Shown here: positions 1 through 64,000 of the stretch, one piece after another | How the letters are laid out: every line of letters starts with the position of its first letter | Position numbering within the stretch: the stretch's first letter is position 1 | Assembly: GCA_020628305.1 (NCBI GenBank) | Contig: JAHDFH010000001.1 | Coordinates: 65,306-129,305, forward strand | Length of the DNA stretch: 64,000 nucleotides | Direction: 5' to 3' | DNA from: Acidimicrobiales bacterium | GTDB taxonomy: Bacteria; Actinomycetota; Acidimicrobiia; Acidimicrobiales; SZUA-35 | Notes under the pieces: model-generated | Told to the model about the DNA's origin: nothing | What the model saw: the letters and a program-made list of their open reading frames with translations, nothing else | Databases searched by the model: none | Position numbers and translations under genes: made by a program

Positions 1-465
1 TCCAGCGTGAACAGGGAGGCGGATAGTGCGTCCGGTATTTGCAATGCCACGAGTTATCGCCTGACGAATCCACCAAGTGGCGTAAGTTGAGAACTTGAAA
101 CCCTTGCGCCAGTCGAATTTTTCAACAGCGTGCATTAGTCCAAGGTTGCCTTCTTGGATCAGGTCTAGAAGGGGAAGGCCGGAAGCTTGATACTTCTTAG
201 CAATAGAAACAACGAGCCGAAGGTTTGACTGCACGAATGCACGTTCGGCATCACGGCCTTTGCGGACTGCTCGTTTGTGTTCACGCAATTTAGCTTGATC
301 GGTGTCGCTCTCCACTTCTAGCGCAGTGGAGGCTTCTTTGCCCGCTTCGATAGCTTTGGCGAGACGAACTTCGTCGCTCTTTGTTAGCAGAGGGTACTGA
401 CCTATGTCAGTCAGATAAAGTCTGACCAAATCTTCTTCGTCACGTTCAACGCGCTCTGAAGCCAA
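1..465 (-). CDS. RNA polymerase sigma-70 family factor, first 155 codons (gene runs off the left window edge)
   Basis: Absent from the ORF track because it is truncated. Reverse-strand reading from TTG at 465 (AGAGAGGA 6 nt upstream) gives [27 protein letters not shown]...[57 protein letters not shown], which matches sigma-70 regions 1.2 to 2.4. Confidence 0.85.
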
Positions 466-566
466 ATCGGTTCCTCTCTTGCTTGCGGGTAGATATCGAA
501 CGATATCCACTCAGTTGGGGATAAACACACAGAACGACCAAGAATTTGGCTAGTTTTGAACACTAG

Positions 567-1778
567 ATGAAACAGCTTCCGATTCCAGAGCCAGGCTCAT
601 TCAAGGCCGAACTCTACGTGTCTGAACACCTACACGATCTATTTGTTGGTGACATTCGAGCATCGAGCAAGTTGCGTGGTGGGCGCACAGCAGCACTAGC
701 AGCGCTACAAAGCCTTGACGAAGATGCATATGTACAGCATCGACAGGTTGTCTTTCCAGCTGCAAAGCGCCATGACTTTGTTGTGCCAGCATACTTAGGG
801 GCTGGGTTGCTTTCGCTGGAAGAGGTATGGAAAGCCACTAAAGGCTATTCGGATAATGCAAAACGCGTGATCAGAGCTGAGCTTCTTGAAGTCGAGTACG
901 CCCGCCACTGGTATATGACATACAGCAGTCAGTTAGCTGATGGTTTTAGAGCTGAGTTTAAAGAAACTGATTTGGTAAATGATTCTCTTGACAGTTCAAT
1001 GGGCTGTGTTGAACTTACCGTAAGTGAGCTTGTTGAGGATGGTTGGCTGTCGTCGCAACAACTTGAGTGGTTCATAAGTCTGTGGGTGGGTGCGGGCAAA
1101 ACTTTGCAATCAGGTATTGATTTTATGACCCAGCATTTGATTGGCGAAGATTCGGCTGCAAATACCTACATTTGGCAAAAGGTTTCAGGACTGCTGAATC
1201 AAGACCCGTTCAGACTCACGAGATGGGAAGTTGAGCGGCAGGCTCAAGGGCTATGCGCAAGCTGTGAACTTTCAGCAGCGTGTCCGATTGAAACAGAGTT
1301 GAAGCTGCCTGAACTAATATCCAAAGAACCAGGAGCAGCATCTTCTAGGGTCTCTAGCTCTTTAGATACCGTCGAAGTTGACGCTGTACTAATAACCACT
1401 GAACATTTATCTGGAGCGCAAGCAGGAATAGTTAACCCTGATAAGCGCTGCATATTTGTGTTTGACGAAAACCAAGCAGGCAAGCGCAGCGCAAAGCAAG
1501 CTATCTTCTGGCTTGAGTCGCTAGCTGAACTAGCTTTAATTAGCCCGTTGGAGATATACAGAGGAGATCTAGGTTCGGTGTTGGAGCTTTACAGGCGTGA
1601 TGGGATCTCCGTAGCGGCTAATCAAAGGTTGGGGCACCAGGAGCAGAGCTTGCTTTTGGGCCATGTCTCGCAGGTTCATCCTTGGCCGTGGCTTGTGGAG
1701 CCCAACGACGGCGATTGCTCTACCTTTGAAGCGTGGACTCATAGCCACAAAATTGGCGTGGGAAGCGATTTAATTTAA
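567..1778 (+). CDS. cryptochrome/photolyase FAD-binding-domain homolog with an unusual domain order
   Basis: Motifs in canonical order: GGRTAALAALQSL, VPAYLGAGLLSLEEVW, YARHWY, ELVEDGWLSSQQLEWFISLW, LIGEDSAANTYIWQKVSG, DPFRL. There is no N-terminal alpha/beta domain. The C-terminal 150 aa resemble that domain. Confidence 0.5.
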   Translation: MKQLPIPEPGSFKAELYVSEHLHDLFVGDIRASSKLRGGRTAALAALQSLDEDAYVQHRQVVFPAAKRHDFVVPAYLGAGLLSLEEVWKATKGYSDNAKRVIRAELLEVEYARHWYMTYSSQLADGFRAEFKETDLVNDSLDSSMGCVELTVSELVEDGWLSSQQLEWFISLWVGAGKTLQSGIDFMTQHLIGEDSAANTYIWQKVSGLLNQDPFRLTRWEVERQAQGLCASCELSAACPIETELKLPELISKEPGAASSRVSSSLDTVEVDAVLITTEHLSGAQAGIVNPDKRCIFVFDENQAGKRSAKQAIFWLESLAELALISPLEIYRGDLGSVLELYRRDGISVAANQRLGHQEQSLLLGHVSQVHPWPWLVEPNDGDCSTFEAWTHSHKIGVGSDLI

Positions 1779-1852
1779 CCCCAATTTTGGGGTTTGAAAT
1801 TTTATTATTGCTGTACGCTAAAGAATCGGAAACATCTAGAAAAGAGGCCAAG

Positions 1853-3220
1853 GTGTCGTCTCAAAGTCCGATTAAATGTCAACCAGAAGCGTGGAGCGGG
1901 GGAGATACTCTCCTGGCGAAGGCTGTTGCTCGGCCAATGGTCAGATTCATGCGCCAAGAAGCAGCCTCAGGGGTTCTGCTGCTTATAGCTACTGCCGCAG
2001 CCTTGCTGTGGGCAAACTTTGGGGGTGACTCCTACGGAGATTTCTGGCATACCAAATTAAAGCTTTCCCTAGGCGAGACTGAGATCCTCTATGAGACTCT
2101 TGGTCATCTAGTGAACGATGCTTTGATGGTGATCTTCTTCTTCGTAGTTGGTCTAGAAATCAAACACGAACTAGCTGAAGGTGACCTAAAGGATCCTCGA
2201 GTAGCCGCTCTGCCCGCAATCGCAGCGCTTGGTGGAATGCTGGTTCCTGCCGTACTGTATTTCGCCATCAATGCTTCGGGTGAGGGATCTGGCGGTTGGG
2301 GAATCCCAATGGCAACAGACATTGCCTTCGCCTTAGGCGTGCTTGCTCTTATGGGGCCACGAGTGCCACAAAAGCTCAAATTGTTCTTGCTCACATTAGC
2401 CATCGTGGATGATATCGGTGCAATTCTTGTGATCGCTGCTTTCTATACATCTTCAATTGCATTCGGATGGCTCTCACTTGCAATGGCTGGTGTCTTGCTA
2501 ATCATCCTTATGCGTCGTCTGGACGTTTGGTACATACCGGTTTATGTCCTTGTTGGGGTTGTTATTTGGTACGCAACGCTAAAGTCTGGCGTTCACGCAA
2601 CCATTGCAGGTGTGGTTCTGGGTCTGCTCGCACCAGCTAAGCCTTTGGTGGGCAAGCATCCTTACCGGGCAGTAGAGGACATGCTCAGCGGCGATAAAGA
2701 TCACGAAACCATAGACCCTCTTGATGTTCGCGAGGCGAACTGGCATGTTCGGGAGACAGTGGCTGTAACTACACGTTTAACGCATCTGCTGGCGCCTTGG
2801 ACCAGCTTTGTAATTATTCCCCTGTTTGCGCTGTCAAACGCCGGCGTAGTACTTTCATCTGACTCAATTAGCGCGGCTCTTTCATCATCTGTTGCTCTAG
2901 GCATTGTGTTAGGTCTAGTGATTGGCAAGCCGCTGGGAATTTTCTTGGCGACCTGGATTGCGGTAAAGCTTAAGATTGCGACTCTGCCTAAGGAACTAAG
3001 CTTCTCCCATGTTCTTGGTGGAGGAGCAGTCGCAGGTATTGGCTTCACCCTGTCGCTCTTTATTGCCCGTCTGGCATTCGAAGAGGAGGCAGTGCAGATA
3101 CTTGATGAATCAATCATGGGTATCCTCGCAGCTTCAGCAGCAGCGACCTTGCTTGGGTTTATCCTCCTAAGTCGTGCTTCCAAGAAGACTAGACCAGGCG
3201 TTGCAGAGTCAAGCGTCTAG
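1853..3220 (+). CDS. nhaA: Na+/H+ antiporter NhaA
   Basis: Multi-TM protein with FMRQEAASGVLLLIATAAALLWAN and the paired-Asp motif LAIVDDIGAILVIA. Start chosen at GTG 1853 (AAGAGG 5 nt upstream). The ORF is open from 1787 and ATG 1937 is an alternative. Confidence 0.9.
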   Translation: MSSQSPIKCQPEAWSGGDTLLAKAVARPMVRFMRQEAASGVLLLIATAAALLWANFGGDSYGDFWHTKLKLSLGETEILYETLGHLVNDALMVIFFFVVGLEIKHELAEGDLKDPRVAALPAIAALGGMLVPAVLYFAINASGEGSGGWGIPMATDIAFALGVLALMGPRVPQKLKLFLLTLAIVDDIGAILVIAAFYTSSIAFGWLSLAMAGVLLIILMRRLDVWYIPVYVLVGVVIWYATLKSGVHATIAGVVLGLLAPAKPLVGKHPYRAVEDMLSGDKDHETIDPLDVREANWHVRETVAVTTRLTHLLAPWTSFVIIPLFALSNAGVVLSSDSISAALSSSVALGIVLGLVIGKPLGIFLATWIAVKLKIATLPKELSFSHVLGGGAVAGIGFTLSLFIARLAFEEEAVQILDESIMGILAASAAATLLGFILLSRASKKTRPGVAESSV

Positions 3221-3225
3221 AACGA

Positions 3226-5208
3226 CTAGTAGGCGGTAGCTCCAGCGATTTCGCAGATCAAATCGCCCTGCACATCATCGTAGAGCACAGCATCTGAGCT
3301 TCCAGTTTCGCCTGGGCTTAATAGATCGAAGAATGCGGTACCGTTGCCAACCACTGTGTTGTTGCTAACGAACCTGACATCAACTAAAGCGGTCTCGATA
3401 TCTTCAGATAGTGGGTTTGTAAGCTCCACTTGTGCGGTCCAGTATTGGCTTCCAAAGCTCTCTTCGACAGAGCATGCGGTGATAACAGCTGTTGCTTCAA
3501 CAGCCAAGCTATTGGCCTCGAAATCAGCAAAGAAATCTATATCTTCCTCGATCGGAGACAAATCAGGTTCTGCAACTGCAATCTCGTTTGCCACTGCTTC
3601 GAAGTTGTCGCTGGCGACGCTTTCAAGCAGTAGGGATCCGTCAATTTCCTGGGCGATTGCATCAATCCAGTCTTCAAATTGTTGTAGCTCTTCATCATCG
3701 ATTGCCTTGAGGATGTCGACTGCCATGTAGGTTATGGTCGGAACGCCACCGATGTACCATTTGCCATCTCGTTCAACTGCGTGGAATCCCAGTTGCTTCA
3801 TATCGTCGAAAATCTCGTCCAACTTCAGCTGATCAGCTAAGGGGTTTTCCCCAAGTCCAAGATCACATTGAACATCATCTATTGGTTCACCAAAGACTGT
3901 TCCAGTCACGACCAAACAGTCCTCTTCCACCAGCGCTTCAAAGTTGATATCTCCTTCAGAGCTCGTGGCTGTAACCAATGCGTTTTGAGCTTTTAGGTTT
4001 ATGTCTGCTTTGCCATCAAAGAATTCTTGATCCACCTCGAAAGAGAAGTCGATCACAGCGGAGCTATCGTTTGATTCAATCAGCAGGTCAAACGTAGTAG
4101 GTACTCCGTCAATAGCACCTTCACCGGTGGCGCTAAGTAGATTTTCACGAAGTTCCACATTGGCTGTGAAACCTGGTGCAGTTATATCTGCTGTCATCGC
4201 TGTTAGCCAAACCTGGGTGCGCCCGTCTCTGTTCTCTGACGCTGATTCGAATTGAACATCCCAGTCGAATCCGGATTCAGCTTTGAAATTGAGCACTTGA
4301 GATTCGACGTCCAGAGCATCACCTGCAAGCAGACTCCAGTAATTGTAAACAGCTTTGAATTCAGCTGGATCAAGCGTTGCCATCACAGCTTCCATACGTC
4401 CTTGAAGGAGGAGCTCCATCATCTGGTTCATGGCTTCTTCTGGAGAATCAGCTCCAGCCGGTTGAAGACGGCGAGCGTAACTGGGCTCTATGGCGCCTTC
4501 ATCAACGCGTATGTACTCAGCAATGGTATGGCCAAGGCTCAAGAAGTAGCTTCCAGATTCTTTCACCACCATCATTCTTAGTGGTTCATTGTTGATGGTG
4601 CTCTCACCATCTTCGATAGTTTCAACCGAAAGTGGACCGAACGTCACTTTGGATGTAGCGGGTTCAGTTCCGGGGGATTCTTCACCAAGTAGAAGTGCAG
4701 CTTCATTTTCGTCGAAAGTAATTGTTAATTGACCGTCTATAACTGTCACTTCGTACAGCTCGTCAGTTTCTTCGAAATACTGTCTGGTTTCAAATTCAAA
4801 GGGGCGAGTCACTTCGATCTTCAAAGCATCACCAAGAGAGATCTGGTCTCCGTTGAGAGTGTCTGATTCAAACACCCCAAGGCGAACAAGTTCGCCAAAC
4901 AGAGCTGTTTGCGGCTTAACCCATGCTTCGTATTCCGAGGGGGCGATAGTTTGCAAGACTCCAAGTGGATCTTCCTGGCCCAGTGCTTCAAAGAAGGCTT
5001 CTCCAGCTGCTTCTGGGGTGGCAAAGCCATCAGCCGTATCGTCTAGAACAGAAAAGTTCAGGACAACAGCGACCCCGGCGATGAGGGCAAATATGGCTAC
5101 GACCAGAGCACCGCGCCTAAGCAGCTTGCCTGAATCATCATCATTTGGCTGTGAATACGGATCGATTGGCGGGGTATAGGGGTCGGGGGTTGTTTGAAAA
5201 TTGCTCAC
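3226..5208 (-). CDS. hypothetical, very acidic, membrane-anchored exported protein (660 aa)
   Basis: Long intact ORF. GTG start with AGAGGGA upstream. Single N-terminal TM (LLRRGALVVAIFALIAGVAVVLNF) followed by a D/E-rich ectodomain. No family recognised. Confidence 0.6.
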   Translation of the reverse strand: MSNFQTTPDPYTPPIDPYSQPNDDDSGKLLRRGALVVAIFALIAGVAVVLNFSVLDDTADGFATPEAAGEAFFEALGQEDPLGVLQTIAPSEYEAWVKPQTALFGELVRLGVFESDTLNGDQISLGDALKIEVTRPFEFETRQYFEETDELYEVTVIDGQLTITFDENEAALLLGEESPGTEPATSKVTFGPLSVETIEDGESTINNEPLRMMVVKESGSYFLSLGHTIAEYIRVDEGAIEPSYARRLQPAGADSPEEAMNQMMELLLQGRMEAVMATLDPAEFKAVYNYWSLLAGDALDVESQVLNFKAESGFDWDVQFESASENRDGRTQVWLTAMTADITAPGFTANVELRENLLSATGEGAIDGVPTTFDLLIESNDSSAVIDFSFEVDQEFFDGKADINLKAQNALVTATSSEGDINFEALVEEDCLVVTGTVFGEPIDDVQCDLGLGENPLADQLKLDEIFDDMKQLGFHAVERDGKWYIGGVPTITYMAVDILKAIDDEELQQFEDWIDAIAQEIDGSLLLESVASDNFEAVANEIAVAEPDLSPIEEDIDFFADFEANSLAVEATAVITACSVEESFGSQYWTAQVELTNPLSEDIETALVDVRFVSNNTVVGNGTAFFDLLSPGETGSSDAVLYDDVQGDLICEIAGATAY

Positions 5209-5243
5209 TACTGCTCCCTCTTTGAGTACGTAACAATCGGCCT

Positions 5244-5579
5244 TTAACGCCTAGACCTTAGCGCAGTAATAGCAGCTGTGTAGGTAAGAAATAGTGCCAG
5301 GCAGATAGCTGGGCCAACCTGGATCCCAGAGAACAGCAAAACAACTAGTCCTGTTATCCCCAGAATTGTGATACAAGCCGCAACGACTCGTCGCCCAACT
5401 TTGGCTAAACCAGCCAACCAAAGGCATAGCGAAGCGATGGCAACGGCTGGCAGCATAAGCCAAACCGCTTCGATCATTGCAGCCACATTGTTGTATGAAG
5501 GACTAAAGATAATTGCTGCGTCTAGTACTTCAAAGCTGCTTCTGCCTCTAGAACCGGTGGTGAACCAAGTCAGAAACAT
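5244..5579 (-). CDS. small hypothetical membrane protein
   Basis: Hydrophobic ORF lying between the PQQ dehydrogenase and the 660-aa gene on the same strand. The track ORF extends to 5747 but overlaps the upstream gene by 119 nt, so the internal ATG at 5579 is preferred. The start is uncertain. Confidence 0.4.
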   Translation of the reverse strand: MFLTWFTTGSRGRSSFEVLDAAIIFSPSYNNVAAMIEAVWLMLPAVAIASLCLWLAGLAKVGRRVVAACITILGITGLVVLLFSGIQVGPAICLALFLTYTAAITALRSRR

Positions 5580-5628
5580 TGCGACGATTTGCCCGCCGAG
5601 AGTAGCTGTAGCTAGCGCAAACCTGCTC

Positions 5629-7047
5629 TTATCTAGTGGTTGTGGTTGCAAGGCTGTCTCCTGGGAGGACCTCGATCTCGGCGTTAGTGTTAGTGCCTGG
5701 AAGTATCGAGTTTGGTCCCAATACGCTAACACTGACTTGCGAATCAACCAGGTCTAGTCTCGAAACAGCCCCATTCGCCTCCATCAGGTAAAGCTCTTCA
5801 TGTGCTGTGCCAATGGCAACCAGCTGGTCGAGATCTCGGTCTAGCTTAAGCTCTTGAGCTTGCCAACCAGATTCATCGACCGCTGCCAAGCCTCGCAGAT
5901 CAGCGCCGCAGTAGTCGCCGTAAACATAGACTCCTTCAAGCGGTTTCAAAACTTGTCCATCAATTCGGCGAGAGATTATCTCACCACGGTAGATATGGCC
6001 ACCAACTACAGAACAGTTGCCCTCGCCGGTTTCGTAGGTGAATATTGGGGCGATCCAGTCCTGAGCTTCAGTATCAGATTCTGTTTTCTCGATACCTTCG
6101 TACGCATCCCAGCCCAGATTTGCTCCTTTGCCACGTGACAGTGCATTGTCCAAGAGGTTGATCTCTTCAAAGCTGTTGTCTCCAACGTCAGCTATCCACA
6201 AGTCACCATTGGCTGAATCAAACGAGAACCTCCAAGGATTGCGAACCCCGTATAGCCAGATCTCGGCTAACCCAGCATCTGAGTTGCTAACAAAGGGGTT
6301 GCTCGCTGGGATTGCATAAGCCTGATCACCGATCGTCTCTGGATCTATCCTCAGAATTGATCCTAATAGTGTTTGCGTGTCTTGGGCCGTACTGGCATCA
6401 TCGCCACCATCGCCGAGGGCAATGTACAAAAAGCCGTCTCGCCCGGTTTGAATTTGACCTCCATTGTGGTTGTTTGCTGGCTGATCCACGCGCAGGATTT
6501 CCCTTTCAGAGTTAGGGTCTGCTACATCGCCCACCATTTTGAACTCGGAAACTACTAAGGCGTCGTCTGTGGTGTAGCTGAGATAGATTTCGTTGCCATT
6601 TGATGAGAACTCGACACCCAGTAGGCCATTTTCGAGTTCTTGCGAAACTCGCCTGGAAAGGTCAATGACTGGCTCTGAAACTGGTTGAAAATACTCTGCT
6701 TCGAAGATTCCGTTTCTGCCTCGAGATCCGAAATCAACAACTGAACGACGAACCTGGATGACTGTACCTTGTCGCTCTGTAAACCAGAGCGAATCATCCC
6801 CGGTTCTAACCGCCAGGTCCGTAGGAAAATCTAGTTCGAAAAGTACGTTCGCAGCGAGCTCGGTTTCGGCGAATTCAGGATCAACCGGAGATGTAGTGAC
6901 AGTAGGCTCAATTTCTTCAATCGAGCCAATAGTCACTTCTTCTGGGAGGGTGTCTTTTGTTTGAGTATCTTCAGCTGAACATGAAACACCAGCTGCAAGA
7001 CCGACGGTCACAATCACCCCAGCCAGAGTTAATTTCGAGCTACCCAT
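5629..7047 (-). CDS. PQQ-dependent sugar (glucose/sorbosone) dehydrogenase family lipoprotein
   Basis: Lipobox-like LAAGVSCS. Beta-propeller motifs HNGGQIQTGRDGFLYIALGDGG, GVRNPWRFSFD and LWIADVGDNSFEEIN. Confidence 0.8.
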   Translation of the reverse strand: MGSSKLTLAGVIVTVGLAAGVSCSAEDTQTKDTLPEEVTIGSIEEIEPTVTTSPVDPEFAETELAANVLFELDFPTDLAVRTGDDSLWFTERQGTVIQVRRSVVDFGSRGRNGIFEAEYFQPVSEPVIDLSRRVSQELENGLLGVEFSSNGNEIYLSYTTDDALVVSEFKMVGDVADPNSEREILRVDQPANNHNGGQIQTGRDGFLYIALGDGGDDASTAQDTQTLLGSILRIDPETIGDQAYAIPASNPFVSNSDAGLAEIWLYGVRNPWRFSFDSANGDLWIADVGDNSFEEINLLDNALSRGKGANLGWDAYEGIEKTESDTEAQDWIAPIFTYETGEGNCSVVGGHIYRGEIISRRIDGQVLKPLEGVYVYGDYCGADLRGLAAVDESGWQAQELKLDRDLDQLVAIGTAHEELYLMEANGAVSRLDLVDSQVSVSVLGPNSILPGTNTNAEIEVLPGDSLATTTTR

Positions 7048-7098
7048 ATATCTAGGTTAGCAAGACCGCTTCTTTGCGCCTCGTTGAAACTATGATCG

Positions 7099-7518
7099 GT
7101 GAAGATGATTAACCCAGTGAAAAAACTTCTGGCTGATCCAAAACTGCTTCGCTACGGTGCGGTTTCGGTGTTCAATCTTGCAAGTCATCAGTTCTTCTTG
7201 GCACTCGGGCAACAAATACTTGATTTAGAGCCCACCAAGGCAAACCTGTTAGCAGCGACTATCACAGCGATACCGGCTTTTTTCCTTTCACGTAATTGGG
7301 TGTGGCGTGCACAAATCACGCAAGGCTCGATGCGCAATGAGGCAGTTTGGTTCTGGGTTATTGCTTTGTTGGGGTTGATCATTTCAACGATTGTGGTATT
7401 TATTGTTTCCAGAACCGTTGAAAGTTGGTTGGCGATCCAAGCAGCAAGTCTCTTTGGGTACTTTTTGGTGTGGATTGGCAAGTTCTTTGTGCTTGACCGC
7501 TTGTTCTCAAAGACCTGA
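7099..7518 (+). CDS. GtrA-family membrane protein
   Basis: 139 aa with 4 predicted TM helices. LLRYGAVSVFNLASHQ...FFLSRNWVWR matches the GtrA pattern. Confidence 0.55.
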   Translation: MKMINPVKKLLADPKLLRYGAVSVFNLASHQFFLALGQQILDLEPTKANLLAATITAIPAFFLSRNWVWRAQITQGSMRNEAVWFWVIALLGLIISTIVVFIVSRTVESWLAIQAASLFGYFLVWIGKFFVLDRLFSKT

Positions 7519-7526
7519 AGCTGTCA

Positions 7527-8315
7527 GTGTGCTCGACTACCATCTGTTCAGTGAATTATTCTGCTGACGATATTTCTTTCGACTCGCTTGGAGCAGGCGA
7601 TAAAGATTTTCTGATTTTCTGGGCGCATGGCTGGGGTCACAACAAGAAGGCTTTCTCACAAGTCGCTGAATCCTTACAAGGGGTTGCAGATTCTATTCTC
7701 ATTGACTTACCTGGCTTCGGTGATTCTCCCAAGCCTGAATCGGTTTGGGGTGTCGATGAGTATGCAAGCTCAATATGTAGCTTTGTAGACGAACGGTCCA
7801 AAGGTAAGAAGGCTATTTGGGTTGGTCATTCATTTGGTGGGTCGGTCGGGGTTGGATTGGCCGGTAGTTTTCCAGAAACCTTGGATGGTTTGGTGCTCGT
7901 CGCAAGCGCTGGCCTTCGAACAGAGCGTCCCCTTGCTCAAAGGGTCAAAGTTTGGATTCGAGTTAGAACATTCAAGTTACTCAAGAGAATTTTCAACTTG
8001 TTGGGTCGAGACACAGATTCTCTATATGCGAAGTTTGGGTCGCCAGACTACAAACAGTCAGGCGAGATGCGGCAAATACTTGTTAGAACACTAAATCAAG
8101 ACCTATCAGCTGCTGCTCAAAAAATTAGTTGCCCGACTGTGATCATTTATGGTGAGAAAGACACAGCAACACCTCCTGCAGTTGGACAGCGTTACTCGAC
8201 CTTGATTGATAACTCAGAATTTGTAGTTCTAGATACGCTAGATCACTACACGCTGCTCAGCACGGGGCGACATCAGGTAGCGAAACGCATCAAACAGCTA
8301 ATAGAAGGGCTTTGA
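7527..8315 (+). CDS. alpha/beta-fold hydrolase
   Basis: HGWGHN oxyanion region, nucleophile elbow VGHSFGGS, and a C-terminal His region DTLDHYT. Confidence 0.75.
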   Translation: MCSTTICSVNYSADDISFDSLGAGDKDFLIFWAHGWGHNKKAFSQVAESLQGVADSILIDLPGFGDSPKPESVWGVDEYASSICSFVDERSKGKKAIWVGHSFGGSVGVGLAGSFPETLDGLVLVASAGLRTERPLAQRVKVWIRVRTFKLLKRIFNLLGRDTDSLYAKFGSPDYKQSGEMRQILVRTLNQDLSAAAQKISCPTVIIYGEKDTATPPAVGQRYSTLIDNSEFVVLDTLDHYTLLSTGRHQVAKRIKQLIEGL

Positions 8316-8316
8316 T

Positions 8317-9900
8317 ATGGAACTAGTTGGACTGCTAGCAATCGCTGCCTTTGGATACTTTAGCTATCGCAGGTTGCTCAGCTACCTGCATATTCTTCAG
8401 CAAGACGATTACAACAATAAAAGGTTTATTAGTTGGCTCATTTCATCTAAGTCTTTCGATAAGTACCTGTCACTCGTCCTGGTGCTGCTGGCTGTAGTTT
8501 TTTATACGGCTGGATTCAAAACCGAGGCAACAGCTGCGGCTGCAATAGTGTTCCTAGGTTTCGCCTTTATTCAGAATGATCCAACAAAGAAGGCAAAGAA
8601 AAAGCTGGTTTTGACTCAGCGAGCTAAACGCATTCTTTACACAGGTTTGGCACTCACTACGGTCTCACCCGTTACCTGGTTGACTTTGCACAGCTTCTGG
8701 CTATGGGTTGTAGCGGTTCAGCTTATCCCGCTGCTTCTATGTGTAGGCAACTGGCTACTCAGGCCGTATGAGGCAAAGATTCAACAAGGATTTAGACAAC
8801 AAGCAGTTGACCGTCTCAACCAAGTGTCTCCAACGGTGGTGGCTGTTACAGGCTCCTATGGTAAGACTTCGGTTAAGCACATGATGGGGCATGTCCTGGG
8901 CCTCAATGCTAAAGCAGTTGTTACCCCCGGCAGTGTTAACACAGATATGGGTGTAGCCCGAATTCTTAGAGAAGACTTGCGGGATGACACAGAATTCTTT
9001 GTGACAGAGATGGGAGCTTATGGAGTTGGCTCCATAGCTAGGTTGTGTCGCTTTACTCCGCCACACATAGGCATTATTACCGCCATTGGTCCCGCTCACT
9101 TAGAACGATTCGGGTCTTTAGAAAACACAGCAAAAGCCAAGTTTGAGCTAGCAGCTGCAGTTCTAGAAAAGCCCGAAGGCCGAATGATCTTGCACGAAAA
9201 CGTTATGCAGTATGGCAATGCCTTTGACTTTATTGCTGAAAATTCTGATCGTCTGGTGATTGTGGGCGAGGGGCCAGCCAGTCACGTAAGAATTGATTCA
9301 CGCTTGCAAACCAAAGAGGGCATGGAGATTCAAGTGGCCTGGAGCGGTGCCACCTATTCATTAAGAGCGCCGCTTTATGGCTTTCATCATGGTGACAATA
9401 TGGCAACGGCGTTCGCTGTTGCTGTGACATGTGGGATAGATCCTGACAAGGTAGTAACCGCTTTACGAAGTGCGCCTCAGATTAAACATCGCCTTGAAGT
9501 GAAAAAGCAGCCCGGAAGTGCCACATATATTGACGATGCATTTAACTCCAACCCCAAAGGGTTCGTTGCTGCCTTGGAATTAATGGCCCTTTTAGCAGAA
9601 GGTGAGGGACGAGCAGTTTTGGTAACGCCTGGAGTGGTTGAGCTTGGAGATGAGCACGATATCGTCCACGCTGAACTCGGTCATGAAGCGGCTAAAAACG
9701 CTGACGTAGTTCTAGTGGTCAACCCATCCCGCATTCCATCGTTTAGACAAGCCATCGATGCGGTCGGTGAAACGGAAGTACACGAGTTTGAAACCTTCGC
9801 AGAAGCAAGTGATTGGCTGGTCGCAAACACCATAGGCGGCGACGTTGTTCTGCTGGAGAACGATCTCCCTGACCTGTTTAACGACACGCTCAATATTTAG
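8317..9900 (+). CDS. Mur ligase family protein (MurF-like middle and C-terminal domains) with an N-terminal polytopic membrane domain
   Basis: About 165 aa of TM helices, then P-loop VAVTGSYGKTSVKH, then EMGAYGVGSIARLCRFTPPHIGIITAIGPAHLERFGSLENTAKAKFEL, HRLEV and IDDAFNSNPKGFVAAL. Starts 1 nt after the hydrolase stop. Confidence 0.75.
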   Translation: MELVGLLAIAAFGYFSYRRLLSYLHILQQDDYNNKRFISWLISSKSFDKYLSLVLVLLAVVFYTAGFKTEATAAAAIVFLGFAFIQNDPTKKAKKKLVLTQRAKRILYTGLALTTVSPVTWLTLHSFWLWVVAVQLIPLLLCVGNWLLRPYEAKIQQGFRQQAVDRLNQVSPTVVAVTGSYGKTSVKHMMGHVLGLNAKAVVTPGSVNTDMGVARILREDLRDDTEFFVTEMGAYGVGSIARLCRFTPPHIGIITAIGPAHLERFGSLENTAKAKFELAAAVLEKPEGRMILHENVMQYGNAFDFIAENSDRLVIVGEGPASHVRIDSRLQTKEGMEIQVAWSGATYSLRAPLYGFHHGDNMATAFAVAVTCGIDPDKVVTALRSAPQIKHRLEVKKQPGSATYIDDAFNSNPKGFVAALELMALLAEGEGRAVLVTPGVVELGDEHDIVHAELGHEAAKNADVVLVVNPSRIPSFRQAIDAVGETEVHEFETFAEASDWLVANTIGGDVVLLENDLPDLFNDTLNI

Positions 9901-9978
9901 CTTGCGGGTGGGTGTCGCTTGCAGCGCATCGCCCTCAGCTATAATTCACACAGGGTCTATTTCTTTTAAGGAGCTCTC

Positions 9979-11184
9979 GTGAAGAGAATTGCGGTATTTT
10001 TTGGCGGTATTTCGCCTGAGCATGACGTCAGCGTCATAAGCGGAATGCAAGTAATGGATGCACTCGACCCATCTAGCTATGACGTGATACCGGTCTATAT
10101 CGCTACCAGCGGCCAATGGTATACAGACCCAACTCTGCGCCAAAGAGAAACCTATCTTCCTAGCGCTGAACAGTTTGCCAATATGCGCAAGGTGTCGCTC
10201 GATCTGTCTCGTGCTGGCAAACCACGCCTTCTTACCACTGAGAAGAAATTGTTCGGATCTCAAGAAGCAAGTATCGAATTTGATGTTGCTGTTTTGGTGT
10301 TCCATGGCTTGATAGGTGAAGATGGCAATATTCAAGGTGTGTTCGAAACAGCCAACGTTCCCTACACCGGCATGAGAACTAAGGCCTCTGCGATCACCAT
10401 GGATAAAGTCGCAACGAAGCGAATCATCGATGAGGCGGGCGTGCCAATCCTTGATTACCGTGTTATACCTAGACCTCGACGTGGCCTCATAGTTACTCCA
10501 GAAGAGCTTCAAGCTCAAATTGGTGATTTTGACTTCCCATGTTGTGTTAAGCCAAACCATCTTGGGTCCAGCATTGGTGTGGCTAGAGTTGAAAATGTTG
10601 AAGAGCTTTCTGAAGTGTTGCCTGAGATCTTCGCATTCGACGATACAGCATTGCTGGAGCCATTTGTAGAGAACTTAGTGGAGATGAATGTAGCTGTTAA
10701 ACGCAGCGGTGGCGATGTTGTGACCTCAGCAATTGAGCGCCCTAAGTTCTCAGATGAACTACTTGATTTCAAAGACAAGTACATGAGCGGCAGTGGAGGT
10801 AAGACCGGCCAAAAAGGTGGTGCAAAAACTCCGGGGCAGTCATCAGAAGGGATGCTCTCGCTGACGCGCGAACTTAACCCCGAACTGGGCGATAAAGATC
10901 AACTAATCAGGGATATGGCGGCAAAGGTATTCGAGCAGCTCGATGGCTCTGGAGCTCCAAGACTAGACTTCATTTCTAATGGCGAAACAGGAGAGATTTG
11001 GTTCAACGAACTCAACCCAATTCCTGGCTCGTTTGGCTTCTTTCTCTGGGAGGCTGCAGCCAAGCCAGTACTTTTCGCAGAACTTTTGGATGAACTAATC
11101 GCAGAGGCTATTGAGTTGCATGCAGGTAGGCAGTTGCCTAAAGATCCAACACCAGAAGCGGCTCGACTCTTCAACAAACGATAA
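9979..11184 (+). CDS. ddl: D-alanine--D-alanine ligase family ATP-grasp enzyme (long form with a loop insertion)
   Basis: GTG start with AAGGAG 5 nt upstream. Motifs VFFGGISPEHDVSVISG, FHGLIGEDGNIQGVFE, KPNHLGSSIGV and NELNPIPGSF. A Gly/Lys-rich insert of about 20 aa follows FKDKY. Confidence 0.8.
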   Translation: MKRIAVFFGGISPEHDVSVISGMQVMDALDPSSYDVIPVYIATSGQWYTDPTLRQRETYLPSAEQFANMRKVSLDLSRAGKPRLLTTEKKLFGSQEASIEFDVAVLVFHGLIGEDGNIQGVFETANVPYTGMRTKASAITMDKVATKRIIDEAGVPILDYRVIPRPRRGLIVTPEELQAQIGDFDFPCCVKPNHLGSSIGVARVENVEELSEVLPEIFAFDDTALLEPFVENLVEMNVAVKRSGGDVVTSAIERPKFSDELLDFKDKYMSGSGGKTGQKGGAKTPGQSSEGMLSLTRELNPELGDKDQLIRDMAAKVFEQLDGSGAPRLDFISNGETGEIWFNELNPIPGSFGFFLWEAAAKPVLFAELLDELIAEAIELHAGRQLPKDPTPEAARLFNKR

Positions 11185-11185
11185 A

Positions 11186-12088
11186 TTATCTGACACGAGC
11201 TAAACGAAGACCGAGTCGACGCTTTCGGCGAGCCTTGGTGTTGGCGTCTCTAGCCAACATAGCGCCAGCAATCATTAGCGAAGAACTCACAACAAGAGTC
11301 ATTGTTATAGGTTCACCTAGAAGCAAGACAGCCAACAGAACAGTGGTTGGAATCTGAATGTACAGAGACATCGTGGCAGCAAGAGTGGAGTATTTTCCGA
11401 TTGCTCTTTGATAAAGGTGATAGTAGACAGCGGTTGATATTACAGCAAGGAAGAGGATGGCAAGATAGTGCTCAGTTTGCGGGTTGGCCACGGCAGTACC
11501 AGTTGCGACTTCCGCAGCAGCGAACGGCAGTACACACAAAGTCAGAGTGAGCGAGAAGTAGAAAGTCATAACTTTAGTGCCGATATGAGGGTGTTTTTCT
11601 TGTGCTGTGCGAGAAGCAAAACCATACATCGCATAGAGAACGACCGAAGTGAGCAGTATCGCCACCCCAGCGATCGGAAGTTCTGATGTTTCGCCAGCGA
11701 AGCCCGTGAGCCCAACGACTCCAAGTAGGCCGAGGCCCATACTGCTAACGTTTCTTGCACTCAGCTCAGCTTTGTTCTGTGAAGCATAGTAAGCGAGCGT
11801 AATTACCGGGACGAGTGCAAACATGGCGGGGACGATTGCAGCGGGAACAAGGTCCATCCCAACAAAGCTTGTCATAACACTTAGACTCCCGACAACGGAT
11901 ACCCCCAGCAGAGACTTGAACTCGCCTAAGTTGATTCCAGACTTGGGAGTGAGTATTGCTGTTGCGAGAAGGACTCGGATGAACAGAGTTGTAGCCACGC
12001 CGAACTCTTCGAAACCAAGCTTGGCTACTGGCGCTCCACTTGAAGCAAATGCGACCATAATGATTAGGGCTCTGCCACGAAAATCCAT
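11186..12088 (-). CDS. EamA/DMT-family transporter
   Basis: About 10 TM helices in a two-fold repeat architecture, with a basic C-terminal tail. Confidence 0.7.
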   Translation of the reverse strand: MDFRGRALIIMVAFASSGAPVAKLGFEEFGVATTLFIRVLLATAILTPKSGINLGEFKSLLGVSVVGSLSVMTSFVGMDLVPAAIVPAMFALVPVITLAYYASQNKAELSARNVSSMGLGLLGVVGLTGFAGETSELPIAGVAILLTSVVLYAMYGFASRTAQEKHPHIGTKVMTFYFSLTLTLCVLPFAAAEVATGTAVANPQTEHYLAILFLAVISTAVYYHLYQRAIGKYSTLAATMSLYIQIPTTVLLAVLLLGEPITMTLVVSSSLMIAGAMLARDANTKARRKRRLGLRLARVR

Positions 12089-12142
12089 TCTGGAGATTTC
12101 GTGCGAAACAGCTAGAAACTGTAGCGAAAATTTGGCAGGATT

Positions 12143-12319
12143 TTATTCAGCGATCGTCTGGTTCGAGGTGTTCACAGCAGCGTCGGCTTCAGTTGCTGTT
12201 GTGTACCAAACTCCGGCAGCGACGATGCCGCATAGGAGTAGCCCAAAAAGCATTGAAACGGCCAGTCTGGAGCCTTGATCGCGGCCAACGATCGAGATAG
12301 GTTCGAATTTGTACGCCAT
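12143..12319 (-). CDS. small single-TM protein (58 aa), hypothetical
   Basis: Below the track's length cutoff. ATG at 12319 is preceded by AGGCGAGG. Sequence MAYKFEPISIVGRDQGSRLAVSMLFGLLLCGIVAAGVWYTT... Sits directly downstream of the cytochrome c gene on the same strand. Confidence 0.4.
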   Translation of the reverse strand: MAYKFEPISIVGRDQGSRLAVSMLFGLLLCGIVAAGVWYTTATEADAAVNTSNQTIAE

Positions 12320-12382
12320 TTTGCCTCGCCTTTACAAGCCCAATATTACCACTTGGGTCAATATTTACGCCTTCGCTAGGGT

Positions 12383-13234
12383 TTATTCGGCTTCTTCTGT
12401 CGAATGAGGTCCTGGGCAGGGGCGGTTCTCTGGATCATCTGATCCTTCACCGGTCGCTCCAGGAGTGAAATTGGGGTTGGCGCAGGCTAGAAGGAAGTCA
12501 AAATCGATCTCTGTTTCGGCTCCTGATTCAGCCGCTTCTCGTACGTGTTCTGCCCATTCAGCGTTAGCTTCGGTAGACATATCTTCGCCGCTGAGCGTAG
12601 CCCGTTCGTGGTATATGACCAATTCAAGCTCTTCTTGGGTCAGAGCGTTTAGCTGTGCAGGCATTTGACCAAGTGTTCCAGATACTCGGCGATTGCCATC
12701 TGTACGCTCAGCGCCATAAGCTTCTCCGTTGATTGCTCCTGAACCCCGAGCGACGTGGACCATCATGTCGATAGCTTCCGGAAAGGTTTGAAGCACCTCT
12801 CCATCTGAAAGCTGGTAGCCGGAACCGCCACCACCGTTAGCCCCGTGGCATCCGGCGCAACCTGCGGCAACATAAATTTCTGCTGATTCAACAACTAGCG
12901 GATCTTCTGTTTCAGGCTGTTGAAGAGTCCCAGCTAGGCCATATGCCCAGACAGGGGCTGCAAGCACAACGGGCATGGCCCAGAATGGTATTTTCTTGCG
13001 AGAAGTGTAAGCCTTTATGTATTCGGGCGTTGGTTTGCTTGGCTCTGGTTCTGGATCAAGATAGGGAAGGTCTGCAGTTGGCACAACTGCTGCAGCAGTA
13101 GCAGGAGTCGCTGCAGTAACTGCTGTTGAAGCAGCGGTATCGGCTGCAGGGGCGTCGGCTTCAGCTGGCTTGCCAGTGGCCTTGCTCTTTGCTGCTTTGC
13201 TTCTTTTCAGAAGATGTTCAGGTATTTCGCTCAA
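12383..13234 (-). CDS. membrane-anchored monoheme c-type cytochrome
   Basis: One CAGCH heme motif plus a distal GQMPA Met. TM anchor IPFWAMPVVLAAPVWAYGLAG. Start chosen at TTG 13234 (AAGAGG 6 nt upstream). The ORF is open to 13267. Confidence 0.8.
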   Translation of the reverse strand: MSEIPEHLLKRSKAAKSKATGKPAEADAPAADTAASTAVTAATPATAAAVVPTADLPYLDPEPEPSKPTPEYIKAYTSRKKIPFWAMPVVLAAPVWAYGLAGTLQQPETEDPLVVESAEIYVAAGCAGCHGANGGGGSGYQLSDGEVLQTFPEAIDMMVHVARGSGAINGEAYGAERTDGNRRVSGTLGQMPAQLNALTQEELELVIYHERATLSGEDMSTEANAEWAEHVREAAESGAETEIDFDFLLACANPNFTPGATGEGSDDPENRPCPGPHSTEEAE

Positions 13235-13350
13235 CGTCTGCCTCTTGTGTATAAACCTTCCGCCCAAGAGGCTACCGCGCTGGGCGATTCAATGCACAAC
13301 ATTCGCTTCTGAATCGCGGCATAAGGAACGGTGCAGATCCAGCTGACCAA

Positions 13351-14331
13351 CTATCTGGCAAAGCTTTCCGGTGGCCCGGTTGTCACCGTGAAGTTGTCGA
13401 ACCGGGCATAAGTGGTCTTGCTGGGGGCCCAATCTTGTGTACTGCCGCCATAGAAGGACGAGTAAAGGAATACATCTACGTTAAAGTCGCCACTGGTGCG
13501 CCACAGAATGTCTTTCTCAAGTAGTCGGTGCTCACCATCGACCCAAATTTCAACTTCCCCATTTGAGACGTTCTTGTCATTGATTTTGACCCGCTCAACG
13601 ATTCTGTACCATTGGCCGGCTTCGTAGCGACCGCTAATTGGGTAGCCAACGCCATAGATTGTTGGACGGTTGGGGTGGTAGGCATAAACCGTGAGTTCGC
13701 CATCTGGGCGCCACATGAGTCGGGCTGAGAAACCGTCAGTTCCATCAGCACCTTTGCCTCCCGTTGGGTGGGTGCCGCCAGCAAGCCCTGGAAGCTTTCC
13801 CCCTTTAACCCATTCCCAGCCTGGCTCAAAGAAGACGTCGTAGGTGAGATAGAGCTCGTCTGACCCGGGAAGGTTCTTGGTAGGGGCACTGACACGCGGC
13901 GAACCCTTTTCATAGGGGGTGTAAGCCTGTTTGAGGTATCCGTCTTCGATTGTTAGGGCTTCGTTTGCTGCAAGGTGGTCAAACTCGTAGCCGAAAAGTC
14001 TGGCAAAAAGGTCCTCTGTTACGGGGCCTGAAACAGTTTCGAAATCGACACTGAAGATGGTTTGAGAGCTGGGGGAGGTAGGTGGTTTCGGAGCGGTCGA
14101 GCTTGCTGTGGTTTCCTTACTCGTCGACGTAGTTGTTTCCTCAGGTAGGGGTTCTGTGGTTGTTGGCTGAAATAGTGTTGTGGCTGAACGAGTCTGGATT
14201 GCTGGCCGGATAGTTGAGCTGGCAGTTATTAGCTGTTCAGACGTCTCTTCGGTAGAGGTCGAGGCTGGGGTGCAACCGAAAGCACAGAGCAAAGCAATAC
14301 TGATTGCTAATTTGTAGAACCTTGGTTTCAT
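13351..14331 (-). CDS. secreted lipoprotein with a polysaccharide-lyase-14-like (concanavalin-fold) domain
   Basis: Lipobox LLCAFGC, a Thr/Ser/Pro linker, then GGKLPGLAGGTHPTGGKGADGTDGFSARLMWRPDGELTVYAYH and FYGGS...WAP, recalled as the PF14099 pattern. Confidence 0.45.
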   Translation of the reverse strand: MKPRFYKLAISIALLCAFGCTPASTSTEETSEQLITASSTIRPAIQTRSATTLFQPTTTEPLPEETTTSTSKETTASSTAPKPPTSPSSQTIFSVDFETVSGPVTEDLFARLFGYEFDHLAANEALTIEDGYLKQAYTPYEKGSPRVSAPTKNLPGSDELYLTYDVFFEPGWEWVKGGKLPGLAGGTHPTGGKGADGTDGFSARLMWRPDGELTVYAYHPNRPTIYGVGYPISGRYEAGQWYRIVERVKINDKNVSNGEVEIWVDGEHRLLEKDILWRTSGDFNVDVFLYSSFYGGSTQDWAPSKTTYARFDNFTVTTGPPESFAR

Positions 14332-14489
14332 ACGCCGCCCTTGCAATCAGTTTAGACGATCTGCGCCAATAGATCCATGAAGATGGTTCTATTGGCCCTG
14401 TGGTGCGGGGCAACTTCACATGGAGCAAGCTGAAGCAAAATACTTACGCGAAGATCGCTCACTTTCAATTCAGAACTAGTAGATTATTC

Positions 14490-14975
14490 ATGGCAGTATT
14501 CACTGAGTATTCTTTTGGGTCACCTGTGGTTGCATTTATCTCCTCGCTAATAATTTCATTTCTCATGACGGGTGCCATCTTTTGGTACGCCAAGCGACGC
14601 CCCGTAGGAACCCCGCTGACATGGGGCGAAGCGATGCTTGCATCGGCGTATGTTTTCTTCTTAGTTTTCGTTATCTATGGTGTCGTTCCTCATCAGTGGT
14701 TAACTTGGGCTGAGAACGAGCAAGGTTGGCGCCCCGACAGGCTCTTCTTCGGCTGGGGCGACATTGTGAAGCCCAAAAGTCAGGGCGGGTGGTTTCCCTT
14801 CGACATTACTTACCGGGCGATCTCAGACACGGTGGCCGTTGTAATATACGGCATTTTCTTAAGTGGTCAGATCTGGGTGTGGGCAAAATGGCAGAACCGT
14901 GGCGATGATTCCAAAGCTAAAGCTGCGTTGGTGAAGAAAAGCACTTACGGCAGACCTTTGGTAAAGCAGGGCTAA
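14490..14975 (+). CDS. hypothetical polytopic membrane protein, first gene of the Rieske/cyt b cluster
   Basis: 161 aa from ATG 14490 (track ORF opens at 14400). 3-4 TM helices. Stop lies 3 nt before the ferredoxin gene. Confidence 0.55.
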   Translation: MAVFTEYSFGSPVVAFISSLIISFLMTGAIFWYAKRRPVGTPLTWGEAMLASAYVFFLVFVIYGVVPHQWLTWAENEQGWRPDRLFFGWGDIVKPKSQGGWFPFDITYRAISDTVAVVIYGIFLSGQIWVWAKWQNRGDDSKAKAALVKKSTYGRPLVKQG

Positions 14976-14978
14976 GGC

Positions 14979-15395
14979 ATGGCCGTTACGGATGCTAACC
15001 CTCCACTGCCGGAATTTAGGGACGACTATCTCCTGGTTGAGGTAGATAAGGACTACCTATCTAAAGCGGTTAAGCCCAAGCAGTTCATTCATATCGATCA
15101 GTCGGAGTGTATTGCCTGTGAGGGTTGCGTGGATATTTGCCCTTGGAAGTGTATTCACATGCAGCCAGTTGACGTCATAGAGGAAAGCTACGGCGTTGCT
15201 AAACCAGGAGAAGACCCTGGTGATGCGTTTATATTCACTATTGACGATGATGTCTGCACGCGTTGTGCGCTCTGTGTCGATCGTTGTCCCACGGGCGTGA
15301 TTATTTTAGGAAAGATCGAAGAACCTAAGGGTGGGGGAGATTTGCATCAGAGAACTACCTCTTATGGTTACGGATACGGAATGCGGTTGACGTAA
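14979..15395 (+). CDS. 2x[4Fe-4S] ferredoxin-fold protein
   Basis: Two complete CxxCxxCxxxCP motifs: CIACEGCVDICP and CTRCALCVDRCP. No signal peptide or TM helix. Confidence 0.85.
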   Translation: MAVTDANPPLPEFRDDYLLVEVDKDYLSKAVKPKQFIHIDQSECIACEGCVDICPWKCIHMQPVDVIEESYGVAKPGEDPGDAFIFTIDDDVCTRCALCVDRCPTGVIILGKIEEPKGGGDLHQRTTSYGYGYGMRLT

Positions 15396-15437
15396 AAGCG
15401 TCACATTAGGAAACACACAAAGTAGGATTTGACTTAC

Positions 15438-16229
15438 ATGGCCAGTCCACAAGTTCAAAAAAAATCAATAGCGGAGAGAGTGAGCGACAGCGTAGGCTCT
15501 TTGAGTGATAACGTGCAAGGCTCTCAGGCCTGGAACTCTATTTTTCGTCCAGGCTCAGTCTTCCGCAAAGGCTACACAGACAGTCCTAGAAACCGTTCGT
15601 ATGTGATTATGAACTCTGTTTTGTATCACCTGCATCCGGTGAAGGTGAAAAGGCACGCTGTCAAAGTGAGCTACACGCTATGTCTTGGTGGGTTGAGTTT
15701 TTTCCTCTTCATCTTGTTGACTATCACCGGCATCTTCCTGATGTTCTTCTATACCCCGGATGCCGCTAGAGCTTACGACGACACCTACACAATTGTCTCT
15801 GAAACGTCTCTCGGTTTGATGTTGCGAAATATGCACCGCTGGGGAGCCCATTTAATGGTTATTTCAGTTTTCTTGCATATGGCTCGCGTTTTCTATCATG
15901 GAGCTTACAAAGCTCCTCGAGAGTTTAACTGGGTGATTGGTGTCATTCTCCTCACTTTGACTCTCTTGCTATCTTTCACCGGGTATCTGCTTCCGTGGGA
16001 TCAGCTTGCGCTTTGGGCAGTAACTGTGGGCACTAACATGATGGGCTTTACTCCAGTCATTGGTGACCAGGTTAAGTTCGTTCTTCTCGGCGGTTCGGTT
16101 ATTGGCACAGAGACGTTGCTGCGTTGGTATGTGCTGCACGTACTGTTTGTACCGTTCGTGACGGTAATTTTCATGGCAATTCACTTCTGGCGTGTACGTA
16201 AAGATGGCGGCATCTCAGGACCGCTATAG
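15438..16229 (+). CDS. cytochrome b, N-terminal four-helix (b6-like) subunit
   Basis: His pairs in RNMHRWGAHLM and YVLHV...AIHFWRV. Also FTGYLLPWDQLALWA. Ends after helix D, as in PetB. ATG 15438 is preferred over TTG 15429. Confidence 0.9.
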   Translation: MASPQVQKKSIAERVSDSVGSLSDNVQGSQAWNSIFRPGSVFRKGYTDSPRNRSYVIMNSVLYHLHPVKVKRHAVKVSYTLCLGGLSFFLFILLTITGIFLMFFYTPDAARAYDDTYTIVSETSLGLMLRNMHRWGAHLMVISVFLHMARVFYHGAYKAPREFNWVIGVILLTLTLLLSFTGYLLPWDQLALWAVTVGTNMMGFTPVIGDQVKFVLLGGSVIGTETLLRWYVLHVLFVPFVTVIFMAIHFWRVRKDGGISGPL

Positions 16230-16236
16230 GAGAACA

Positions 16237-16980
16237 ATGGCCGACATTCCAGATCATCTCAAACAGCGTGCCAAAGCCGCTAAAGAAAAAGCAGAAGCGG
16301 CCAAGTCTGATTCTGGCGGTTCTGCCTCTGCGTCTGGTATCCCAGAACATTTACTGAAGCGCTCAAAAGCAGCGAAGTCAAAAGGTGATTCTCCATCTTC
16401 TGATTCTGTAGTTGCCTCAGCTGGCACCGCTCCGGCTGCAGGTGGAGGCGACACCGGTGCTGCCGCAATCCAAACCGGACCCGGTGGCCATACCCAAAGA
16501 CTTCTTACAGTTGTCAAAGCAGGGTCAATTCAAGACATCAAGTCCAAACCACTAGATAAAGTCCACACCTGGCCGCATCTCATAGTGGTGGAATTTGGGG
16601 CAATGCTCGCAGTTACTGCGTTTCTGATCGTGTTCTCAATCTTCGTCAATGCTCCACTCCAACGTCTTGCTGATGTGAACGCTACGCCTAACCCTTCGAA
16701 AGCGCCGTGGTACTTTCTAGGACTTCAAGAGTTGCTCACGCTATTCCACCCTATGGTCGCTGGGGTAACCATTCCGGGAGTTGGACTTTTCGCTTTAATG
16801 CTTGCCCCATATATTGATAAAACAGTTAGCAACAAGCCTGAAGATCGTAAGTTCGCAATTTCCGTATTTACTTTCTTCATGATGTTCTGGGCAATTCTTT
16901 CAATAATCGGCTCTTTCTTTAGAGGCCCCGGTTTCAACTTTGTGTTCCCCTGGGAAGAAGGGATCTTCTTCGAACTCTAA
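16237..16980 (+). CDS. cytochrome b C-terminal part / subunit-IV-like protein with a long N-terminal tail
   Basis: ATG 16237 has AGGAG upstream. KAPWYFLGLQELL (variant of the PEWYF motif) and 3 TM helices. The N-terminal 110 aa are low-complexity and carry two IP(D/E)HL..R.KAAK motifs. Confidence 0.85.
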   Translation: MADIPDHLKQRAKAAKEKAEAAKSDSGGSASASGIPEHLLKRSKAAKSKGDSPSSDSVVASAGTAPAAGGGDTGAAAIQTGPGGHTQRLLTVVKAGSIQDIKSKPLDKVHTWPHLIVVEFGAMLAVTAFLIVFSIFVNAPLQRLADVNATPNPSKAPWYFLGLQELLTLFHPMVAGVTIPGVGLFALMLAPYIDKTVSNKPEDRKFAISVFTFFMMFWAILSIIGSFFRGPGFNFVFPWEEGIFFEL

Positions 16981-16993
16981 GAGGGTGTGAATT

Positions 16994-17842
16994 ATGGTAG
17001 TTTTTTATGCAGTAGGCGCAATAGTTCTTCTGGCTGTGGTTGCAGCTGTGGTTTTGTTTAGAAGGCAAGATCGCGAATTGGCCACCGGTTCTTTGACTGG
17101 AGTAGAGGCTGATCGAAAGAGAATAATTAGAGACAAAGGCGATCTCGAAGGTAAAGACTTTGAAACGCAGGCTCTCGAAAAACGCTCTCAAGAGCTAGCG
17201 CCAGCAGAGCCAGATGGGCCAGTTATCATCCCACCAATGGATCCCGACCAACTTGGTGAGGCAAGACGAGCCTTCCTCAACCGCAGCATCATTGGGGCTG
17301 CAAGCTTAGGGCTAGCGATGCTCGGTGGGGCTATTTTGAAAACCCTTTGGCCGAGTGCAAGTGGTGGATTCGGCGACAAAATTGTCGTTGGTAACGTTGA
17401 CTCGATCAAAGAATCAATTCGCGACAGTGGAGGCTTCTTCTACTTTCCGCTTGGCCGGATGTGGATTACCGAGTATCCGACTTCAGCTGTTGTTAAGGCA
17501 GAAACAAGTTATGGTTTCTACCCTCAGGTAGAGCAGGGGCTAAAGGCTGGAGTGGTTGCTCTATTCCAAACTTGCCCTCACCTGGGCTGCCGAGTTCCTG
17601 AATGTGAAACATCTCAGTGGTTCGAGTGTCCATGTCACGGTTCGCAATACAACAGAGTTGGAGAGAAAAAGGGTGGTCCTGCTCCTCGAGGCATGGATCG
17701 CTTTCCCATGGAAGTTTCCTCTGATGGAGTGCTTACGGTTGATACTGGAACAATCATTCAGGGTCCACCTATTGGCGTAAACACAACTGGTCAAGAAGCG
17801 GAAGGACCAAATTGTCTTTCTGATGGTGGAGGTGAGCACTGA
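16994..17842 (+). CDS. Rieske [2Fe-2S] subunit
   Basis: CPHLGCRV and CPCHGSQY boxes. N-terminal TM helix. Confidence 0.9.
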   Translation: MVVFYAVGAIVLLAVVAAVVLFRRQDRELATGSLTGVEADRKRIIRDKGDLEGKDFETQALEKRSQELAPAEPDGPVIIPPMDPDQLGEARRAFLNRSIIGAASLGLAMLGGAILKTLWPSASGGFGDKIVVGNVDSIKESIRDSGGFFYFPLGRMWITEYPTSAVVKAETSYGFYPQVEQGLKAGVVALFQTCPHLGCRVPECETSQWFECPCHGSQYNRVGEKKGGPAPRGMDRFPMEVSSDGVLTVDTGTIIQGPPIGVNTTGQEAEGPNCLSDGGGEH

Positions 17843-19509
17843 TGGAAGCGCTTTTACTCCAAACAAACTACAGATCAATCGGCATTGCCTTTGCCCTGAT
17901 AACTTTCATTGGCTTTGTTATCATCTTCTTCGCCAACAGTCGTAAAGCTCGTAAAGAAATCGGTAACGAGATTGAGCTTGCTGCCAACCGCAAAGAATAT
18001 TACGACGACGAGGATATGGAAGGCCTGCGCCTTGATCGTTCTTTGTCCTTCGCTTTAGTGTCGTTGTTGTTCATTGCTCTGTCATTTGGTTTCTACATGA
18101 TTGCCGAGCCAGGCCGCCAAGAAGGTGCGGTTCAAAACAAGATCGAGACTTTCCAAAGGCGCGGTGAGGACACCTACGTTAATGGAGCACAATGCGTCAA
18201 CTGTCACGCAGCTGATGGCTCTGGTGGTGGGGCAGCGTATGTGCTCCAAGACGCTGATGGTCAATTTATAGCAAACGCTAACTGGATGGCTCCTGCGTTG
18301 AATAACGTGTTGCTTCGCTACTCAGAAGAAGAGATCACTTACATCCTTAACTTTGGTCGGAATGGCTCGCCGATGGCCGCATGGGGCACGCCTGGTGGAG
18401 GGCCGTTAACCTCTCAAGCTGTACAGAACGTTATTGAGTATTTGAAAACCCTTCAAGTCCAAAGCATCGAACCAACCGACATTGCAGCTGCCGGCAATGA
18501 GAACCCCGATAACAGCGAAAACGATTTGGACGACGAAGAATCTCAAAAGGCTCAGGAAGAAGCCGACCGTCTAACAGCTTCGGTTAGGGCTGAGGTTGAT
18601 AGGTCGCTCGCCGATGGTGAGTTTGCGACGGTCGGGGAGGCCGTGTTTAACCTGGGACTGTACTCAGGGTTTGGAGCGGGATCCTATTCTTGTGCCCGCT
18701 GTCATACATCGGGCTGGTCGCTCGGAATTGATGCGTCCCCGAATGTTCTAGATGAAGGTGTGGCCGCCTGCGGTGGTGGGACGACCGGTATTGGGTTCAA
18801 CTTGTGTGGCGGTTCGATCGAAACTCGCTTCCCCAATGACACTTGGAAGATGCCTGACGGCTCTTGGATGCCGCCCGAAGGCTTAACTAATGACGATGGC
18901 GAATCGATAGTTCTTACAATGGATGGTACTGAAATTGTTCTTGATGAACGAGGCCGCCCAGTCGATGCAGATGGTAACCCGTATCTTGTCTTAACTGATG
19001 GTTTGATTGATGCCCGCTCTGCGGCCCCTGCGGTGGATGAACCAGCTGAAGAGGATGAAATCATCGATGATGAGACTACCGCTGCGGTTGCTGCAGAAGT
19101 CGAAACAGGATCAGCTTTGCTCGGATTGGCTGGGGATTTAGCACAGTGTGACTTTGTTTCAGAGCTGTATACGCCCGCTGACGGAGCAACATATCCAGTG
19201 GATCCAGATTCTGAACCTGTGGTCGGTGAAGACGGTGAGCTCTCTTCACCTGAAGCTTTGAATCCTGATGATTTTTCAGAGCCTGTTTACACTTTGGATT
19301 CTGGACGTCTGGCAAGCGGTTGTGAAATTATCGAGATGCCGGAAAGAACTAGCGACGCCCACTATGACTTCATCTACGATGGGGCTAACGCCGGGCAAGG
19401 CTACGGAAATGGCGGCATGTCGAGCGCTGGTATGATGCCTGGTTTTGGCAAAATGCTACCTCCTGAGTACATCCAAGCAGTAGTCGACTATGAGCGAGGT
19501 CTTGAGTAA
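17842..19509 (+). CDS. membrane-anchored diheme c-type cytochrome (555 aa)
   Basis: Heme motifs CVNCH and CARCH. N-terminal TM helices. Long acidic insertions. The start overlaps the Rieske stop (TGATG). Confidence 0.85.
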   Translation: MEALLLQTNYRSIGIAFALITFIGFVIIFFANSRKARKEIGNEIELAANRKEYYDDEDMEGLRLDRSLSFALVSLLFIALSFGFYMIAEPGRQEGAVQNKIETFQRRGEDTYVNGAQCVNCHAADGSGGGAAYVLQDADGQFIANANWMAPALNNVLLRYSEEEITYILNFGRNGSPMAAWGTPGGGPLTSQAVQNVIEYLKTLQVQSIEPTDIAAAGNENPDNSENDLDDEESQKAQEEADRLTASVRAEVDRSLADGEFATVGEAVFNLGLYSGFGAGSYSCARCHTSGWSLGIDASPNVLDEGVAACGGGTTGIGFNLCGGSIETRFPNDTWKMPDGSWMPPEGLTNDDGESIVLTMDGTEIVLDERGRPVDADGNPYLVLTDGLIDARSAAPAVDEPAEEDEIIDDETTAAVAAEVETGSALLGLAGDLAQCDFVSELYTPADGATYPVDPDSEPVVGEDGELSSPEALNPDDFSEPVYTLDSGRLASGCEIIEMPERTSDAHYDFIYDGANAGQGYGNGGMSSAGMMPGFGKMLPPEYIQAVVDYERGLE

Positions 19510-20408
19510 TGGGTAACACTTTCCTGGCCTTCATCGATGGAGTTGATTTTAATATCTTCTTCAGAGGGCTCTTGTCCACTTTGACGATGTTCGTTGTTCT
19601 GTGCGGTGCTACTTACATGATCATCGCTACCAACGTTGGCGTTCGTAAAGGCATGTTAGTAGCATCAGCTGGATTCTTTGGCTGGATGTTTCTGATGGGA
19701 ATAATATGGACCATTTATGGAGCGGGTTGGGTTGGAGCGACACCAACGTGGGAACTGGTTGAGATCAACCGAGGAGATTTAAGTGTCGCAGAGACTGAGG
19801 AATCTAACGCCCTTGCTGGAGTCGACCTCTCAGAGCTAGTAACGGAGCAAGACCCAGATCTTGCCCAGGCTCAGGCTTTAGAGATCTCTAGAACTCAAGA
19901 TCTATCTGGCTGGGATTTTCTGCCAGCCTCTAACTCCACTCGAGGCGAAGCCCAGTCATCAGTCGATGAATACCTTCTCGAAACAGGTGCCTACGGTTCA
20001 ACTGAGGAATACGTAGCGCTTCAGTTCGGGGCATTCACAACTGGCGGAAAGCCAAAACTGAAAGACGACCCAACTGCAGTTGATAGATTCGTGCATTTCT
20101 TCGACGAGACATTTGCTAATCCGCTTCATAAACAAGAGCTAATAATGATCCAGGTTCAGGGAGCCAAGGATGTGTTCTCTTTCACAGGTGGGACCCCTCC
20201 TGTGGCTGAGATTGACTCCAATAAGGATGTAGTCAGCGTCATCATGGAACGTAATCGTGGTGGCCCAATTCCATCACTAATTAGTGGCTTGAGATTTACG
20301 CCGTTCATGTTCACTGTGGTCAATGGATTGATCTTTCTGATCTGTTCATGGGCGTTGCACAAACGAGATAAGAGAGAAGCGTTGGCCTTGGCGGGAGCGG
20401 CTGCTTGA
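19509..20408 (+). CDS. hypothetical membrane protein linking the bc cluster to nuoA
   Basis: 299 aa with 2 N-terminal TM helices, 1 C-terminal TM helix and a soluble middle. TAATG overlap with the cytochrome c gene and TGATG overlap with nuoA. Confidence 0.6.
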   Translation: MGNTFLAFIDGVDFNIFFRGLLSTLTMFVVLCGATYMIIATNVGVRKGMLVASAGFFGWMFLMGIIWTIYGAGWVGATPTWELVEINRGDLSVAETEESNALAGVDLSELVTEQDPDLAQAQALEISRTQDLSGWDFLPASNSTRGEAQSSVDEYLLETGAYGSTEEYVALQFGAFTTGGKPKLKDDPTAVDRFVHFFDETFANPLHKQELIMIQVQGAKDVFSFTGGTPPVAEIDSNKDVVSVIMERNRGGPIPSLISGLRFTPFMFTVVNGLIFLICSWALHKRDKREALALAGAAA

Positions 20409-20884
20409 TGGAACAGTACCTTCCAATCTTTGCTCTGTTGGTCTTAGCAGTGCTGTTCGCTGCGATCTCGTTTATTGCATCCCGTTTGCTAAGCCCGAGC
20501 CTTTCCACTGTTGAGAAATCAGCGCCGTATGAATGTGGCATAATCCCTAACCAGGAACCATCGGAGCGGTTTCCAGTCAAGTTCTATCTTGTTGCAATGC
20601 TCTTTGTAATATTCGACATTGAGATTATTTTCTTGTACCCATGGGCCGTTGAGTATATGAACTTGGGTGCCGCAGGCTATTTCGCGATTCTGTTGTTCTC
20701 CGCACTAGTTTTCGAATCGTTTATTTATCTGATTTCAAAAGGCGCCCTCGATTGGGGTCCTTTGCAACTCAACCGTAATCAGTCGGCGATAGCTGGAAAG
20801 CCAAACGCTTTTTCTACTGCCACTGCTGGTGTCCGCATCGTTGGCACTGAAGGACGTTTCGAACACGCGAAAGAAGTAGCTTAG
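20408..20884 (+). CDS. nuoA: NADH-quinone oxidoreductase subunit A
   Basis: YECGI...FPVKFYLVAMLFVIFDIEIIFLYPWA. C-terminal extension of about 40 aa. Confidence 0.9.
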   Translation: MEQYLPIFALLVLAVLFAAISFIASRLLSPSLSTVEKSAPYECGIIPNQEPSERFPVKFYLVAMLFVIFDIEIIFLYPWAVEYMNLGAAGYFAILLFSALVFESFIYLISKGALDWGPLQLNRNQSAIAGKPNAFSTATAGVRIVGTEGRFEHAKEVA

Positions 20885-21460
20885 ATGGGCATCTCGGACA
20901 TTCAGAGCCAGGGGATAGAAGGCCTTGACCATAACTTCTTGACAGCGCCCCTTGAAAAGCTTGTTAACTGGTCACGAGCAAGGTCTTCGTGGCCAGCAAC
21001 TTTCGGCCTCGCTTGTTGCGCTATCGAAATGATGGCTACTGGTGGTTCTCATTACGATCTTGCTCGTTTGGGCATGGAAGTATTTAGAGCTTCTCCAAGA
21101 CAGGCAGATGTGATGATTGTGGCGGGACGAGTTAGCCAGAAAATGGCCCCGGTCCTTAGACAGATTTATGACCAGATGATGGAACCTAAGTGGGTTATTT
21201 CCATGGGAGTTTGCGCATCCTCTGGAGGAATGTTCAACAACTATGCAATTGTTCAGGGTGTTGATCAGATTGTGCCGGTCGATGTGTATGCGCCTGGTTG
21301 TCCTCCAGGCCCAGAGACACTGCTTCATGCAATCACAACGCTTCACACTCAAATCGAAAATGGTGAACTTCTCAAACGGCGAGAGGCTAACGGTGGTGCC
21401 GGAGCCGGCATGTACATAGAACAACTAGACGGACAAACGCTAAGCATCGGAGCGGCATAA
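20885..21460 (+). CDS. nuoB: NADH-quinone oxidoreductase subunit B
   Basis: N2-cluster Cys motifs: [19 protein letters not shown] and PGCPP. Confidence 0.95.
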
Positions 21461-21464
21461 GTTC

Positions 21465-21543
21465 GGTAGGGGCGGTCCTATCCGGCTTTTGCTGTCATCC
21501 CTCGGCATCAAGCCTCAGGGAATGACTTGGTGGTCAGGTGTGG
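21465..21543 (+). repeat. bipartite intergenic repeat (module A + module B), copy 1
   Basis: GGTAGGGGCGGTCCTATCCGGCTTTT followed by GTCATCCCTCGGCATCAAGCCTCAGGGAATGACTTGGTGGTCAGGTGTGG. The B half is nearly identical to 38681-38734 and the A half to 39513-39539. Confidence 0.8.
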
Positions 21544-22352
21544 CGTACCCATCCTTCAGGGGAACCCAAATTAGGCATGGCAGTTTCGCCCTGAGCGTCA
21601 GGGGAAGACCGATAGCAGCGCACTCGGTTTACCTTCTCCTTGACACCTGAAAGCCAGAGAGATTCTTTGACTACTAAGCGGCGTTCAGCAATTTCCTCCT
21701 TCAAGCGCCCAGCAGCACCGTGTTCGAGGTTCCAGTTCTCCGTAGCATCTCCGAGTACCACCTCAGCTAGCCGCGTTATTTGAGCGTAACGTTCCATACA
21801 GACGGTGGCGATTTCGCTGAACAATACGTGATCTGTGGTTGTAAAGGCGATGTAGCACAGAAGCTCAGCAACTAGATCATCTAGCCTCAATTTGCTGGTG
21901 GTATCCAGCTCAGGTCGAAGAGCAACTTCCAGCTCGACTTTCGGGAAGGCCTCAGCTAGATCGACCAAAATAGTCACCCACCAAGTTGAGCCTTCGCTCG
22001 AAAAGGCATAGTTCTGGACGAGTGAGTCAAGATCAAGACCTCTTTTGAGGCGAGGGGAGAAGAGCGTGAAGCCTAGGCCCGAGGCTTGGAGAGAGTTGAG
22101 TGTTAGTTGTCTTGATTTATCGTCAAGGTTCAGAAGCGATACATTGTGTTTCAGCATTGCCCTGGATGTTCTTTCCAACCGTTCGAAACCCAGGAGGGCT
22201 AGGACGAGGTCCTCATACGGAATTCTGCCATGTCTGAGTAGCTTGAGGAATTCATCACGGTCGTCGTTAAAGAGCCTAAGATGGTCCTCAATTCCCCTCC
22301 ATGCAGCAATGGTGATTATCGGTTCCGCCATTAGTCGAAGTCTAGACAGCAA
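21534..22352 (-). CDS. hypothetical protein (272 aa), antisense to the nuo operon
   Basis: Intact ORF with no recognisable motif. The last approximately 10 nt of the ORF, including its stop codon, lie within repeat copy 21465-21543. Confidence 0.55.
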   Translation of the reverse strand: MLSRLRLMAEPIITIAAWRGIEDHLRLFNDDRDEFLKLLRHGRIPYEDLVLALLGFERLERTSRAMLKHNVSLLNLDDKSRQLTLNSLQASGLGFTLFSPRLKRGLDLDSLVQNYAFSSEGSTWWVTILVDLAEAFPKVELEVALRPELDTTSKLRLDDLVAELLCYIAFTTTDHVLFSEIATVCMERYAQITRLAEVVLGDATENWNLEHGAAGRLKEEIAERRLVVKESLWLSGVKEKVNRVRCYRSSPDAQGETAMPNLGSPEGWVRHT

Positions 22353-22450
22353 ACATCGAAAAAGTACCTATATCAGTGGTCAGAAATGTTGGTCAGGGTA
22401 GAGTTGAGCTCTGTGATCCGCCAAGCTAGTTTGTCAGTCCTGGAGAATCG

Positions 22451-22990
22451 ATGAGCGATTCAATTCCAGAGGTTGAAGATGTCGAAATTGAGATCCATGG
22501 AAGCAATTCTGAGGTGCTATTTGGCTGCCCCGTAAGCTACTCGATGGGTCAGACTGTTATCCACCCAAGTAGGAGTCACTGGCTTCAGGTCGCTACTAAC
22601 TTGCTTAACGACGGCTATAACATGTGTGTCGATTTGACTGCCGTTGACTACTTATCCAATGACACTAGGGAACTGCCAGAAGGCATAGTTCTTGAACGGT
22701 TCGAGGTTGTAGCTTCGTTTGTATCCCATGAAAGAGCTGAGCGCCTTAGGGCTCGAGTGCAAATTTCTGGATCTGATCCGACTATCGATTCCCTCTACGA
22801 GATTTATCCAGGAACAGACTTTCTAGAACGAGAAGTTTATGACATGTTTGGCATCACTTTCGAAGGCCATCCTGATTTGTCCCGAATCTTGATGCCAGAA
22901 GAGTGGCAGGGGCATCCACTGCGCAAAGACTTTGATGTTGGGGCTATCCCAGTGCAGTTTAAGTATCCACAGGGTGAGAAATATGATTGA
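22451..22990 (+). CDS. nuoC: NADH-quinone oxidoreductase subunit C
   Basis: EREVYDMFGITFEGHPDLSRILMPEEWQGHPLRKDF. Confidence 0.9.
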   Translation: MSDSIPEVEDVEIEIHGSNSEVLFGCPVSYSMGQTVIHPSRSHWLQVATNLLNDGYNMCVDLTAVDYLSNDTRELPEGIVLERFEVVASFVSHERAERLRARVQISGSDPTIDSLYEIYPGTDFLEREVYDMFGITFEGHPDLSRILMPEEWQGHPLRKDFDVGAIPVQFKYPQGEKYD

Positions 22991-24272
22991 TTCACCTGAG
23001 AAGCAGGTAGTTACTTCCCAGCTTGGGAAGCTTCCGAAGCTAGATTCTGTTCTTCGTATGTCTGAGGTGCAGGCGGCTGAAGCTGGCTCTTCTGCTTATC
23101 AAAACGATGACGAGACCATGATTATCAACATGGGGCCATCACACCCCTCAACGCACGGTGTGCTTCGTTTAATGCTCGAGCTTAAGGGTGAAATGGTGCT
23201 TCGGTCCAAGCCAATTATGGGGTACCTCCATACTGGCATGGAAAAAACCGGCGAAGAGCTTACCTACTTGCAGGGTGCAACAAATGTCACCCGCATGGAC
23301 TACGCCTCGCCTCTCTTCAATGAGCTAGCGTTTTCTCTGGCCGTTGAAAAACTTGTCGGGATGGAAATCCCAGAGCGAGCTACCTGGATTCGCATGCTGA
23401 TGTGTGAGCTCAACCGCATCTCCTCTCATTTGTTGTTTATGGCAACGAATGGCATGGATTTGGGTGCTGTGTCAATGATGATCTACGGCTGGCGAGAACG
23501 AGAGCAAGTTCTTCGATTCTTCCAAAAAGTTACAGGCCTGAGAATGAATCACAACTACATCCGCCCAGGGGGAGTGGCAGCCGATTTGCCACCGGGTTGG
23601 GAAGAAGATGTCAACTCCTTGATGGAGATGCTTCCTCCAAGGCTCGAAGAGTATGACACGCTAATGACGAACCAGCCGATTTGGCGGGAACGCCTTCAAG
23701 GTGTTGGGTTCTTAAGCAAAGAAGAGGCACTGGCTTTGTCGATTACTGGGCCACTCTTACGCTCTGCTGGGGTTGCCTGGGATTTGCGCAGCACAATGCC
23801 TTATCTTGCATATGACCAAGTTGATTTCGATGTTTTGGTTGGTAGTTACGGAGATTGCTTTGACCGGTACTCCATTCGCCTCAACGAAATTCGTGAATCG
23901 ATGAAAATCGTAAAGCAGATCGTCGAGAAAATGCCGGAGGGTGACTACCGTGTTCAGGATAAAAAGATCACGCCGCCACCTCGAGCTCGGATTGATGAGT
24001 CGATGGAAGCTTTGATCCACCATTTTAAGATCTTTACAGAGGGCTACAAAGTTCCGGCAGGCGAAGTATATGTGGCAGTAGAGTCTCCACGAGGCGAGCT
24101 GGGCTGCTACATAGTTTCAGATGGCTCATCAAAGCCTTACCGCATGCATATTCGTGGCCCTAGCTTTGTCAACCTTCAAGTGCTTCCACATATGTTGGCC
24201 AACTCTCAGATTGCTGATGCAGTAGCCATTCTTTCAAGTGTTGATCCAATTCTTGGCGAGGTAGATAGATGA
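22983..24272 (+). CDS. nuoD: NADH-quinone oxidoreductase subunit D
   Basis: NMGPSHPSTHGVLRL and C-terminal SVDPILGEVDR. ATG 22983 overlaps the nuoC stop. The track ORF's earlier start lies inside nuoC. Confidence 0.95.
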   Translation: MIDSPEKQVVTSQLGKLPKLDSVLRMSEVQAAEAGSSAYQNDDETMIINMGPSHPSTHGVLRLMLELKGEMVLRSKPIMGYLHTGMEKTGEELTYLQGATNVTRMDYASPLFNELAFSLAVEKLVGMEIPERATWIRMLMCELNRISSHLLFMATNGMDLGAVSMMIYGWREREQVLRFFQKVTGLRMNHNYIRPGGVAADLPPGWEEDVNSLMEMLPPRLEEYDTLMTNQPIWRERLQGVGFLSKEEALALSITGPLLRSAGVAWDLRSTMPYLAYDQVDFDVLVGSYGDCFDRYSIRLNEIRESMKIVKQIVEKMPEGDYRVQDKKITPPPRARIDESMEALIHHFKIFTEGYKVPAGEVYVAVESPRGELGCYIVSDGSSKPYRMHIRGPSFVNLQVLPHMLANSQIADAVAILSSVDPILGEVDR

Positions 24273-24907
24273 GTCGTTTAACTTCTGCTGCCGTGATTGA
24301 AGCTGAGGAGATTATTGCCCGCTATCCGAGGAAGAAATCGGCCCTCATTCCTTTGCTGCATTTGGCTCAGGCTCAGGATGGTTACGTCGCTGACGACGCA
24401 ATGGAACACATTGCGGAGTTGCTGGATATCACACCAGTCGAAGTTCTTGGGACGTGCTCATTCTATGAAATGTTTAAGAGAGAGCCTGTTGGTAAGTATC
24501 TAGTAAACATCTGCACCAATATTTCGTGCCAGCTGATGGGTGGCGAAGAGCTCCTCCACCATGCAGAAAAGACGCTAGGGATCAAGTCTGGTGGAACAAC
24601 TGAAGACGGCATGTTTACCATTGAAGATGTTGAATGTATTGCAGCTTGTACCGAAGCTCCCTGTATGCAGGTGAACTATCGCTATGCCGGACGTTTGGAC
24701 GAGGTCCGTTTCGACAAGATAGTTTCTGAGATAAGAGAAGGCAAGCTTGCCATACCAGCCCACGGCAATCTTGGTGATGTGAAACAGCACATCCCACAAG
24801 AACGCGAGTCTGGCATCAAGCCTCCAGAACAAACTGAAGCTCCTGCCTGGTTTGTTCGCCGCATGTCAGAATCTGAGAGTGAGGTAACTATCAATGCCAA
24901 CAAATAA
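24269..24907 (+). CDS. nuoE: NADH-quinone oxidoreductase subunit E
   Basis: 2Fe-2S Cys pattern: GTCSFYEMF, CTNISCQLMG, CIAACTEAPCMQVN. Confidence 0.9.
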   Translation: MSRLTSAAVIEAEEIIARYPRKKSALIPLLHLAQAQDGYVADDAMEHIAELLDITPVEVLGTCSFYEMFKREPVGKYLVNICTNISCQLMGGEELLHHAEKTLGIKSGGTTEDGMFTIEDVECIAACTEAPCMQVNYRYAGRLDEVRFDKIVSEIREGKLAIPAHGNLGDVKQHIPQERESGIKPPEQTEAPAWFVRRMSESESEVTINANK

Positions 24908-26285
24908 CTACCTCCCTCACCTTGATGGCTATGTGGACAACGAAGGTCCAAAGATTGTCACCTCAAGATTTAACGATCCAAACAACTACAAGATTTCTAA
25001 CTACAAAGCCTCCGGCGGTTACCAAGCTCTTGAATCAGCACTCGACATATCACCGGATGCTGTAGCCGCTGAGATCAAAGATGCGATTCTCCTCGGTCGT
25101 GGGGGTGCGGGCTTTCCTGCTGGCCTTAAGTGGGGCTTCCTGCCCGATGTCTACCCGCGTTACCTCGTGGTCAATGGTGACGAATCTGAACCTGGAACCT
25201 ACAAAGATAGACTCTTGATGGAGCATGATCCTCACCAACTTATTGAGGGTTGCCTGATTACTTGCTATGCGCTGGGTATTGAGACTTGCTTTCTTTATGT
25301 GAGGGGCGAGATGGCTCTTGCTCAAGAAAGGCTTGCCCAAGCCCTAAACGATGCCTACGCTCAAGGCTATATTGGCAAAAACATCTATGGAACTGACGTT
25401 GGAATCGACATCGTTCTGCACTGGGGAGCTGGAGCTTACATAGTTGGCGAAGAAACAGCACTGATTGAATCACTCGAAGGCAATCGTGGGATGCCTCGCC
25501 TTAAGCCCCCTTTCTTTCCAGCGGTGAAGGGCGTCTACATGAAGCCAACCATTGTTAACAATGTTGAGACGCTTTCAAACGTGCCTTGGATTGTTACTAA
25601 CGGTGCTGATAAGTACAAGGAGTTTGGTTCGGAGGCGTCTCCTGGTTCGCGCATGTTGGCCATCTCAGGTCATGTGAATAGGCCTGGCGTGTACGAAGTG
25701 GAACAGGGCGAAGTGACATTTAGGGAGCTTTTCTACGGTGATAACTACTGTCAGGGCATCCGAAACGATGGAGATGTCAAGATGTTCATCCCCGGCGGAG
25801 GCTCAGCCCCATGGTTCTTTGAAGAACAACTCGATCTGCCTTTAGAAGCTAAAGCTGTTGGAGCGGCAGGTTCTATGCTTGGGTCGGGAGCCATTGTGGT
25901 GATGGATCAAACAACTGACGCGGTTAAGGCCTGTTTGCGAGTAGTTCGTTTCTTTGCAAGAGAATCGTGTGGTAAGTGCACTCCCTGTCGTGAAGGCACT
26001 TCTTGGGAAGAGAAGATTTTGCAGCGCATTCTAGATGGTGCTGGCCGCCCAGAAGATCTCGATTTGCTACTTGATGTTGGTTCACAAATTTCTCCAGGAG
26101 ATTACCCGAAAGCGGCTTGGGAAGCTGAAGGTCTTGAAGCGGTTCCGTTCCCACCCAAGCAAACCACCATCTGTCCGTTGGGGCCATCTTCTGTAGCTCC
26201 AATCACTTCAGCCTTACGCCGCTTCCGGCCAGAGTTTGAAGCTAAGATTGCCGCCGGACGCACAACAGTTGGGGCGAGTTCATGA
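24894..26285 (+). CDS. nuoF: NADH-quinone oxidoreductase subunit F
   Basis: GRGGAGFPAGLKW, NGDESEPGTYKDR (FMN/NADH site) and ESCGKCTPCREG (N3 cluster). Confidence 0.95.
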   Translation: MPTNNYLPHLDGYVDNEGPKIVTSRFNDPNNYKISNYKASGGYQALESALDISPDAVAAEIKDAILLGRGGAGFPAGLKWGFLPDVYPRYLVVNGDESEPGTYKDRLLMEHDPHQLIEGCLITCYALGIETCFLYVRGEMALAQERLAQALNDAYAQGYIGKNIYGTDVGIDIVLHWGAGAYIVGEETALIESLEGNRGMPRLKPPFFPAVKGVYMKPTIVNNVETLSNVPWIVTNGADKYKEFGSEASPGSRMLAISGHVNRPGVYEVEQGEVTFRELFYGDNYCQGIRNDGDVKMFIPGGGSAPWFFEEQLDLPLEAKAVGAAGSMLGSGAIVVMDQTTDAVKACLRVVRFFARESCGKCTPCREGTSWEEKILQRILDGAGRPEDLDLLLDVGSQISPGDYPKAAWEAEGLEAVPFPPKQTTICPLGPSSVAPITSALRRFRPEFEAKIAAGRTTVGASS

Positions 26286-28699
26286 CAGCAACTGAATCCA
26301 GCGCAGTAAAGGCTACGACAGGCGTTCCATTTACGCTTAACGGTCAAGAACTTCATGCTGAAGAGGGTGAACTGCTGATTGAAGCTTGCGACAAGAATGG
26401 CGTGCACATCCCAAGGTTCTGCTACCACAAGCGTATGGAATCGGTTGGCATGTGTCGCATGTGTATTGTCGAAGTCGACACTGGCAGGGGTCCAGCTTTA
26501 CAGCCAAGCTGCATGCTGACAGTTACCCCCGAGATGAAAGTCGAAACCGAGTCTGAAGCAACTAAAGACGCCCAAGATGGGGTGCTTGAATTACTCCTGG
26601 CGAATCATCCTCTTGATTGCCCTGTCTGCGATAAGGGTGGTGAGTGCCCGCTGCAAGATAACGCTTTTGCGTACGGGCCGGGTGAGTCTCGCTTTGTTGA
26701 AGAGAAAAGGCATTTTGAGAAGCCAATTCCAATTTCTGATCTGGTCAAACTAGATCGTGAGCGTTGCATACTTTGTGATCGCTGCACCCGCTTCGCCTCA
26801 GATGTCGCTGGTGACTCCCTTATCCACTTTATTGATCGCGGCTCATCCACTCAGGTAAATACGTTTCCAGATCATCCGTTTGCGTCTTACTACAGCGGCA
26901 ACACAGTTCAGATCTGTCCCGTTGGGGCATTAACAGCTGCTCCCTACAGGTTTAAAGCACGCCCTTGGGATTTAACAGGATCGCCGTCTACTGCAACGGT
27001 TGATTCCAGCGGTTCACGAGTTCTTGTGCAGTCTTCTCAAGACAAGGTGGTTCGTATCCAAGGCGTTGACTCAGATGCAGTGAACTGGGGTTGGCTCAGC
27101 GACAAAGAACGCTTTATTTATGAGGCAAATGTTTCTGAGGATCGTATTTTGCAGCCAATGCGACGAGCTGTAGATGGATCCTTAGAGCCAATGCGCTGGA
27201 ACGATGCGCTTAAGCAAACTTCTGAAGCGCTTGGTAAGAAAGCTGCTGCAATTGGTGGTGCTCGCTTAACGCTTGAAGCGCAACACGTTTGGCAAAAAGT
27301 TTTAGCCGATGAGTTCTCGGTTGTGTCTTATGATGCTTCATTGGGCGACGATGTTTCGGCAGACGTAGTTGATTCACTCCCTAAGGCAACTTATGACTGG
27401 GCTTTCAACGCCGGATCTGTAGTGGTCGTGGTTGGGCAAGATTTGAAAGAGATCTTGCCGAGCATCTATCTGAGGCTCCGAGGTGTGGTTAAGGACGGAT
27501 CAGTTGAACTCGTGGAGTTCAATTACAAGTCCGGCAGCCTGGCGAAATTGGCTCGTAAGTCTGTTCAAAGCAGACCAGGTGAGTTAGCCAAAGATGTTAA
27601 GCAAGCCTTTACCGCAACTCCAGGCGAGCGCTCCAGTGATTTGAATTGTCTGGTAGACACCGACAAGCCATTGACTGTAATTTTCAGCCGACCAAACGTT
27701 GCTGAATCAGCTGACTATTTAACTGAGGCTTTGCAAGTGATTCAGTCGGTAAGACCTGACGCTCATTTCTTGCCGGCGTTCAGACGAGGTAACACTGTAG
27801 GCGCTCAACTAGCCGGCTTGACCCCAGGAGTCAGAGAGGTCGCTACTGAAGATGAGATCATTGTCGAGCAAGTTGCAGTAGTTGGACGCCCAACCGCAGA
27901 GATCCTCCAAGAAGCTGCTAACGGCGAGGTAGAAACTTTATTGCTGCTTGGCGCTGACCCTATTTCTGACTTCCCTGACAAAGCGTTGGCAGAAGCCGCA
28001 CTCGATGCTGTGAATACAGTCATTGCCGTTGACTGTTTCGAAAATCCATCCGTTGCATCGGCGAACGTTATATTGCCTGTTGCCATGTATGGAGAAGTTA
28101 ACGGTCACTTTGTTAACTCAGAAGGTCGACTTTCCCCGCTTGGAGCTAGGGTCACAGCCCCTGGATTGGTTCGCTCAGATTTGGAGATAGCTGCTTCATT
28201 AGCCAAGACAGCGCCGCAGTCAAACTCTGACGCACAAAGCTCTTTAGAAACTAGCCACATGCTTGGCTCAGAGCCAATTGCGTGGGATTTACTTGAACTC
28301 TCGAGCGAAGGCGCTCGCATCAAGACGCCAACCAAGCCAATTCAGCGTGTCAAGGCCGACGTTCCAACTGTAGCTGATGGCCTGCGACTGGTGATTGGCA
28401 ATAAGCTCTGGGATCAGGGAACTATCGTCGAAAACTCTCGGACCCTCGCCGGTCTTTGTGAGACTTTCAAAGTACGAATCAATCCTGCTGATGCAGATCG
28501 GTTTGGTTTGACAGCCGGTGCTGAGATTGTAGTTAAGAACGCTAAGGCCACAGCCTCTGTTCCGTTTATCACAGATTCATCAGTTGCTGAAGGTGTTCTC
28601 TGGGCCCCAGCGAATGTTAGAGGGTTTGATCCACGCTCGTTTGTCACGTTCTCCGAAAGTGTTTGTTATGTCGAGGTAAGTGCTGGAGAGCAGAAATGA
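26282..28699 (+). CDS. nuoG: NADH-quinone oxidoreductase subunit G
   Basis: N-terminal 2Fe-2S/4Fe-4S Cys clusters: CYHKRMESVGMCRMC, HPLDCPVCDKGGECPLQ, CILCDRCTRF. Molybdopterin-like C-terminal domain. Confidence 0.9.
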   Translation: MTATESSAVKATTGVPFTLNGQELHAEEGELLIEACDKNGVHIPRFCYHKRMESVGMCRMCIVEVDTGRGPALQPSCMLTVTPEMKVETESEATKDAQDGVLELLLANHPLDCPVCDKGGECPLQDNAFAYGPGESRFVEEKRHFEKPIPISDLVKLDRERCILCDRCTRFASDVAGDSLIHFIDRGSSTQVNTFPDHPFASYYSGNTVQICPVGALTAAPYRFKARPWDLTGSPSTATVDSSGSRVLVQSSQDKVVRIQGVDSDAVNWGWLSDKERFIYEANVSEDRILQPMRRAVDGSLEPMRWNDALKQTSEALGKKAAAIGGARLTLEAQHVWQKVLADEFSVVSYDASLGDDVSADVVDSLPKATYDWAFNAGSVVVVVGQDLKEILPSIYLRLRGVVKDGSVELVEFNYKSGSLAKLARKSVQSRPGELAKDVKQAFTATPGERSSDLNCLVDTDKPLTVIFSRPNVAESADYLTEALQVIQSVRPDAHFLPAFRRGNTVGAQLAGLTPGVREVATEDEIIVEQVAVVGRPTAEILQEAANGEVETLLLLGADPISDFPDKALAEAALDAVNTVIAVDCFENPSVASANVILPVAMYGEVNGHFVNSEGRLSPLGARVTAPGLVRSDLEIAASLAKTAPQSNSDAQSSLETSHMLGSEPIAWDLLELSSEGARIKTPTKPIQRVKADVPTVADGLRLVIGNKLWDQGTIVENSRTLAGLCETFKVRINPADADRFGLTAGAEIVVKNAKATASVPFITDSSVAEGVLWAPANVRGFDPRSFVTFSESVCYVEVSAGEQK

Positions 28700-29985
28700 T
28701 TGGCGCTCAACCATACCTAGCAGATGGCGTCGACCTTGGTGACATCGTGCTAGCCGTAAGCAAGGCCACCATTGCGTTTGTAGTTCTTTTAGTATCAGTG
28801 ATGTTGATGGTCTGGTTTGAGCGTAAGGTTGTGAGTCGCTTACAAAACCGTATTGGACCTAATGTTGCTGGACCGTTCGGAATCTTTCAAACACTTGCTG
28901 ATGGTATAAAGCTGTTCTTTAAAGAAGATCTCATTCCGGAAAGATCAGACCCACTTATTTTTAAACTTGCACCGTACTTGTCGCTGGTTCCCGCGTTTTT
29001 AACTTTCACAATTGTTCCTATCGCTGGGGATTTCAACGCAGATAACAATGGATCAGTAACCATCTTTGGGCGTGAAACTTTTCTTCAAGTAGCTGACGCT
29101 CCGGTTGGTGTGTTGCTGTTTCTTGCAATGAGTTCAGTTGGAGTTTACGGAATTATGCTTGCTGGTTGGGCTTCAGGTTCTAAATATCCTCTCATAGGAT
29201 CCGTCAGAGCTACAGCACAAGCCATCAGTTACGAAGCTGCACTTGGTCTATCTTTAGTTTCGGTCATCATTTTGTCGGGCTCATTGAGTACTAACGCTAT
29301 TGTTGATGTCCAAGCCGGCGCAGGCGCGGGATTCTTACCAAATTGGCACCTGATCACATCTGCATTCGTGCCATTTATAGTTTTTGTTATTGCAGGAACT
29401 GCAGAACTGAATCGTCCACCGTTCGACTTAGTCGAAGCAGAGCAAGAACTCGTCGGAGGTTTCCACACAGAGTACTCATCCATCCGTTTTGCACTTTTCT
29501 TCTTAGCTGAGTTCATGAATACAGTCACCATGTCAGCGATTATTGTGACTCTATTCCTGGGCGGACCAGCTGGCCCTAACCTTGGACTGCTGCCAGGCTG
29601 GGCTTGGGGCTTTGTCTGGTTCTTTGCGAAGCTTCTTGTATTCTTGTTTATGTTCGTATGGTTCAGAGCAACGCTTCCTCGTCTGCGATACGACCAGCTA
29701 ATGAACCTGGGCTGGAAGGTGTTGATTCCCGTATCGCTTGGCTGGCTATTGCTGCTATCTGGCCTACGCTTAGCTTCAGAAAATTCTGCTGGAGTAACTG
29801 AACTTCGTTTTATAGACTCTGACTCATTCAACACGGTGGTGTTCGCTGGCTTAGCAGTCTCAATTTTCTTGGTTGCCACTTTGTTGCTTTCAACGGCATT
29901 GCGAGACTCTAAAAAGAACAGACTCAAAGAACATGGCCTTGTAATGGTCGATGGCTCAGAGCCAATCAACACGGGAGCTTCGTAA
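28696..29985 (+). CDS. nuoH: NADH-quinone oxidoreductase subunit H (with a C-terminal extension)
   Basis: RKVVSRLQNRIGPN, GWASGSKYPLIGSVRA, ELNRPPFDLVEAEQELVGGFHTEYS. ATG 28696 overlaps the nuoG stop. Confidence 0.95.
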   Translation: MIGAQPYLADGVDLGDIVLAVSKATIAFVVLLVSVMLMVWFERKVVSRLQNRIGPNVAGPFGIFQTLADGIKLFFKEDLIPERSDPLIFKLAPYLSLVPAFLTFTIVPIAGDFNADNNGSVTIFGRETFLQVADAPVGVLLFLAMSSVGVYGIMLAGWASGSKYPLIGSVRATAQAISYEAALGLSLVSVIILSGSLSTNAIVDVQAGAGAGFLPNWHLITSAFVPFIVFVIAGTAELNRPPFDLVEAEQELVGGFHTEYSSIRFALFFLAEFMNTVTMSAIIVTLFLGGPAGPNLGLLPGWAWGFVWFFAKLLVFLFMFVWFRATLPRLRYDQLMNLGWKVLIPVSLGWLLLLSGLRLASENSAGVTELRFIDSDSFNTVVFAGLAVSIFLVATLLLSTALRDSKKNRLKEHGLVMVDGSEPINTGAS

Positions 29986-30620
29986 TGGGTTACCTAGCTG
30001 GATTTCCAATCACTCTTAAGAAATGGTTTGAAGGTGTTACAACCAAAAACTATCGTGCTGGTAAAGGTGGCAAATCAGATGTGAAGGCTCCCAAGCCCGA
30101 TCGTCTACATGGTCGACATGTGTTGAACCGCTACGAAGATGGCTTAGAGAAATGTATTGGCTGCGAACTTTGTGCGGGTGTTTGCCCAGCAAAGTGTATA
30201 TATGTTCGAGGTGCCGACAACAATCCCACAGATCCAACATCTCCTGGTGAGCGTTTTGGATTTGTATACGAGATTAACTATTTGCGTTGTATTCACTGCG
30301 ACTTGTGCGTTGAAGCCTGCCCAACTGAGGCGATCACAGAATCAAAGCTGTTCGAATTTTCCTTCGAAGATCGCAAGAGTGCGATTTATACGAAGAACGA
30401 GCTTCTTGTAGACGAAGACGGCAAACCTCAGCAGCTCCCTTGGGAAGATTGGCGTGAAGGCGAAGACAAAGCAACATCTGGTTGGATGAGAGCAACCGCT
30501 CCATCGGGGGATTCCAATTATGTTGGCAAGGTTGCATGGTCGGGAGAGCTTGGCTACGGCGTGCGTCAACCTGAGTCAGTTGAGCTGACCATTAAGCCAA
30601 AGTCAGGAGACAGTAAATGA
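29985..30620 (+). CDS. nuoI: NADH-quinone oxidoreductase subunit I
   Basis: CIGCELCAGVCP and CIHCDLCVEACP. Confidence 0.9.
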   Translation: MGYLAGFPITLKKWFEGVTTKNYRAGKGGKSDVKAPKPDRLHGRHVLNRYEDGLEKCIGCELCAGVCPAKCIYVRGADNNPTDPTSPGERFGFVYEINYLRCIHCDLCVEACPTEAITESKLFEFSFEDRKSAIYTKNELLVDEDGKPQQLPWEDWREGEDKATSGWMRATAPSGDSNYVGKVAWSGELGYGVRQPESVELTIKPKSGDSK

Positions 30621-31180
30621 TTGATGTTGTTGTCTTCGGAGTTTCAGCCATCATCGTCTTGGGTGGAGCGCTTGGTGTGGTCTTATCTAAGAACCCAGTT
30701 CGAGCAGCGTTGAGCCTCGTAGCGTCGTTCCTCGCAGTGGCAGTACTGTTTGTTATTCAACAAGCTCACTTCTTAGCATTGGTTCAAGTAGTGGTATACG
30801 GCGGAGCAATTGTTGTTCTCTTCTTGTTTGTTATTATGCTCCTGGGCGTTGACAAAGTAGAAGATTTAGATCTTCCTGAACGGTCACAGGTTGTGGCGGG
30901 CATAGTTTCGGGTTTGGCCTTCTTTGGACTGATTTGTGCAGGTCTCTTTGTCTCAGGACCTGGGGGAGATGAAGGCAACGTAGCGCTTACTGGGCAGATT
31001 GGGCGCAACCCGATTGATTCAACAGATGATATCAACCAGTTGGCGGCCGATATCTTCACTCGCAATCTTGTGCCATTTATGGCTACAGCTTTGTTGCTTA
31101 CTATTGCAACTATCGGTGCGGTTGTAATGGTGAAAAATTCAGAAGCTGACTCTTCGTTACCAGAAGCTGAGGTCAACTAG
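30617..31180 (+). CDS. nuoJ: NADH-quinone oxidoreductase subunit J
   Basis: Position in the operon. TM pattern with VQVVVYGGAIVVLFLFVIML. Confidence 0.85.
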   Translation: MIDVVVFGVSAIIVLGGALGVVLSKNPVRAALSLVASFLAVAVLFVIQQAHFLALVQVVVYGGAIVVLFLFVIMLLGVDKVEDLDLPERSQVVAGIVSGLAFFGLICAGLFVSGPGGDEGNVALTGQIGRNPIDSTDDINQLAADIFTRNLVPFMATALLLTIATIGAVVMVKNSEADSSLPEAEVN

Positions 31181-31485
31181 TGGAACTGACCGAAACATGG
31201 TTTCTGCTGCTGAGCGCAGCGCTTTTCTCAATTGGACTGGCAGGCATCCTGATCCGCAAGAATCCTTTGATTATGTTCATGTGTGCAGAACTTATGCTTA
31301 ACGCAGTCAATATCGCATTCATAGCATTCTCGGAGCGGCTGCAAGATATAGCTGGGCAGTCTGCGATTCTTTTTATTCTGGTCGTTGCCGCCGCCGAAGT
31401 AGTAATCGGTCTGTCGCTAGTAGTTTTGTTGCAGCGACGCAACAGAGACCTGGTAGTCGATGATCTATCGGAGCTGAGGGGGTAA
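31180..31485 (+). CDS. nuoK: NADH-quinone oxidoreductase subunit K
   Basis: 101 aa with 3 TM helices. MCAELMLNAVN...AAAEVVIGLSLVV. Confidence 0.9.
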   Translation: MELTETWFLLLSAALFSIGLAGILIRKNPLIMFMCAELMLNAVNIAFIAFSERLQDIAGQSAILFILVVAAAEVVIGLSLVVLLQRRNRDLVVDDLSELRG

Positions 31486-31488
31486 GAG

Positions 31489-33426
31489 ATGTTAGAACTT
31501 GCGTGGCTCATCCCTGGTTTTCCGCTTCTTGGAGCGCTCCTAAATCTTGCGGTGGGTCGAAGACTTGGCGAGCCTTCATCGGGTTGGCTAGCAGCAGCGG
31601 CATCAGGAGCGAGTTTTGTTACCACGGTTCTTGTATTCAACGAGCTCAGGAGCTTAGAAGCAGGGGAGCGCTTCCATATCGAGAAGTTGTTCGACTGGAT
31701 AACAGTTGGATCTTTCGATGTCGATGCTGGACTTTTGATAGATCCCCTGTCAATTACGATGGCATTGTTCATAACAGGTGTCGGATCCTTAATCCACGTT
31801 TACTCAGTTGGGTATATGCATGGCGACGCGAATTTTTCTAAGTTCTTCATCTACCTGAACTTATTCGTCACTTCAATGTTGTTGCTAGTTTTGGGCGACA
31901 ACCTACTTCTAACCTTCCTAGGTTGGGAAGGTGTCGGGGCTTGCTCATATCTGCTGATCTCATTCTGGTTTACAGATAAAGCCAATGCTACTGCCGGTAA
32001 GAAAGCCTTTGTTACTAACAGGGTTGGTGATTTTGGCTACATGCTGGCGTTGTTCTTGGTGTTCGAATCTTTGGGCTCGATAAAGTACGACGACATCGTT
32101 GCTGGAGCGTCAACACTGGCTCCAGTCACAGCAACCGCTATTGTATTGCTGTTCTTGTTGGCTGCTACTGGAAAATCTGCTCAGCTTCCACTCTTTGTAT
32201 GGCTTCCGGACGCAATGGCCGGTCCAACGCCTGTCTCAGCGTTGATTCACGCAGCCACGATGGTTACCTCAGGGGTGTTCCTTTTAACAAGGCTTAATCC
32301 AATTTTGGCAGAAGCGCAGGTGTGGGCACTTGGCACGATCGCGTGGGTAGGTGCCATTACAGCTCTAGTTGCGGCCACAGCGGCCGTTGCCCAAAACGAT
32401 ATAAAGAAGGTATTGGCGTACTCGACAGTCTCTCAGCTTGGTTACTTGTTCTTGGCTATTGGTTCAGGGGGATACGTTCCAGCGCTGTTCCATATGATCA
32501 CACATGCGTTTTTTAAAGCGTTGCTGTTCCTTGGCGCAGGATCAGTCATCCATGGCATGCATCACGAGCAAGACATGCGCAAGATGGGTGGCCTACGTAA
32601 GCTCATGCCAATCACGTCGGCCACCTTTATTGTTGGTTGGCTAGCTATCGCCGGTGTTCCTCCGTTTTCAGGATTCTGGAGCAAGGATGAGATCCTGCTG
32701 TATGCGTATAACGCAGATGCCGTTGGTGGCAAGGCGCTTTGGGTTATTGGTCTAGCAACAGCTCTGATCACTGCTTTCTACATGACTCGCCAAGTTCTAA
32801 TGACATTCTTCGGTAAGCCTAGATTTTCTGAGGATGTTCATCCGCATGAATCTCCAAAGACTATGACGACGCCACTCATCGTATTAGCTGGATTGGCAGC
32901 GGTAGCCGGGCTGTTGAACCTTCCGTTTAAGGGCATGCATTACTTGCAAGAATGGCTAGAACCATCGCTATTTGGGAACGAAGTTCATCTTGACGCTTCA
33001 TCAAATTCAAAGATTCTGCTGGCGTTGATTGCAACATTGGTCGCTGTTTCTGCGATTCTCATGGCTCGAAAGGTCTACGGGACATTGGGGACGGGGTCAT
33101 TTGTCCCAGCCTCTGGTAGCGAAGACGAGGGTAAGCCCATGACAGTGGCCCAGAAAATTGAGAAGCCAATTCTGGCAAGAGCTTGGGGCATCGACGAGGC
33201 ATATTCAAGACTCTTTGGACAGTTAGGAGAGAAGCTCTTTCACAAGTTCGCTTCCTTTGACCGTAGCGTCATAGATGGCGCAGTAAATGGGGTTTCTAAG
33301 TTGGCTAGCGGAGTTGGAACGACTCTTCGAGTCACCCAAACAGGCTATGTTCGCAACTACCTACAGTTCATGGCTTTTGGTGTGATTGCTCTTGGGGTTT
33401 GGCTCCTATGGAGGTTGTTTATATGA
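31489..33426 (+). CDS. nuoL: NADH-quinone oxidoreductase subunit L
   Basis: WEGVGACSYLLISFW, WLPDAMAGPTPVSALIHAATMV, FSGFWSKDEIL. Confidence 0.95.
   Translation: MLELAWLIPGFPLLGALLNLAVGRRLGEPSSGWLAAAASGASFVTTVLVFNELRSLEAGERFHIEKLFDWITVGSFDVDAGLLIDPLSITMALFITGVGSLIHVYSVGYMHGDANFSKFFIYLNLFVTSMLLLVLGDNLLLTFLGWEGVGACSYLLISFWFTDKANATAGKKAFVTNRVGDFGYMLALFLVFESLGSIKYDDIVAGASTLAPVTATAIVLLFLLAATGKSAQLPLFVWLPDAMAGPTPVSALIHAATMVTSGVFLLTRLNPILAEAQVWALGTIAWVGAITALVAATAAVAQNDIKKVLAYSTVSQLGYLFLAIGSGGYVPALFHMITHAFFKALLFLGAGSVIHGMHHEQDMRKMGGLRKLMPITSATFIVGWLAIAGVPPFSGFWSKDEILLYAYNADAVGGKALWVIGLATALITAFYMTRQVLMTFFGKPRFSEDVHPHESPKTMTTPLIVLAGLAAVAGLLNLPFKGMHYLQEWLEPSLFGNEVHLDASSNSKILLALIATLVAVSAILMARKVYGTLGTGSFVPASGSEDEGKPMTVAQKIEKPILARAWGIDEAYSRLFGQLGEKLFHKFASFDRSVIDGAVNGVSKLASGVGTTLRVTQTGYVRNYLQFMAFGVIALGVWLLWRLFI
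33079..33107 (+). repeat. G-rich-loop hairpin repeat, in-frame inside nuoL
   Basis: GGGACA-TTGGGGACGGGGTCATT-TGTCCC. It encodes GTLGTGSFVP in a lineage-variable part of NuoL. Confidence 0.6.
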
Positions 33427-35051
33427 ATCCCGCTCAGCCGATAAACGCAGATCTTGTGCTTAGCGCTCTAGTTATAGTTCCAGCAGTGTCTGCATTGCTG
33501 TGTCTGGCCGTTCCAAGACACATGGCTAAATTTGCAGCTCTTCTCGGGTCTGTACTCACCGGAATGATTTCGATGTTGATGTTAGCCAACTTTGACTCAA
33601 CAGTCGGGGTTTACCAGTTTGTCGAATCTTATGATTGGTTTGGTGGTATCTCCTGGAGCCTTGGAGTCGATGGCATATCGCTATTTCTGGTGGTGCTTGC
33701 AGGTCTGTTATTCCCAATTGCTATTGCGGCGACTGAGACCCCTGAGAACCAAGGTCGTTTCTACAGCTATGTGATGATGCTGCTTGCAGGTTCAATGGGC
33801 GCCTTTCTAAGCCTTGACCTAATACTCTTCTTTGCATTCTTCGAAGTGGTCCTCGTTCCGATGTATTTCCTGATTGGTGGTTGGGGACACGGCGACCGAA
33901 TCTATGCAGCGATGAAGTTCTTTTTGTATACCATGGCAGCTTCAGCTCTAATGCTGGTAGGAATTTTGGCTCTTGGCGTTCTCACGGCTGGCGATTCTGG
34001 AATTAGCTTCCATATAGAAGACATTCGCTCAGCACTAGCAGCGAATCCATTATCCGACACAGCTGCAATGTTGATATTTGTTAGTTTCATGATTGCGTTT
34101 GCTGCCAAGGTGCCTGTCGTGCCAGTTCACACTTGGTTGCCAGATGCACACACCGAAGCCCCAACTATTGGATCTGTAATTCTTGCTGGTGTCATGTTGA
34201 AGCTAGGAACTTACGGCATGATCCGCTTTGGCTTGGCGCTCTTCCCAGAAGCAGCGCTTGAGCTGGCGCCGGTCTTTTTGACTTTGGGCGTAGTTGGGAT
34301 TGTTTACGGCGCTGCTGTTGCAACCGTGCAGAAAGACCTCAAGCGGCTGGTGGCTTACTCCTCAATTGCTCACATGGGTTTCATTGTGCTTGGAATCTTT
34401 GCTTTCAACTCACAAGGTATTTCGGGGGCTGTCATTCAGATGGTCAACCACGGTATCTCTACCGGGGCACTGTTCATCCTCGTTGGCTGGATATACGCAA
34501 GACGTCACACTCGCCAAATTGCTGAACTGTCAGGTTTGCAAAAAGCTGCTCCCGTCTTTGCGGGTGTTATGACACTAGTGGTTCTTTCTAGTATCGGGCT
34601 TCCTGGCCTGAATGGTTTCGTCGGCGAGTTTCTAATTCTCATGGGTGCTTTCAACTCAGCTCGCTGGTGGGCAGTTGTTGCAGTAAGCGGGGTCATCTTG
34701 GCAGCGCTCTACCTTCTCTGGGCATATCAGAGAACGTTCCATGGCAGCCCAGAGGGTAATAACGCAACGATGCCTGATTTATCGATCAAAGAGCGTCTCG
34801 CCATCGCACCCCTTTTAGTTATGATTATCGGCCTCGGTGTCTATCCAAACTTTATGTTGGAGCGGATAGAGCCCACTGTTGATGTGTTGATTGCAAGTAT
34901 TGAGGAAGCAGATCTCGACTCTGGTCAGTTTATTGAAACCGAACCTGAGGCTCCAGCCAGTAGAGCTGGCAAAGATGGTCTGATAGAGGAGCTTGAGAAA
35001 GCTGAAAGTAAGAGTGAAGGCTATGGAGATGATCACGGAGGTGATTCATGA
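33423..35051 (+). CDS. nuoM: NADH-quinone oxidoreductase subunit M
   Basis: HTWLPDAHTEAPTIGSVILAGVMLKLGTYG. ATG 33423 overlaps the nuoL stop. Confidence 0.95.
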   Translation: MNPAQPINADLVLSALVIVPAVSALLCLAVPRHMAKFAALLGSVLTGMISMLMLANFDSTVGVYQFVESYDWFGGISWSLGVDGISLFLVVLAGLLFPIAIAATETPENQGRFYSYVMMLLAGSMGAFLSLDLILFFAFFEVVLVPMYFLIGGWGHGDRIYAAMKFFLYTMAASALMLVGILALGVLTAGDSGISFHIEDIRSALAANPLSDTAAMLIFVSFMIAFAAKVPVVPVHTWLPDAHTEAPTIGSVILAGVMLKLGTYGMIRFGLALFPEAALELAPVFLTLGVVGIVYGAAVATVQKDLKRLVAYSSIAHMGFIVLGIFAFNSQGISGAVIQMVNHGISTGALFILVGWIYARRHTRQIAELSGLQKAAPVFAGVMTLVVLSSIGLPGLNGFVGEFLILMGAFNSARWWAVVAVSGVILAALYLLWAYQRTFHGSPEGNNATMPDLSIKERLAIAPLLVMIIGLGVYPNFMLERIEPTVDVLIASIEEADLDSGQFIETEPEAPASRAGKDGLIEELEKAESKSEGYGDDHGGDS

Positions 35052-36613
35052 TCACATTTCAGACAGTCGCTAACCCGGATGCTTTCGAAGTCCCTATTGT
35101 TGAATGGGGAGCGCTCAGCCCTCTGTTAATTATGGCATTGGCGCCGATTCTGTTGGTAACGGTCAGCTCAGTTGTTCCCTCATTTAAGAAGGCATCTCTG
35201 CCAACGGTCTATACAGCCGGTGCTGCTTTACTATCTGCGGCTGTGACCGCAACATTATGGTCCGACAATAGGTTGTTGATGGACGGGGCACTAACCATCG
35301 ACCGCTTCACCTTGGTTGGCTGGTTGATTATTGCCGTAGGTGTAGCTGCAATAGCCATGCTCTTAGACAACTACATTGTCAAGCAGGGCTATTTTGAGCA
35401 GATCATTGAGTGGAACGTACTTCTAATGATTTCAGCTGCTGGTGGCATGATCGTGGTAGCTGCACAAGACTTAATTGTGTTATTTGTCGGCATTGAAGTG
35501 CTCTCCATAGCTACATATGTATTGGTTGGTCTGCATTTGCGAAAGCCAATAGCGCAAGAAGCAGCCTTCAAATACTTCATTCTGGGGGCAGTATCTTCCG
35601 GAGTATTCGCTTACGGGATAGCTCTGGTTTACGGCGCAACGGGTTCAACCTATTTATCTGAAATAGCAACCTCTGGTCGCAACTCACTAGGGTTGAACCC
35701 GGTAGTTGACTCATCGCTCATGCTCGTAGGAATTGCTCTAATGCTTGGCGGGTTTGCTTTCAAGGTTGGTGCCGCTCCGTTTCATTCTTGGACCCCTGAT
35801 GTTTATCAAGGGGCTCCAACCCCGATAACCGCTTACATGGCTAGCGCCGTAAAAGTGGCAGCTGCGCTTGGATTCGCCAGAGTTATGCACGACGCTTTTG
35901 GTGAGTTCTCTGTTGACTGGCAGCCATTGGTTTCAGTGCTTGCAGTACTTTCATTGGTGGCTGGTTCTTTCATCGGTCTTGCTCAGAAGAATCTCAAACG
36001 CATCTTGGCCTATTCTTCCATCAATCACGTTGGCTTTATATTGATTGCCATCTATGCGCTAGATGAGGGTGTTGAAGCGCTGTTGTTTTATTCAGCGAGC
36101 TATGCATTTACCGTTATCGGAAGCTTTGGCATTTTGATGATGATGACTCAAACTGAACCTGTTTTAGCTGAGTCTGATGACGAGAAGATGGTGATGATTG
36201 GGGCCAACAAGATTAGAAACCTGGAATCGGCTGACGGCATGACTCTCGATGATCTGGCGGGAGCCTCGAAACGGCATCCTCTGCTGGCGGGCCTATTCGC
36301 TGTGCTTCTGTTTTCTCAAGCTGGCGTGCCCTTTACGGTTGGCTTCTGGGCGAAGCTGCAAGCGATTCTCGCAGCAGTGTCTGTAGAGGCATACTTGCTA
36401 GCTGGGTTTGCCATTCTCGCTGCGGTCGTGGCAGCAGTGCTTTACTTGAGAATAGTCGTTGCTATGTATCTCAAATCTGATGACTCTGAACCGGCTCGCA
36501 CAAACTACTCAAAGCTTTCCCTCATCGCAGTCGTCGCTTGCGTGCTGCTAACCGTCGGCCTCGGAATCTATCCAGAGCCACTCTCAGATTTAGTTACCAA
36601 CGCCGGTAGCTAG
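35048..36613 (+). CDS. nuoN: NADH-quinone oxidoreductase subunit N
   Basis: FHSWTPDVYQGAPTPITAYM. Last gene of the operon. Confidence 0.9.
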   Translation: MITFQTVANPDAFEVPIVEWGALSPLLIMALAPILLVTVSSVVPSFKKASLPTVYTAGAALLSAAVTATLWSDNRLLMDGALTIDRFTLVGWLIIAVGVAAIAMLLDNYIVKQGYFEQIIEWNVLLMISAAGGMIVVAAQDLIVLFVGIEVLSIATYVLVGLHLRKPIAQEAAFKYFILGAVSSGVFAYGIALVYGATGSTYLSEIATSGRNSLGLNPVVDSSLMLVGIALMLGGFAFKVGAAPFHSWTPDVYQGAPTPITAYMASAVKVAAALGFARVMHDAFGEFSVDWQPLVSVLAVLSLVAGSFIGLAQKNLKRILAYSSINHVGFILIAIYALDEGVEALLFYSASYAFTVIGSFGILMMMTQTEPVLAESDDEKMVMIGANKIRNLESADGMTLDDLAGASKRHPLLAGLFAVLLFSQAGVPFTVGFWAKLQAILAAVSVEAYLLAGFAILAAVVAAVLYLRIVVAMYLKSDDSEPARTNYSKLSLIAVVACVLLTVGLGIYPEPLSDLVTNAGS

Positions 36614-36644
36614 CGCGGCATTAGGGACGCGGTCACTTGCCGCG
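36614..36644 (+). terminator. hairpin after nuoN (related to the G-loop hairpin family); candidate terminator
   Basis: CGCGGCA-TTAGGGACGCGGTCACT-TGCCGCG followed by TTTGG. It lies between convergent genes. Confidence 0.4.
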
Positions 36645-36649
36645 TTTGG

Positions 36650-36946
36650 CTACAGCGGCGGATACTGCTTCTTCACCAGCAGCCAACTGAGGTCGTCTTC
36701 GGTTGATGTTCTATTGGGTTTTTCATGACCGCAGCTGGTGCAGCGATGCAGAATGCGAAACTGATCTTTGGCGTCTACCTCGATACGGATCGGTTCCATC
36801 AGTCCCCGACAGCCACTGGAGCGGTCACCTGGTTCAACATCCACATGCAGAGACCAGAGACAACAAGGGCAGTGGTTTGTATAGCCATCGCCAACGACCT
36901 CTGATGCGCAGTTGCCGCACGTGAAGTTCTCTACAACGCGCTTCAC
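36650..36946 (-). CDS. RNHCP-domain zinc-ribbon protein
   Basis: FTCGNC...YTNHCPCCLWSLHVD...CTSCGH. GTG start immediately after the dus stop, with GGAGG upstream. Confidence 0.6.
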   Translation of the reverse strand: MKRVVENFTCGNCASEVVGDGYTNHCPCCLWSLHVDVEPGDRSSGCRGLMEPIRIEVDAKDQFRILHRCTSCGHEKPNRTSTEDDLSWLLVKKQYPPL

Positions 36947-38074
36947 TTAGCCTCCAGAGGCTGATGAATCGCCCTCAGGGTTGGCGATTAGATCATCAAA
37001 TGGGTCAGCAAGCCAGTTATCAGGCAACGCCACTTTCTGTGGGCCTCGGGTATGGCCCCTCATGTTTCGGTAGTTCTCTGCTGGGAGTTCGTGCAGCTCA
37101 AGTGTCCCGAGATGCGTTTCGAGTTCTTCGAGACTCTCGACTTTGCCGAGTCTGCCCCGAATCTCGCCACCAACGGGATAGCCCTTCAAATACCAGGCGG
37201 TGTGTTTGCGGAACTCGCGTATGCCTTTGTAGTCGCCAAACCATTCGATCAACTCCGAAGCGTGACGAACCATTAAGTCTGCTATTTCTAGAGTGTTCGG
37301 CGCTTTCGGTATCTCTTTACCTTTGAAAGCGGCAGCAAGTTGTCCAAACAGCCAGGGACGACCTAAACAACCTCGACCGATAACAACACCATCGCAGCCA
37401 GTTTCTGCCATCATTGCTAGAGCATCATCAACCACCCAGATATCGCCGTTTCCAAGCACTGGGATGGAGGTAACGGTCTCTTTGAGCTTTGCGATTGTGG
37501 ACCAATCAGCGCTTGGAGCGTAAAGTTGCTCAACGGTTCTGCCGTGGAGGGCTACTGCAGCGACACCTGAATCTTCAGCAACTTTGCCTGACTCTAGATA
37601 GGTTTCATGCTGAGCATCTATGCCAACCCGCATCTTTACTGTGACCGGAATTTCGCCGGCTGCTTGTACAGCATTTTCAACAATGCCCTTAAAGAGGTTA
37701 CGTTTGTAGGGGAGAGCACCGCCGCCTCCATTGCGGGTAACTTTGCGGACTGGGCAGCCAAAGTTGAGATCAATATGGTCGACTGCGTTAGTTTCAACCA
37801 ACATCGACACCGCCTTGTAGGCAATCTTGGGATCTACAACTGCTAGTTGAAGACTGCGAGGGCTCTCATCTGGCGCAAAATCAGCTAGGCGAGTGGTCTT
37901 TTCGTTCATCTCAACCAAAGCACGGGCCGAAATCATCTCAGATACATACAAACCAGCGCCGTAAGACCGGCAGATGCGGCGGAACGGCGAATTGGTAACT
38001 CCGGCCATCGGAGCCAACACCACAGGAATATCAACCTCAATAGGTCCAATTTTAAGCAGTGAAGAACGCACCAC
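36947..38074 (-). CDS. dus: tRNA-dihydrouridine synthase
   Basis: LAPMAGVTNSPFRRICR, DLNFGCPVRKV, ALHGRT. Confidence 0.9.
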   Translation of the reverse strand: MVRSSLLKIGPIEVDIPVVLAPMAGVTNSPFRRICRSYGAGLYVSEMISARALVEMNEKTTRLADFAPDESPRSLQLAVVDPKIAYKAVSMLVETNAVDHIDLNFGCPVRKVTRNGGGGALPYKRNLFKGIVENAVQAAGEIPVTVKMRVGIDAQHETYLESGKVAEDSGVAAVALHGRTVEQLYAPSADWSTIAKLKETVTSIPVLGNGDIWVVDDALAMMAETGCDGVVIGRGCLGRPWLFGQLAAAFKGKEIPKAPNTLEIADLMVRHASELIEWFGDYKGIREFRKHTAWYLKGYPVGGEIRGRLGKVESLEELETHLGTLELHELPAENYRNMRGHTRGPQKVALPDNWLADPFDDLIANPEGDSSASGG

Positions 38075-38090
38075 CTAATTGTAAAGGAAT

Positions 38091-38125
38091 ATCTGGACGT
38101 TGGGGACGGTACTAAGTGTCCAGAT
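38091..38125 (+). repeat. G-rich-loop hairpin repeat
   Basis: ATCTGGAC-GTTGGGGACGGTACTAA-GTCCAGAT (8-bp perfect stem) in the divergent dus/ybaK intergenic region. Confidence 0.7.
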
Positions 38126-38168
38126 TTGACTGCCTGTTAACTCATCGCCGAGACGTTAGCATTGCAAG

Positions 38169-38657
38169 ATGAGTGACCAAGTCAGAGAAGAGCTTCAAGC
38201 CAAGCTAGATGAGTTTCAGATTGAAGCAAAGATCATGGATTGTGACCCAGAGTTGGCGGACACAGCCCAGTTCTGCGAGCATTACGGCTTCGAACTAGAT
38301 GATTCAGCCAACACAATACTGGTTGCGTCAAAGACTCAGCCCAAACAGTTTGTTGCGTGCATGGTTCTAGCCACGGACCGGTTGGATGTTAACTCCAAGG
38401 TGAGGAAGAAGATGGAGGTCAGGAAGGTATCTTTTGCCTCAGCAGAAGAGACTAAAGAGCTCACTGGCATGGAAATTGGAGGAGTAACTCCTATCGGGTT
38501 AGATACAAGCTTAAAGCTGTGGATTGATGAGAGAGTTCTCGCCAGAGAGAAGGTTGTAGTCGGCGGGGGAAGCAGAAGTCATAAGGTGATTCTTGCAGCT
38601 AGCGAGCTGCTCAAATTACCAGCCGCTATTGTGGCCGATATTACCAAGGCGACATAG
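38169..38657 (+). CDS. YbaK/aminoacyl-tRNA-editing (deacylase) domain protein
   Basis: About 160 aa with the MEIGGVTPIG motif and a typical YbaK/ProX-like layout. Confidence 0.65.
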   Translation: MSDQVREELQAKLDEFQIEAKIMDCDPELADTAQFCEHYGFELDDSANTILVASKTQPKQFVACMVLATDRLDVNSKVRKKMEVRKVSFASAEETKELTGMEIGGVTPIGLDTSLKLWIDERVLAREKVVVGGGSRSHKVILAASELLKLPAAIVADITKAT

Positions 38658-38734
38658 GGGGCGCTGCGTCCCGTAGCACTAGAGATTCTCCCTCGGCATC
38701 AAGCCTTTGGGGAATGACGTGGTGGTCAGGTGTG
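38655..38734 (+). repeat. bipartite intergenic repeat (A-like + module B), copy 2
   Basis: TAGGGGGCGCTGCGTCCCGTAGCAC followed by TAGAGATTCTCCCTCGGCATCAAGCCTTTGGGGAATGACGTGGTGGTCAGGTGTG. Confidence 0.8.
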
Positions 38735-38777
38735 TTGCGGGAGCTCGAACGCATCCGACTGAGATGGTCAACTCGCG

Positions 38778-39476
38778 TTACAACCCCAGCAAGAACTCAG
38801 CAGTATCACCATCCACATCACCGATACTGGGAGCTTCGGCCAGCGGTCCAACGATCGCTTCTGTAATCTCAAGGGCTGCGACATAGCTGCCAGTCTCTGA
38901 CGCGTGGGAGCCATCGGCGTTATATAGCTCAAGGTCGCTTCCACTAGCTTTCACTGCTGCGAAAGCATCGCCTGCACGGGCGATCTTTCCACCGTTATCA
39001 GAAGCGATTCTCTCATACGATGCAGACACAGCATTTTGCATCGATTCATAAGTAGGGAATCCTTGATCTGGGAAGCCATTCTTCCATCCCCAGGTCTGAT
39101 ACCAAATAACTTGAGCTCCAGCTCGGTCAGCTAAGTGGTCTAACTGCTGAGCCGCAGGGTAAGTATTGACCGAAGCAAATTGAGGGATAGCAGGTGCAAC
39201 CGACTGCTCCTGAAAGATGATTATGTCGTAGGTTCCAGAGTTGATCGTTTCAACAACCTCATCGTTCTCAGCATGTTCATGAAGGTATGTGCCATTTGGA
39301 GCGATCATATGGGTGTCGATAGAAACCCCATTAGCGTCAGCAATCTCTTCAACCATGTCTGGCATGTCGTTGTACCAGGTGTGACTGTTGCCTATAAATA
39401 ACACGTTGTGGTCAGCTTCGCCGCCGCACCCCGCCAGTGCCATCAGAGCTATCAAGCCCAGCAGTAATCGCATCAT
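38778..39476 (-). CDS. SGNH/GDSL-like hydrolase lipoprotein
   Basis: Lipobox LMALAGCG. Block I VLFIGNSHT. C-terminal DGSHAS (Asp/His block). Confidence 0.5.
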   Translation of the reverse strand: MMRLLLGLIALMALAGCGGEADHNVLFIGNSHTWYNDMPDMVEEIADANGVSIDTHMIAPNGTYLHEHAENDEVVETINSGTYDIIIFQEQSVAPAIPQFASVNTYPAAQQLDHLADRAGAQVIWYQTWGWKNGFPDQGFPTYESMQNAVSASYERIASDNGGKIARAGDAFAAVKASGSDLELYNADGSHASETGSYVAALEITEAIVGPLAEAPSIGDVDGDTAEFLLGL

Positions 39477-39507
39477 GTGAGTGTATCGGCAACATATTTA
39501 CTTCTTT

Positions 39508-39539
39508 TAGGACGGTAGGGACGGTCCTATCCGGCTTTT
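39508..39539 (+). repeat. module A repeat, solo copy
   Basis: TAGGACGGTAGGGACGGTCCTATCCGGCTTTT. Contains the hairpin TAGGAC...GTCCTA. Confidence 0.75.
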
Positions 39540-39603
39540 ACCCGCCGATCAGTCTCGTTCCAGCTTTGGCCTGATCGATCAAGATCGACTAGGCTCTGTT
39601 GCA

Positions 39604-40950
39604 ATGCCTTCAACAAGAAAAAAGCCTAGAACTGAGCTGCGAGCATTTGGTTCAAGCAAACGAGAATCGCACGACTCATCCCAGTTCTATGACCGGTTTG
39701 AAGACATTGAGATTATTACCTCCGACGAGGTAAATCGCCCCGAAGAGCTGGTTGAACAGCTAGGGCTTGGCAAGAACTACGTAGGTGACAGTCGCAACCT
39801 GGCTTTCATCCCAGAGAACTCAATTGCATTGGTTGTGACCTCGCCTCCATACTTCGTGGGTAAAGAGTACGAAGAAGGCGGCTCTAAAAGCTATAGCGAG
39901 CACCTTCAGTTGTTGGCCGATGTCTTTAGAGAGTGTTATAGGGTTTTGGAACCGGGCGGTCGCATATGTGTCAACGTTGCTAACCTAGGGCGCAAACCCT
40001 ACCGCAGTCAATCAGCTGATGTTATTCAGATCCTGCAAGACCAGATCGGTTTTTTGCTTCGTGGTGAAATTGTTTGGGAGAAGTCTAAGACTTCATCTGG
40101 GTCTTGTGCCTGGGGTAGTTTCGCAAAAGCAAGCAACCCTGTGCTCCGAGACATGACAGAGAGAGTGATTGTAGCCAGCAAAGGTCAGTTTGATCGCGCC
40201 ATATCAGTATCGGCAAGAGAGAATGAGGGCCTGCCGCATCGCTCAACTCTTACCAACGATGAGTTTATGGATGCAACAACGGATGTTTGGACCATAGCCG
40301 CAGAATCGGCTAGAAGGGTTGGACATCCCGCTCCATTCCCTGAAGCTTTACCGGCCAAGCTCATCAACTTGTACACCTATGAAGACGATCTAGTGTTAGA
40401 TCCTTTCGCCGGGGTTGGTACCACAGTGATCGCAGCAGCCTCTTTGGGTCGTGTCGGGATCGGAATCGATAACGAGCTGAGCTATGTCGAAGCTGCGAAC
40501 CAGCGTCTCGAAGAGTTCGCCCAATCCGACCGTTTGTTTAGAGTCGATCAGAATCAGACTTATACCGAGGCCCTGCAAGCAGGTATGAAGCTTGGAGATT
40601 TAGCCGAGCGCTATTTGACTGATGAAGGTTTCACACTCGACACCTCGGCAAAGTCATGCAGTCATGCGGGTATCAGATTCGACTATCTCGCAACCCAAGA
40701 CGATAGGGCACAGCTTGTGGAAGTGGTTGGTCAGTATCTGTTAAACGGACAAGGCGTAACTGCCACCGATGAAGCTCTCGCAATTGTTGGGCGGGCGGCG
40801 CTTGTATTGGGCGTAACTTCATCACCAGTGCTTGTGTTAACCGCAGCTCTTCCTCCTGCTGGCAGCAAGGCTCGCAAAGTATTGACCTCGGCAGAACAGC
40901 AAGGTCTGATAGAGCTGCGCAAGATTCAGATTTGCTCAGGCGAAGATTAG
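39604..40950 (+). CDS. beta-class DNA methyltransferase (N4-cytosine/N6-adenine family; the SPPY motif favours m4C) with an extra C-terminal domain
   Basis: Motif IV VVTSPPYF precedes motif I LDPFAGVGTT. About 130 aa of unassigned C-terminal sequence. Confidence 0.85.
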   Translation: MPSTRKKPRTELRAFGSSKRESHDSSQFYDRFEDIEIITSDEVNRPEELVEQLGLGKNYVGDSRNLAFIPENSIALVVTSPPYFVGKEYEEGGSKSYSEHLQLLADVFRECYRVLEPGGRICVNVANLGRKPYRSQSADVIQILQDQIGFLLRGEIVWEKSKTSSGSCAWGSFAKASNPVLRDMTERVIVASKGQFDRAISVSARENEGLPHRSTLTNDEFMDATTDVWTIAAESARRVGHPAPFPEALPAKLINLYTYEDDLVLDPFAGVGTTVIAAASLGRVGIGIDNELSYVEAANQRLEEFAQSDRLFRVDQNQTYTEALQAGMKLGDLAERYLTDEGFTLDTSAKSCSHAGIRFDYLATQDDRAQLVEVVGQYLLNGQGVTATDEALAIVGRAALVLGVTSSPVLVLTAALPPAGSKARKVLTSAEQQGLIELRKIQICSGED

Positions 40951-42017
40951 CCTTCGACATAAGAAGTTGGAGAATCAGCTTGAGGTAGAAGAAGTTCTGG
41001 TTCGGCCGTTTCATCGGCAATGTCAAGACTCCAAATGTCCCACTCTGGTTGGAGCTGGGTTTCGGCATCTTCATCAACATGTAGCGCATAGGCAATGGTG
41101 TCATCGTTGAGCCATTCGACTTGGTCATCGACACTACGAGTCTCAGCTAGGCGAGTGGTCTCGTTCGTTTCTAGGTTGAGGGCAACAAGTTCAAAGCCAT
41201 TAGCGGTTGACTCTTTGAACACTAAGGTCTTGCCATCGGGAGATAGCGATGGGCAAGATCCAATCAGATCGGTCAACTCGAGGGTCTTGTCAGCGTAGGA
41301 TCCTTTGACAATTCGGATCTCTTCTTCGTTGCCCCAAGTGACGTAGAAATCGCCATCGTCTCCCCATGTCACGCCCCAGAATTTGCCTTTGATATCAGCC
41401 AGGAGTGCTGCGTCTTCGTCTGAGTAGTCAAAGTCACTAAGTCGAACTCTGTTTAGAGGGTCATCGGTTTCGAATACTTCAATAACAGTCACGAATGAAC
41501 CAAGATCCTGATAACCAGTGCCGCTGGCGAACGAAGTGTAGCTTGCGTACTGCCCGTCGTCGGATATTCGAGCTCGGGAGGGAAGTGTTACACCCCAAGA
41601 CAGAACATCGTTGTTGACGTTCTCCGATACATCATACAAAGTTGCTTGATAGCGCTGCTCTCCAGCCTTCCATAGGCACAGCCCGTAGTTTCCGGAGGCG
41701 TGGTAGCGTTCGCAACGGACGTTTGGAACAAAAGTTCTGGATCCGTCGGAGTTAATGGTGATTACTCGACCGTAGTCATCACCCGGGATGCGGTTAATTG
41801 CCAGCTGGTCGCCATCTTGTAGAACAACGACTTCTTCGGGTTCGGTATCGACTGCTGCTAGCTGGTCTACAAACTCGCCTGCTCTTCGCTCAGCTTCAGC
41901 ATTACGGGTTGATAAATCCTTTGATTGCTGAACGAAAGTGAAACCAACATAGCCAATGGCAACTGTCATGACAAGAGCTGAGATGGTGGCGAGTTTTCTG
42001 TTAGGAGACATCCGCAA
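40947..42017 (-). CDS. membrane-anchored beta-propeller (TolB/WD40-like) protein, hypothetical
   Basis: N-terminal TM helix. Repeated beta-strand pattern including SLSPDGKTLVF. Confidence 0.4.
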   Translation of the reverse strand: MRMSPNRKLATISALVMTVAIGYVGFTFVQQSKDLSTRNAEAERRAGEFVDQLAAVDTEPEEVVVLQDGDQLAINRIPGDDYGRVITINSDGSRTFVPNVRCERYHASGNYGLCLWKAGEQRYQATLYDVSENVNNDVLSWGVTLPSRARISDDGQYASYTSFASGTGYQDLGSFVTVIEVFETDDPLNRVRLSDFDYSDEDAALLADIKGKFWGVTWGDDGDFYVTWGNEEEIRIVKGSYADKTLELTDLIGSCPSLSPDGKTLVFKESTANGFELVALNLETNETTRLAETRSVDDQVEWLNDDTIAYALHVDEDAETQLQPEWDIWSLDIADETAEPELLLPQADSPTSYVEG

Positions 42018-43293
42018 GCTCCTCGGCGCCAGCTCTGTGGGTTAGAAGATTTTTCAAACCTATAGCTCCTACAATAGTCGCAATTACAACTGCTGCAGCG
42101 TACCAACGCAGTACCACTTCAGGGTTCTGCGTTTGGCTCCAGGCAAATCCAAACACAAGCGCCGAAGCGAACTTGGCAAGTGCAATACACATACTGATTG
42201 CTCCGAGCGTTGTTCCTCTGTTGTTTGGTTTCGAAATAGCTGATCCGAGCGCTGCTAGGACTCCATCGGTGCAGGCATAGTAGATGCCCAGAATTCCTAG
42301 CACACAAAGGATGCTAACAGATCCAAGTTGGCTGCCGCTTAGCCATAAATACAGTGGGGCTAAAAGGATCTGGCCAAAAAGAAACACCTTAACGAAACCG
42401 ACTCTGTCTGAGATAATGCCAATCGGAACTGCTGTGAGGACAAACGTTATGGCAGTGCCTGCATAGAGAAGAGGAAACCAGGCTGGATCCATGTCAGCGG
42501 TCTCAAAGATGTACAGATAGATCAATGGGTCACCTATTGTTGTCACTGCTAGAACCCCAGACAGCAAAGCAAGCCGCAGCACTAAGGGTTGGTTAATAGC
42601 CTGCCAAAGAGATACTTGTTCTTCTTCTGTGGACGAGGAGTCTTTTTGTGTGACTTCTTTGGGGTTTTTGACAACAAGAATGAGAATCGAGAAACCAATA
42701 ATTCCGGCCATCGTCGAAACTAAAAATACAGAGTCAAAAGCCTTTGGAGTGAGAGCCAAAATAGCAAACGCTGCGATTGGTCCTAGTAGCGCACCGGTTG
42801 TGTCGAGAGTTCTGTGCACACCAAATGCAGTGGCAAGTTTTGTATCGTCGACGCTACGAGAAATGATTGTGTCGCGGGGAGCTACACGAATTCCTTTGCC
42901 GACTCTATCAAGCAGAAGGAACGGCAGCGCCAGAGTTTGGCCGACAAAGGTCGAAAGGAACAGACCCGCACGGGTGAGAGTTGAAAGCCCATAGCCCCAA
43001 GCTGAGATTTTCTTTGGATCGGCTGATCGGTCAGCTACACGTCCACCAGCAAGCCGGAACGCTGCAGAAGCAGTTTGGTAAAAACCTTCAAAGGCTGCGA
43101 ACCCAAGGATGCCGAAACCTAATGAAGTAGTCAGAAAGAGCGGCAGAACAGCCACCACCATTTCGGAAGAAATATCTGTAAACAGACTGACGAAACCAAA
43201 CGCCAAAACGTTGCGCCCACCAGCTGAACGCAAGAAGCCTGTTTTGGATTCGCCAGCAGCTCCAAGGTTGCTGCGAATGTCAGTCAGATACAT
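42001..43293 (-). CDS. MFS transporter
   Basis: 12 TM helices. LAGGRVADRS loop motif. Confidence 0.8.
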   Translation of the reverse strand: MYLTDIRSNLGAAGESKTGFLRSAGGRNVLAFGFVSLFTDISSEMVVAVLPLFLTTSLGFGILGFAAFEGFYQTASAAFRLAGGRVADRSADPKKISAWGYGLSTLTRAGLFLSTFVGQTLALPFLLLDRVGKGIRVAPRDTIISRSVDDTKLATAFGVHRTLDTTGALLGPIAAFAILALTPKAFDSVFLVSTMAGIIGFSILILVVKNPKEVTQKDSSSTEEEQVSLWQAINQPLVLRLALLSGVLAVTTIGDPLIYLYIFETADMDPAWFPLLYAGTAITFVLTAVPIGIISDRVGFVKVFLFGQILLAPLYLWLSGSQLGSVSILCVLGILGIYYACTDGVLAALGSAISKPNNRGTTLGAISMCIALAKFASALVFGFAWSQTQNPEVVLRWYAAAVVIATIVGAIGLKNLLTHRAGAEELADVS

Positions 43294-43382
43294 CCATGCC
43301 TATCGGCCAAAACAGCTGCTTTTCAACCCAGATGTCTATGTAAGGTCTAGACTGATCGCAGCACAACCAGAGGAGCTCCAGA

Positions 43383-44078
43383 ATGTCTCTAGCATCAGCC
43401 GAAAAAGCGACAGAATCACAATGGCCAAGCGAAATCTCAAACAGGGAGTCTAAGGAGAAGATTGCAGCTTCTCTAGCTGAGAATCTTCAAGACGGCCAGG
43501 TAATCGGCGTGGGGTCTGGAACTACTTCATACCTCACTTTGCTGGCGCTGCAAGAAAGAGCTGAAACTAATGGGTTTGATTTCTCAATAGTAGCAACTTC
43601 GGTTGAGCTGGCTCGCACGGCAATGGCACTTGATGTGACAGTTCTGCAGCTAGGTCAAGTAGAAGTAGCGTGGGGTTTCGACGGAGCGGACGAGGTCTGC
43701 CCAGAAGGTCGCCTTATAAAGGGACGTGGCGGAGCGATGTTTAGAGAAAAGCTACAGATTGCTTCCCAGGCCAAGACATTTATTGTTGCTGATGAATCAA
43801 AAAAGGTGTCGAGGCTAGGGGAGAAGTTTCCAGTGCCTGTCGAAGTGGTGCCTCAAGCGATCGACTTAGTTCGTGACCAGCTGGGTTCATTAGGAGCAAC
43901 CGAAGCCCCAACACGCGCAGCGGGCGGGAAAGACGGGCCGGTCATTACAGAACAAGGAGGAGTGATCTTGGATGTTCGGTTCGACACCGTACCTCACGAA
44001 GCTGAGATTGAAGCTATTCCTGGCGTTTTAGCTTGTGGAGTGTTCGAGCGCTGGCCATACGAACTAGTGATGGTGTAA
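43383..44078 (+). CDS. rpiA: ribose-5-phosphate isomerase A
   Basis: GVGSGTTSY, DGADEV, IKGRGGAMFREK. Confidence 0.85.
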   Translation: MSLASAEKATESQWPSEISNRESKEKIAASLAENLQDGQVIGVGSGTTSYLTLLALQERAETNGFDFSIVATSVELARTAMALDVTVLQLGQVEVAWGFDGADEVCPEGRLIKGRGGAMFREKLQIASQAKTFIVADESKKVSRLGEKFPVPVEVVPQAIDLVRDQLGSLGATEAPTRAAGGKDGPVITEQGGVILDVRFDTVPHEAEIEAIPGVLACGVFERWPYELVMV

Positions 44079-44615
44079 GTGCTTGCTGAAAGCTACGAGA
44101 CCGAACGCCTCACGCTTGCCATTTTGCGGCAACGAAATGTTAATCAAATAGCTGACCTCGTTAAGAAGAATATAGCTCACCTGTCGCCTTGGATGCCCTG
44201 GGCGCATCCGGATGTAGTGGCTGAGACTGACTATGAAGAACTCGTACGGATTTGGGACGCCAAGCTCGAGTCTGGAACGGACCATCATTACGGCATATTT
44301 CTGTCTGCAAGTAGTGAATTAATAGGGGCTATGGGCGTTCATCAACGCGTCGGGCCCAACGCCCTGGAGATTGGCTACTGGATAGATCAAGATTCAGAAG
44401 CTAACGGTTATGTAACTGAAGCTGCCGCCAAGATCACAGAAGAGTGCCTCAAACTAGTGCCCAAGGTGGTAATTAAGCACGAAGCCGAGAACGTTAAAAG
44501 CCGTCGAATTCCCGAAAAGTTGGGTTATGTCGAAGTTGGTGCTGGGACCTGCCATGATGGCCGAGACTCAGTAGATTGGGTCAAGGAGCGAGCCGAGAGA
44601 GCCCCTACTAGCTAG
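44079..44615 (+). CDS. GNAT N-acetyltransferase (RimJ/RimL-like)
   Basis: GTG start abutting the rpiA stop. LEIGYWIDQDSEANGYVTEAA and SRRIPEKLGY. Confidence 0.7.
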   Translation: MLAESYETERLTLAILRQRNVNQIADLVKKNIAHLSPWMPWAHPDVVAETDYEELVRIWDAKLESGTDHHYGIFLSASSELIGAMGVHQRVGPNALEIGYWIDQDSEANGYVTEAAAKITEECLKLVPKVVIKHEAENVKSRRIPEKLGYVEVGAGTCHDGRDSVDWVKERAERAPTS

Positions 44616-44653
44616 AGATCCTCCTTCGGCGTTGAGCCTTGGAGGATGACGGG
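44614..44653 (+). repeat. module B hairpin repeat
   Basis: AGAGATCCTCCTTCGGCGTTGAGCCTTGGAGGATGACGGG. Stem ATCCTCC/GGAGGAT. Confidence 0.8.
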
Positions 44654-44734
44654 CAGGTTTGTTGGTGACCTGTGAGGATGGCGGGACACGTGTTGATCGT
44701 GGTTTGCGCTTGTTGGAGGGTGACGGGCATGTTT

Positions 44735-44788
44735 TGTGTGTGGTTTGCGTCATTCTAAGGCGCCTCGATGGCGCCGAGGAATCTCTAT
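44735..44788 (-). repeat. 54-nt perfect direct repeat, copy 1 (module-B variant in inverse orientation)
   Basis: TGTGTGTGGTTTGCGTCATTCTAAGGCGCCTCGATGGCGCCGAGGAATCTCTAT, identical to 45240-45293. The reverse strand reads GAGATTCCTCGGCGCC...GGCGCCTTAGAATGACG. Confidence 0.9.
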
Positions 44789-45114
44789 TCAACATCGGGA
44801 GGCATAAGATCTTGCCACTCAGGATTGTCCTGTGTTACGAGTTTAATCTTCTTTGAGCGAGAGTAATGTTTGAGTGTTTTTTCAGCAGCTATTGCTTCGG
44901 TCATAGTGGGAAAGTGTTCAGTCCAGACAAGCTTGTAAATGTTGTAGCGAGCTGTGAATCCAGTGTTTTGTTCAGAGCGGTGAGCTTGAATGCGTTGTAC
45001 TAGGTTCGCTGTTACTCCGACGTACAGCACAGAGTTAGCCTTGTTTGTCATTATGTAGGTGCACGGTTGTTTATCCATGTGACTCTTAAGCGCTTGTTGG
45101 ATCGGTTGAGTCAC
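44785..45114 (-). CDS. small stand-alone GIY-YIG nuclease family protein (UPF0213/YhbQ-like)
   Basis: YIMTNKANSVLYVGVTANLVQRIQAHR...YKLVW...AIAAEKTLK. Confidence 0.85.
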   Translation of the reverse strand: MTQPIQQALKSHMDKQPCTYIMTNKANSVLYVGVTANLVQRIQAHRSEQNTGFTARYNIYKLVWTEHFPTMTEAIAAEKTLKHYSRSKKIKLVTQDNPEWQDLMPPDVE

Positions 45115-45143
45115 ATTTTGAGTTCTCTGAGATGAAAGCTAGT

Positions 45144-45184
45144 TAGGGATCCTCCTTCGGCTTCGAGCCTCGGAGGATGACGGG
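45144..45184 (+). repeat. module B hairpin repeat
   Basis: TAGGGATCCTCCTTCGGCTTCGAGCCTCGGAGGATGACGGG. Confidence 0.8.
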
Positions 45185-45239
45185 TTTGGTGTGGGCCATT
45201 TTTGTGGACTTTGTGGGGTGTGATTTTTTGGAGGTTTAG

Positions 45240-45293
45240 TGTGTGTGGTTTGCGTCATTCTAAGGCGCCTCGATGGCGCCGAGGAATCTCTAT
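45240..45293 (-). repeat. 54-nt perfect direct repeat, copy 2
   Basis: Identical to 44735-44788. Confidence 0.9.
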
Positions 45294-45314
45294 CGAACTC
45301 TGGGTTGATGGTGC

Positions 45315-45358
45315 TAGAGGTCCTCTCCCTTGGCGTTGAGTCTGGGAGGATGACGTGG
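45315..45358 (+). repeat. module B hairpin repeat (diverged)
   Basis: TAGAGGTCCTCTCCCTTGGCGTTGAGTCTGGGAGGATGACGTGG. Confidence 0.7.
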
Positions 45359-45385
45359 ACGCGTTAAATAGCTCAGAAGCTTTGC

Positions 45386-45784
45386 TTGAGTACCTTTGGT
45401 GCATTAGAGTTAGGATTCGTGTCCGAATTCTTTAGAGAATATCTCATAGTCTTCTTCTTTATTCTCTTAGCAGTAGCTGCTGTAGGCGGCTTAATTGGCT
45501 TATCCTCGGCGATTAGGCCAAATCGTCCTTCAAAAGGCAAGATAAAAAACTATGAAAGTGGTGTGGACCCAACCGAGGGCGGCTGGTCACAAAGTCAGAT
45601 TAGGTACTACATATTTGCGCTTCTTTTCGTCATGTTTGACGTTGAAGCGGTTTTCATCTTTCCATGGGCGACCGTGTTGGAAGAGCTTGGCTGGTTTGGT
45701 CTTGTCGAGATGGTCATATTTATCTTTATTCTTGCTCTAGGGTTGGGTTATGCTTGGCGGAAAGGGGTGCTCAAATGGGCTTAG
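45386..45784 (+). CDS. nuoA: NADH-quinone oxidoreductase subunit A, second operon
   Basis: YESGVDP...[24 protein letters not shown]. Start uncertain (TTG 45386 or GTG 45419). Confidence 0.85.
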
Positions 45785-46275
45785 TCGAATCCGGCAAGAT
45801 CCCCAAAGGGTTGGGTACCCTCCTCAACATGAGCCGCAAATACTCACTCTGGGTTTATCAGTGGGGTCTTGCATGCTGCGCTATCGAAATGGCTGCCACG
45901 CTTGCATCGCCTCGATATGATGTGATGCGCCTTGGCGTTATTCCACTCCCTGCCAGTCCTCGTCAGGCCGATCTAGTTATCATCTCCGGAACCGTTACAG
46001 ACAAAATGGCTCCAGCCGTTCGACGACTGTATGAGCAGATGCCAGAGCCTAAATATGTGATTTCGATGGGCTCATGCGCTAACTGTGGAGGCCCTTACTG
46101 GGATAGCTACTCGGTCACTAAAGGTGTCGACCAGATCATTCCTGTAGATGTCTATGTGCCAGGGTGTCCGCCACGTCCAGAGGCCTTGTTAGAGGGTATT
46201 GTCCTTCTCCAAGAGCTGATTCAAAACGAGGATATGGCCGAGAAATGGAAAGGGGATCCCCTTGCCATCAGCTGA
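45775..46275 (+). CDS. nuoB: NADH-quinone oxidoreductase subunit B, second operon
   Basis: [31 protein letters not shown] 45775 overlaps the end of nuoA. Confidence 0.9.
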
Positions 46276-46975
46276 GGAAGAAGTAGCAGAAGTCCCTAAA
46301 GTCGACCACATCCGTCAGGAGCTCCTTGAAGAAGTCAAAAACCAGCTTGGCTCTGCTGTGATCGGCGAGCACCTTAGCCCTGGGAAAGACTTGTGGGTGA
46401 GAGTGCAGACGCAGAAATGGGCGGAGTTCGCACGAGTGATGAAAGAAAAGCTGGGGTTTGAGTTCTTTGATTTTCTCTCGTGTATCGACTGGAAAGATTC
46501 TCCCTATGGTAGAAGCTTGAGCTCTGCTGTTGATATTGAGCTAGGTAACACAGAACAAGAACCGCCCGCTGAAGCTCTAAGTACTGGAGTTGCCGGTGGA
46601 GATACCCGCTTTCAGATGATCGCCCGAGTCTACTCAATCAAGCACAACGTTGGAATTACCGTCAAGGCTGATCTTGGCGAATCAATGGCCATCGAGTCTT
46701 GGGCTGGGATTTTCCATGGTGCGGCGTGGCACGAACGCGAAGCTTACGAGATGTTTGGCGTTTCGTTTCAAGGTCACGACAACCTACGCAACATCTATTT
46801 GCCAACAGGTTTTGAGGGCAATCCGCTGCGTAAGGACTATCCGTTAATGGCTCGACTTGTAAAGCCTTGGCCAGGAATCGTAGATGTTGAACCTATGCCG
46901 GAGGTTGCCGAGCCAGCCAAGACGACACCGTCGGGCGCCTCAACTCAAAACCCAGACGCTGGAGGGGCTCCATGA
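46262..46975 (+). CDS. nuoC: NADH-quinone oxidoreductase subunit C, second operon
   Basis: [37 protein letters not shown]. Confidence 0.85.
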
Positions 46976-48144
46976 CGGCACAAATGGACCCTCAGCATGC
47001 TCAGTATGTTGCCGCTCAGGTAGCTGATGCTCGTGTTAATGTGGAGCTCGAAACCGAGGGGATGACCCTTAACATTGGCCCTCAGCACCCAGCTACCCAC
47101 GGAACTTTACGAATTATCGTACGCCTAGATGGCGAGCAGGTAACTGAAGTTGATCCCGTTCTTGGTTACATGCACAGAGGTTATGAAAAGCTCGCCGAGG
47201 TGCGTACCTATCCACAGGTCACAACCTTGATCAACCGTATTGACTGGGTTGGAAGCTTTGCTAACGAAGTACCATTTGTACTAGCTTCTGAGCAGCTCAT
47301 GGATATCGAAGCGCCAGAGCGGGCGCAATATATTCGCACGATTCTGTTTGAGCTGGGACGAATTGCCAACATTGTCCTCTTCCTTGGAGATATGGGAGTG
47401 CAACTCGGGGCTGTGACTCCAATGTTTTATGCTTTGCGAGACCGAGAGCTTATTCTCAATCAGATCGAGTCAGCTACAGGTGGGCGTTTTCATCCCAACT
47501 TCAACCGCATCGGGGGTGTAAAGGATGATCTTCCAGCGGGTTGGCTCCAGGACACAAAGTCAGCCATTGCAAAGATCATGAGTTTCTGCGATCAAGCGGA
47601 GGGTCTAATTGTTGGCAATGAGATCTTCCAGGAGAGAACCAGGGGTGTTGGTGTTATTCCGGCTGATGTTGCCCTCACTTACGGTCTAACCGGAGCAAAC
47701 GTCAGAGCATCAGGAGTTGACTGGGATCTTCGTCGAGACTCTGAGTCTCCTTTGCCTTATGACAAGGTGGATTGGAAAGTTTGGACCCACCCAGATGGTG
47801 ATTCTTTTGCTCGTTACTGGGTGCGCCTTCAAGAAGTAAGAGAGTCGTGTCGGATTGTAGATCAGCTTCTTGACTCGCTTCCGTCTGGACCAATAATGGC
47901 TAAAGTGCCGCGCATTATTAAAGTTCCGGCGGGCGAAGCCTACGTAGCAACCGAAAACCCTCTGGGTGAGATGGGTTACTACGTTGTGTCCAAGGGGGGA
48001 CTAGAACCGTTCCGTGTCAAGATTCGCACAGCAAGTTTCTCTAACATGTCAATCACGCCTTGGCTCCTTAAAGGTGCCTACATGCCAGATGTTGTAACCA
48101 TTTTGGCGTCGCTGTATTTCATTCTGGGAGATCTGGATCGCTGA
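46972..48144 (+). CDS. nuoD: NADH-quinone oxidoreductase subunit D, second operon
   Basis: NIGPQHPATHGTLRI, YFILGDLDR. Confidence 0.9.
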   Translation: MTAQMDPQHAQYVAAQVADARVNVELETEGMTLNIGPQHPATHGTLRIIVRLDGEQVTEVDPVLGYMHRGYEKLAEVRTYPQVTTLINRIDWVGSFANEVPFVLASEQLMDIEAPERAQYIRTILFELGRIANIVLFLGDMGVQLGAVTPMFYALRDRELILNQIESATGGRFHPNFNRIGGVKDDLPAGWLQDTKSAIAKIMSFCDQAEGLIVGNEIFQERTRGVGVIPADVALTYGLTGANVRASGVDWDLRRDSESPLPYDKVDWKVWTHPDGDSFARYWVRLQEVRESCRIVDQLLDSLPSGPIMAKVPRIIKVPAGEAYVATENPLGEMGYYVVSKGGLEPFRVKIRTASFSNMSITPWLLKGAYMPDVVTILASLYFILGDLDR

Positions 48145-49190
48145 TGCTCGGATTAGAACTCGCATACTGGCAGGAAACCATCATTAAGTTAGTTCTAGCG
48201 TTTGGCGTGGTCCTGGTTCCAGCTGGCGCAACTGTCTATCTTTATCTGTTCAAGATGGTTTCGTTTATGCAGAGCCGGCTAGGGCCAATGGAAGCAGGGC
48301 CTTACGGTTCGCTTCAATTGCTTGCTGAGCTTGGAAAATCGGCGCAGAAAGAAGATATTTTCCCAGAAAGGGCTGACCGATTTGTTTTTGCGGCGGCGCC
48401 CTATGTTGTGATTATTTCCTCGTTTCTGCTCGCTCTAGTGGTTCCATTCGGCCCTGATGCAATGTTCGTCAATTTCGATACAGGTATCTTTTTTGCTTTA
48501 GCAGTTTCGTCTGTTTCAGTTATTGGTGTTCTGATGGCCGGTTGGGCAAGCGCCAGTAAGTATTCGCTCATGGGTGGTCTGCGTGCTGCTGGCCAGTTGA
48601 TAGCGTATGAACTTCCTCTCGTTTTAGCGGTAGTTGGTGTTGTTATCCAGGCTGGCACATTGAATATGTCCAAGATCGTTGAAGCTCAGATCGAGGGTGA
48701 GATATTTGGCTGGGGAGCAATTGGTAACCCCTTCATTCTTACCCAGTTCGTTGCTTTCTTTATCTTCTTCATAGCTGTTCAAGCTGAGCTCACCCAAACC
48801 CCTTTCGACATGCCAATTGCGGAATCTGAACTTGTAGCGGGGTACATGACCGAGTACTCAGGGTTCCGTTTCCTCATGTTCTTTATTGGTGAGTTCGCAA
48901 CGGCAAACATTTTTGCCTTTCTCGGAGCGACCTTATTCTTAGGAGGCTGGTCTGTTCCTCCATTCGTCACCGATCTAATTGGTATAGATCCATACTCAGA
49001 AGCGTTCAACTACATCGGGCCAATCGTGATGATCACAAAGATGCTGCTCATCACCTTTGTGATTTACTGGGTGCGTTTCACCTACCCACGTTTTCGTGAA
49101 GATCAGCTGCAACGCTTTGCGTGGAAAGTTCTCATTCCATTGGCATTAGCCAATATCGCTGTAACCGGTGTAGCAAAGGTGGTTTTTTAA
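48144..49190 (+). CDS. nuoH: NADH-quinone oxidoreductase subunit H, second operon
   Basis: [49 protein letters not shown]. Directly follows nuoD, with no nuoEFG. Confidence 0.9.
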
Positions 49191-49191
49191 G

Positions 49192-49692
49192 ATGGCAATT
49201 CTTCCAGGTGTTATCAAAGGCCTTGGTATCACCTTTAAAGAGCTAACCAAAACCATGGTGAAGGGTGCTGAAACTGTTCAATATCCTCACGAGAAGGAAG
49301 ATCCAGCTCCACGCGCTCGAGGAGTTATTGCACTTCATGAAGACAACTGCACTTCGTGTATGTTGTGTGCCCGAGAGTGCCCAGATTGGTGCATATACAT
49401 AGAAGGCCACAAGGAGCTAGCACCGCCAAGGCGTGCCGGTGGTAAACCTCGCTCTGTTAACAAACTCGATCGTTTCGATATCGATTATTCACTTTGCATG
49501 TATTGCGGAATTTGTGTCGAGGTTTGTCCTTTTGAGGCATTATTCTGGTCACCAGAGTACGAATACTCTGAGCCAAAGATTGCTGACTTGCTTCACGACA
49601 AGTCTCGTTTGGGGCAGTGGATGGAAACCGTTCCAGAATTTGAACCATATGAGGCTGGCACTGAAGTCAAACTAAAGAAGGTGCCACGTTGA
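49192..49692 (+). CDS. nuoI: NADH-quinone oxidoreductase subunit I, second operon
   Basis: [12 protein letters not shown] and [12 protein letters not shown]. Confidence 0.9.
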
Positions 49693-50228
49693 ACCTTCTT
49701 CTCCAAGCCGAAACAGCGCTATCTGAAACAGGTGAATGGATTGCTAATGGTTTCTTCTATCTCATAGCAACTGTTGCTGTGGTGGCAGCGCTGAAGATGG
49801 TCTCTACAAAAAATGTTGTTCACGCAGCTCTGTATCTGTTGGTTGTGTTGTCGGCTGTGGCCGCAACATATGTGATTCTGGGTGCAGAGTTTGCGGCCGC
49901 TACGCAAGTTCTTGTTTATCTTGGAGCCATTATGGTGTTGATGCTCTTCGGTGTGATGTTGACTAGAGCTAAGCTTGGTAATGATGAAGAGCTAGATCAT
50001 GACCAACGTTGGATTGGGTCCTTGGTAGGTGTGGGAATGTTGGCTGTTATGAGCTATTCGTTATGGGAGTTCTACCAAGGTGAGCGCCTTCCCAGCGAAC
50101 AATCGCCGCAACGTACTCAAGAAGTAGCTTTGGAGATTTTTTCAACCTATATCGTTGCATTCGAAGCGCTGTCGGTTCTTCTGTTGGCAGCATTGATCGG
50201 CGCAATTGTTGTAGCGAGGAAGGATTAG
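49689..50228 (+). CDS. nuoJ: NADH-quinone oxidoreductase subunit J, second operon
   Basis: Operon position. [21 protein letters not shown]. Confidence 0.8.
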
Positions 50229-50232
50229 TCGG

Positions 50233-50532
50233 ATGTTTTTGAATCAGTTCCTTCTCTTTGCCGCAGTGCTCTTCTCGATTGGTGTTTACGGAGTTCTAAC
50301 CCGACGCAACGGTGTGTTAGTCCTAATGTCAATTGAGCTTATTTTGAACGCTGTAAATATCAATCTGATTGCCTTTGCTGCCTACAACCAGGATCTATCT
50401 GGTCAGGTCTTTGCTCTGTTCATAATTGCTGTTGCAGCAGCAGAAGTTGGTGTGGGGCTAGCGATTGTGTTGTTGATCTATAGAAACAGACGAAGCATTG
50501 ATATCACCGAGCAGAATGCGTTGAGGGGGTAG
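50233..50532 (+). CDS. nuoK: NADH-quinone oxidoreductase subunit K, second operon
   Basis: 99 aa. [11 protein letters not shown]...[12 protein letters not shown]. Confidence 0.9.
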
Positions 50533-50535
50533 CCG

Positions 50536-52818
50536 ATGTTGGGTGCAGAACTAGTAACACAAACCCCTTGGATTTTCGAAACCGTGTGGCTGATTCCTGG
50601 AATCATGGCGGCATCTTTCATGCTGATTCTGTTCTTTGGTAAACGCCTACCTCAAAAGGGTGCCGAGATTGGAATAGCCGCAATAATCGCGGCCTTTGCC
50701 CTATCTAGTTTTGCCACATACACATGGATTAGCGAAATCAACTCTGGTTCTGAGGCAGAATCTTATGAAGCTCTACCAGCAGCTACAGCCCCCATTGGAT
50801 TTGGCTCAGCTGTAGTTGAACCCATTGCATTCGCAGGGGAAGAGGGCGTAGTTCGGGGAGCGCCGATCATCACCGAATATGAGTGGTTTAGTGTTACTGA
50901 TCCGATGCAAGAGTCGGTTGCGGCCAAGTCCAGTGCACCTGCGATTGGTATTGGTACTTGGGTTGATGGCCAGTCGATAATGATGTTGTTCGTAGTGACC
51001 TTCATTTCCATGTTGGTACACATTTACTCAACTGAGTATGTGTCAGGTGATCGTCGCTACACCCACTATTTCGCCTTCTTATCGCTTTTCACAGCCTCCA
51101 TGCTGTTCATGGTTCTTTCAACTAGCACCATTCAGTTAATTGTCGGCTGGGAGCTAGTCGGTGTTTGCTCGTTTGCATTGATTGGTCACTGGTGGGAGGA
51201 CAAACCAAACTCAGACGCAGCACTGAAAGCCTTCTTGACTAACCGTGTTGGTGACATTGGCTTGTTAGTCGGCATGATAATTCTGTTCTTCGCAGCTGGT
51301 AACTCCTTCAGTATCGAAAAGATCAATCAAATGGCCGTTTTATCTGGTGAAGACGGGGGTATCTCCCAAGGTGTCTTGCTAGCAGCTTCTCTCTGTCTGA
51401 TGGCTGCTGTGATGAGCAAGTCTGGTCAGTTTATTCTCCATACTTGGTTGCCAGATGCTATGGCTGGTCCAACTCCAGTTTCGGCTCTGATTCACGCAGC
51501 CACAATGGTTGTTGCTGGCGTATATATGATTGGCCGCCTTTACCCGGTGTTCTGGGAAGGTCTGTCAATCTACGGATCTAACATCAATGCAATGGCTTTC
51601 ATTGGTGGTCTAACTACCGTTGGTGGCGGGCTGTTGGCTTTCGTGCAGCGTGACATCAAGAAGGTCCTGGCGTATTCGACCGTGTCGCAGCTTGGTTACA
51701 TGGTTATGGCTTTAGGCGTGGGAGCCTATACAGCCGGCATGTTCCATCTCTTCACCCACGCGTTTTTCAAAGCCTGTTTGTTCCTTGGTGCAGGGTCTTT
51801 GTCGCATGCCTGTCACCACAGCTTCGACATGAAAAAGGACATGGGTGGGTTGCGTAAAAAGATGCCACTCACGTTCGCTACCTTTATGATCGGATCGCTT
51901 GCTTTGGCTGGTCTTCCACCGCTAGCTGGCTTTTGGAGCAAGGACGAAATCTTGGTTGGAGCCGGCGTCTGGCCTGGCACTGAAGGTAACGGAACGTACC
52001 ACATTCCATTTATCTTTGGTTGCATCACCGCAGCGCTGACAGCAGCGTACATGACACGAGTGATATGGCTAACTTTCTTTGGTAAGTACCGCGGTCACGA
52101 AGAACCACACGAGTCCAGCTGGCGTATCAGAATGCCGCTGGTCCTGCTCGCTGGGTTTGCGACGGTGGCAGGTTTTCTAAATATGCCATCTGGTTTTGTT
52201 TCAGCAGTTGGCCTGCCGAAGAGCTGGGCTCACAAGTTTGAAGATTGGGTAGAGCCAGAAGGCGTTTCAACTTTCGTGTCTAAAGCCCAAAACGGTTTTA
52301 CTCACGCTAAGCCAAGCCTTTCGCTGGCGATTGTCGCATCTGGACTGGTTCTTATCTCAATCGCTGTTGTCTGGACTTACTACAAGAAATTGTTTGCCAA
52401 GGATGAAATGGCGACCGAGTACACAGACGGTTTTATGTCTCGTATGCCGTTGCTTGCAACAGGTCATAAGATCCTTACCAATAAGTACTATCTTGATCAT
52501 CTCTACACTGACAAGATTGCTGGAACTACCAAAGGTTCTTTGGCAAAGGTCTCATATTGGTTTAACCAAAACGTGTTGGATGCCATCGTCAACTCTGCTG
52601 GTTCAGTATCTGCAGCCGCTGGTCGAGCGCTTTACAAGCATTTCGATCAGGGTGTTATTGATAACGCAGTTAATTCTAGCGCTGGAGCCGCATCGTCTTC
52701 GGGCGGGGTATTGCGCAGACTGCAATCTGGTCAGGTGCGTCAGTACGCATCGCTGATGTTTGGTGCAGCAGTTTTGATAGCGGTTGTATTCGTATTCGCT
52801 CTCGGAGAACGAGGTTAG
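50536..52818 (+). CDS. nuoL: NADH-quinone oxidoreductase subunit L, second operon (long, 760 aa)
   Basis: WELVGVCSFALIGHWW, WLPDAMAGPTPVSALIHAATMV, LAGFWSKDEIL. Large loop insertion after the second TM helix. Confidence 0.9.
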   Translation: MLGAELVTQTPWIFETVWLIPGIMAASFMLILFFGKRLPQKGAEIGIAAIIAAFALSSFATYTWISEINSGSEAESYEALPAATAPIGFGSAVVEPIAFAGEEGVVRGAPIITEYEWFSVTDPMQESVAAKSSAPAIGIGTWVDGQSIMMLFVVTFISMLVHIYSTEYVSGDRRYTHYFAFLSLFTASMLFMVLSTSTIQLIVGWELVGVCSFALIGHWWEDKPNSDAALKAFLTNRVGDIGLLVGMIILFFAAGNSFSIEKINQMAVLSGEDGGISQGVLLAASLCLMAAVMSKSGQFILHTWLPDAMAGPTPVSALIHAATMVVAGVYMIGRLYPVFWEGLSIYGSNINAMAFIGGLTTVGGGLLAFVQRDIKKVLAYSTVSQLGYMVMALGVGAYTAGMFHLFTHAFFKACLFLGAGSLSHACHHSFDMKKDMGGLRKKMPLTFATFMIGSLALAGLPPLAGFWSKDEILVGAGVWPGTEGNGTYHIPFIFGCITAALTAAYMTRVIWLTFFGKYRGHEEPHESSWRIRMPLVLLAGFATVAGFLNMPSGFVSAVGLPKSWAHKFEDWVEPEGVSTFVSKAQNGFTHAKPSLSLAIVASGLVLISIAVVWTYYKKLFAKDEMATEYTDGFMSRMPLLATGHKILTNKYYLDHLYTDKIAGTTKGSLAKVSYWFNQNVLDAIVNSAGSVSAAAGRALYKHFDQGVIDNAVNSSAGAASSSGGVLRRLQSGQVRQYASLMFGAAVLIAVVFVFALGERG

Positions 52819-52843
52819 AAATGTTAGATGTTAGGAACTTACC

Positions 52844-54379
52844 ATGACTGATTTCTTAAACGACTGGGGCATCACCCTCATGGTGTTCACACCGCTGGTT
52901 GCAGCTTTTGCAATGATGCTGCTTCCGGGTAAACCAGACATAATCCACAAACAGGTTGCACTGGGAGCGTCAACCCTTACCGCTGTCTGGGGTGCTCTGT
53001 TGTTGTTCAACTTTGACTACGATTCAGCGTCGGTAATGCAGTTTGGTGTTGATCGCTCATGGATCGATGTTGTGAATGCACGGTATGACGTTGGTATAGA
53101 TGGCATATCGCTTCCACTGATTGCTCTGACGCTGTTCGTGGTGCCGCTTGTCATCCTTTACTCTTGGAATCATATTCCTAAACCCGGTAACGCCAAAGCG
53201 TTCCTTATCCTTACCCTGATTCTCCACACTGGTATGTTGGGAACGTTCGTTGCAAGAGATCTAGTTCTGTTCTTCGTTTTTTTCGAAGTTGTGCTTCTGC
53301 CAATGTATTTCATGATCGGTGTTTGGGGAGGGGAGCAGCGCCTCTATGCAGCAATAAAGTTCTTCCTCTACACCTTGTTTGGCTCTGCTTTGATGCTCGT
53401 ATCATTCCTAGCGCTGTACTGGTTGACCGGTTCAGAAACGTTCAACATGGCGCAACTAGCAGAGCTTGTCTCTACTTCAGATATCGCACTTGGCACTCAA
53501 GTTCTGATCTTTGGTGGCATGTTTATGGGCTTTGGAATCAAGGTGCCAATGTTTCCATTCCATACATGGCTGCCCGATGCGCACACTCAAGCACCGACGC
53601 AGGGTTCTGTAATTCTCGCAGCGGTACTCTTGAAGCTGGGGACCTATGGCTTCATCAGAATAGCGTTACCCATCTTGCCTGATGCGGCAGTTGAGTGGGC
53701 CCCTTGGATTGGTCTTCTAGCCGTGATTGGCATCATCTATGGCGCTCTGGGCTGCCTGGCACAGACAGATATGAAGCGCTTGATTGCGTTCTCATCTGTA
53801 GCGCATATGGGCTATGTGATGCTTGGAATCTCAACTCTCACGAGCTTCGGTATTTCTGCTGCAATCTTTGGCATGGTGGCTCACGGGCTTATCACTGGGA
53901 TGTTGTTCTTTATCGCCGGTTCGGTTAAGGATCGTTACCACACCCTTGAGATTAGTCGCCTTGGAGGTCTGCTTGTGCAGGCGCCACGCATGGGTTGGAT
54001 ACTTGGGTTCACCACGATGGCATCTCTCGGACTCCCTGGCTTGGCTGGCTTCTGGGGCGAGTTCCCAGCGATCTTGGCTGCCTACAACCCGGGTGGAGGA
54101 CTATCACAGCCGTTGTTCAGGGTTTACATGGTTGTGGCTGCTATTGGTACCGTTCTGGCAGCTGCTTACTTGCTGTGGCTGCTGCAGCGAACGGCTTTTG
54201 GTAACCCGTCGGAGGAGTTTGCTGATAACCCAGAGATCACAGATGCATCTAAATTGGAATACATATCCTGGGTACCATTTTTGATCATGATCGTGGTGCT
54301 CGGATTCGTGCCAGGACTAATTTTTGATGTTGCTGATGCTCCTGTTTCGGAGATGGCCGAAGTTTGGGTCGTTAAATGA
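52844..54379 (+). CDS. nuoM: NADH-quinone oxidoreductase subunit M, second operon
   Basis: HTWLPDAHTQAPTQGSVILAAVLLKLGTYG. Confidence 0.9.
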   Translation: MTDFLNDWGITLMVFTPLVAAFAMMLLPGKPDIIHKQVALGASTLTAVWGALLLFNFDYDSASVMQFGVDRSWIDVVNARYDVGIDGISLPLIALTLFVVPLVILYSWNHIPKPGNAKAFLILTLILHTGMLGTFVARDLVLFFVFFEVVLLPMYFMIGVWGGEQRLYAAIKFFLYTLFGSALMLVSFLALYWLTGSETFNMAQLAELVSTSDIALGTQVLIFGGMFMGFGIKVPMFPFHTWLPDAHTQAPTQGSVILAAVLLKLGTYGFIRIALPILPDAAVEWAPWIGLLAVIGIIYGALGCLAQTDMKRLIAFSSVAHMGYVMLGISTLTSFGISAAIFGMVAHGLITGMLFFIAGSVKDRYHTLEISRLGGLLVQAPRMGWILGFTTMASLGLPGLAGFWGEFPAILAAYNPGGGLSQPLFRVYMVVAAIGTVLAAAYLLWLLQRTAFGNPSEEFADNPEITDASKLEYISWVPFLIMIVVLGFVPGLIFDVADAPVSEMAEVWVVK

Positions 54380-55902
54380 TCTCATTTGATCTGCTAGCCA
54401 ACACGGAGCTCGCATTTGAGCGGCCAGCAATTGATTGGCATGCAGCTGCGCCTGAGCTTGTGCTTCTCGCTTGGGGTGCTTTGGTAACGCTTGTTGATCT
54501 TGTCTGGCTAGAAAAAGCCCGCCGGTTCATCCCAACACTCACAGGCTTTGGCTTTCTAGCTGCACTTATACCGGTAGTGACTCTTTGGGCAGATTCGGAT
54601 GCTTTGCCAAGGCAGATGTTTGATGGGGCTTATGTGACTGACGAACTTGCCCTTGTGTTCAAGGGGCTGTTCTTGTTGAGCGCTTATGTCGTTGTACTAT
54701 TGGGCGCTAACTATCTCAACGATGGCAATTACTATGATTCTGAGTTTTATCAGCTGATTTCTGCATCCGTGCTGGGCATGTTGATCATGGCATCAGCGAG
54801 AGACCTGGTGCCTATTTTCATTGCGATTGAGCTTGTTTCAATCCCGGCTTATCTGATGGCGGCGTGGCGTAAGAGAGACCTTAAATCGAACGAGGCTGGG
54901 CTGAAATATATGCTGATGGGTGTTTTCGCGTCGGCGATCATGCTTTATGGAATGTCGCTGCTTTACGGCATGGCTGGTAGTACCCAGATTTCGGCTATTG
55001 GAGAAGCTTTAACAGGGCTTAGTGACCGTCCACTGGTTATTCTTGGTGTGCTGTTTACGCTTATTGGTTTCGGTTTCAAGGTTTCGGCTGTGCCATTTCA
55101 CACATGGGCCCCCGATACTTATGAAGGTGCCCCAACTCCGCTCACAGCGTTCCTAGCGGTCGCATCAAAAACGGCAGGGTTTGTGGCGTTGTTGACGGTT
55201 ATTCTGATTGGCTTCGAATCTAAGTCAGAGCTTGTTGAGCCGTTCATGTGGGTGCTTGCTGCTGCCACTATGACCATCGGTAATCTGATTGCTCTACGTC
55301 AAACCAATATCGTTCGCATGCTTGCGTATTCTGGCGTAGCGCAAGCTGGCTACATGCTGGCTCCGTTGGCTGTGTACTCAGCGAATCCTGAGCTGTCTCG
55401 TTCAGCTGTAGTCAACTACCTGCTCATTTACGCAGCAATGAATCTGGGCGCTTTCGCAGTTGTGATTATCGCTGCACGCAAAACTAAGTCGGGGGAGATA
55501 TCGTCTTTTGGTGGCATGTTTCAGTACGCTCCAGGGTTGACCGTCGCCATGACGATCTTCTTATTCTCGCTTGCTGGGCTTCCACCTGTCGGGGGCTGGT
55601 TAGCCAAATGGAGGGTCTTTGAATCGTTACTCTTCTTTGGTGAAGGATCCACGGCACCAAGCCTTGCAGGAGTCTTACTAGCAGTGCTTGTTGCACTCAA
55701 CTCTGTAGTGGCAGCTTACTATTATCTGAGCGTTGCGAAGCAAATGTGGTTCATGCCTGCCGTCAACGATGACAACTCAACCATCAAGATCCCGTCAGCG
55801 CTCACCATAGCTTTGGCTATTGCAGTTGTCATCACCGTCGTCTCTGGCGTCACCAACCTCATGCCAGAGCTTTCCACCGCTGACTTCGGCTTAGGCCAGT
55901 AA
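54376..55902 (+). CDS. nuoN: NADH-quinone oxidoreductase subunit N, second operon
   Basis: FHTWAPDTYEGAPTPLTAFL. Confidence 0.9.
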   Translation: MISFDLLANTELAFERPAIDWHAAAPELVLLAWGALVTLVDLVWLEKARRFIPTLTGFGFLAALIPVVTLWADSDALPRQMFDGAYVTDELALVFKGLFLLSAYVVVLLGANYLNDGNYYDSEFYQLISASVLGMLIMASARDLVPIFIAIELVSIPAYLMAAWRKRDLKSNEAGLKYMLMGVFASAIMLYGMSLLYGMAGSTQISAIGEALTGLSDRPLVILGVLFTLIGFGFKVSAVPFHTWAPDTYEGAPTPLTAFLAVASKTAGFVALLTVILIGFESKSELVEPFMWVLAAATMTIGNLIALRQTNIVRMLAYSGVAQAGYMLAPLAVYSANPELSRSAVVNYLLIYAAMNLGAFAVVIIAARKTKSGEISSFGGMFQYAPGLTVAMTIFLFSLAGLPPVGGWLAKWRVFESLLFFGEGSTAPSLAGVLLAVLVALNSVVAAYYYLSVAKQMWFMPAVNDDNSTIKIPSALTIALAIAVVITVVSGVTNLMPELSTADFGLGQ

Positions 55903-55912
55903 CTATTGGTAA

Positions 55913-55936
55913 CCATTGGGGACAGGTCTCGGTCGT
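55913..55936 (+). repeat. direct repeat, copy 1, flanking orphan gene 55959-56609
   Basis: CCATTGGGGACAGGTCTCGGTCGT. Matches 56686-56710 except for one extra G. Confidence 0.8.
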
Positions 55937-55958
55937 CCAGCTAATTGGTGCCTTGATC

Positions 55959-56609
55959 TTATCTGCCAATGAACAGTCCAAGGTTGCTCTCTTTATTAAT
56001 CGGCCCTGGAATCACCAAGGTCGGCAGGTCGAAATCTTTGTACTTGATTGATGGAGTCATAGGTCTGTCGGAGTTAAAAATTGTTGGTCGCCTATTTGTG
56101 GTGACGCGAAGTGCGTAAACTGTGCGGCTGGTAGTTAGCCAAGGAACAGAGTGAAGAAAGTTGTTATCAAGGATGGCAGCGACAAACGGGAGCACAGATA
56201 CAAGTCCATGCATAGGTACGTCTCTTGGGGGGCTACTCATTGGTGCAACTGGGAGGAAGGGCAACAGGGGTTTTCTGAGTGGAACGAGCTCGAATAGTTC
56301 TTCATTTTGGACTACCTTAAAGCTTTTGCCTTTGGGAAAGTCGTTGGAGCTTGTCGGAACCAACACGGTCCCGGCAGGTTGTTCTGAGGAGTTTGGAATG
56401 GTGACGATAATTTGGAAATCTGACTTATCGTGGTGAACAATGATGTCGGTTAGTGGTCCAGTCGAGTTATAGATATCGAGTAGGGGTTCCACTCCAAACA
56501 GATCTTGAGCTAAAGCCCGCATGGCTTCTTCTAAACTGATTTGCCCAGAATCCAACAACTCTCGCAGATCGACTAGGAGTGCGTTACTGGTCACTTGTTT
56601 TTTCTGCAT
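55959..56609 (-). CDS. hypothetical protein (orphan)
   Basis: The ORF is open to TTG 56741 (260 aa), but its first 44 codons run through a copy of a noncoding-looking direct repeat (56686-56710). ATG 56609 is therefore preferred. No motif recognised. Confidence 0.4.
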   Translation of the reverse strand: MQKKQVTSNALLVDLRELLDSGQISLEEAMRALAQDLFGVEPLLDIYNSTGPLTDIIVHHDKSDFQIIVTIPNSSEQPAGTVLVPTSSNDFPKGKSFKVVQNEELFELVPLRKPLLPFLPVAPMSSPPRDVPMHGLVSVLPFVAAILDNNFLHSVPWLTTSRTVYALRVTTNRRPTIFNSDRPMTPSIKYKDFDLPTLVIPGPINKESNLGLFIGR

Positions 56610-56685
56610 CAATAGGTCCGCCTGGTCAACTTCTACGTTACCACGGTTCAGCGAAGTCCTAAACGCGTGTTGAGGAGGCCCATAG

Positions 56686-56710
56686 CCATTGGGGGACAGG
56701 TCTCGGTCGT
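56686..56710 (+). repeat. direct repeat, copy 2, flanking orphan gene 55959-56609
   Basis: CCATTGGGGGACAGGTCTCGGTCGT. Confidence 0.8.
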
Positions 56711-56876
56711 TGCGTAAAGTTTCGCCGGAGGACGGCACCAATCCGCAATCGTTGGATGTAGTGTCATTCAGCGAGGCAGAGGCCTCTGCACACCACCATC
56801 ACAAAACGGCGTCTTGTGAGGCTTATTGTTGAGGGGGGCTGTAACGAATATGGGTTTGGGTCGTCAAAGGATGTTC

Positions 56877-56916
56877 GAGATCCTCTGCGATCGTCGCGGC
56901 ATTGAGGGTGACGGCG
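56877..56916 (+). repeat. module B repeat, degenerate copy
   Basis: GAGATCCTCTGCGATCGTCGCGGCATTGAGGGTGACGGCG. It shares the GAGATCCTC head and the GAGGGTGACGG tail. Confidence 0.45.
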
Positions 56917-56929
56917 CTGATATTTGGGT

Positions 56930-57754
56930 TTACTCGTCTCGAAGTAGATCGTTCAATGCTGTTTTAGCTCTGGTTTGAGCATCAACGGTCTTGACAATAA
57001 CTGCAGCGTAGAGGCTGTGGCTACCATCTTTAGAAGGTAGCGAACCTGGCACAACAACTGAGCCTGATGGCACTCGACCGTACGTTATTTCGCCAGTCTC
57101 TCGGTTGAAGATCTTGGTTGACTGTCCAATGAAGACGCCCATTGAAAGAACTGATCCTTCTTCAACTATTACACCTTCAACGACCTCTGAACGAGCTCCA
57201 ATAAAGCAGTTGTCTTCAATAATGGTTGGGGATGCTTGAAGTGGCTCTAACACGCCACCAATTCCTACACCACCTGAAAGGTGAACGTTCTTGCCAATTT
57301 GTGCGCAGCTGCCAACTGTGGCCCAAGTGTCGACCATGGTGCCTTCATCGATGTAGGCACCAATGTTTGCATAGCTTGGCATGAAAACAACGTTAGGTCC
57401 GGCATAGACACCTCGGCGTACGTGAGCGTTTGGAACAACTCGTGTTCCTTCAGCTGCAAATCGCTCTTGGGTGTAGTCTGCATACTTGAGAGCTACTTTG
57501 TCGAAATACTTGGTGTGGCCAGCATCAATGAGTTGGTTGTCGTGTAAACGAAATGAGAGTAGAACAGCTTTTTTAGCCCACTCGTTAACTTGCCAGCCAG
57601 AATCTGTTGGCTCGGCTACTCGAAGATCACCAGACTCAAGCTGGGCGATAACAGAATTAACAGCATCTAGTTCTGGACCAGGACCTGCAGATAAGCCATC
57701 TCTGGCTTCCCAAGCTGCCTCAATAGTTGCCTGAAGTTCTGTATTGTCTGCCAT
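56930..57754 (-). CDS. dapD: 2,3,4,5-tetrahydropyridine-2,6-dicarboxylate N-succinyltransferase
   Basis: 274 aa with a hexapeptide-repeat core: [78 protein letters not shown]. Confidence 0.9.
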
Positions 57755-57790
57755 TGCATGCCTTTCGTAACGATTGACTCTGAGTCTATC

Positions 57791-57819
57791 GGGACATTGG
57801 GGACGGGGGTAGATGTCCC
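57791..57819 (+). repeat. G-rich-loop hairpin repeat
   Basis: GGGACAT-TGGGGACGGGGGTAG-ATGTCCC in the divergent dapD/lipoprotein intergenic region. Confidence 0.7.
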
Positions 57820-57881
57820 AACTAGCCCCGTCAAAGTTGGGTTGACATCAGTACGTCCCGCAGTACAACTACACTTATGGG

Positions 57882-58877
57882 GTGCGGAAACTTGTTCTAG
57901 CAATATGCGTTTCAACCATCGCCTTAGCGTGTGGTGAATCTGGCGAAGTGGCTCTTGAGACACAGTCTTCGTTAGTAACCACGCCGGATGCTGGTGAAGA
58001 AAATCTTTCTGAAAAACCTGGCAGTAGCTCTAGTGCGAACGATCAGACTACAATCTCGATCTCGACAACTCTTGATACCCAACAGTTGACTTCATCCTCG
58101 AGCACATCGTCATCGACCTCGGCAGTTGCACCCACCACAACAGCGACGACTGTAACAAGCAGCACAGCAGGCACAGCTAGCCCAGTCGCTGGCGGCTCTG
58201 GATCCGACTCATACTCAATCTCTAATATTCCCGGCGGCAAAGTATTGAGTGTTGACTATGCAACAGCCAATCTCGGAACTTCAACAAGTCGCTGTTCTGT
58301 GGCTTCTATTAACGCTAACTGGATGACTACAGCAACCAAAGACACGGCTAGCCCGAATCACTTGGGTATTGCTGTTGTGGACGGTGTAGTTATCCAAGGC
58401 ACCGACCCTGAGTACAGGGGAGTGTTTGGAGAACGAGTCACTTCTTTAAGCAGCAACGTAACTGACGACTGGTCCGGAAAGACGATGGTCAGTAGAACCC
58501 TGCGTAAAGGAAACTCGATTATTGAGAATCATTATGCGTGGTACACAACGGATACTTCAGGATTCAGCTGGGCAGTGTCTGGAGTGCCGCTTGTTGTAGA
58601 TGGAGAATATGATCCGAATCTGTCTACCTCAGCGCAAAGTAACTACACCTATGGTGCTGGGAATCACTCATTCATTGCGGTAAATCCGAACGGAACGCTT
58701 TCGTTTGGAGCGACGAACTCGCTGACAGCAAGGGCGCTGGCCGATCTCTTAGTTGCCCAAGGCAACGTTGATGTAATGATGTTAGACGGTGGCGGGTCGA
58801 CAGAGCTCAACATCGGCGGGCAACCTGTGGTAGCTGGTACTTCACGCAAACCAATCTGGTTTGGCATGGGCTGCTGA
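57882..58877 (+). CDS. secreted lipoprotein, phosphodiester glycosidase (NAGPA)-like domain
   Basis: Lipobox TIALACG. Ser/Thr-rich linker. C-terminal MMLDGGGSTEL motif. Confidence 0.5.
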   Translation: MRKLVLAICVSTIALACGESGEVALETQSSLVTTPDAGEENLSEKPGSSSSANDQTTISISTTLDTQQLTSSSSTSSSTSAVAPTTTATTVTSSTAGTASPVAGGSGSDSYSISNIPGGKVLSVDYATANLGTSTSRCSVASINANWMTTATKDTASPNHLGIAVVDGVVIQGTDPEYRGVFGERVTSLSSNVTDDWSGKTMVSRTLRKGNSIIENHYAWYTTDTSGFSWAVSGVPLVVDGEYDPNLSTSAQSNYTYGAGNHSFIAVNPNGTLSFGATNSLTARALADLLVAQGNVDVMMLDGGGSTELNIGGQPVVAGTSRKPIWFGMGC

Positions 58878-58880
58878 AGA

Positions 58881-58910
58881 TGGGACAATTTACCCCGTCC
58901 CCATTGTCCA
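58881..58910 (-). repeat. G-rich-loop hairpin repeat (inverse orientation)
   Basis: The reverse strand reads GGACAAT-GGGGACGGGGTAA-ATTGTCC. Confidence 0.7.
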
Positions 58911-58925
58911 GATAAGCTAGGCCAG

Positions 58926-59888
58926 GTGACATCCGTTCGCTTTGATGATTTTATGCAGAAGGCATTGTATGGAGATGGCGGCTTTTACACTTCTGGTTCG
59001 GTGACAACCGGTTCTAGAGGTGATTTTATTACCAGTCCAAATGTTGGTCCTCTGTTTGCTGAAGTCGTAGGACGGTACTTTGAAACTGTTTGGCAGCAGT
59101 CTGGCCAGGGTGAAATAACAATCTATGATGTCGGCTGTAACAAAGGTGACTTTCTAAACGCTCTATCAAAGAGCGACGTTGCTAGAGACAAACCCTGGAG
59201 ACTGGTTGGAGTGGACTACCTGCATGGCGACTTAACACCTGAAGAGTTTAATGAAGTCAATCTGGCCAACTCCATCGTGTTCGCTAACGAACTGCTCGAC
59301 AATATGCCGTTTCGAGTGTTGAGGAAAGTAGGAAAGGAACCATCGGGGACAGGTCCAAATGGTGCTTTTCAAGAACTGTTTGTGGTCAGTGGTCAACGCA
59401 CCTGGCAATCTACAAATGACTTTCCTGCGTGGGTGTCGAGCCTAGTACAGGAGCTAGAGATCGGAATAGAGTTTCCAGTTCATCAACAAGCAAGGGCCTG
59501 GGTTGAACAAGTGCTTGAACGAAAACCACTTAGCTTGCTTTGTATCGACTACGGCATGGCATCTAGCGCCGAACTAGCGGATCGTGGAGATTGGCTAAGG
59601 CTGTACCAAGACCATCAAGTGTCAACCGACTCAACTAACCTCAACAGCTCTGCCGATATCACCACCGATGTAAGTTTCGATCAGCTGCCTAAGGCCGTGA
59701 ACCTTCAGACACAGGCTCAATTTTTGAAAGAGCACGGAATTGATGAGCTTGTAGCTGAAGCAGAAAAACTAAATCCAGCAGATGCGCTAGCCAACCTGGC
59801 AGCTATGAAGATCAAAAGCAGAATCAGTGAGTCAGCGACGCTACTTGACCAAGCTAGTTTTGGTAGTTTTCTAGTGGCTGGTTGGTAG
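58926..59888 (+). CDS. class I SAM-dependent methyltransferase, MidA/NDUFAF7 (COG1565) family
   Basis: FDDFMQKALYGDGGFYTSG...GDFITSPNVGPLFAEVVGRYF and IYDVGCNKGDF (SAM motif I). Confidence 0.7.
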   Translation: MTSVRFDDFMQKALYGDGGFYTSGSVTTGSRGDFITSPNVGPLFAEVVGRYFETVWQQSGQGEITIYDVGCNKGDFLNALSKSDVARDKPWRLVGVDYLHGDLTPEEFNEVNLANSIVFANELLDNMPFRVLRKVGKEPSGTGPNGAFQELFVVSGQRTWQSTNDFPAWVSSLVQELEIGIEFPVHQQARAWVEQVLERKPLSLLCIDYGMASSAELADRGDWLRLYQDHQVSTDSTNLNSSADITTDVSFDQLPKAVNLQTQAQFLKEHGIDELVAEAEKLNPADALANLAAMKIKSRISESATLLDQASFGSFLVAGW

Positions 59889-60039
59889 CTGTTAGCTGCG
59901 AACCTGCATACCGGAAAGCGCTTGTTAGGGGCCATCTATCTTGTCCCTTGGCGTAGGAGGCTGTGCCTAAACTAGCTAAAAGGAATGATGATCTACTGAA
60001 GTTTGGTTGAACGTCATCGATCAAACTGTAGAGGAAGAA

Positions 60040-60074
60040 GCAACCCCGAAAGTGTTGAGGGTGGCGGGGGTTGC
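60040..60074. terminator. candidate bidirectional terminator hairpin between convergent genes
   Basis: GCAACCCCG-16 nt loop-CGGGGGTTGC (9-bp GC-rich stem). No clear U-tract on either strand. Confidence 0.35.
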
Positions 60075-60075
60075 G

Positions 60076-60861
60076 TTAGTGAGTCGGTCTCGTGCTTGTG
60101 GGGGTGAATAGAGATTCAACGCCACGTGGTAGGTCTGATGCTACGGAGTATTGAGAAGGGTCGGTAGGGGCGAATAGTGGTGCGAGGCCGCGTGGTAGTT
60201 GATTAACTTGGTCTAGGTCTGGTGCAGAGTCCTGAGTATGGTCGGTGAGAGAACGAACGTACTGGCTAATGGCAGCGCCAAACAAATCTTTTCTAAATCT
60301 TCTGAGGAGCTTTTGAGCTTCAGATGCACCTAAGGCAAACTCTGTAAGGAGCGGTACCTCGACGGTCCTATCTTTCAGCGCTCTATCTTTGGCGTCCATA
60401 ACCTCTTTAAGTATTTCCCAACACTCTTGGCCGTTATTTGTCCCAGTCAAGTCGCGGTACATAGCTTCAGCATTTAATAGAGCGCGACCAGATAGGTCTT
60501 GGCGATCTTCGTCACTGAATGGGATTTGCTTAGGCTTTATCAGGTGTGCACCTGCCGCAATCAAAATAAGGACGTGAATGGGTGCTTGTCCAGTGTCAAT
60601 GATCCTTCTGAGATTAACAAAATCAGAACAAGCAATGCTATCGATTACATTTTGCTCTAGAGATAGTTCTTTTCTTGGAGTAGTTCGATGCAGCTCCTCC
60701 CTCAAAGCACGCCTTAATGCTAGGGGGTTACCTCCGGCGGCCTTGGTGTCTCTTACCTTGGCTGTGTCACTGGATGATGTTGAGGGCGCAAGGTCGACGA
60801 TGGATCGCTCATCTGTAACAAACCGTTTGATAACCGTTATTTCATCAGGGGTGTAAATCAC
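60076..60861 (-). CDS. hypothetical protein (261 aa) with a tandem C-terminal LPRGxxxLFxPT motif
   Basis: Intact ORF with a predicted helical body. C-terminus reads ...QLPRGLAPLFAPTDPSQYSVASDLPRGVESLFTPTSTRPTH. Confidence 0.5.
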   Translation of the reverse strand: MIYTPDEITVIKRFVTDERSIVDLAPSTSSSDTAKVRDTKAAGGNPLALRRALREELHRTTPRKELSLEQNVIDSIACSDFVNLRRIIDTGQAPIHVLILIAAGAHLIKPKQIPFSDEDRQDLSGRALLNAEAMYRDLTGTNNGQECWEILKEVMDAKDRALKDRTVEVPLLTEFALGASEAQKLLRRFRKDLFGAAISQYVRSLTDHTQDSAPDLDQVNQLPRGLAPLFAPTDPSQYSVASDLPRGVESLFTPTSTRPTH

Positions 60862-60909
60862 TTGATGATTTTATCTAGTCTGAGAGGATCTTGAGCATTA
60901 AAATTTGAA

Positions 60910-61572
60910 CTATTTCAGTGTTTTTGTTGGCTGAGTGGGTGGAATCCTTACACTTTGTTGAGCCCTTTGAACCTTTATGCGATTCATCTGCCTTGCAGCT
61001 TCAGTTCTGAGTCGTGAGGGAGCACCGTTCATGCGATTGATTTTGCCTAAAGTGTGAATTCTGTCAGGCATGGATAAGCGGGCGTTGGCTGCTGCTTCGT
61101 CACGATCTTTGGCGTGTAGGAACTTGTCCATGTCATCAAACGTTGCCGAGTCCGCCCGCAGCTTGAGTGTTAGATATGCACGTCCAGCTAGAACGTTATC
61201 ATCTGTAGCAGCAGCGATAAACGCAACCACTAGATCAGGAGTCTTAATATTGTGGATTAAAGCTTTGATCCTTTCTTTGTTGGGTTTTCGTTTGCTGAAT
61301 TCCTTTAAACATACATCTAGCAGTGCAGTATCAAGTTCTTCCCCAACTACTCGCTCACATGCGAGAAGAAGGCCCGGTGCGTGCGGTGAGTCGCTGGCAC
61401 TCAGAAAACGAACCGTCTCAGAGTGCAGGGCCCAGGAGGGGTGCCACTTGTTCGCAAGCTCTTCCCATCTTGTTGGGTTCTCAGCAATCTCTCTATGGCT
61501 GAAGACGCGAAACTCTTGCTGCACAAGCTCTGCTATTACAGATCTAAATCCATGATCGATAATCTCCGCCAC
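60910..61572 (-). CDS. hypothetical protein (220 aa)
   Basis: Intact ORF immediately upstream of 60076-60861 on the same strand. No motif recognised. Confidence 0.5.
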   Translation of the reverse strand: MAEIIDHGFRSVIAELVQQEFRVFSHREIAENPTRWEELANKWHPSWALHSETVRFLSASDSPHAPGLLLACERVVGEELDTALLDVCLKEFSKRKPNKERIKALIHNIKTPDLVVAFIAAATDDNVLAGRAYLTLKLRADSATFDDMDKFLHAKDRDEAAANARLSMPDRIHTLGKINRMNGAPSRLRTEAARQMNRIKVQRAQQSVRIPPTQPTKTLK

Positions 61573-61621
61573 CTAAACATTGTACCGAAGTAGCATCTCG
61601 CATGGTAATCGCCTATGCGCT

Positions 61622-61688
61622 GTAGGGGATGTCTATCCGTGGCTTGTTAGAGATCCTCCTTCGGCGTTGAGCCTCGGAGGATGACCGC
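61622..61688 (+). repeat. bipartite intergenic repeat (A-like + module B), copy 3
   Basis: GTAGGGGATGTCTATCCGTGGCTTGT followed by TAGAGATCCTCCTTCGGCGTTGAGCCTCGGAGGATGACCGC. Confidence 0.8.
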
Positions 61689-61697
61689 TAAACAATC

Positions 61698-61718
61698 GAA
61701 TAGGACCGTCCCTACCGG
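61698..61718 (-). repeat. module A repeat, inverted copy
   Basis: GAATAGGACCGTCCCTACCGG is the reverse complement of CCGGTAGGGACGGTCCTATTC (compare 39513-39533). Confidence 0.7.
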
Positions 61719-61719
61719 T

Positions 61720-63159
61720 CTAAACAACTACTTCTGGGTAGAGCGGGTAGTTGGCTAGTAGCTCAGCGCAGCGTTTGCGGCAGCTTTCCACTACATCAGC
61801 ATCGATGTTGTACTTGGCTTTTGAGTCTTGACCGTTCTCATCAACTTGTGGACTAGTAGCTTTCAAAACAGTGGCAATAATGTCGGCAACTTCTTCCATG
61901 TCAGCTGGAGTCATACCAAGTGTTGTTAGAGCTGGAGTGCCGAGTCTCACACCAGAGGTGTACCAAGCGCCGTTCACATCGTTTGGTACAGAGTTGCGGT
62001 TACAAATAACGCCCGCATCTTGTAATGCTGCTTCCGCATGACGGCCAGTAAGGCCAAACGAAGTTACGTCAACAACGCAAAGGTGGTTGTCGGTTCCGTC
62101 TGAAACTAAACGAGCGCCTCTAGCTTTGAGACCTTCAGCCAAAGCGTATGAGTTGTCTGCAATGCGTTGAGCATATTCTTGAAACTCTGGTTTACGAGCC
62201 TCTGCAAATGCAACTGCTTTGGCCGCCATGATGTTGGCGAGCGGCCCGCCAAGAACCATAGGGCAGCCCTTGTCAATGAACTTGGCTAGTTCAGCGTCGT
62301 TAGAAAGAACAATACCACCACGAGGTCCACGCAAAGACTTATGAGTAGTCGATGTCACAATATGTGCATGCGCTACCGGATCATAATCGCCAGTGAGGAC
62401 CTTGCCTGCAACAAGACCGGAGAAGTGAGCCATGTCAACCATGAGCACTGCACCAACCTCGTCAGCAATGGCACGCATCTTAGCAACGTTAACTCTGCGA
62501 GGGTGAGCTGAATATCCAGCTACAAGAATAAGTGGCTTAAACTCTCGACAAAGGTTAGCTACCTCTTCATAATCGATCTGCTCAGTTTCCGGATCTACAC
62601 CGTAGCTCCGCTGGTCAAACATTTTTCCTGAAATGTTGTGACGGAACCCGTGCGTAAGGTGTCCACCGGCATCGAGGGACATACCTACCAGGCGTTGATT
62701 GCCGAAACGCTTTCTTAGCTCAGCCCAATCAGCATCAGACATCTCGTTGACGTTCTTCAAGTTAAGATCGGCCAGCATTGGCGCTTCAACTTTTTGTGCC
62801 AGAATCGCCCAAAAAGCTACCAGGTTGGCATCAATTCCCGAATGAGGCTGAACATAGGCATAGTCTGCACCGAAAAGCGCTTTTGCATGATCTGCAGCAG
62901 CAGTCTCTACCTTGTCGATGTACTCACAGCCCGCATAGAAACGGCGCCCAGGGTTGCCTTCTGCATACTTGTCACTCAGCCAGTTACCCATTGCAAGAAG
63001 TGTCGCTGGCGAGGCATAGTTTTCAGAAGCAATCAGCTTGAGCTGGCTGCGCTGGTTGTCTAACTCACCACGGATGTGATCGGCAATGTTTGGTTCTACA
63101 GCTGCAACAACCTCAAGGGCGGATTGAAAAGCTTGTGATTCGATACTGAGCTCGGGCAT
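61720..63159 (-). CDS. glyA: serine hydroxymethyltransferase
   Basis: [41 protein letters not shown] and [14 protein letters not shown] (PLP Lys). ATG 63159 has AGAGGA upstream. The ORF is open to 63240. Confidence 0.9.
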
Positions 63160-63263
63160 GGTGTGTTCCTCTGTCATGGGTTGAAATTTCTTCGCCCAGG
63201 CGCTCGGCATATGTCTAGCTGTTCCCTGGTGGTGAACCACCTTAACGCCAGTAGCAGCTATGT

Positions 63264-63884
63264 ATGAGTGTAGTTGATTCTCGAGTGCTGTCCAATCATA
63301 ATTTGGCTATGTCGAAGAGTAATTCACCCCAAGGTTTAGTTCTGTTTCATGGAGCGGGGGGAGATAAAAATCATTCCACGCTTATCGCTTTAGAGCAGGG
63401 CCTAGACCTGGCAGTAGCTCGACATAACTTTCCATACAGAGATAAGAACCCCGGAAAGCCTGCTGGGCCCAACGCAATGCCGACCTTGGTCAAGACAGTT
63501 GTTGCAGCAGTAGAGCAAGCAGCCGCAAACTTGGGAGTGCCAACCTCTCAAATAGCAGTTGGTGGGAGATCGCTAGGAGGCAGAGCAGCTTCAGTTGCAG
63601 TTTCTGAAGGGCTAGAAGTTGCCGGTCTTTTGCTATTGAGCTACCCTCTGCATCCGCCTGGCAAGCCCGAACGGCTCCGAACTGAGCATTTTGGAAGAAT
63701 TAGCTGCCCGATTTTGGTGATTCAGGGTAAATCTGACCCCTTTGGTAAGCCTGAAGAAATTGAGAAGCATTTCGCAATATTTGGCCGAAAGTCCACTCTC
63801 AAAGCGGTTATTGGGGCGCACCAACCTAAAGATCAAGACAAGCTGATAGTCGAGGCGACCCAGTCGTGGATGGGTAGCTTGTGA
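63264..63884 (+). CDS. alpha/beta-fold hydrolase (COG3571-like)
   Basis: VLFHGAGG, nucleophile elbow [23 protein letters not shown]. Confidence 0.6.
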
Positions 63885-64000
63885 AATAGAGGCAAAAATT
63901 GCTCCAGGGGCGTAAAAATAGCAGGCATTTCACCGATAGTTTTAGGTGAGCCAGATTGACGTCACAGAGGAGAATTCAGACAGCCTTGATCATGATCTCC

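Follow-up and report, generated by a model that had tools for sequence, protein, structure and literature searches.

A gap between a GNAT gene and nuoA in an Acidimicrobiia genome very probably holds an Ssn–SRM locus, in which copies of the repeat recognised by a small, single-domain GIY-YIG nuclease lie on both sides of its gene. Ssn proteins are site-specific single-stranded DNA (ssDNA) nucleases that bind hairpins called NTS or SRM and cut just upstream of them; an ssn gene is typically placed between two such repeats, as SRM–ssn–SRM (Chenal et al. 2025, Nat Commun 16:2388, PMC11893778). What this paper names NTS or SRM corresponds to the CGTC REPs of older work (Di Nocera, De Gregorio, Rocco 2013, BMC Genomics 14:522, PMC3733652). 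Since the partnership was published in 2025 (Chenal et al.), the locus is not a new kind of system; it is a new, somewhat divergent example of a known one.

Hairpin repeats around the nuclease gene

The window, as we call the whole 64-kb stretch of DNA analysed, has the GNAT open reading frame ending at 44615 and that of nuoA starting at 45386. The 770 nt between them are filled with five copies of a single hairpin repeat family (SRM-1 to SRM-5), and an intact single-domain GIY-YIG gene sits between two of these, SRM-2 and SRM-3. The preliminary description had outlined this layout of gap, repeat units, gene and further repeat, and we found every element in its place.

SRM-1 (44613..44651, minus strand; module B of the first unit in that description) reads CGTCAT-CCTCC..GGAGG-ATCTCTA and folds as ssDNA at -7.8 kcal/mol (z=-2.1); the GNAT gene ends within its tail, TAGAGAT, the TAG being the stop codon (44613-44615). 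Between its head and the facing head of SRM-2 lies a G/T-rich spacer (44652..44747). Degenerate sub-repeats had been reported from this spacer, and half-copies GAGGATGGCGGG (44675-44686) and GAGGGTGACGGG were indeed found there; in addition, 44713-44734 is 91% identical to 44639-44660. SRM-2 (44748..44787, plus strand; the inverse B variant) reads CGTCAT-TC-TAA-GGCGCC-TCGAT-GGCGCC-GAG-GA-ATCTCTA and folds at -9.8 kcal/mol (z=-2.5). It is contained in the 54-nt segment 44735-44788, which, as had been noticed, is 100% identical to 45240-45293. The tail of SRM-2 supplies the stop codon of the nuclease gene (CTA on the plus strand, 44785-44787), in agreement with the earlier observation that this codon lies inside the first inverse copy.

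SRM-3 (45144..45182, minus strand; B of the second unit) reads CGTCAT-CCTCC..GGAGG-ATCCCTA, folds at -8.6 kcal/mol (z=-2.5) and lies 66 nt upstream of the ssn ATG, its head directed away from the gene on the gene's sense strand. A second G/T-rich spacer (45183..45252), which aligns only loosely to the first, separates it from the facing head of SRM-4 (45253..45292, plus strand), identical in sequence to SRM-2. SRM-5 (45315..45355, minus strand) is a degenerate B copy that has kept head and tail (CGTCAT ... CCTCTA) on a decayed stem, and it folds no better than shuffled sequences (z=+0.4). The alignments of the B copies run over 44608-44653 and 45139-45184 (89% identity) and 45312-45357 (65%, degenerate), and those of the inverse variant over 44735-44793 and 45240-45298, the first 54 nt being the identical segments mentioned above. 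The gene is flanked on both sides, by SRM-3 upstream and SRM-2 downstream, with tails next to it and heads outward, and the further copies in the gap form head-to-head pairs on either side of it.

Tandem Repeats Finder reported no array in the G/T-rich spacers. Rfam at gathering thresholds returned nothing at the locus; its sole match in the window is a ZTP riboswitch (63187-63265). Segments 39792-39823 and 45118-45149 match each other in inverted orientation; this match falls within a methyltransferase gene and was put down to chance.

A profile of the copies found eight family members in the window, the five at the locus and three elsewhere, all three intergenic and on the minus strand. One (38675..38720; profile match 38672-38727), CGTCAT-TCCCC..GGGAGA-ATCTCTA, carries a compensatory stem change relative to B; another (61643..61688; profile match 61636-61693) has the head GGTCAT; and the third (21498..21533) is a partial copy, GTCAT..hairpin..ATGAC, with a head on both strands. 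The copy at 61643..61688 lies 8 nt away from a copy of another repeat family. The 33-nt B core, with up to three mismatches, occurs three times in the window versus none in 100 shuffles.

The members share the SRM architecture. The head, (C)GTC, is unpaired; A-T and then T-A are the first pairs of the stem, which carries a loop of 5 nt and is followed by a C. The hairpin is paired in 90% of cells of the alignment, compared with 33–59% after the 3′ partners had been shifted along the alignment by one to three columns, and compensatory changes are seen in two of its pairs. GTCAT and the C that follows the palindrome are invariant in 7/7 aligned copies; 6/7 have the head CGTC and the remaining one GGTC. 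A-T is found at pair 16-48 in 6/7 and T-A at pair 17-47 in 7/7, so that head and first two pairs are those of CGTC-tagged REPs. Mutagenesis of the Ssn target showed that three nucleotides 5′ of the palindrome and a C 3′ of it matter (PMC11893778), and these are conserved in 7/7 aligned copies. Beyond the first pairs, the local hairpins are built of an outer stem (7 bp in B, 4 bp in the inverse variant), an internal loop, an inner stem of 3–6 bp, an apical loop of 5 nt (TCRAY) and the tail CTCTA; they do not have the combination of 8–9-bp stem, 4–5-nt loop and CCA-like tail of CGTC-1 to CGTC-4. The two copies that flank ssn, SRM-2 and SRM-3, differ in the sequence of their stems while their heads, loops and tails are identical, which suggests that the enzyme may read hairpin geometry together with head and tail, and not stem sequence.

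The published SRM pattern, HGTCWYN(0-2)YYVSBRHN(0-5)WNVSBRGN(0-2)RNCYNB, had no match in the window on either strand; the same script matched the NTS consensus and one repeat in the homologous locus L001. The local hairpins fail the pattern because their stem is longer and two-tiered. A 23-base exact B pattern gave no match in 185,579 GTDB species genomes, and a looser one gave a single match in metagenomes, inside a 408-aa open reading frame and without ssn nearby, which we judged uninformative.

The nuclease and its homologues

The gene itself, described earlier as a 109-aa GIY-YIG frame at 44785-45114 on the minus strand, was confirmed (Pfam PF01541, E=2.3e-17); the domain spans residues 17-90 of the 109 and a second domain is absent. 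The maximal frame reaches a GTG at 45114, and the NCBI gene call (P0001) is an 81-aa product from an internal GTG. The true start is likely the ATG at 45078 (44785..45078, 97 aa), in line with the N-termini of homologues. In a 33-sequence alignment, the ssn homologue keeps Y8, I9, Y19, G21, R29, E66 and N85, all in invariant columns, and H33, in a nearly invariant one. Loss of the catalytic GIY-YIG residues had been named in advance as grounds for abandoning the proposed partnership; all of them are present, namely the tyrosines of GIY and YIG, the arginine, the metal-binding glutamate and the asparagine expected of the Ssn family. The AF2 model (pLDDT 89.9) has the GIY-YIG fold in a single compact β-β-α-α-β-α-α domain, and the protein is of Ssn type in this respect too (about 90–110 aa, with no separate DNA-binding domain). 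A tblastn search of the window with the nuclease found no paralogue.

The Ssn family corresponds to GIY-YIG cd10448, and its members have been recognised by cd10448 assignment or by tblastn at E<1e-10 to N. meningitidis SsnA (PMC11893778). By proxy, our protein would belong to this clade, given that its nearest homologues are flanked by NTS/SRM hairpins, two of them (L030 and L074) by the exact Neisseria NTS consensus. The best relatives are 44–58% identical to it (E 1e-22 to 1e-29). Related loci were searched with an 8-sequence alignment, and the flanks of 78 of them, from many phyla, were scanned with a relaxed detector of a CGTC-tagged hairpin lying within 250 nt of the gene with its head outward. 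Such a hairpin was found upstream at 43/78 loci, downstream at 40/78 and on either side at 54/78, compared with 9.4% per distal 280-nt window and strand in controls. Both sides were occupied at 29/78; these loci, and L001, have the NTS–ssnA–NTS flanking in the orientation seen here. With the published SRM pattern the figures were 38/77 (either side) and 22/77 (both sides), versus 0.56% in controls. L001 has the same layout as the locus described here: the stop codon of its gene abuts a repeat tail, and one of its repeats fits the published pattern. Long hairpin variants also lie beside the homologues at L022, L055, L006, L079 and L061; by eye, hairpin length did not track the identity of the homologue to the window protein. 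The nuclease–repeat partnership suggested in the preliminary description thus stands as a specific one, and its impression that no such partnership had been described does not, since this is already the Ssn/NTS–SRM system of Chenal et al.

What has been demonstrated for the family is that ssDNA is cut beside the hairpin in a strand-specific manner and, in Neisseria, that transformation is reduced (PMC11893778). By homology, when DNA turns single-stranded, for example as incoming transforming DNA or during replication or repair, the 5′-CGTCAT...-3′ strand would fold into the hairpin and be bound by the ~11-kDa protein. Recognition would rest on the unpaired GTC that directly precedes the stem and on the C that directly follows it, and the protein would cut the CGTCAT strand a few nucleotides upstream (5′) of its head, while being inactive on the complementary strand, duplex DNA and RNA. 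The three dispersed copies in the window would serve as extra targets. As candidate roles, the system may restrict ssDNA that carries SRMs, as happens in Neisseria, or propagate its own cassette.

Possible mobility of the cassette and other readings

The sole local hint of mobility comes from a syntenic relative (L084/L091), whose locus is collinear with positions 35,435-57,151 of the window. There, about 80 nt separate GNAT from nuoA, and the whole ~750-nt block with ssn and SRM copies is absent; neither ssn nor any SRM was found in 21 kb of this relative, or in the ~12–15 kb examined of other relatives with 88–90% identical NuoD. These observations would fit a REPtron-like mobile cassette, in which the GIY-YIG protein excises and inserts, or seeds, the hairpins and its own SRM–ssn–SRM unit, a function added to, and compatible with, that of an Ssn–SRM locus. 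Now or recently autonomous, with a GIY-YIG ssDNA nuclease in place of the HUH transposase of REPtrons, the cassette would have inserted at the GNAT stop codon of this Acidimicrobiia lineage, and the other copies would derive from it. Inverted copies, heads outward, enclose the gene in the fashion of an IS, and the complete identity of the two 54-nt segments suggests recent copying. The RAYT/REP analogy and the mobilisation hypothesis were raised by Chenal et al. themselves in their discussion (PMC11893778), and Di Nocera et al. 2013 identified no transposase dedicated to CGTC REPs (PMC3733652); were the cassette mobile, these repeats would gain the dedicated enzyme that was missing. We nevertheless consider such mobility rather unlikely. 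The relative is distant (~70% nucleotide identity, GNAT proteins 37% identical), so that the indel may equally well be a deletion, with junctions and target-site duplications unreadable, and no second cassette was found in the window, in the GTDB species genomes or in metagenomes. Moreover, only cleavage has been demonstrated, with no known transposition, strand transfer or ligation for Ssn or single-domain GIY-YIG proteins. For GIY-YIG proteins as a whole, too, we know of no strand-transfer chemistry.

A protein unrelated to the repeats, whether a housekeeping GIY-YIG protein of the UPF0213 type (which includes E. coli YhbQ) or a free-standing homing endonuclease, is very improbable. To our knowledge, UPF0213 proteins have no described association with flanking hairpin repeats. 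The best PDB matches of the AF2 model are other GIY-YIG domains (UPF0213 BH0048, the UvrC N-terminal domain and Slx1), and BH0048 is the best solved-structure match in both sequence (E=6e-7) and fold (Foldseek E=5e-5). However, the PDB holds no Ssn structure, and the nearest solved fold is therefore necessarily that of another subfamily; BH0048 scores 33 bits against 70–97 bits for SRM-flanked homologues, the latter in a ~30,000 times larger database. As to homing endonucleases of the I-TevI/Seg type, the protein stops about 12 residues past the catalytic domain, with no C-terminal DNA-binding region of the kind these require; NCBIfam gave UvrC and intron-endonuclease matches only, all sub-threshold (17.7 bits for the group I intron endonuclease model, with a cut-off of 56).

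Finally, it is hardly conceivable that the nuclease gene lies by coincidence among hairpins with an ordinary REP-like regulatory function, as terminators or stabilisers of mRNA: all copies are intergenic and near gene ends, and two supply stop codons, but no T-runs follow the hairpins, terminator-like sites are not enriched (2 found versus 1.5 expected in a promoter and terminator scan), no Rfam family matches the locus, and the reading fails because the gene–repeat association recurs across phyla far above the control rate.

Significance and relation to known systems

With the Ssn/SRM partnership already published in 2025, an Ssn–SRM locus is as a discovery of little weight; it is useful in four ways. 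Its two-tier hairpins add to the family a subtype that escapes the published pattern, so that SRM counts from surveys with this pattern are too low. One gene with two stem variants that have head, loop and tail in common is a natural experiment on recognition by the enzyme, with a bearing on Ssn enzymes as tools for programmable ssDNA cutting. The filled site, set against the empty one of the syntenic relative, bears on the mobility of SRM–ssn–SRM cassettes. Lastly, the locus connects the Ssn literature with the older one on CGTC REPs, where the repeats were reported to lack a partner enzyme; Chenal et al. 2025 (PMC11893778) do not cite Di Nocera et al. 2013 (PMC3733652).

The UPF0213 proteins BH0048 (PDB 1ZG2) and EF2693 (PDB 1YWL) resemble our protein as stand-alone GIY-YIG domains of ~95–107 aa and include its nearest solved structure, but in sequence the similarity of BH0048 is much weaker than that of the SRM-flanked homologues. 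RAYT/REP systems (REPtrons) and IS200/IS605 elements likewise have a nuclease gene between inverted short tagged hairpins that also occur dispersed, and recognise the hairpin on ssDNA. Unlike the local enzyme and its CGTC tag, however, RAYTs are HUH Y1 transposases, akin to IS200/IS605 TnpA, with GTAG-tagged REPs; the flanking architecture alone is analogous.

The CGTC-tagged REPs (PMC3733652) have an unpaired head, CGTC or its variants TGTC/CCTC; their stem begins A-T, T-A and carries an apical loop of 5 nt, their tail is short and unpaired, and they lie between genes near gene 3′ ends, with neighbouring copies head-to-head. In contrast to the local hairpins, CGTC-1 to CGTC-4 have uninterrupted stems of 8–9 bp and a CCA tail. 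The published CGTC REPs come from five phyla, Actinobacteria not among them, with no partner enzyme found, whereas the copies described here are in Actinomycetota and their partner is a GIY-YIG gene.

The closest counterpart is the Ssn–NTS/SRM system, from which the locus departs in several details. Its hairpins are 37–40 nt long and two-tiered, compared with ~28 nt and an 8-bp stem; the tail is CTCTA instead of CCA/CYRG; the published search pattern misses them; the stems differ between the two sides of the gene; the facing heads are 70–97 nt apart, with G/T-rich spacers between them; and the host is an Acidimicrobiia (Actinomycetota) metagenome-assembled genome, while most Ssn homologues are in Gram-negative bacteria (PMC11893778). 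Common to both are a single-domain GIY-YIG protein of ~95–100 aa, a gene set between inverted hairpins with heads outward, further copies dispersed in intergenic DNA, and a CGTCAT head on a stem that starts A-T, T-A and is followed directly by C.

The probable ssn gene and its flanking repeats

The gap between the GNAT ORF (end at 44615) and the nuoA ORF (start at 45386) bears out the preliminary description of a GIY-YIG gene bracketed by repeat units. A GIY-YIG ORF on the minus strand (44785-45114; Pfam PF01541, E=2.3e-17) lies among three B-type elements of about 46 nt in one orientation (44608-44653; 45139-45184, 89% identity; 45312-45357, 65% identity) and two related, inverse-type elements in the opposite orientation (44735-44793 and 45240-45298). 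The two inverse copies are 100% identical over their first 54 nt, and the stop codon of the ORF falls inside the first of them. This is very probably an Ssn-SRM locus, a somewhat divergent new example of an already described system in which the GIY-YIG nuclease gene, ssn, is accompanied by CGTC-tagged hairpin repeats, SRMs. The gene is flanked by SRM-2 (44748-44787, plus strand) and SRM-3 (45144-45182, minus strand), tails adjoining ssn and heads outward; SRM-1 and SRM-4 stand head-to-head with SRM-2 and SRM-3, respectively, the former pair separated by 96 nt and the latter by 70 nt of G/T-rich spacer. The TAG stops of the GNAT gene (44613-44615) and of ssn (44785-44787) both come from the repeat tail TAGAGAT. 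In a syntenic relative, GNAT stops at a similar point with no repeat there. The window carries a pair of paralogous complex I (nuo) operons, whose nuoL-like segments (32173-32697 and 51418-51954) share 73-78% nucleotide identity; the ssn block is immediately upstream of nuoA of the second.

Because homologues begin only a few residues ahead of the YIMTNK motif, the true start of ssn is likely the ATG at 45078, for a protein of 97 aa. In the public annotation (P0001, 81 aa) the gene starts at an internal GTG (VLYVGV...), so that the first beta strand, and with it the GIY tyrosine, is missing. The protein has its catalytic GIY-YIG residues: it retains every column that is invariant across 33 relatives, among them both motif tyrosines, R29, E66 and N85. 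Its AlphaFold model (pLDDT 89.9) is a single GIY-YIG domain, with UPF0213 BH0048, the UvrC N-terminal domain and Slx1 as best solved-structure matches.

Repeat families in the window

The repeat core matched three times in the window and never in 100 shuffles. A profile built from the copies found eight family members in 64 kb, five in the GNAT-nuoA gap and three dispersed between genes (21498-21533, 38672-38727 and 61636-61693). Seven copies, set in a common orientation and aligned, share an invariant GTCAT (CGTCAT in 6/7), a stem whose first pairs are A-T and then T-A, an apical loop of 5 nt (TCRAY), a C immediately 3′ of the stem that never varies, and a CTCTA tail. Unlike in the published Ssn/SRM system, the hairpins on either side of ssn differ in their stems and share head, loop and tail. 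In B copies an internal loop separates the outer stem of 7 bp (ATCCTCC/GGAGGAT) from an inner one of 3 bp; in inverse copies the outer stem is 4 bp (ATTC/GAAT) and the inner one 6 bp (GGCGCC/GGCGCC). Pairing held in 90% of alignment cells, versus 33-59% with partners slid, and two stem pairs showed compensatory changes. Predicted ssDNA folding energies of the intact copies range from -7.8 to -9.8 kcal/mol, with z scores of roughly -2.1 to -2.5; the copies at 45312 and 38675 are degenerate.

The 21498 copy (TGTCAT, hairpin, AATGAC) carries a head on both strands. Beyond the head, 21498-21533 and 38675-38735 have ~15 nt in common (TGGTGGTCAGGTGTG). Since this likeness falls on the side beyond the hairpin head where Ssn enzymes cut (PMC11893778), the unit that is repeated may extend past the hairpin.

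The window has two other families. One, intergenic and with five copies (CGGGACATTGGGGACGGGG..TGTCCCA; 33078-33108, 36614-36644, 38093-38123 and 57790-57820 on the plus strand, 58878-58914 inverted), forms weak predicted ssDNA hairpins, without a CGTC head or an obvious partner gene. The other (CGGTAGGGRCGGTCCTATCCGGCTTTT; 21464-21490 and 39513-39539 on the plus strand, 61697-61724 inverted) has three copies, and for two of them an SRM (21498-21533, 61643-61688) lies no more than about 8-10 nt away, giving mosaic, BIME-like clusters of differing repeat types. A ZMP/ZTP riboswitch (RF01750) lies at 63187-63265 on the minus strand (53.1 bits, above the gathering score).

Homologous loci and relatives

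At the first homologous locus examined, on an alphaproteobacterium-like metagenome contig (L001), the gene sits between CGTCATGCCCCGC..GCGGGGCATCCA and its inverted copy, its stop codon abutting the repeat tail. We then took 80 loci from GTDB species genomes (44-55% identity to the window protein; Gamma-, Alpha- and Betaproteobacteria, Dehalococcoidia, Elusimicrobia, Nitrospirae, Bacteroidia and other groups) and counted repeats within 250 nt of the gene, head outward. A relaxed CGTC/TGTC-head and hairpin detector found them upstream in 43/78, downstream in 40/78, on both sides in 29/78 and on either side in 54/78 (distal control rate 9.4% per window and strand); for the published SRM pattern the counts were 33/77, 27/77, 22/77 and 38/77 (control 0.56%). 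Many homologue ORF calls (P0005, P0023, P0025, P0010-P0012, P0017 and P0027; alignment A2) overrun into flanking repeats, with artefactual N-terminal (GLVPAIHV, DKPGHDD, MPRFMRGNH) and C-terminal (DPSLRSG, DSSLRSE) extensions that are translated CGTC hairpins.

The window comes from a MAG of the Acidimicrobiia (Actinomycetota), a further difference from the published cases; its NuoD shares 82% identity with named proteins from Acidimicrobiia and Acidimicrobiales. One relative, L084/L091 (NuoD 88% identical), is collinear with window positions 35,435-57,151 at ~70% nucleotide identity. Only ~80 nt separate GNAT from nuoA there, and neither ssn nor SRM-like elements were found in 21 kb; the corresponding stretch here has ssn plus six copies of the SRM. 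Both were also absent from five other loci of relatives with 88-90% identical NuoD, over some 12-15 kb. This pattern fits putative cassette gain and gene-repeat co-occurrence, although absence from L084/L091 may instead reflect a deletion. The junctions are unreadable because the relative is too distant (GNAT proteins only 37% identical). That the SRM-ssn-SRM block is itself a mobile cassette seems to us rather unlikely. Chenal et al. likened the related NTS-ssnA-NTS layout to an IS and also drew the RAYT/REP analogy (PMC11893778).

Relation to Ssn and CGTC-tagged REPs

The nuclease-repeat partnership proposed in the preliminary description is real, as homologous loci and literature indicate, but it had been described: priority belongs to Chenal et al. 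2025 (PMC11893778), and our literature search found no other paper tying GIY-YIG proteins to REPs. They report an SRM near 71% of Ssn homologues (both sides in 42%) and an ssn gene in 81% of genomes with >200 SRMs. With purified Ssn from four species, hairpin binding is confined to one strand of ssDNA and the cut falls just upstream; cutting is governed by three nucleotides 5′ of the palindrome and binding by the C 3′ of it; in N. meningitidis, hairpin cleavage by Ssn lowers transformation by NTS-flanked DNA (PMC11893778). The window protein is predicted to cleave likewise, and any part that it has in spreading the repeats is putative.

CGTC-tagged REPs were defined by Di Nocera et al. 2013 by a CGTC head, first stem pairs A-T and T-A, a 4-5-nt loop and a CCA tail; most are head-to-head dimers, and they were stated to have no dedicated transposase (PMC3733652). 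This classification is uncited in the Ssn paper, and our search found no paper linking the two. Since NTS is a subset of dRS3, the Neisseria CGTC-1 family (PMC11893778, PMC3733652), Ssn looks like the partner enzyme reported missing in 2013.

The exact window repeat was absent from 185,579 species genomes, with no useful match in metagenomes, and appears lineage-specific. Most repeats at homologous loci are CGTCATTCCGGCGAAAGCCGGAATCCAG-like, and two loci (L030, L074) carry the exact Neisseria NTS consensus. The published SRM pattern has no match in the 64-kb window because, compared with the Ssn/SRM system of Chenal et al. 2025, the hairpins here have a different tail and longer stems with an interruption. 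Two-tier hairpins of greater length, their tails ATCTCA or ATCTCT, are also found at L022, L055, L061, L006, L079, L040, L019 and L043, so that the window's form is one extreme of a known range.
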